A stretch of DNA of 24,238 bases. Source: a virus. Taxonomy: Duplodnaviria > Caudoviricetes. The notes under the pieces are model-generated. The model searched no databases and was not told where the DNA came from. It worked only from the letters and a program-made list of their open reading frames with translations. Below are positions 1-24,238 of the stretch, piece by piece. How positions within the stretch are numbered: the first letter of the stretch is position 1; each line of letters starts with the position of its first letter. The position numbers and the translations under genes are program-made. The stretch lies in IMG/VR virus record IMGVR_UViG_3300017565_000041, positions 1 through 24,238 of that record; one strand, written 5' to 3'.

Positions 1-343
1 CGTCGATGACCGCCTTCGGAGCGCCGGTGCAGGTGCGCACCAGGTCGGCGATGGCCTCGGCGCTGAACTCGTCCTCGAGATCCCAGCCAGTGACGATCTC
101 GCCCAGTTGCTCGGCCTGCAGGGAGATCTCGCCAGCGGTGACTTCCTCCCAGGTTGCCCCATCCTTCTGGGCTTTCTCCGTCCAGGCGTCACGAGCCTTG
201 TTCCAGCGGTCGAACATTGCGGACAGGGCCACGCGGTCCATGTAGCGGAACTGGAACTCCACCGGCACTGCCTCGCCACCAATGCGCGGCACCTGCACCA
301 GCGCGGTGAACGTCGGGTTCTGCGCAATTTTGATCTTCGCCAT
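1..343 (-). CDS. Phage tail assembly chaperone (3' end runs off window)
   Basis: Hand-translated from ATG at 343: MAKIKIAQNPTFTALVQVPRIGGEAVPVEFQFRYMDR...IVTGWDLEDEFS; GGAG RBS at 348-351; directly follows tail tube gene. Confidence 0.85.
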   Translation of the reverse strand, partial: MAKIKIAQNPTFTALVQVPRIGGEAVPVEFQFRYMDRVALSAMFDRWNKARDAWTEKAQKDGATWEEVTAGEISLQAEQLGEIVTGWDLEDEFSAEAIADLVRTCTGAPKAVID

Positions 344-352
344 GTGGACTCC

Positions 353-1012
353 TTAGGCAGCCTTGAGGTAGCGCAGAGGGCGGCCGGACAGGCCAACAGA
401 GATGGTGCGGGTCATCAGGTTGTTCCGCTCCATGGTCGGGGTGGTGGTGATGCTGACGTAGCCCGGATAGAGGATCTGGTCACCGTTGCGCAGCTTCAGG
501 CGAACCACGGTCAGCTCCTTGGACTCGTCGAAGCCTTCGACAGCGCCCACGTACGCGGCGGTTGGCTGATCCTCGACCACGATCGCCAGACTGATCGGGT
601 TGCGGTTGGTCGGCATCTGGCGGTCGTCATCGTCTTCCAGATAGCCCACGGTCAGAAACTGCTGCTCACCGCCGGACGGGGTGAAGCCAGTTACCTTGGA
701 GATTTGCACCCAGTCGGTGACCGGGATGACCGAGCCAAGGCCAGCGCCAGGGGTGAAGATGTCGGCATCGGTGGTGCTGATGCTGCCCAGGCCGAAGCTG
801 TCGGTCAGCGGGTTCACGACCCGCGCGGCGCGGTCGGTGAGCTTGGCCCAGCCGGAATCGATCAGCACTACGTCATCGGCAGTCAGGTCGTGGCCTACAG
901 CGCTGAGCACTGGCGGCGCAGCGTTGGTGATTGCGGTGAAGGGGACGGCGGCCCCCAGGGTCGCGGCGATCTCAACGATAGCGCCGTTCGGCAGCGGGAA
1001 GCGTGCGGCCAT
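353..1012 (-). CDS. Major tail tube protein
   Basis: 219 aa; FPLPNGA N-terminus, AITNAAPPV, WVQISKV, SGGEQQF motifs typical of Phage_tail_3-like tubes; synteny. Confidence 0.88.
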   Translation of the reverse strand: MAARFPLPNGAIVEIAATLGAAVPFTAITNAAPPVLSAVGHDLTADDVVLIDSGWAKLTDRAARVVNPLTDSFGLGSISTTDADIFTPGAGLGSVIPVTDWVQISKVTGFTPSGGEQQFLTVGYLEDDDDRQMPTNRNPISLAIVVEDQPTAAYVGAVEGFDESKELTVVRLKLRNGDQILYPGYVSITTTPTMERNNLMTRTISVGLSGRPLRYLKAA

Positions 1013-1029
1013 GGTGTTTTCCTCTTGGG

Positions 1030-1062
1030 TAGAAACGACGAAGCCCGCACGCGGCGGGTTTC
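1030..1062 (-). terminator. Weak intrinsic terminator or hairpin after accessory gene
   Basis: Minus strand GAAACCCGC-CGCGT-GCGGGCTTC followed by interrupted T tract. Confidence 0.5.
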
Positions 1063-1079
1063 ATTGGTATCTGGAATGG

Positions 1080-2078
1080 TTAGCGACGATGCAGAAGGCC
1101 GCCCGGGCGAAGCTCTTCGCGGATCACCTCACGCACAGCCTCGGCCTGATCTTCGATCTTGGAGCGCAACTCCAAACCAAGGTCGCTATCAGCAAGCATG
1201 CCGCTGAGCAGTCCCAGGACCTCCGAGACATCGCCCTTCTCGATGGCGGGGTCCATGTCGGTCCGATCATCTTTGGTCTCGCCGCGAGCCGGGTCGATAC
1301 CAAGACCGATGCCAATGCAGACGTATTGGTCATTGGCATTCTTTGCCGTGGTCACGGCAAATCGGTCAGCGGCCGTCAGAAACTGACCAGCCAACAGAGC
1401 AGTGCCCGGCTTCCAGTCCGTCAGCGCATCACGCAGTGCACCTTCGCTCTCATCGTCTCGGCAAATCGCCTTCTCCAGCGCGCCAATGCGCTCGGCCAAA
1501 GCCTCATCCGCTGATGCGCGGGTGCTGGCTTCGTCAACGATCTGTGCTTTGATAGCGAACTGATCAATGAGGGCCTGGCTGATGAAGACCTGGTCACCCT
1601 CAACCACGAACGACTGATCAACCGATGGGTCATCGCTCTTCGGGCAGCCAAGGCGCGCCATGACCTTGCCGTTGCAGGTAATGGTCATACCGTCGCCATT
1701 GATGGTGATACCCGAGCCGGTAAGCCGCGAGACTCGAGCCAAGGCCTCTTGCTCAGTCTCGAGGCGCCGGTAGGTCAGCGTGGTGCGGATGTCCGGGCCG
1801 TCGCGGTCGAACGAGATGTCCTCAGTCGAGAGCTCGGCGCTATCGCGATGCTCAGCAGGGATCTTCGCGACTTGCGCGCCGATGAAGTTGTAGTACTCGA
1901 CTGCATTGCTAGGCAGGTCGCTTTCGGGCCACTCGCCAACCGTGACGGTGATCATTTGCGGAGCGCTGGACAGCGAACCCACGGCGACATGGCCTCTGTT
2001 GATTTCGAGGGCGCCAGTCTTGAGGTCGAAACGGTATCCTGAAACGCCAGTTACATAGTTAGCACTCTGTATCTGCAT
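1080..2078 (-). CDS. Accessory protein with tail-tip J/DUF1983-like motifs
   Basis: 332 aa; IQSANYVTGVSGYRFD, FVVEGDQVFISQALI, FLTAADRFAV, YVCIGIGLGI; GGAG RBS. Confidence 0.7.
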   Translation of the reverse strand: MQIQSANYVTGVSGYRFDLKTGALEINRGHVAVGSLSSAPQMITVTVGEWPESDLPSNAVEYYNFIGAQVAKIPAEHRDSAELSTEDISFDRDGPDIRTTLTYRRLETEQEALARVSRLTGSGITINGDGMTITCNGKVMARLGCPKSDDPSVDQSFVVEGDQVFISQALIDQFAIKAQIVDEASTRASADEALAERIGALEKAICRDDESEGALRDALTDWKPGTALLAGQFLTAADRFAVTTAKNANDQYVCIGIGLGIDPARGETKDDRTDMDPAIEKGDVSEVLGLLSGMLADSDLGLELRSKIEDQAEAVREVIREELRPGGLLHRR

Positions 2079-2092
2079 ACATTGTTCTCCAT

Positions 2093-2596
2093 TCAGGCCG
2101 CATCAAGGCCAAGGGTCAGTTGAAGCTGGTCTCGCCAGTACTCGACCTGATGCTCCAGGCCAGACTTCTTGTTTCGCCACCTCGCCAGCTCGCAACCACT
2201 CAGGCTTGCAACGGCCTTCGCGTCATCAAGAGCACGACAGGCGCGGTCAAATTGCTGCTTCTCGTTCAACTCGCCGCGCAACAGGGCGTCAATATGCAGG
2301 TCGGCCCAAACAGCGAACTTCAGATCCAGCCATCGAGCAAAGGCCACGCCCAGCTTCGGATGCAGCCAGGTGCCACTCTGGTAGCGACCACGGCGCGTTT
2401 CTAAAAGTGACTCAGGATCACAATTAAGCGCTTCCGCTAAAACCCCCATGTACTGCCTGGTTTCATCCTGCTTCAGCCAATCGACTGGGCGCTTACCGAA
2501 GCGCTTGGCCACATCAGTGGCATTAATCCAGCCCTCGCTATTGAAGCGAACGGCCTGGCCCTGGTAGTGAAACGGAATGACGTTGCTCTCGATCAT
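2093..2596 (-). CDS. KilA-N domain DNA-binding protein
   Basis: GWINATDVAKRFGKRPVDWL and GTWLHPKLGVAFARWL hallmarks; start moved to ATG 2596 with GAGGTG RBS at 2603-2608. Confidence 0.9.
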   Translation of the reverse strand: MIESNVIPFHYQGQAVRFNSEGWINATDVAKRFGKRPVDWLKQDETRQYMGVLAEALNCDPESLLETRRGRYQSGTWLHPKLGVAFARWLDLKFAVWADLHIDALLRGELNEKQQFDRACRALDDAKAVASLSGCELARWRNKKSGLEHQVEYWRDQLQLTLGLDAA

Positions 2597-2606
2597 CTGT
2601 GACACC

Positions 2607-2690
2607 TCGTTCATCAGGCGAATAGATACGCAGCCGGGGCGGACGGATGAACGAACATCCACCGTTCGGCTGTACGGGCCTAGGCTGCGT
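2607..2690 (-). promoter_or_regulatory. Structured leader upstream of kilA-N with alternative pairings
   Basis: ACGCAGCC 2628-2635 / GGCTGCGT 2683-2690; GGATG 2645-2649 / CATCC 2656-2660; 2646-2654 complementary to 2607-2615. Confidence 0.55.
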
Positions 2691-2725
2691 GTTTGGCTGG
2701 CCGCTTTTGGCAGCCTCGGAAGGGT

Positions 2726-3139
2726 TTACTGGTCCGCGATGCCGCGGTAGGTGAAGCTGGCCGGGACCGTGTAGGTCGCCGACTCGGTTATGGTTGGGCC
2801 CTGCTCTACCGGCTCGGTGATCAGGCCCTCGAAGCCATTGCGGCTGAGCGCCGAATCAACCCGGAAGAGGCTCGAAAGCTCGTCGACCAGAGTCTCAGCG
2901 ATTGCCAGAGGCTGGCCCGCAGGGCAGACGATGCTCACCTGGTAGACACCGGTGTACTCGTAGGCATCGCTGCCCAGGTAGCGGCAGGTGGTGCCCGCTG
3001 GCAACTGGAAAGCCTGCAGGTAGGTTTCACCTTGTTGAGCTTCGAAGGCCTGCTCGAAGTTCGCGACCCGGATCGGGCGCGCCGTGGCCCAGGCCATCAG
3101 CTTGATCTCGATGGCCTGTCGAGCGAGTGCCTGGCTCAT
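2726..3139 (-). CDS. Tail terminator-like protein (DUF4128-like)
   Basis: Start MSQALARQAIE at 3139 overlaps upstream stop (ATGA); YTGVYQVSIVCPAGQ, YTVPASFTY; synteny. Confidence 0.8.
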   Translation of the reverse strand: MSQALARQAIEIKLMAWATARPIRVANFEQAFEAQQGETYLQAFQLPAGTTCRYLGSDAYEYTGVYQVSIVCPAGQPLAIAETLVDELSSLFRVDSALSRNGFEGLITEPVEQGPTITESATYTVPASFTYRGIADQ

Positions 3140-3810
3140 ACCTGATTGTTCCTGATGGCTTGGTCGACGATAGCTTGGAAGTTGGCCAGGGTAACCCGGA
3201 CCATCCCGCTCGGCGCCTGGGTGGAGTGGCCATATTCCAATGGCACGGCATAGGGCAGGTTGTTCACGATGTAGGCAGTCTGGCCGATGGTCAGCGCCTG
3301 CACTTGCTCCCGCAATGCCGCAATCGCCTCGCTGCCCGATGGATCGATGCGGTCGAGCTCGCCGGCGGCGGGCAAGTCGATCGAGAACTGCCAATTGCCC
3401 CGGAATCGGCCACCAACATAGCCCTTCCCAGCCACGAGGCCGTTAACGTAGAAGTTCTGATAACGCTCGGTCTTGGTCAGCGGCTTGGCGTAGCGCACGC
3501 CCCGCTTGAGATTGCCAGACTTGGTGAAGTTGCTCGGGTTCTGGCTGATGATCTCGTTGCGGGCGGCGACTTTAGCGTCGTAGCGATCAGCCTCGGCATT
3601 GCGAGCCGCCTGATGCGCGACGTTTGCCGACCAGATATCCGGATTACCCACGGGCGACATCGTGATTACGCTAATTCCGATCTCAAGCACTATGTTTTGA
3701 AACGTTGAGTCCAAAGCGTCCTGCGCCTGCTCAGCGAACGCGCGGATGCTCTCGGCGAATCCTCCCTCAAGCCCGCCGTACCGCTGGGTCATGTGTGATC
3801 CGCGGGGCAT
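3136..3810 (-). CDS. HK97 gp10-like tail completion/neck protein
   Basis: SPVG...GRFRGNWQ, YIVNNLPYAVPLEYGHSTQAPSGMVR motifs. Confidence 0.85.
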   Translation of the reverse strand: MPRGSHMTQRYGGLEGGFAESIRAFAEQAQDALDSTFQNIVLEIGISVITMSPVGNPDIWSANVAHQAARNAEADRYDAKVAARNEIISQNPSNFTKSGNLKRGVRYAKPLTKTERYQNFYVNGLVAGKGYVGGRFRGNWQFSIDLPAAGELDRIDPSGSEAIAALREQVQALTIGQTAYIVNNLPYAVPLEYGHSTQAPSGMVRVTLANFQAIVDQAIRNNQV

Positions 3811-3811
3811 G

Positions 3812-4204
3812 TCACTTCCTCAGTTGGACGGTCCAGGTGGCTTTGGCTGGGTCTTCGGATACGTTGAGCGTCCGGTACCCGCTGATCAGGTCGCCAATCT
3901 TGGGCTCGGCCGGGATGGCAGTTACTGCATCGGCCTGCCCCTCGAACAGCTCGTTCTGCAGCACCAGCAGTTTCACGTCCTCGGTCTGGATGCGAGAGCC
4001 ATCGATCTCCTTGGCCAGGTAGCTACCAAACACACCGCGCCCGGCGTAATGGAAGGTTGAGGCCGGGACAGTACCGCCGATCTCGGGGTCGTATCCGCCC
4101 TTGATCGTGCGGCTGCCGAGAACCGGCTTCACTGCATCTGCCAGGCCGTCCGGATCATCAAAGGCTTCGGCCAGCTCCGCTTGTAGTTCCTCGCGCATAC
4201 CCAT
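3812..4204 (-). CDS. Putative head-closure protein
   Basis: Start MGMREELQ at 4204; GYDPEIG, PKIGD, DPAKATWTVQLRK; position between adaptor and gp10-like gene. Confidence 0.7.
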   Translation of the reverse strand: MGMREELQAELAEAFDDPDGLADAVKPVLGSRTIKGGYDPEIGGTVPASTFHYAGRGVFGSYLAKEIDGSRIQTEDVKLLVLQNELFEGQADAVTAIPAEPKIGDLISGYRTLNVSEDPAKATWTVQLRK

Positions 4205-4206
4205 GA

Positions 4207-4584
4207 TCAAACCCTCTTGAGCATCACGGTGCCAGAGCGACGGGTCCAAGGTGCAATCAGGTCCAGGGCGAAGTTCTCGCCAGTGGATCGCTCAACTGAG
4301 CCCGCAACGTAGGTCTTGCTGGTCGAGGTGCCGGCCTGGGCCGACACCGTCTTGCTCTGTACCTCGCGCTGGGTGTCCTTATAGAGCTTGCCGGCCGCAG
4401 CCAGCTTGGCCACCTGCGCGCCGGCGGTCACGATTGCATCCGGCACCGGGGTCGGCACAGTGCGCTTGATCTTGGCCGTGAGCCAGGCGTTGGCCATGGC
4501 CACAGCAAGGACCGCATCACCGGTACCGGCCCAGCCCTGCCCGAGCGCCTGGTCGACATCAGCGACGGTGATGAAGTCGGTCAT
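4207..4584 (-). CDS. Putative head-tail adaptor
   Basis: 125 aa; FITVADVD, ANAWL, VPDAIVTAGAQVA; AAGGA RBS; synteny. Confidence 0.7.
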   Translation of the reverse strand: MTDFITVADVDQALGQGWAGTGDAVLAVAMANAWLTAKIKRTVPTPVPDAIVTAGAQVAKLAAAGKLYKDTQREVQSKTVSAQAGTSTSKTYVAGSVERSTGENFALDLIAPWTRRSGTVMLKRV

Positions 4585-4587
4585 GGC

Positions 4588-5028
4588 TTATTCCTTCGAC
4601 GGGATCAGGGCCTGCAGGTCGGGCTTGTTGAGAGCGGGGTCGAAGGTTATGCCCTGGGCAGTCAGCCACTCTTTGAGCTCCGGCACCTTCATCTTGTGCG
4701 GGTCTGTCTCGGGAGCGCCGTCGCCCTCGTCCTCGATAGCTTTGTCGATCTCCGCTTGGCTACTGACAGAGGCATAGCCATTCGGCGGGTAGGCTGACGC
4801 CTTGTAGCCCTGCTCCAGCCACTGGGCGATAGTCGGGCCGTCCAAGCGCAGCCCTTCCTCGATCTCGCTGACGCTGATGCCCTGGCGCTGGTACGCCTCG
4901 CCGATGTGCGGAGCATCGCCCTGAACGGACACCGAGATAGCGCCATCGATCACGCCAAAGAACTGGTCCAGGCGGCGGTAACAGGTGCCACGCTCGGTGC
5001 CCGGGGTGTTGGTATAGATGACTTTCAT
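4588..5028 (-). CDS. HeH/LEM-like domain virion-associated protein
   Basis: C-terminal MKVPELKEWLTAQGITFDPALNKPDLQALI helix-extension-helix signature; follows capsid gene. Confidence 0.75.
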   Translation of the reverse strand: MKVIYTNTPGTERGTCYRRLDQFFGVIDGAISVSVQGDAPHIGEAYQRQGISVSEIEEGLRLDGPTIAQWLEQGYKASAYPPNGYASVSSQAEIDKAIEDEGDGAPETDPHKMKVPELKEWLTAQGITFDPALNKPDLQALIPSKE

Positions 5029-5075
5029 GCTGATCTCCTGCGCAGGGCGCCCGGCCGGCGCCCCGCATCATGGGG

Positions 5076-6053
5076 TCAAGGGGTGGCGGTGCCGCTGATG
5101 ACCGCGGCGAACGGAACCTGCTTGCGGTCGAAGACGCGCTTCCAGTTGGCCGCCGAGGCGTACTGGGTGGCGCTCGGGCTCAGGTTGCGGTTCTCGCTGC
5201 CCTGCCAGCTGAAGCCGGCCGGCTGGAGGATGTAGGTCTTGCGCTCCCACAGGACCTCTGCGCCGCCACCGTTGCCGCCATCGGGCTTGCGCTGCATCTC
5301 GACCGGCATGTGCGGGCTGCCCTCGCCATAGCCGAAGGCCCCCTGGCCGAAGAACAGCGACAGGTACTGGCCCGGCGCGTAGATCAGGGCGTCATCCATG
5401 AACACCGGCTTGCCCAGGTAGGTCGCCAGGATGATCTTGCCCTGCGAGTCGCGCAGGTACTCGATCATGTCCTGCTTGACCATCTGGTTCATCACGACCG
5501 AGTGCACGCCGATGGCGGCAAACATGTCAGCGGCGTCACCGGCGGTGAAGGCAGCGTCTTGAAAGGCGTTTGCGCTGATCGATGCGCCCGCATCTTTCAC
5601 CATGTCGCCGCCGTTGTTGGCGATGTTGGACGCAATAACGCCGCGGGCCGCCCCCATCAGGTAGCGCTGCCACTGACGGGTCCAGTAAGTGCCGAAGCGG
5701 TTGCGGATGTGCTGCATCGGCTCGGAATTGGCCAGCTCAGCGGTCAAATCGGAGACACCATAGCCCTTGTTGAGGTACAGGGTACGGGCACGCATGCTGC
5801 CCTGCTCAGCTTTGCCAACCTCGCCCAGATCGTCTGGGTCATCGTTGGAGATGTTTGGCGCCTCATCGGCGTCGAGATCCTGCCAGTAGCTGATCTCGGA
5901 AGTGCCTTGGCCGTTCTTGGCGATGCCGTCCAGAGTCGCGGAACGGGTGATGATGCCCGACTCATAGACGGCGGTCTTCTCTGGGGAGTTCACCGGCTCC
6001 AGAGTGCCGTAGTAGTCGGCGACGAAGATGTCCGACAGTTGGGTAGATGCCAT
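5076..6053 (-). CDS. Major capsid protein
   Basis: 325 aa; TQLSDIFV, DLTAELANSEPM, IGVHSVV, TYLGKPVFMDD, LFFGQGAFGYG, ANWKRVFDRKQVP. Confidence 0.9.
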   Translation of the reverse strand: MASTQLSDIFVADYYGTLEPVNSPEKTAVYESGIITRSATLDGIAKNGQGTSEISYWQDLDADEAPNISNDDPDDLGEVGKAEQGSMRARTLYLNKGYGVSDLTAELANSEPMQHIRNRFGTYWTRQWQRYLMGAARGVIASNIANNGGDMVKDAGASISANAFQDAAFTAGDAADMFAAIGVHSVVMNQMVKQDMIEYLRDSQGKIILATYLGKPVFMDDALIYAPGQYLSLFFGQGAFGYGEGSPHMPVEMQRKPDGGNGGGAEVLWERKTYILQPAGFSWQGSENRNLSPSATQYASAANWKRVFDRKQVPFAAVISGTATP

Positions 6054-6056
6054 GGG

Positions 6057-6407
6057 TTAGGTTCCTCGGGTGGCTTGGAGTTTTTTGAAAGCGTCGGGGT
6101 TGTCACGAGCCATCGCAGCACGCTCGGTCTCGGTGTACTCGCCCCATTTCTTCGTGGCCTTGCCACCGTTGTCGCCGGTCTGCCCGGCACCCTGAGCCCT
6201 TGGCCACAGGTGGGTAGCGGTCTCGCGCAGCGATTCCGCCCATTCGAGGGGAGACAGCGGGGTCTTGCCGTCCTTCCCGTACACGACTTCGCCGGCACGG
6301 TCGGTGGCAATGGGCTCTCCGTCTTCGCTCAGTTTGAAGGTGCCGCGGGCGCGGAGGATGATGTCCTCGGCAGCCTCGGGCAGCGCGCCGGCCTTGATGG
6401 CGGCTGC
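6057..6407 (-). pseudogene. C-terminal remnant of capsid scaffolding protein
   Basis: Frame reads AAAIKAGALPEAAEDIILRARGTFKLSEDGE...GKDGKTPLSPLEWAESLRETATHLWPRAQGAG; no native start, RBS or N-terminal coiled coil. Confidence 0.8.
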
Positions 6408-7522
6408 TCGATGGCGGCCGCCGCGGTGATGACAATGCTGTGCAACGTAGCGTGCTGGTCGTTCTGGCGCGTCTTGCGGGCTTCACCCGACTCGGTGCCT
6501 GACACGTCCATGACCTTGGCGCCCGCCTCAAGGGCGGCGTTCTTCTGGTCTTCCATCGCGGTGCGGACGGCTTGGATGCCAGCGCCTTGGAACTCCAGAT
6601 AGCCGCATTGGCCGTTTGGCCCGAGATCCCAGGCCGCTGAAGGCCCCGTCACGCTGAGTTCCACGCTCTCATCTAGGCCGGACACCCACGGCTGCGGGTG
6701 GCTGGTCTGGTGCAGAGCTGTGAAGTAGTCGGCGCTGAGCTGGTACGACTTCAGGGCGGCGCGGGCCATGGTCAGCAGCGGGATCTCGTCCACGTCCGGC
6801 GAGTTGTCGGTCGAGCCGCAGTAGATGACCGGGATGTAGTCCAGACCACGCACCAGGTTGTTGCTGCCGTCGACAGTGCCCAGCGGGCGGTCGTCCTCGA
6901 TCAGTTCCCCGGCCTCGTTGCGCACGCCCGTGCGGCAGACCGCGCCGTCCATGTAGAACTCGCGGTAGACCGTCTCGCATTCGTGGCTGTAGCGGTCCTG
7001 CTCCTTGCGCCTGAACTCGCGGAAGACGGATAGCACCAGATCCTGGCGACCACCTTGGTCGGCAGTGTCCCAGTTGATGGCGTTGCGCACGGCATAGGTG
7101 GCGAAGTATGGCTGGCCCGCGTCATCGATGTTGACCACCAGCGGCACCCGGCCATGGGAAATAGCCTGGCGCACGATCCGCAGGAACAGCTGAGTCAGAC
7201 CGAAGCCATCTGCCGTTGCGTTGTCCTCTAGTCCCTTCAAGCCCGCGGGCAGCTTCACCTCTGGGATCAGCCGGGAGACCAAGCCCATCATCGAGCGCAG
7301 AGAATCGCGCACCCAGTGTTCGTACTGGGCCCGGTCGGTGTAGTTACGGTAGAGGTACGCATTGCCTTGGCCGTCGAGCTTCTCGGCCTCGACCATGCCG
7401 CTGGGCTTGGGCAGGTTGCGCGGACTGCGCTTGATAGCGCCCTCGCCCTCCAAAGCGTCGTCCATCATCCGCCACTCTTCGATGTGAGTGTCGTAGTCTG
7501 GGTTGGTGGATTGAACAGGCAT
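6329..7522 (-). pseudogene. Portal protein (DUF4055-like), C-terminally truncated with out-of-frame tail
   Basis: Portal-like through ESGEARKTRQNDQHATLHSIVITAAAAIEQ, then abrupt PPSRPARCPRLP read from scaffold DNA in the wrong frame. Confidence 0.8.
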
Positions 7523-8847
7523 TACGCCAAACCTCCGATGCGGCGGGTGCCGGCGGAATGAGTCTTGATCGGGAACCGCTTGGCGATGAAGTAGCCGGCG
7601 GCGTCGTTCATGTGGTCGTGCCCCTTCTTGGGATCCTTGTCCGGCTCACCCTTGTCGGTGTAGGTCTGCCGCTCCAAGCACTGGGTAAGCTGCGGACACT
7701 GGTCAATGTTGACCTTCAGGCGCCGCTCCCCGTAGGTGTTCAGGAACATGGAATTGACCGCGTTTATGCGATCTTTCACCCCGGGGTTCTGCGAGTCGAC
7801 CACCACGGTAAAGCCGGCCTTCTTGAGCAGGGAAAGGTCCGATTCACTGGCGTTCTTGCTGCTTGTGTTCTGGCCGCTGGCGTCGGGGTACACAGAGACG
7901 CTGTGGCCGGAGAAGCGAACCTTGATCTTCTCGATCATCTCGGGCGTATCCCGCACCGAGTGGAACTCATCCAGCGCCAGCGGCAGGCCGTCCCGGACCA
8001 CGTACACGACCGCAGCCATCTTCATGACGTTGAAGTCCATGCCGATGTGCAGGGCCTCGCCTGGCTTGATGCGCTCGCTGGTGCGGCTCTCGCTGCGGCT
8101 GAAGGTGTAGTAGACAACACCTGCGTAGTTCTCGAAGCTGGCCTCGTACTCTTGCCGGAACGTGCGCGGGTCCATCTTGCGGCGCGCTGCATCCAGCTCC
8201 TCAGCCGGGACGTTGCCGCCCTGCAGCGAGGTATACAGCCAGCTCTTGTGGTCTGGCTCGCCACCGGTCTGGCCGTCGCGGTAGGTGTCGAAGCAGTGAT
8301 TGAAGCCTTTGGGGGTGCCGATGCGCAGCGCATGTCCGCCCTTGCACTTGCCAACACCGGGCACCACGTATTCGCAGGTGGACAGCATCGGCCGCAGGAC
8401 TTCTTCCCACGCTGCCCACTTGCAGTCCGCCCATTCATCCACCAGCACGAAGAACAGGCCGGAGCCGCGCAGGTCGTCGTAGTTCTCCAGACCTACACAG
8501 CGAATCAGGTGACCGCTCTTGAGCGTGATCAGCATGTCCGACTCGTTCGGTTTGCAGTCCCGCCACTCTCGCGGGATAGCCTGCTTCAGTCGACGCCAGA
8601 ACACCCGGCGGGCCTGCTTCTGCGTCGGAGCCGCGTACCAGATCTCATCCTCGACGCTCACGCCCCACTCCGCAGCGAGCCGGGCCGCGCGGCGCATCTC
8701 TGCCTTGCCGAGGAAGGTCTTGCCGAATCGACGCCCGCACACCGCATCACGGAAGCGCGCATTGCGCTGGAAGCCCCAGACGTAGATGTTCGCCTGCTTC
8801 GGCGTCAGCTTGACCGGCGCCTCATAGGTACGGGGTAGTCGGGCCAT
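7522..8847 (-). CDS. terL: Terminase large subunit
   Basis: Walker A CGRRFGKT, Walker B VLVDE, IGTPKG, nuclease GMDFN and HDHMNDAAGY. Confidence 0.95.
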   Translation of the reverse strand: MARLPRTYEAPVKLTPKQANIYVWGFQRNARFRDAVCGRRFGKTFLGKAEMRRAARLAAEWGVSVEDEIWYAAPTQKQARRVFWRRLKQAIPREWRDCKPNESDMLITLKSGHLIRCVGLENYDDLRGSGLFFVLVDEWADCKWAAWEEVLRPMLSTCEYVVPGVGKCKGGHALRIGTPKGFNHCFDTYRDGQTGGEPDHKSWLYTSLQGGNVPAEELDAARRKMDPRTFRQEYEASFENYAGVVYYTFSRSESRTSERIKPGEALHIGMDFNVMKMAAVVYVVRDGLPLALDEFHSVRDTPEMIEKIKVRFSGHSVSVYPDASGQNTSSKNASESDLSLLKKAGFTVVVDSQNPGVKDRINAVNSMFLNTYGERRLKVNIDQCPQLTQCLERQTYTDKGEPDKDPKKGHDHMNDAAGYFIAKRFPIKTHSAGTRRIGGLA

Positions 8848-9478
8848 CTTCGTCAGGGCTCAAGGTGTACTCGGCCTGGGCGAATTCGCCCTCAACCTCT
8901 TTAGGTGGCTCAAGCTCTCGGCGCAGCTTCTGGCTGGCAAGACGCTTGTTCTCGATCTCGATACGCTTCAGTTCAATGTCAAGCTCGGCATGACCGGGCG
9001 CATTGAACATCCCAAGGTGACGACCGATATCAACCAGAGCGCCCTTCTTGTCGTGCAGCTTGACCTTCAAGCCTTCTTTGCCCTGAGACACTTCGGCAAT
9101 CGCACCGGCTGTGTCGTCGTCGATCTCTGATGAGTCGATAAGAGCCAAGCCGTGGTAAGGCACCATGTCTTCGGCGCACTCTTCTTCGCCGTCAACCATG
9201 CGGACCATCGTCTCGCCCCAGCGGACGACCTTACGGATGTCACTGAAGCCGATCTTGGCCAGCTCTCGCAGCACCATGTCCTGGGTGATAGCCACCCTGC
9301 CAGAGCGCGCCTCCATGCCAGCCTGAATGGCCTGCTGAATGTCAACATTTGTCAACAGGCGATTTCCGGCCTGTCGGGCAGTCTTTGCGCTGAACCCTGC
9401 GCGGATAGCGGCTTGCGTGGCGTTCAGGTCGATCAGGTATTCGTCGACAAAGCGCTGCTGTTTTGCTGTCAGCGCCAT
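8822..9478 (-). CDS. terS: Terminase small subunit
   Basis: LTAKQQRFVDEYLIDLNATQAAIRAGFS and KLHDKKGALVDIGRHLGMF. Confidence 0.95.
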   Translation of the reverse strand: MALTAKQQRFVDEYLIDLNATQAAIRAGFSAKTARQAGNRLLTNVDIQQAIQAGMEARSGRVAITQDMVLRELAKIGFSDIRKVVRWGETMVRMVDGEEECAEDMVPYHGLALIDSSEIDDDTAGAIAEVSQGKEGLKVKLHDKKGALVDIGRHLGMFNAPGHAELDIELKRIEIENKRLASQKLRRELEPPKEVEGEFAQAEYTLSPDEDGPTTPYL

Positions 9479-9516
9479 AGGAAATTCCTTGAGACTTGGG
9501 TGCCTCGCTGGGCTGG

Positions 9517-9957
9517 TTATTGATGCTCGGTTGCGCGGATCGTCATAGTCCGAACCCTGCCGCCAGTGCTGGTATCGCGCCTTGCAGCCATCTCGACGGC
9601 CTTCTCGGCAGATGCGCCCATGTCCATCGCAGCGAATGCGTATGGTGTGCCGCTGCCGATGGCATACGGTCGATCAGGCTTGATTGGCGACTTCCATAGG
9701 CCCGTATCGTCGTCCACCGCCACCATCATCAGCTTTCCGGCATCCACGACGATTGCAGATGCGTCGACCTTCCCGGATGGCGCGGCACCGAAGTAGGCCC
9801 CGACCAATGCGTCATAGTCACAAAGGGCACCCGACATGAAGAACTTCACGCCGTCGCGCTCAATGCACTTGTCACAGTCGTCATCGGTGATCAGGTCGCC
9901 TCGGGTGACGCGGGAGTCGTAGGCGATCACGCCGTCCTTGTAGGCGATGGTGGTCAT
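9517..9957 (-). CDS. Ntn-hydrolase, proteasome-beta/HslV-like protein
   Basis: MTTIAY..VIAYDSR N-terminal Thr, YAIGSG, RDTSTGG. Confidence 0.75.
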   Translation of the reverse strand: MTTIAYKDGVIAYDSRVTRGDLITDDDCDKCIERDGVKFFMSGALCDYDALVGAYFGAAPSGKVDASAIVVDAGKLMMVAVDDDTGLWKSPIKPDRPYAIGSGTPYAFAAMDMGASAEKAVEMAARRDTSTGGRVRTMTIRATEHQ

Positions 9958-10118
9958 TCAGGATGAACCTCGATCTTGATGCCGCGCCCCACCCAGTAGC
10001 TGAAGTGCTCGGGGCATGGCTCTCGGCCAGTCAGCCTGGCCATGACGAGGACGCCGGCCAGGTAGTACTTGAGCCACCACTTATGGCGGCAAGCGATTCG
10101 TGCGGTTACCGTAACCAT
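9954..10118 (-). CDS. Small hypothetical protein (54 aa), not in ORF track
   Basis: MVTVTARIACRHKWWLKYYLAGVLVMARLTGREPCPEHFSYWVGRGIKIEVHPE; ATGA overlap with downstream gene. Confidence 0.65.
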   Translation of the reverse strand: MVTVTARIACRHKWWLKYYLAGVLVMARLTGREPCPEHFSYWVGRGIKIEVHPE

Positions 10119-10166
10119 GGGCCTGCCCTCGCGCCACGAAACGGCGCATCTCGAATTTGTGGCGCC

Positions 10167-10436
10167 CTACCCCGGCTGGAACACATGGCCACGCCGGGCG
10201 ACCGCGTACAGGACGATGCCCAGCTTGAGGATCACGCCGTACAGGGTGGGCACATGGCCGTTCATGGCCAGGACGAACGCGCCGAACGCGCCGATGGCCA
10301 CCAGGTAGAACGCGACAGCCAGCAGTGGCGCATCCATTGGCCTGATCCGGCGTAGGTAGTCGCACGCGGCGATCACCACCAGCACGCTCAGAAAGGCATT
10401 GGCGCCGATCAGGGTTGAAATCAGGGTCGAGCTCAT
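10167..10436 (-). CDS. Membrane protein, holin-associated
   Basis: 89 aa, about three hydrophobic segments; TGATG overlap with upstream gene. Confidence 0.7.
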   Translation of the reverse strand: MSSTLISTLIGANAFLSVLVVIAACDYLRRIRPMDAPLLAVAFYLVAIGAFGAFVLAMNGHVPTLYGVILKLGIVLYAVARRGHVFQPG

Positions 10437-10747
10437 CAGGTAGCTCCTTTGGCTCCGAACGACCCCACGAGCGACTTCAGCACCGGGATGATGTTCATTG
10501 CCAGAAGGCCTATCAGAAAGGCCACGCCGTATTGGGTTTCTCCGCCGGCTTCAAGCTTGAAGAAACTAATTGCCAACGGGGTGCAGAAAACTGCCGAGGT
10601 GAACCCGGTGAAGAAGGCAGCGACCGCCTGGCCCCGGGTGAGGCCGCGCAGGAAGGTCAGCGAGAGGATCGCTCCTGCGAAGCCGCCAATGATCACGCCG
10701 TACTTCACCAGCAGGACGCCGGCAGTCGTGCTTGCTGGTTCGGCCAT
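10436..10747 (-). CDS. Putative holin
   Basis: 103 aa, about three hydrophobic segments; MAEPAST start, GGFAGA, AFLIGL; AGGA RBS; near start of late operon. Confidence 0.7.
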   Translation of the reverse strand: MAEPASTTAGVLLVKYGVIIGGFAGAILSLTFLRGLTRGQAVAAFFTGFTSAVFCTPLAISFFKLEAGGETQYGVAFLIGLLAMNIIPVLKSLVGSFGAKGAT

Positions 10748-10760
10748 GAGTGGTTCCTAG

Positions 10761-10800
10761 AAAAAAGGCCCGGTGGGGAGGCCCTATTGAGGGACCGGGC
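10761..10800 (-). terminator. Putative terminator between tRNA and holin
   Basis: Minus strand GCCCGGT...ACCGGGC then CTTTTTT. Confidence 0.55.
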
Positions 10801-10828
10801 AAAGGTGCGGAGCAGCACTTAACGAATA

Positions 10829-10905
10829 TGGAGCGGATACAGGGACTCGAACCCTGAGCCTCCGACTTGGAAGGACGGCGCTCTAACCGATTGAGCTACA
10901 TCTGC
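10829..10905 (-). tRNA. tRNA-Gly (anticodon TCC)
   Basis: 77-nt cloverleaf GCAGATGTAGCTCAATCGGTTAGAGCGCCGTCCTTCCAAGTCGGAGGCTCAGGGTTCGAGTCCCTGTATCCGCTCCA; TTCGA T-loop, U73, encoded CCA; two stem mismatches. Confidence 0.92.
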
Positions 10906-11109
10906 ATGCGTGGGTCTTTCCCCACCTGTCCGCCGAAGACCATCCCAGCGCTGGCACCCCATTGCACCAGTCTCGCCGATCAAGTCTCGCGCCACCCACC
11001 AGCACAGTGAGGGAATGGATGCGCGGGCTGCCGGTGTTTTTCCGTACACCACACTACCGGCTAGCAGTGTCCAGGCGTTCCCGTTAGGGCTGCCCTGGCT
11101 GCAGTTGCG

Positions 11110-11349
11110 TCAGGAAGCTGGGGAGATGTCCACGTAGTAGGCCTTGCCAACCTCAAGCTTCTCGGCTACCTCAGTGACGATCCCGGCGCGGAAGTGGCCA
11201 TATGGCGTGTACTTCCCGTAGATCGAATCCTCGGTGGCGGGGTCGCTGGAGTAGACGGCGCCGAACTGGACAGTGCAGAGCTGGTCCTGGCTGTGCTCGT
11301 TCGGGGTCACTTCGTGGCAGATCATTTTGCAGCGCATGCGATTGAGCAT
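11110..11349 (-). CDS. Hypothetical protein (79 aa)
   Basis: GGAGAG RBS; globular composition, YGKYTPYG...LEVGKAYYVDISPA. Confidence 0.75.
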   Translation of the reverse strand: MLNRMRCKMICHEVTPNEHSQDQLCTVQFGAVYSSDPATEDSIYGKYTPYGHFRAGIVTEVAEKLEVGKAYYVDISPAS

Positions 11350-11403
11350 GATTGGCTCTCCAGGTGAAGCAGGTTGGCCTATCAGTCTTTCGCCTGCTGG
11401 AAA

Positions 11404-11428
11404 CGAAAATCCCGGCGCTCGGCCGGGA
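11404..11428 (-). terminator. Second late-leader terminator
   Basis: Minus strand TCCCGGC-CGAGC-GCCGGGA then TTTTCGTTT. Confidence 0.55.
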
Positions 11429-11451
11429 CTCTTGAGGCCCTCATGGGGGCA

Positions 11452-11482
11452 ATAAAAAAGCCCAGCACAATGGCCGGGCTTT
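11452..11482 (-). terminator. tR'-like intrinsic terminator
   Basis: Minus strand AAAGCCCGGC-CATTGT-GCTGGGCTTTTTTATT. Confidence 0.8.
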
Positions 11483-11525
11483 GATGGTCACTCCTCAACT
11501 AGCGCAGGAATGACAGGATGGGTGA

Positions 11526-11554
11526 ATATTCGGCGAAGCGGCATGTGATGTCAA
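11526..11554 (-). promoter_or_regulatory. Late promoter pR'-like
   Basis: TTGACA (11554-11549), 17 nt, GAATAT; immediately after Q-like gene and before terminator. Confidence 0.65.
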
Positions 11555-11560
11555 TAGGCT

Positions 11561-12232
11561 TTATGCAGCATCTTGATCATCGAACAAAACCCCCTCGCTG
11601 CCCAGGATCTCGCCTGCCTCCACCAGCGCTTCATCCACCATCTTGTCCAGCCCCTTGAAGATTTTGCGGCGCCAGTCTCGGCGGGTGCGCTCTGGATTCC
11701 CATCGAGATCCCAGGTGTTCATGTCGTAGTTGTGCGCGGGCAGAATGATCACCCCTTCGCACGGCGCTTCCTGGCGCTGCTTCAGCTTTGTGTTGATGAC
11801 CTGCTGGGCTTTCGCAACGGCGGCCTTTCGCCAAGCAGGGGCATCGTCGTCAACCTCAATCGTCACCTTTTGAGAGACCGGTCGCTCAGCGCCCCCAAGC
11901 TGCGGGTAGGCCCAGGCGGTCACCGCCTTGGTGAGGAACAGCCTGGGTGCCGGCGAGGTTACGTGCGCAACGATTCGGCCTATGGCGCCAACCTTGGAAG
12001 CCATATGCGTCGAGTAGCGCGCATTCAGGGCCAGCCAATGCTTTTGTTCCAGGCAGGAATGCAGCCTCCCGAACACCCAGCAGTCAGTGAGGAATGCTGC
12101 ATCCTTGCCGACGATCTCGCCTTTGAGCTTGCTGGACTGCACCTTGGGGGTGTAGTCACAGCCACCTGCGCTGTTGATCGTCTCAGACGCCAGCGCTCGA
12201 ATTACTGCGGAAATCACGTCCCGATAGATCAT
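11561..12232 (-). CDS. Putative late antitermination protein (Q position)
   Basis: Start MIYRDVISAVIRAL at 12232 (ATGA overlap); C-terminal PERTRRDWRRKI; after ninG, before pR'/tR'. Confidence 0.65.
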   Translation of the reverse strand: MIYRDVISAVIRALASETINSAGGCDYTPKVQSSKLKGEIVGKDAAFLTDCWVFGRLHSCLEQKHWLALNARYSTHMASKVGAIGRIVAHVTSPAPRLFLTKAVTAWAYPQLGGAERPVSQKVTIEVDDDAPAWRKAAVAKAQQVINTKLKQRQEAPCEGVIILPAHNYDMNTWDLDGNPERTRRDWRRKIFKGLDKMVDEALVEAGEILGSEGVLFDDQDAA

Positions 12233-12375
12233 TGCCCACCCCCTGCCCGCTTGGCCTCGCTCAAAATGAATTCTTCGTAGCATCGCTTGCGTCGAACCGC
12301 GCCCGCCCACGACAGCGCCACACCACCCACCACCATGAGGGTGGCCAAAATCAGGAATCCCCATGCCGGCGTCAT
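12229..12375 (-). CDS. Small membrane protein (48 aa)
   Basis: MTPAWGFLILATLMVVGGVALSWAGAVRRKRCYEEFILSEAKRAGGGQ; ATGA overlaps at both ends. Confidence 0.7.
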   Translation of the reverse strand: MTPAWGFLILATLMVVGGVALSWAGAVRRKRCYEEFILSEAKRAGGGQ

Positions 12376-12977
12376 GCTGCCGCCCTCCTCAGGTCTTTGA
12401 GTTTTTGTCTGTACAGGGCCTTGATGGCCTGCAGGTCTTCGATGGTCAGGCGCTGGGGCTTATGAGGCCCTTCGAGGAACTCCACGGCTTCGGCGCCGAT
12501 GCGCTTCACCAGACGGATGCGGTACTCGACCGCGTTCCCCGACAGGTTCCGGTTGCACTTCACGCACTGCCGGTGGACGTTCAGCGGCTCGAAGCGCAGC
12601 TCGGGGCAGGCGCCCACCGACCGGTAATGGCCGGCGTCCCAGCGGCTTCCGGTGATGAGGTCGTGGTCGCTCGGCAGTGAGTCGCAGCTGATGCACGGCA
12701 GGCCAGCGTCACGCTCTCGGATGTACGCATTGAACGCCGTCTGCGCTTCGGCCATGTGCTCGCGTCGGGTCTTCAACTTCTCCCGGCGCTCCTGCAGGTC
12801 CTCGCGCTTTTGCTTGGTGATGGCCTTGGCCGCGATCTTCTGTAGCTTCGGGTCTTTGGCCATGGCCTTGGCGCAGGCGATGCTGCACACCTTCTGCGTG
12901 GTCATGGTCGGCTTGAAGGGCTTGCCGCAGCCAGGCGCCTTGCACTTCTTCGGCTTGATCTCCTTGGCGAGCATCAC
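12372..12977 (-). CDS. ninG: NinG/Rap recombination endonuclease
   Basis: AQTAFNAYIRERD, PCISC, WDAGHYRSVGA, NVHRQCVKCN. Confidence 0.95.
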   Translation of the reverse strand: MMLAKEIKPKKCKAPGCGKPFKPTMTTQKVCSIACAKAMAKDPKLQKIAAKAITKQKREDLQERREKLKTRREHMAEAQTAFNAYIRERDAGLPCISCDSLPSDHDLITGSRWDAGHYRSVGACPELRFEPLNVHRQCVKCNRNLSGNAVEYRIRLVKRIGAEAVEFLEGPHKPQRLTIEDLQAIKALYRQKLKDLRRAAA

Positions 12978-13069
12978 TTGCCCCCCATTAGCAGGCCGAT
13001 CATGCAGGCGATGACTGAGGCGAAAGGCTCACCGGTGAGCGCCAATATCAGAGCGATGATCCAGATCAT
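12974..13069 (-). CDS. Hydrophobic microprotein (31 aa)
   Basis: MIWIIALILALTGEPFASVIACMIGLLMGGK; exactly fills ninB-ninG gap with ATGA and GTGA overlaps. Confidence 0.6.
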   Translation of the reverse strand: MIWIIALILALTGEPFASVIACMIGLLMGGK

Positions 13070-13533
13070 GCCGCTGCCTCCCACTGCTCAGGCATCTGCC
13101 CTTTGGGCTCGCTCCAGCGCACGCCGCGTTCGGAGCCGAACACGTACATGCACTCGATGACATCGCCCAGTTCAGCTACGGACATGCGCCGGGTGCTGAC
13201 GCCCAGCATCACGACGCCGCCGTTGATGCCGGAGGCCATGCGCACCTCCTGCCGGGCAGCAGCAGTCATCAGCGCCTTCCAGTCCTCGCTATCGAGCTTC
13301 TGCATGACGCCGTTCACCGGCCATTCAACCTGGCGGGCAATATCGGCCAACATGGCCCAGAGCTTCGCGTTCTGCTCCAGGGTTCGGCGGGACTTGACCG
13401 GCCGGACGATGATCTCGATGGCCCCAGCCACGGCAAGTTCGGTGGCGAACAGGTAGGCCAGCCGACACACGTCACGGACACGACTCGGGCCCGAGGACCA
13501 GAAGTGGCGAGGTTTTGCGATTGCTTCAGCCAC
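13066..13533 (-). CDS. ninB: NinB/Orf recombination mediator
   Basis: RTLEQNAKLWAMLADIARQVEW, EDWK, GVSTRRMS, FGSERGVRWS. Confidence 0.93.
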   Translation of the reverse strand: MAEAIAKPRHFWSSGPSRVRDVCRLAYLFATELAVAGAIEIIVRPVKSRRTLEQNAKLWAMLADIARQVEWPVNGVMQKLDSEDWKALMTAAARQEVRMASGINGGVVMLGVSTRRMSVAELGDVIECMYVFGSERGVRWSEPKGQMPEQWEAAA

Positions 13534-13702
13534 GCTTCACCCCCTTGCATGCCGCCCTGATAACCCTGGCCGCCCTGATGAAGCCGCTGGCAGTTCCGCA
13601 AAACATCGCCCAGGCCAGGTACAGCGCGTACATGGCCAGCATCGCGCCGCCGGCGCCCATGACTGCGTAGCCAACGAGTTGAGCGAAATTATTCATGGTC
13701 AT
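13526..13702 (-). CDS. Small membrane protein (58 aa)
   Basis: MTMNNFAQLVGYAVMGAGGAMLAMYALYLAWAMFCG...; overlaps both neighbours. Confidence 0.6.
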   Translation of the reverse strand: MTMNNFAQLVGYAVMGAGGAMLAMYALYLAWAMFCGTASGFIRAARVIRAACKGVKRG

Positions 13703-13932
13703 GACGCCACCGCCTTCGGCTGAAGCCGCTCCAAGCGCTCGCGCAGCTCGTTGATCTCGTCCTGCGCGGCGTCCATCACCTTCTGCGCCTCGTGCACGTC
13801 GATCCAGTTGCCGCTGATGTCCTCGAACTTCTGGATTCGAGTGCCAGAGGGCGCAAGCAGGAAGCTGAAGCGCGGGATAGCGTTGAGCCGATCCCAGAAC
13901 TCGAAGCCTTCGCGCGTCTTGATGTTCCTCAT
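13699..13932 (-). CDS. Hypothetical protein
   Basis: 77 aa; ATGA-coupled; C-terminal coiled coil. Confidence 0.7.
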   Translation of the reverse strand: MRNIKTREGFEFWDRLNAIPRFSFLLAPSGTRIQKFEDISGNWIDVHEAQKVMDAAQDEINELRERLERLQPKAVAS

Positions 13933-14240
13933 GGCGCCACCTTCAGGCCCTGGGCCTCGATGGCATCGCGGCAGTTTTCAAGTGCCTCGTTGTAGCTGCC
14001 GTTTTCGTCTGGCATGGGCATGTGGCGAATACGGCGTTGAGCGGGCAGCTTCACCTCAATGGTTGAGCGGGATGCCTGCCAGGCCCACCATGCGCACAAC
14101 GTCTCGAGCGCCACGTAGTCACCCGCAACACGGCTATGCCCGTTGGCGAAGCGCAGCGCCTGCTGGGTGCGAGTAAGTGACAGGCCTTGCTCCTTCGCGG
14201 CAGCTTCGAACTGCTCGCGCATACGGTTGATGTCGGTCAT
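13929..14240 (-). CDS. Hypothetical nin-region protein
   Basis: MREQFEAA, AWWAWQASR, CRDAIEAQGLKV typical of Pseudomonas phage early proteins; coupled. Confidence 0.75.
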   Translation of the reverse strand: MTDINRMREQFEAAAKEQGLSLTRTQQALRFANGHSRVAGDYVALETLCAWWAWQASRSTIEVKLPAQRRIRHMPMPDENGSYNEALENCRDAIEAQGLKVAP

Positions 14241-14545
14241 GGCTTCACCTCATCCCAGCGAACCTCAAGCCACATATCCACGAATTGGCCTTCGTAGCAT
14301 CGAACCTGGCAGCTATACCCAAGGGCAGTAAGCTCCTTGATGATCGCCTTGCACAGTTCCGGCCAGCCCTTCTGGTTTGAGTAGCAAGCTCCACTGCCAA
14401 AGCCATATTCCCGCTCGCTGTAGGTGTACCTGCCTTGCTCGGCTTCTTTGACGATGCCGGCCAGGATGGTGTCCACGGCGAACGCAGGGTCTTTGGCGCG
14501 GGCGATATCGCGTGCCTTGGATGCGGTCATCTTGTTGGTGTCCAT
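14237..14545 (-). CDS. Hypothetical protein
   Basis: Start MDTNKMTASKAR at 14545 (TGATG overlap), GGAG RBS. Confidence 0.7.
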   Translation of the reverse strand: MDTNKMTASKARDIARAKDPAFAVDTILAGIVKEAEQGRYTYSEREYGFGSGACYSNQKGWPELCKAIIKELTALGYSCQVRCYEGQFVDMWLEVRWDEVKP

Positions 14546-14739
14546 CAGTGCTTCTCCCAAGGCAGGAAAATGGCCGAGACCGCTTCGCGAATCTCTCGGA
14601 AATCGCGACGGTTCTGCCAAAGGATCGCGACGGAGAAAATGATCGGCATGAATGGCAGCAGAGCCAGTAGGTAGATTCGGGCCAGCCATGGGTGGCGGAT
14701 CATCCACGGCTTGATGCCGCGAGGTTTGAACTTGCGCAT
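14545..14739 (-). CDS. Small membrane protein (64 aa)
   Basis: MRKFKPRGIKPW...IYLLALLPFMPIIFSVAILW; TGATG overlap with P stop. Confidence 0.65.
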   Translation of the reverse strand: MRKFKPRGIKPWMIRHPWLARIYLLALLPFMPIIFSVAILWQNRRDFREIREAVSAIFLPWEKH

Positions 14740-15500
14740 CACACCCCCTCCCCGGCCGGCTGCCCGGCGCGCTTGATGTTCAACTTGGCCAGCAGGTGTG
14801 CACGGCACGCGGCAGCACCACTGGGAATTTGCTGGACTTCGAGCAACCGAGCCTGGCGTTGGCTGGCGTACTCGTCGGCCAGCTGGGCGGCGCTCTTCTG
14901 GCTGTCGTGGCCGATGCCGGTGGCGATATCACCCAGGGGCTCGCCGTCGACCAGCATGCGAATGGTGATGTCGTAGGCCCGGGCGAACACCTTCTCGGCC
15001 CGCTCCGGCTCCATCTGGCCCAGGTTCTGCGCCTCGCATTGCAGGGCCGCGTGGCGCACCGCTGCGTGCGTCCAAACGCGTGACCCTGCCCTGCTGGGGT
15101 GGAAGTTCTCCAGTGCTTCTGCCAGGGCCCGCGCAAGCGGCGGAATGCCCATCTCCTCCGGGGCCGGCTGGCACAGCTTGATGAACTTGCCACTGCTCGG
15201 GGCGAAGTCGGTACCCAGCACCCGGCACTTCTGGATGCCGAAGCGGATCTGCTCGAGCGTGTTGATGCCCGCGGCGACGAAGGACTTGATCCAGCTGCGC
15301 TTGGCGGCCTTCAAGGCTTCGTCATCCGGCCAGGCCTGCTTCCACGCCGGGAAGATGGCTTGCAGCTCCTTGAACAGGGCGTTGACCACTTCGGTGGTGC
15401 CGGGGTCCAGTTGCTTTGCCGGGGCCTGGACCTCGCCGGGCAGGTTGCGGGCCGTGGCCATGATCTGCGTGACACTGCGCAGTTTCGGTTGAGCGCTCAT
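14739..15500 (-). CDS. Replication protein P-like
   Basis: VVNALFKELQAIFPAWKQAWP, AKRSWIK, FAPSSGKFIKLC. Confidence 0.88.
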   Translation of the reverse strand: MSAQPKLRSVTQIMATARNLPGEVQAPAKQLDPGTTEVVNALFKELQAIFPAWKQAWPDDEALKAAKRSWIKSFVAAGINTLEQIRFGIQKCRVLGTDFAPSSGKFIKLCQPAPEEMGIPPLARALAEALENFHPSRAGSRVWTHAAVRHAALQCEAQNLGQMEPERAEKVFARAYDITIRMLVDGEPLGDIATGIGHDSQKSAAQLADEYASQRQARLLEVQQIPSGAAACRAHLLAKLNIKRAGQPAGEGV

Positions 15501-16276
15501 AGGTCACCCAAATCGTCAGCCCAGGACGTGTCGCTGAAATTCGGACCGTTGGCCTGACGACGTGGCGGGAACTGGTGGACGTTGCCAGCAGGCGGCAGTT
15601 CGTCATCCCAGCGCTTGCCGTTCAGCCAGGTAGCCGGGTGCGGGATGAACTGGCCGCCGTCCTTGGTCCAGTCGACGGACACGCTCCAGGCTGCCAGCGA
15701 CGTAGCCATACGGTCGAACAGGTCGGCGTCAACCTTGAGCTTCGCCCAAGCCTTCTCAGCGTTGGCTTTGCCCACTTTGCGCGGGAACAGCTTCCAGAAA
15801 CGATCAAACAGGTCAGCGTCATCGCCAGATGACGAAGTCTTTTGATCTTGTTCTTTATCTTCTCTTCTCTTCTCTTCTCTGGTCCGCGTTTTGTCCGCAT
15901 CACTTGCGGACGAATTGCGGACAGAATTCGCCTTACGCGACTCGCGCTTGCGTTCGCTGTCATTAGCTCGGCGCTTGGCGCTGGCCCCGTTGTGCTCGTC
16001 AAAGCGAGGCATGACAAGGCTTCCATCCTCATCGATGGCGGCCCACTCAACGTCGATCATGGCCTGCGTGAAACCTGGCCAGCCGATCACCGCATCCATG
16101 GCATCAGGGGTGTAGCCATGCAACACGCCGTCAGCAGAATGAGTGTCGAAGATGCTCCAGGCGACATGCAGTCCGCCAATCACCCGCAGTCTGTCCGCAC
16201 GCAATGCGGACACCATGCGGAAAACTTTTGGATGGGTCTGAAGATCTACGCGCATTTTTATCCAGTCTCCGGCCAT
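15497..16276 (-). CDS. Replication initiator (O-like)
   Basis: MAGDWIKMR, FDEHNGASAKRR, FDRFWKLFPRKVGK, FIPHPATWLNGKRWDDE. Confidence 0.88.
   Translation of the reverse strand: MAGDWIKMRVDLQTHPKVFRMVSALRADRLRVIGGLHVAWSIFDTHSADGVLHGYTPDAMDAVIGWPGFTQAMIDVEWAAIDEDGSLVMPRFDEHNGASAKRRANDSERKRESRKANSVRNSSASDADKTRTREEKRREDKEQDQKTSSSGDDADLFDRFWKLFPRKVGKANAEKAWAKLKVDADLFDRMATSLAAWSVSVDWTKDGGQFIPHPATWLNGKRWDDELPPAGNVHQFPPRRQANGPNFSDTSWADDLGDL
15838..15923. repeat. Putative replication origin: iterons plus pyrimidine tract
   Basis: TGTCCGCA/TGCGGACR copies at 15892, 15905, 15916 and GGTCCGCG at 15881, next to (TCTTC)n and T-rich run 15838-15880. Confidence 0.7.
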
Positions 16277-17103
16277 TACTTACGCCCTACGCCGACGAGG
16301 CCGGCGAGCTCAAGGAAGCGATCCACGTACCAATGCGGCTGCGTTTCGCGAGGGGATTGAGGGCTGGTCAGGTTCTTGCCGTAGCGCAGCCCCTTCTCGG
16401 TGATCGACCAAAAGTCGACCACCTCCTGTTTGGAGTTCTTGCGCTGAAGCACCTTCAGGTAGCCGGCCTGTTGAAGCGCCTTATTGAATACTGCCGGCGA
16501 CATGCGAATGCCGTTGTCCTTCAGCAGCGCTGTAGCAGACTTCGTGGGCATGGACGATCCGCCCGTAGCATCCGGAGAATCATCGACCGCGTAGCCCGGC
16601 AGGAAATTGGCATCGAGCCCATTGCTCTGGGCGATCTTGGCCAGCATCAGCATTTTGCTGGACGGCGCCGGCTTGAGCAGTCGATCGAAGCACTCGAGGA
16701 TGGCCAGCTCGCCGACGATCTTTGAGTTGTTCGGTACGAACTGCGCTCTTGCGCTTTCCTCCAGAGCCGTCATCCGATCGAACACCTTGGCCTGCAGCTC
16801 GTAGCTGTAGGACATCGCCATCAAGCACGCCTCCCGCTTCGGGAAGCGGTAGCACTTCTGGCGACGATTCATTGAGTCGAGGTAGATGTCGGAAAATCTT
16901 CCGGCATCTTTTTTCAGCACCTTAGGCACCTTCTTCATCAGGTCGGCATGGTCAAGAACAGCCTCCCCTTCCTCGCGCTGCGAATTGATGAAGTCGACAA
17001 GCTCCAGGCTGGACATTGAAATCGGGCGCGCCACGAAATCGTGGTTCGCATTTTGTGGCGCGGGCCAGTTGTTGGGTTGTAGACTCAGGTTCTGCGTATG
17101 CAT
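16276..17103 (-). CDS. Rha-like N-terminus plus KilAC/ANT-like C-terminus antirepressor
   Basis: MSSLELVDFIN, YLDSMNRRQKCYRFPKREACLMAMSYS, SATALLK, FWSITEKGLRYGKN, ETQPHWY; start 17103 uncertain. Confidence 0.85.
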   Translation of the reverse strand: MHTQNLSLQPNNWPAPQNANHDFVARPISMSSLELVDFINSQREEGEAVLDHADLMKKVPKVLKKDAGRFSDIYLDSMNRRQKCYRFPKREACLMAMSYSYELQAKVFDRMTALEESARAQFVPNNSKIVGELAILECFDRLLKPAPSSKMLMLAKIAQSNGLDANFLPGYAVDDSPDATGGSSMPTKSATALLKDNGIRMSPAVFNKALQQAGYLKVLQRKNSKQEVVDFWSITEKGLRYGKNLTSPQSPRETQPHWYVDRFLELAGLVGVGRK

Positions 17104-17108
17104 ATAAT
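17080..17108 (+). promoter_or_regulatory. Antisense sigma70 promoter over antirepressor start
   Basis: TAGACT, 17 nt, TATAAT. Confidence 0.75.
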
Positions 17109-17114
17109 TGGTCT

Positions 17115-17158
17115 CAGTTATGTGTTGCAGAGAGCCGGGGCGCAATCCCGGCTTTTTT
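17115..17158 (+). ncRNA. Putative sar/oop-like antisense RNA
   Basis: Promoter above plus terminator AGCCGGG-GCGCAAT-CCCGGCTTTTTT (17133-17158). Confidence 0.6.
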
Positions 17159-17201
17159 GTGCCTGCTAGAAGCCCGAAAGAGGGCCTCTGTCTTTCCACA
17201 A

Positions 17202-17414
17202 TCAGGGAACATCGAGGCCCTTTTTGTGCCCTACCAGCCCCAACACGGGGGCTTTATGTCTTGCTTGTCGCAGTTGCTCCTGGATGGCTAGGGATCGACT
17301 CATTTCCAGGTATTCGTCGGTCGATCTCTCCAGGCTCCAGCCGAGGTCGGCAGCCAGCTGTCGAACCTCAGCCTTCACCTCGATTGGCAGCAATTCGAAG
17401 GTGTTTTCAGGCAT
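17202..17414 (-). CDS. Small hypothetical regulator
   Basis: 70 aa; GGAGG RBS; EVRQLAADLGWSLE. Confidence 0.7.
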   Translation of the reverse strand: MPENTFELLPIEVKAEVRQLAADLGWSLERSTDEYLEMSRSLAIQEQLRQARHKAPVLGLVGHKKGLDVP

Positions 17415-17432
17415 AGGCCCTCCATAGGGGCT

Positions 17433-17642
17433 TCAGGCCGTTTTATCCTGCTCGCCAGCGCCGTTCATTTCTCGGAGCAGATCAGCAGCGCCCAGGCGGC
17501 GGCCGAGGTTGGCCAGTTCGTGCACGTAGGTGGCCAGCTGCATGCCAGCCATACGGGCTTCCATGCGCAGCTTTCGGACCTCTTCAGGCTTCCAGCGCGA
17601 CTTGATTACTTCGCTACGTTTGTTGGCGGGGTCCAGGTGCAT
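17433..17642 (-). CDS. Small putative DNA-binding protein (cII position)
   Basis: 69 aa; AAGGA RBS; ribbon-helix-helix-like pattern; follows cro. Confidence 0.65.
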   Translation of the reverse strand: MHLDPANKRSEVIKSRWKPEEVRKLRMEARMAGMQLATYVHELANLGRRLGAADLLREMNGAGEQDKTA

Positions 17643-17671
17643 TCAGGGATTTCCTTGTGATTGAAAAGTGG

Positions 17672-17893
17672 TTAAGCGGCAGATTTCTTGAGGCTTTGCT
17701 TGCCGTTCTTGGCCAGCTCAGCGTGCATTTGGTCGATAGCGGTTCCGGCGACATAGCTCGGGTTGCTGATCTGGCCGTTGCGAATACGGAAAACGGTCGA
17801 GACGTCGCACTTGGCGCGTTCAGCAATGGCCTTGTAGGTCATGCCTGAGCCCAGCAGCTCATCCAGTTTTTTCGGAAGATCGGTAGCGCTCAT
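17672..17893 (-). CDS. cro: Cro-like HTH repressor
   Basis: Start MSATDL at 17893 with AAGGAGG RBS; GMTYKAIAERAKCDVSTVFRIRNGQISNPSY; divergent from cI. Confidence 0.88.
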   Translation of the reverse strand: MSATDLPKKLDELLGSGMTYKAIAERAKCDVSTVFRIRNGQISNPSYVAGTAIDQMHAELAKNGKQSLKKSAA

Positions 17894-17918
17894 GGCTGCC
17901 TCCTTTGTAGATATGCAC

Positions 17919-17947
17919 ATCATCATGCACTAGTGCATATCTGTCAA
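17919..17947 (-). promoter_or_regulatory. pR with operator ATGCACTAGTGCAT (17925-17938)
   Basis: TTGACA, 17 nt, GATGAT; perfect 14-bp palindrome in spacer, identical copy at 23657. Confidence 0.85.
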
Positions 17948-17959
17948 CGCTCCGCTGTA

Positions 17960-18001
17960 TTGCTGTATGCACCGCCGGGAGGCAGCATTGCACTCATGCA
18001 T
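17960..18001 (+). promoter_or_regulatory. pRM-like promoter and operator over cI start
   Basis: TTGCTG, 17 nt, CAGCAT; operator variant TTGCACTCATGCAT 17988-18001. Confidence 0.55.
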
Positions 18002-18838
18002 AAATCGATAGATAAAATTCTCGCTCAACTGATGTCTGCAAATGGCATAACTCAGGTTGAGCTGTCGAGCCGGACAAGCGTCGGCCAATCGACCATTTCC
18101 AGGATTCTCAAGCCTCAGGGCCCAAAAGGCATCAAAGAGCCGACTGACAAGCAGGTCAGGCCTTTGGCCGATTTCTTCGGCATCACCACCGACCAGTTAC
18201 GCGGCTATGAGCCCCTGGACGAAGTCGAGCCTCAGGCGGAAGAGCGAGCCACCCTTTCCACTGCCGATATCGTCAAGCAGATGCTGGCGAAGCACGGAAA
18301 AGGTCTTTCAGTCGATGCTCGACAGAAGATCGCTGACGCGATTGAGGAGAAATCTGCCGAGCAGGCAGCATCCAACGTCGCCACAGTTGATTTCTCGCGG
18401 CCTGGTCAAGTTGGTGACGAGGTTTGGATTGCGCACTACGACGTTCGGGCAGCGATGGGTGGCGGACAGATACCCCATGATTACCCAGAAATGCTGCAAG
18501 ACATCCGGGTCAGCCCTCGGCACCTGCGCGAAATGGGCGTGACGTTCAAAGAGCACTATCACCTCAAGATGATCACCGGCTGGGGGCAATCTATGGCGCC
18601 CACGATCAAAGACCGCGACCCGTTGCTGGTCGATATTACGATCCGAGAATTCACCGGTGACGGCATCTACCTCTTCTCTCACGACGAAATGCTGTACGTG
18701 AAACGCTTGCAGAAGAAAGGCCGTGAGCGGTTCAAGATGATTTCTGACAACAAACACCATGACCCTGAGGAGATCCGTGTGGACGACACCCACATCCTGG
18801 CCCGGGTGCTCTACGTATGGAATGGGCAGCCGGTGTAG
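17996..18838 (+). CDS. cI: CI-like repressor (HTH plus S24 peptidase)
   Basis: ITQVELSSRTSVGQSTISRIL HTH; AAMGGG cleavage region; GQSM Ser and YVKRL Lys. Confidence 0.95.
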   Translation: MHKSIDKILAQLMSANGITQVELSSRTSVGQSTISRILKPQGPKGIKEPTDKQVRPLADFFGITTDQLRGYEPLDEVEPQAEERATLSTADIVKQMLAKHGKGLSVDARQKIADAIEEKSAEQAASNVATVDFSRPGQVGDEVWIAHYDVRAAMGGGQIPHDYPEMLQDIRVSPRHLREMGVTFKEHYHLKMITGWGQSMAPTIKDRDPLLVDITIREFTGDGIYLFSHDEMLYVKRLQKKGRERFKMISDNKHHDPEEIRVDDTHILARVLYVWNGQPV

Positions 18839-18840
18839 TC

Positions 18841-19095
18841 ATGCCCCTAACCAAGCCCAACCAAGAACTCCGCCGCGACCTCCAGGGCCTGGCCTCTGAC
18901 CTGAAATGGTCAGCGGTCGAGCTGAAACGGATTGCTGAGCGCATCAGCCTGTCCGGGAATGACCCAGATGCTCAAGCCGTACTGAGGATGTGCCGGTCCT
19001 TTCAGGACGCCGAGGAAAGGCTTGCCGGATATGCAGAGGAAACCCACCTGGGGCTAATTGTCCGGGTAAAGACACCTTGCGAGGTGCCAGAGTGA
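18841..19095 (+). CDS. Hypothetical helical protein (84 aa)
   Basis: MPLTKPNQELRRDLQ...; starts 2 nt after cI stop. Confidence 0.7.
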   Translation: MPLTKPNQELRRDLQGLASDLKWSAVELKRIAERISLSGNDPDAQAVLRMCRSFQDAEERLAGYAEETHLGLIVRVKTPCEVPE

Positions 19096-19347
19096 GGATC
19101 CGCCGGGCTGGGGAGGATCGGTTGGTGAGATATGGGGATGAGGTAAAGGTGGGACGGATTGTCAGAGTAAGGCTTGGACTAGATGATCCGCCCGGATGAG
19201 GCCTGAAGTCAGGCCCGGAGTGGCGCTGCTCTGGAGCACAGATTTAGTATGAATGCAGTGTGCATGCTTCCTAGCGAATATTAAGCCCAAGCGGCCACTC
19301 CAACACTTCCATCACTGCATATAAAAATCTATCAGGGACGCAAGCGC

Positions 19348-21093
19348 ATGGCAGGGGCCAAAAGATCACGTTCAGCACGTGGAACGCAAGTCGAAAAAAT
19401 CGCTATTGCCAAATTCAGGGGATTGCAGGATCTTACCATTCCGCTAGGGGAAAGGATCACCCTATTATGCGGAAAAAACGGCACATCCAAATCTTCAATA
19501 CTAGGAATAGCCGCCCAAGTATTTAGCTTTGAAACGGATTACACAACCGGGGAACCCCTTAACTATACGACGCTTACGGGGAGCAAATTTGAGTCTCGAG
19601 TTTCCGAGCACTTTAGGCTTTCAAAAAAATTCGACCAGCCCGATTCGATGGATACAACAGTAACCATCCATGATGGTTACACCTCATCCCAGGCAGATCT
19701 CAACCTTCGCCTGTACGACTCAAAAGACAGAAATAAGCCACGCCCAATAGTTCGCGGTAATACGCTTGCCGGTGACGAGAAAAACACCAGCAGAAATGCA
19801 ACGCACCCAGTAATTTACCTTAGCCTCAAGCGGCTAACGCCAATCTCCCAGCGCGCCAAATACACTGAGCATGATATTGATTTCTTAAATCAACATCGCA
19901 GATCATTTGTCTCCCTTAGCAATCGACTGCTGAGCAAACAGTCAGCAACGTCTGTCACGGCTACTACTGGCACTATTAAGTCTGCTGCCGCCCACGGAGC
20001 AAATTATGATCATGATTCAGTGTCCGCTGGAGAAGATAATGCCGGTCAGATTTTGCTGGCGATTTACTCTTTCCGCAAGCTTAAGCAGGAGTATCCTAAA
20101 TATCAAGGAGGACTGCTTCTCATAGATGAAGCGGATGCTGGATTATTCCCAGCCGCGCAGAGACAACTAATTAAGATACTCACAGAAGAATGTAAAGACC
20201 TAAACCTTCAGGTCATTATGACTTCGCACTCACCCACCATGATTCAGGACATACACGAACTAAGTGAAAAGTCGCCAGGACAATATCAGAACATATACTT
20301 AAGTGACAGCTATGGCCCTATCAGGATCTTTGAGAATGTGACCTGGCCGCAGATCTATGCCGACCTTCACGTTCAAACTATTGATGTAGACGACAAGCTA
20401 CTACCGCCGGTTAATATTTACTTTGAAGATAAAGAGGCTTACGACCTATATACAGCCATAGTAACCGACCGATCAGTCAGAAAACTATCAAACCCCCTCA
20501 AAGACATTGCATTAGGTTGCAGCGAATACATAAAACTTGTTAAGCGTAAGGTCCCGGAATTCCACTCGAAAAGCCTTATTGTTCTCGATGGAGATGTCGA
20601 CGCCAGCGAGACAAGGGGCATGGATAGCATCGTAAAATTACCGGGCTTACTTCCACCTGATCAGATGATTTTTGAGTTCCTCTACAACCTTGAAGCAGCT
20701 GATGTGTTTTGGAAAAATAGCCGCGGATTCTCTAAGCCAGTTTTTCTCCAGATGGCTCAGAAAATCATCGACACTTTGGAAATTGATCCCGCTGACGGCA
20801 AGATTGATATGCATTCCCTTGTTGATCAACACAAGGCCAGGTCCTCGCCTGACGATCAGAGGCTGAGAAGTCATTTCAAGAATTTTGCTAAAGAAAGAGA
20901 TTTTCTATCCATGGTTGCAGGCCGAGTCACAGAAAATCCATATAGAGTCTGGGCCAAGCGTAATTATGAGCTCTCTGCAAAATTCAAGGAAGATGTCCGC
21001 AAAAAGCTCAAGTCAACGCTGATTGATGGGCACGGTATTGATTCGGCCATGCTGGCCATATTGGATCCCTCCCCCGATCTCAAAAACGCTTGA
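19348..21093 (+). CDS. ABC-type ATPase (AAA_15/AAA_21-like) with C-terminal TOPRIM-like domain, OLD-like
   Basis: Walker A GKNGTSKSS, signature VSAGE, Walker B LLLIDEADAGLFP, H-loop IMTSHS; IYFEDKEA and VLDGD; AT-richer than flanks. Confidence 0.85.
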   Translation: MAGAKRSRSARGTQVEKIAIAKFRGLQDLTIPLGERITLLCGKNGTSKSSILGIAAQVFSFETDYTTGEPLNYTTLTGSKFESRVSEHFRLSKKFDQPDSMDTTVTIHDGYTSSQADLNLRLYDSKDRNKPRPIVRGNTLAGDEKNTSRNATHPVIYLSLKRLTPISQRAKYTEHDIDFLNQHRRSFVSLSNRLLSKQSATSVTATTGTIKSAAAHGANYDHDSVSAGEDNAGQILLAIYSFRKLKQEYPKYQGGLLLIDEADAGLFPAAQRQLIKILTEECKDLNLQVIMTSHSPTMIQDIHELSEKSPGQYQNIYLSDSYGPIRIFENVTWPQIYADLHVQTIDVDDKLLPPVNIYFEDKEAYDLYTAIVTDRSVRKLSNPLKDIALGCSEYIKLVKRKVPEFHSKSLIVLDGDVDASETRGMDSIVKLPGLLPPDQMIFEFLYNLEAADVFWKNSRGFSKPVFLQMAQKIIDTLEIDPADGKIDMHSLVDQHKARSSPDDQRLRSHFKNFAKERDFLSMVAGRVTENPYRVWAKRNYELSAKFKEDVRKKLKSTLIDGHGIDSAMLAILDPSPDLKNA

Positions 21094-21099
21094 TCAGGC

Positions 21100-21165
21100 G
21101 TGCGCGAGGGAGGCTGGCCAAGTATACTGCCGGCCGCTAGACTGAGGCTGGCCAGCCTCCAAGGA
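21100..21165 (+). promoter_or_regulatory. Candidate MTase promoter with repeats
   Basis: GTGCGC, 17 nt, TATACT; GAGGCTGGCCA twice; 16-bp palindrome 21144-21159; AAGGA RBS. Confidence 0.5.
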
Positions 21166-21174
21166 TGAGTTTTT

Positions 21175-22053
21175 ATGTACTCCAACAAGCTTTATAGCCC
21201 GCTTCGCTACCCCGGCGGCAAGGCGCGTTTCGCGCCGTTCATCGCTGAGGTCATGCGCGCCAACGGCTTGGGCGGTGGCCACTATCTAGAACCCTTTGCA
21301 GGCGGGGCTGGTGTAGCTCTGGAGCTTCTATTTGACGGGCATGCTAGCCACGTCCATATCAATGATCTGGATCCAGCTGTGCATGCTTTTTGGTCTGCGG
21401 TGACTTCCGATTCGGAAGGCTTGCTACGCCTTCTTCACGACACTCCTATCACGATGGATGAGTGGCATCGGCTGCGTCAGGTGATGCTGGATCAAGATCC
21501 AAGCTTGTCGATCACGGAGAGAGGTTTCGCCACCCTCTTTGTCAATCGAACCAATCGCTCTGGCATCCTCAAAGGCGGAGTCATCGGGGGTAAGGCCCAA
21601 ACTGGGACCTACAAGCTAGACGCTCGTTTCAACAAGGACATGATCGCAGCCAGACTTGATCGTATTGCACAGCATGCGCACAACATCACTGTGCATCGGG
21701 AGGATGCGTACAGTCTTCTCACTCGGGCAGCAGAGTTGCTTCCAGATCGCTCACTGATCTACCTAGATCCCCCGTACTATGTGAAGGGACGCGATCTGTA
21801 CCGAAACTTCTACAAGCATGACGACCATTTGCAGATTTCCCAGCTGCTCCAGTCACCAGAGTTCATGAGACAATGGGTTGTGTCGTATGACAGCGCCCCC
21901 GAGATTTGCGAGATGTATAGCGGTTCAGAAGCTCTGAAGTACGGCCTCCACTACACCGCCCAAGCCCGGTATGTTGGTGATGAAGTGATGTTCTTCAAGG
22001 ATGGTCTTAAAGTGCCTGATGCCGAAATCCCAAAGGCGGCAGCCGGATGCTGA
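21175..22053 (+). CDS. D12-class (Dam-like fold) DNA amino-methyltransferase
   Basis: SPLRYPGGK, EPFAGGAG, INDLD, YLDPPYY, WVVSYD. Confidence 0.93.
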   Translation: MYSNKLYSPLRYPGGKARFAPFIAEVMRANGLGGGHYLEPFAGGAGVALELLFDGHASHVHINDLDPAVHAFWSAVTSDSEGLLRLLHDTPITMDEWHRLRQVMLDQDPSLSITERGFATLFVNRTNRSGILKGGVIGGKAQTGTYKLDARFNKDMIAARLDRIAQHAHNITVHREDAYSLLTRAAELLPDRSLIYLDPPYYVKGRDLYRNFYKHDDHLQISQLLQSPEFMRQWVVSYDSAPEICEMYSGSEALKYGLHYTAQARYVGDEVMFFKDGLKVPDAEIPKAAAGC

Positions 22054-22073
22054 CCTAGGGCATGCCTCAAATC

Positions 22074-22095
22074 AGCCCGCCTCGGCGGGCTTTTT
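22074..22095 (+). terminator. Intrinsic terminator after MTase
   Basis: AGCCCGC-CTCG-GCGGGCT-TTTT. Confidence 0.85.
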
Positions 22096-22160
22096 CATGC
22101 CTTCACGCTTTTTTGACGACCTACCCTGCACAGTGATGGCTCATCCGATTCCCTACGTTC

Positions 22161-22188
22161 GCCCGCATAGCAGTGCGGGCTTTTCTTT
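22161..22188 (+). terminator. Second intrinsic terminator
   Basis: GCCCGCA-TAGCAG-TGCGGGC-TTTTCTTT. Confidence 0.75.
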
Positions 22189-22244
22189 GCCTGCGTGATG
22201 GCGGATGGCCAGAGTGGTAGGATTGAGTTTTCTCAGGAAGAGCA

Positions 22245-22673
22245 ATGATGCGTAAGGTCCTGCAGGCGACTCTGTCAATTACCCTCCTCTGGTCAAGCGT
22301 GGCTTCCGCCGAGCCGACGTACATTGAAAAAATGGCCGGCCTTCCGGCCATCTGCAGCATTGATGCGATTGAGCAGCAGACCAAGGTTTGGGATGCTGAA
22401 AGGAAGCATGGCGAGGGCAGTAAGGGCTGGTCTGATGCCTTTCATCAGCGGCTAAGCGTAGTGCGCACGTGTGTCGATGACGCTAAAGAGAAGGGAAAAG
22501 CCTTGTACAGGGCAGAGGTCGATCTTCGTCCATCCCTGAAAAGAGAACTGGCTGACATGTACGTATCATGGCTCGGCTACCTGGACCACCTTATTGAAGA
22601 CGATCGTGATCTCTACGAACGCCAGTATGAGCTTTCAGCGAACCAGCTGAAGGCGCAGATCGATTCCTTGTAG
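22245..22673 (+). CDS. Exported hypothetical protein
   Basis: Signal peptide MMRKVLQATLSITLLWSSVASA; two Cys; AGGA RBS. Confidence 0.8.
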   Translation: MMRKVLQATLSITLLWSSVASAEPTYIEKMAGLPAICSIDAIEQQTKVWDAERKHGEGSKGWSDAFHQRLSVVRTCVDDAKEKGKALYRAEVDLRPSLKRELADMYVSWLGYLDHLIEDDRDLYERQYELSANQLKAQIDSL

Positions 22674-22691
22674 CCCTAAAAGCCACCGATG

Positions 22692-22715
22692 AGCCCGCCT
22701 AGTGCGGGCTTTTTT
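22692..22715 (+). terminator. Intrinsic terminator between convergent genes
   Basis: AGCCCGC-CTAGT-GCGGGCT-TTTTT. Confidence 0.8.
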
Positions 22716-22722
22716 GTGGGCA

Positions 22723-23550
22723 TCAAGCCTTACCGCCGTAGCGCTCCCAAGCCAAGATCATATCTTTCATGGCGCGCTTTTGAGAGTCCGGCAGAATAAA
22801 GTCGTTGTAATACTGCTTCCCGTCGAACCTGATGGTCACCTTTTTGGCATCTGCAATTTTTCTAAGCATGGCCTTGTTCTCGGCAACGGTGTCCGACCAC
22901 TCCCAAATTCCGCCGTAACCGTTATCCCGCTCGAAGTCGAGGCTGCCAAGCTGGAATGTCTGGTCATCAGCTTTGATCGTTACGCTCTGGACGAATAGCC
23001 AGCTATCAGAATGGTATTGGAGTTTCAGCCTCAGCGGCATAACCCGAGAGTTCTCGCCCTCCAATCCGAAATACAGGGACATATAGGTGTCGAGCGTAGG
23101 GATGGACTTGTGGGAAACCCAGGTTACCCCTTTGATCTCATCGGTATTTTTCTTCAGATTCTTATCTAGCTTAGCTAGGGCGGCCCTCGCCTCTTCCGCT
23201 TTCTTTGCTTCGGCTGCCAGCCTTTCAGCTTCCGCAGCCTTTTCTTCGCGATCAATGACATCAAGCAGAGCTTTTGCCGAAGCCGCTTCTGGCTTCTCCG
23301 GATAACGAGCGATCAGGTCTTGCAGTTCTGATTTTGCAGAAGCGTTATTTCCTGCCCCCTTGGCGTCCTTCGCTCGCGCCAGCAGCCTTTGAGCCCCATG
23401 TTTTTCAGCATCCAGCTCCGCCCTGAGCGTGGCGACCTCGGACTGCAGCTTGCTCACCTCTCCTTGAAGCTGTTCAGCCTTCTCCCTGTCGGCATTCCCG
23501 CATCCCGCAAGCGCCAACCCAACAGCCAATGTAACAACCGCCCTCTTCAT
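22723..23550 (-). CDS. Lipoprotein with coiled coil and TPR-like segment
   Basis: ATG 23550 with AAGGAG RBS; lipobox LALAGC; LQDLIARYPEKPEAASAKALL; beta-rich C-terminal domain. Confidence 0.85.
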   Translation of the reverse strand: MKRAVVTLAVGLALAGCGNADREKAEQLQGEVSKLQSEVATLRAELDAEKHGAQRLLARAKDAKGAGNNASAKSELQDLIARYPEKPEAASAKALLDVIDREEKAAEAERLAAEAKKAEEARAALAKLDKNLKKNTDEIKGVTWVSHKSIPTLDTYMSLYFGLEGENSRVMPLRLKLQYHSDSWLFVQSVTIKADDQTFQLGSLDFERDNGYGGIWEWSDTVAENKAMLRKIADAKKVTIRFDGKQYYNDFILPDSQKRAMKDMILAWERYGGKA

Positions 23551-23656
23551 CGCCAAAAGCTCCTTGTGTGGTTGTGTGACTCTATCAAAACGCCATCACC
23601 CACACGACATCTCGCCATGGGCTTGTGCAGATTTTTTGTGGGCGCGAGAAAATTTT

Positions 23657-23698
23657 ATGCACTAGTGCATTGACACCTAAATTGCACTGGTGCATATT
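23657..23698 (+). promoter_or_regulatory. pL with two operators
   Basis: ATGCACTAGTGCAT 23657-23670, TTGCACTGGTGCAT 23682-23695; TTGACA 23670-23675, 17 nt, CATATT. Confidence 0.9.
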
Positions 23699-23746
23699 TT
23701 ACCCATCGAGGCGCTACACAGCCCCTCGGGAGGCCCTCAAGCCGAC

Positions 23747-23758
23747 CGCTCTTTAACA
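23747..23758 (+). promoter_or_regulatory. boxA antitermination element
   Basis: CGCTCTTTAACA consensus about 45 nt after pL start. Confidence 0.85.
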
Positions 23759-24046
23759 GCCAGCGCCATGCCCGACTACCCGGCCCAGCCGGTTAGGTCA
23801 CTCCCGGCTCCATCGGTGGGAGGTCAGTAAACCGATGAACAAAACCGCACTTGCCTCTACCGGCGACCGGCGATCCGACAGGCCCGAAAGCCTGCCCACG
23901 CGCAGCCCACTGCGACGGCGGACGAGGTGTTGACCGAACTGAGTGAATGACCTGGTAAGCGGGTGCGGAGAAACACCGATTTCACTGGCTGGCCTTGGCG
24001 ACAGGGCCAGACGGGAAATCAACCGAATGCACGGAGCAGCAACTAG

Positions 24047-24238
24047 ATGAGCCAGCAAACCCTGCAAGAGCTTCTCGCAGAACGCGTCACCGTCTATGCA
24101 CAGTCCGATCGCCCGCGCGAGCTGATCGACGAAGGTATCGACAAGCTGTTCAAGGAGGTCGTGAGCGATGCGTTCCGCTCCTACGGCGACTTCGGCGGCG
24201 CGATCAAGGAGGCAATCAAAGCCGCGCTGCCGGCAAAC
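24047..24238 (+). CDS. First pL-operon protein, hypothetical (runs off window)
   Basis: GGAG RBS; MSQQTLQELLAERVTVYAQSDRPRELIDEGIDKLFKEVVSDAFRSYGDFGG open to end. Confidence 0.75.
   Translation, partial: MSQQTLQELLAERVTVYAQSDRPRELIDEGIDKLFKEVVSDAFRSYGDFGGAIKEAIKAALPAN

Follow-up and report, generated by a model that had tools for sequence, protein, structure and literature searches.

The validated antiphage system PD-lambda-5, of broad range and with a mechanism that was found in no paper, is a two-gene prophage unit in which an effector gene precedes a methylase gene. Its A protein is a ParB (HHpred 96%) whose C-terminus weakly resembles HEPN, and the protection by the system is strongest against T-even phages (PMC9519451). 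A second group of relatives is the OLD family (P2 Old, Gabija GajA, the retron Eco8 effector and HEC-04), in which one polypeptide joins an ABC ATPase of SMC type to an E...DxD domain at the C-terminus, and where the partners in classes 1 to 4 (stand-alone, Gabija, retron and PARIS) are nothing, a UvrD helicase, a reverse transcriptase and a split AriA/AriB. Effectors tied to a methylation system are found in PrrC, Ronin and PARIS, and the Metis defence is coupled to host DNA methylation, its authors having predicted versions with a methylase of their own (bioRxiv 2025.11.05.686725).

The cassette described here, carried by a Pseudomonas-type prophage, is likely a sister of PD-lambda-5, with the methylase family and the effector-then-methylase layout in common and a different, unrelated effector, an ABC ATPase that probably also contains a TOPRIM domain. 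This effector has the single-polypeptide architecture of the OLD family, whereas its partner is a DNA methylase, encoded by the adjoining gene in the window (the whole analysed stretch of 24,238 nucleotides) and in most loci. As in type II restriction-modification (RM), there are a separate methylase, a predicted palindromic six-base target, a self-site in the methylase promoter and an exchangeable effector; unlike type II RM, the effector has no recognised restriction-enzyme fold and the target is seemingly fixed across phyla. The position of one homologue, with hsdS on one side and hsdR on the other, recalls PrrC, Ronin and PARIS, but the partner here, in place of HsdMS, is one alpha-class methylase, and the effector is neither a HEPN protein nor a small membrane toxin. 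In contrast to Metis, no homologue of MisA, MisB or MisC was found in the cassette, nor did either gene match a metallophosphatase, HAD or membrane effector. No description of this ATPase-methylase pair was found in literature searches, although it may be listed in the data tables that accompany large screens (DefensePredictor, PADLOC candidates). Such gene neighbourhoods may reportedly be described in the 2020 work of Krishnan et al. on ABC ATPases.

Layout of the locus and its two genes

The features located in the window are as follows.

17933..18838, + strand: cI-like repressor with HTH and S24 domains (Pfam Peptidase_S24, E 7e-18; phrog_4)
18817-19095, + strand: 92-aa phage ORF in the interval between cI and gene 1 (phrog_6388)
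19348-21093, + strand: cassette gene 1, 581 aa; ABC (SMC/OLD-like) ATPase at residues ~13-341, probable TOPRIM nuclease at ~350-570 (E360 D361, D414 D416)
21112..21129, + strand: conserved element GGCTGGCCAAGTATACTG, predicted internal methylase promoter, its -10 TATACT at 21123-21128, overlapping TGGCCA at 21115-21120
21175-22053, + strand: cassette gene 2, methylase, 292 aa
22074-22091, + strand: intrinsic-terminator-like hairpin with a T run to 22100 (RNA fold z -4.1)
22245-22673, + strand: cargo ORF 3' of the terminator
22723-23556, - strand: second cargo ORF 3' of the terminator

Two co-oriented genes closed by a terminator had already been recognised in a preliminary description of this DNA, and this observation is confirmed. 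The same description placed them in the slot between cI and pL, which holds on the cI side, with the 92-aa ORF intervening; for pL, a sigma-70-like site at 23670-23698 was the sole candidate. The phrog_6388 ORF was present in 9 of 14 close Pseudomonas-type loci and is not needed for the ATPase-methylase pair. Gene 1 is indeed richer in AT than the phage backbone, with GC 0.456 and GC3 0.46 against 0.58-0.67 and 0.67-0.87 in six backbone genes, the methylase showing 0.54 and 0.60. Neither a helicase nor a reverse transcriptase was matched by the flanking ORFs of the window in profile searches. The true start of the cI-like ORF may be a later ATG. Contigs of four RNA runs (RNA status guessed for three of them), whose holders were chosen with this stretch and in which neither level nor strand is readable, span the cassette, one tiling stopping at the terminator; they carry no weight in what follows.

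Gene 1 can be assigned from its sequence to the SMC/OLD-type ABC ATPases, and 320 clusters of the cassette's ATPase were counted at E<=1e-30. Gene 1 matched AAA_15 (E 3e-19) and carries the complete set of motifs first reported for it: Walker A (GKNGTSKS, 42), signature (SAGE, 226), Walker B (LLLIDEAD, 256) and H-loop (TSHS, 292), with K48, S226, D260, E261 and H294 kept in 75/75 homologues. The Ser that replaces the usual Gly of Walker A is a clade trait (22/75), K48 being invariant. The four best Foldseek matches were OLD, GajA twice and the retron Eco8 effector (6p74, 8sm3, 8u7i, 9lp9), structural identity to the OLD-type matches being 10-14%, and the ATPase domain gave Z 16-19 to the heads of SMC, PtuA, OLD and GajA. 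In PADLOC, no full-length match was obtained for gene 1 (the best, of 70 bits, lay on the ATPase motifs), and no restriction endonuclease model was among the matches listed.

The C-terminus of gene 1 is a probable TOPRIM nuclease domain. The acidic E and DxD motifs noted previously (YFED, 358; LDGD, 413) are borne out by E360, D361, D414 and D416, each of which follows a strand and is invariant in 75/75 homologues, and the domain was matched by region 316-406 of the HEC-04 profile (E 2e-4), as it was in 32/69 homologues. These residues and this profile speak for the fold that had been proposed, but fold searches with the domain by itself gave weak support: nothing was found by Foldseek at E<=0.001 (the best match, the Xcc OLD C-terminus 6njw, had E 0.13 and probability 0.87), and VIA Z was about 5 (all Z<=6.1), no higher than for receiver domains. 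Long alignments to OLD (120 residues), retron Eco2 (147) and AriB (170) were obtained with unremarkable Z, and AriB/DUF4435 matches were weak and seen in 2/69 homologues.

Gene 2 reads as an intact alpha-class (D12) DNA amino-methyltransferase, as had been described, with a Pfam D12 match and the motifs RYPGGK (11), EPFAGGAG (39) and DPPY (198), the catalytic ones intact. DPPY was found in 178/182 homologues, and very little variation is seen in the target-recognition stretch (RTNRSGI in 146/182). What the preliminary description missed is that gene 2 falls in the PD-lambda-5B methylase family (PADLOC PD-Lambda-5_B, E 9.9e-112, 371 bits, residues 5-285), which has more than 7,000 clusters at E<=1e-60 and is that of a named and validated system; the cassette is thus better seen as a sister of that system than as a new kind on its own. 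It cannot be called PD-lambda-5 itself, since the A gene differs, gene 1 encoding an ABC ATPase and not a ParB/HEPN protein. The 5A model was absent among the PADLOC matches listed (25 of 137), and a profile of seven PD-Lambda-5_A-type proteins had no match within 19675-23550 (L057).

A Dam-like GATC adenine methylase was also considered for gene 2 and is unlikely, as the NCBIfam dam score was 47 against a cut-off of 115, GATC hexamers were absent from the top enriched ones (see below) and the closest solved structure, 7m6b, scored far above DpnM. Gene 2 is probably neither Dam-like nor adenine-specific.

Pairing across genomes and exchange of effectors

The ATPase-methylase pairing is near-obligate across phyla, mobile elements and gene orders. 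Searches that started from the ATPase recovered the methylase in 19/20 genome loci (the single miss being a contig end), in 73/80 viral loci, including 64/64 of those with full flanks, and in 68/79 loci of a distant clade, so that homologues are co-located, a point on which the first proposal of a paired system depended. In 45/79 distant-clade loci, a 5A-like protein was present too, both effectors standing together in three-gene loci. Starting from the methylase, 134 unique loci were obtained: 72 with a 5A-like partner, 38 with the ATPase, 4 with both, 5 with neither and 15 truncated; one of the two effectors was thus present in 114/119 assessable loci. The neighbours scanned in the five loci with neither matched no restriction endonuclease model.

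Judging from sequence identities, the effector has been swapped repeatedly on near-identical methylases. Methylases 80-94% identical to that of the window pair with ATPases of ~25% identity (L026, L027, L030), and methylases 92-93% identical have an ATPase beside them in some loci and a ParB protein in others (L013/L163 versus L170). In trees built with FastTree, which are less reliable on long branches, methylases of the cassette and of PD-lambda-5 are interleaved. Gene order and orientation vary across loci and include convergent pairs. A small clade of four ATPases (L346, L352, L356, L363) lacks the methylase; L356 is the homologue that hsdS and hsdR flank in a type I system, and no D12 methylase is present there. 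Elements of E. coli, Citrobacter, Acinetobacter and Streptococcus carry the pair, so phage susceptibility and DNA transfer may be affected in them.

From these data, the cassette would very probably serve defence of some kind. The candidate antiphage pair of the preliminary description is supported by its tight co-location across phyla and mobile elements, its OLD/GajA-like ATPase fold and its invariant TOPRIM residues.

The TGGCCA site and the predicted methylase target

The sequence AAGTATACTG was found in 12/12 close Pseudomonas-type loci with the ATPase partner, with TGGCCA at the same place in 11/12; in the window, other copies near the methylase start lie at 21053 and 21149. TGGCCA was the top hexamer in the interval from 20 to 170 nt before the methylase anchor, where 85/234 loci have it against 10.2 expected, compared with just 43/976 upstream of other ORFs. 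Counted by clusters at 60% identity, it was upstream in about 19/68 against 3.0 expected. It was present in 65/110 loci with room for a promoter versus 10/83 without, and lay mostly 17-18 nt ahead of a -10-like hexamer in loci of the methylase family. Loci with a 5A partner, as in PD-lambda-5, showed the promoter site as well (19/68). The upstream site was missing in 149/234 methylase loci, and 0/30 Bacteroidota have it.

As TGGCCA is identical to TTGACA at 4/6 positions, part of this enrichment could come from a normal -35 element. That the spacing is 2 nt in Pseudomonas argues against this as the full explanation. The enrichment in predicted methylase promoters makes TGGCCA the likely methylase target, and points to autoregulation, with N4-methylcytosine (m4C) as the probable product. 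The target had escaped the preliminary description: the enzyme is probably specific for TGGCCA, with the methyl group likely on a cytosine, and not an adenine methylase of Dam type. In type II RM, this sequence is the MscI/BalI specificity.

Published data bear on this assignment. In A. baumannii A118, m4C-TGGCCA is the product of a 'DNA adenine methylase' (H0N27_12600) that has no evident restriction enzyme in its vicinity (PMC10287943); this enzyme may be a member of the family of gene 2. Another A. baumannii record carries the ATPase-methylase pair with a near-identical recognition stretch and without the upstream TGGCCA. TGGCCA recognition was also predicted for a 271-aa alpha-class 'orphan' methylase (PMC5005818). 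On the other hand, TGGCCA of Photorhabdus was reported as m6A (PMC6092372), which makes the choice of cytosine less certain.

Possible modes of action

The reading that we favour, with a confidence slightly below even, is an RM-like antiphage defence in which an ATP-gated TOPRIM nuclease is licensed by unmethylated TGGCCA. TGGCCA sites of the host and of the prophage would be methylated by gene 2's product, probably to m4C, with a burst of modification on entry and, once the genome is marked, lower expression of the methylase through methylation of its own promoter site. The effector would sense the methylation state and be licensed by unmethylated sites of incoming DNA, resulting in phage restriction and possibly cell death. 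Autoregulation with a modification burst upon entry is known from RM systems, and a conserved methylase with a freely replaced effector is a type II pattern. GajA, a relative with the same ATPase-TOPRIM build, is described as a sequence-specific nicking endonuclease (PMC8136825), and the PD-lambda-5 assay host lacked mcrBC, hsdRSM and mrr (PMC9519451), a genotype consistent with active methylation. Several observations count against the RM-like reading: the preference of PD-lambda-5 for T-even phages, whose modified cytosines are expected to block a restriction enzyme reading TGGCCA; the single target fixed across phyla, unusual for RM; and the placement of L356 without a D12 methylase. TGGCCA was not avoided in the window or the cassette genes (O/E 1.1-1.3), which is neutral to weakly against classical RM.

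A wider proposal, in which we place somewhat less than even confidence, is that m4C-TGGCCA is a self signal common to bacterial phyla, with unrelated plug-in NTPase-nuclease effectors (ATPase-TOPRIM, ParB-HEPN or both) reading the DNA or a freed nucleotide. If so, the ATPase-TOPRIM protein would be the first methylation-controlled OLD-family enzyme, giving OLD nucleases a methylation-controlled class, and PD-lambda-5 would be a single branch within a wider modular system, with thousands of 'orphan Dam' genes as hidden members. TGGCCA gives PD-lambda-5 a concrete, testable target. 'Orphan adenine methylases' of prophages and ICEs would be parts of a defence system that PADLOC in its current models does not recognise as a unit.

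Abortive infection with the logic of PrrC, Ronin and PARIS is unlikely, although it and the RM-like reading, the two mechanisms suggested in the preliminary description, remain the leading ones. The methylase would be bait for phage anti-restriction proteins, for example DNA mimics, and when bound or inhibited would release the ATPase-TOPRIM protein to cut host tRNA or DNA. The three-gene loci fit an RM core with a back-up, L356 occupies the PrrC slot of its type I operon, a methylase that lacks a nuclease but comes with a toxin has a precedent in Ronin, sensing of anti-restriction proteins is known from ABC ATPase-TOPRIM systems such as PARIS, and PD-lambda-5 was termed a compacted RM+Abi by Vassallo et al. 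(PMC9519451). However, a specific protein interface is hard to reconcile with near-identical methylases that stand beside ATPases of ~25% identity or beside ParB, and with the variable gene order and orientation; nor would a pure decoy need a conserved catalytic site or a promoter self-site.

Sensing in the manner of Metis is distinctly improbable. Here, the cassette's own methylase would seed the chromosome, and a methylated mononucleotide, probably m4dCMP, freed when a lytic phage breaks down the host DNA would bind the ABC ATPase or ParB, switch on the nuclease and abort infection. That two unrelated nucleotide-binding effectors interchange on one invariant methylase agrees with this, as does the strength of PD-lambda-5 against T-even phages, which degrade host DNA. 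Metis itself senses m6dAMP, and its authors foresee systems with their own methylase (bioRxiv 2025.11.05.686725); GajA is called nucleotide-sensing in PMC8136825. Yet the cassette has no MisB-like clearing enzyme, a six-base site gives few marks, lambda-vir was used to select PD-lambda-5, and a signal nucleotide needs neither a fixed recognition sequence nor an early autoregulated methylase.

Finally, it is highly improbable that the genes are independent and merely share cargo hotspots, the methylase being an orphan or serving the prophage against restriction, and the ATPase-TOPRIM protein acting by itself in OLD/HEC-04-like defence or having no part in defence: stand-alone ATPase-TOPRIM defence genes are known, HEC-04 among them, and the four-ATPase clade has no methylase, but one methylase family is paired across phyla, element types and gene orders, with just two effectors in nearly all assessable methylase loci.

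Gene 1, gene 2 and their relation to PD-lambda-5

The cassette consists of two genes:
19348-21093, + strand, gene 1 (581 aa), ABC ATPase with a probable TOPRIM domain
21175-22053, + strand, gene 2 (292 aa), alpha-class (D12) DNA methyltransferase (methylase)

Gene 2 matched the PADLOC model PD-Lambda-5_B with 371 bits and scored under the NCBIfam dam cut-off, its nearest solved structure being 7m6b, which we take to be the N4-cytosine methylase M.CbeI. As described by Vassallo et al. (PMC9519451), PD-lambda-5 is formed by a ParB/HEPN protein and a methyltransferase, acted on 9 of 10 phages, with T-even phages hit hardest, in a host without mcrBC, hsdRSM and mrr, and was termed a compacted RM+Abi system. 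The cassette shares the B-type methylase family with this system, but its effector is an ABC ATPase with a probable TOPRIM domain instead of ParB/HEPN. An assignment to PD-lambda-5 itself was rejected because gene 1 is not a PD-lambda-5A (5A) protein; judging from sequence, the cassette would be a related variant with a different effector. No description of the pair was found in the literature searched, although Krishnan et al. 2020 or supplementary tables may contain one, and none appears in the accessible parts of the OLD review (PMC10568477) or of the HEC, DefensePredictor, Menshen and Dnd papers.

Gene 1 matched AAA_15 and AAA_21 in Pfam and gave 137 weak PADLOC matches (the 25 listed, of up to 70 bits, centred on the ATPase motifs), with phrog_3940, functionally unannotated, as its best family. 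The 75 distinct full-length homologues compared (20-73% identical to the window) all carried K48, S226, D260, E261, H294, E360, D361, D414, and D416. The top Foldseek matches of its AlphaFold model (pLDDT 79) were OLD (6p74, E 1e-11), GajA, and the retron Eco8 effector, and residues 9-341 aligned with SMC and PtuA heads at Z 16-19. The C-terminal domain, modelled at pLDDT 96, showed an alpha/beta core in which the Glu is preceded by a strand, as is the DxD; in 32 of 69 homologues, this domain matched the HEC-04 profile over its TOPRIM region. However, its structural matches were weak (Xcc OLD C-terminus, probability 0.87 but E 0.13; VIA, Z ~5, no better than receiver domains), and thus TOPRIM is probable, not proven. 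From the ATPase-TOPRIM identity proposed in the preliminary description, the ATPase motifs and the E and DxD residues were upheld, the TOPRIM fold being probable.

Pairing and exchange of effectors

The proposed pairing held among homologues, in samples of loci ranked by similarity and not censuses. When searches started from the ATPase, 19 of 20 genome loci had the methylase alongside. So did 73 of the best 80 viral loci (of 166 in all), and the remaining seven were all incomplete. In a distant ATPase clade, it was present in 68 of 79 loci (best 79 of 416), or 45 of 52 where flanks were full; here, a 5A-like gene was also found in 45 of the 79, in variable gene order, and six further loci carried a 410-aa gene in its place (the three scanned matched 5A models weakly). 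Searches starting from the methylase (best 80 of ~570 per collection, duplicates and rows below 240 bits removed) yielded 134 loci, 72 with a 5A-like gene, 38 with the ATPase, 4 with both, 5 with neither, and 15 truncated. Annotated records with the pair included an E. coli ICE and prophage, Citrobacter phage phiNP, Vibrio phage ValB1MD-2, a Streptococcus prophage, and one A. baumannii record. In phiNP, the methylase gene 3' of the ATPase (L375:1921-2766) was left unannotated in GenBank; in ValB1MD-2 (L024:4995-9013), the ATPase follows the repressor and faces the methylase plus a PD-lambda-5A split into two ORFs. In another locus (L324:937-5554), an EcoRI-type methylase and a GmrSD_N-HNH restriction enzyme lie immediately 5' of the methylase-ATPase pair.

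On a FastTree phylogeny of 157 methylases, the partner label required 16 changes, and starred branches forced the ATPase label to change at least 6 times. Methylases 92-93% identical were found next to the ATPase in two loci (L013, L163) and to 5A in another (L170), and locus L026 carried a methylase 94% identical to that of the window with an ATPase only 25% identical. In Pseudomonas-type loci, similarity started directly 3' of the ATPase stop codon. Four ATPases lacking the methylase (L346, L352, L356, L363) form one small clade; that of a Ca. Moranbacteria MAG (L356:1144-8641) sits in a type I RM operon with hsdS and hsdR on either side, the PrrC/RloC position. In addition, a HerA-like ATPase (650-740 aa) and an unannotated gene of 460-490 aa recurred beside the methylase or the ATPase family (L096:4868-8207; L307:5572-9157; L310:5593-9299), possibly as a third effector module. 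Finally, a shorter ParB-like protein (~370 aa), usually followed by an unannotated gene of 300-340 aa, flanked the methylase in L052-L054, L112, L144, L160, and L188, representing another variant of the 5A module.

Predicted target and mode of action

The methylase is predicted to target TGGCCA. In the intergenic alignment, all 12 close loci with an ATPase partner carried AAGTATACTG, immediately preceded by TGGCCA in 11. Family-wide, TGGCCA ranked first among hexamers 5' of the methylase (85/234 vs 10.2 expected), clustering 60-100 nt ahead of the anchor, against 43/976 for other ORFs; with redundancy controlled (60% identity), it was found in ~19 of 68 clusters (3.0 expected). By partner, it appeared in 57/119 loci with the ATPase, 19/68 with 5A, and 6/34 with both, mostly where an intergenic gap was present (65/110 vs 10/83), and upstream of none of the 30 Bacteroidota methylases. 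The site preceded a -10-like hexamer by 17-18 nt in 54 cases and by 2 nt in 12; RM systems can autoregulate through a self-site in the promoter of the methylase. In the window, a perfect 14-bp palindrome, AGGCTGGCCAGCCT (21144-21157), includes a second TGGCCA just 5' of the methylase ribosome-binding site, and is variable among relatives.

Five reports mention TGGCCA in cases not sequence-linked to this family: an A. baumannii A118 "adenine methylase" with no restriction enzyme nearby, producing m4C (PMC10287943); a Chania alpha-class orphan predicted to recognize it (PMC5005818); an Acetobacterium phage methylase with the same prediction, whose m4C motif was not clean (PMC6700114); Photorhabdus, with an unassigned m6A (PMC6092372); and C. 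difficile, with no detectable mark (PMC4320837).

A defensive role of some kind is very probable. As a favoured but tentative reading, the methylase would mark self DNA at TGGCCA, and the ATPase-TOPRIM protein would be a nuclease gated by ATP and licensed by TGGCCA in its unmethylated state. Such methylation-based self/non-self defence explains why the partner is obligate, why the catalytic site is intact, why the internal promoter carries a self-site, and why effectors are exchanged freely. Against it, the sister system PD-lambda-5 acts strongly on T-even phages, the target is fixed, TGGCCA is not avoided, and one ATPase homologue occupies a PrrC-like slot. A guard mechanism, as in Ronin and PARIS, fits the three-gene loci but not the exchange of unrelated effectors between nearly identical methylases, and we consider it rather unlikely. 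Metis-like sensing, which fits both effector swapping and the T-even bias but lacks a clearing enzyme, is improbable.

Phage setting and neighbouring cargo

The linear virus record (24 kb, completeness ~43%) showed a lambdoid gene order (head, terminase, ninG, P/O, cro, cI). The ORF pair, its downstream terminator, and the sequence motifs of both genes were all real as first described, and gene 1 was indeed AT-richer than the backbone (GC 0.456; GC3 0.46 vs 0.67-0.87 in six backbone genes). The cassette lies after cI, with a 92-aa ORF separating cI from gene 1. Close relatives of the cassette were found in Pseudomonas genomes, often directly 3' of a cI-like gene, and 8 of 14 close loci contained a match to the cI of the window. 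Two more cargo ORFs lie beyond the cassette terminator:
22245-22673, + strand, ORF of 142 aa; start resembling a signal peptide; own terminator-like hairpins at 22161-22180 and 22691-22711
22723-23556, - strand, probable lipoprotein of 277 aa with a lipobox-like LAGC, a coiled coil and a TPR-like stretch; oriented towards the cassette

The former had no family match and was absent from all 14 close loci; the latter, present in one of them, could be superinfection-exclusion or envelope cargo. Finally, the region 19095-19200, 3' of the 92-aa ORF, looks like the end of that ORF family (as in loci L029 and L220) in a second, degenerate copy, which suggests past recombination at this hotspot.
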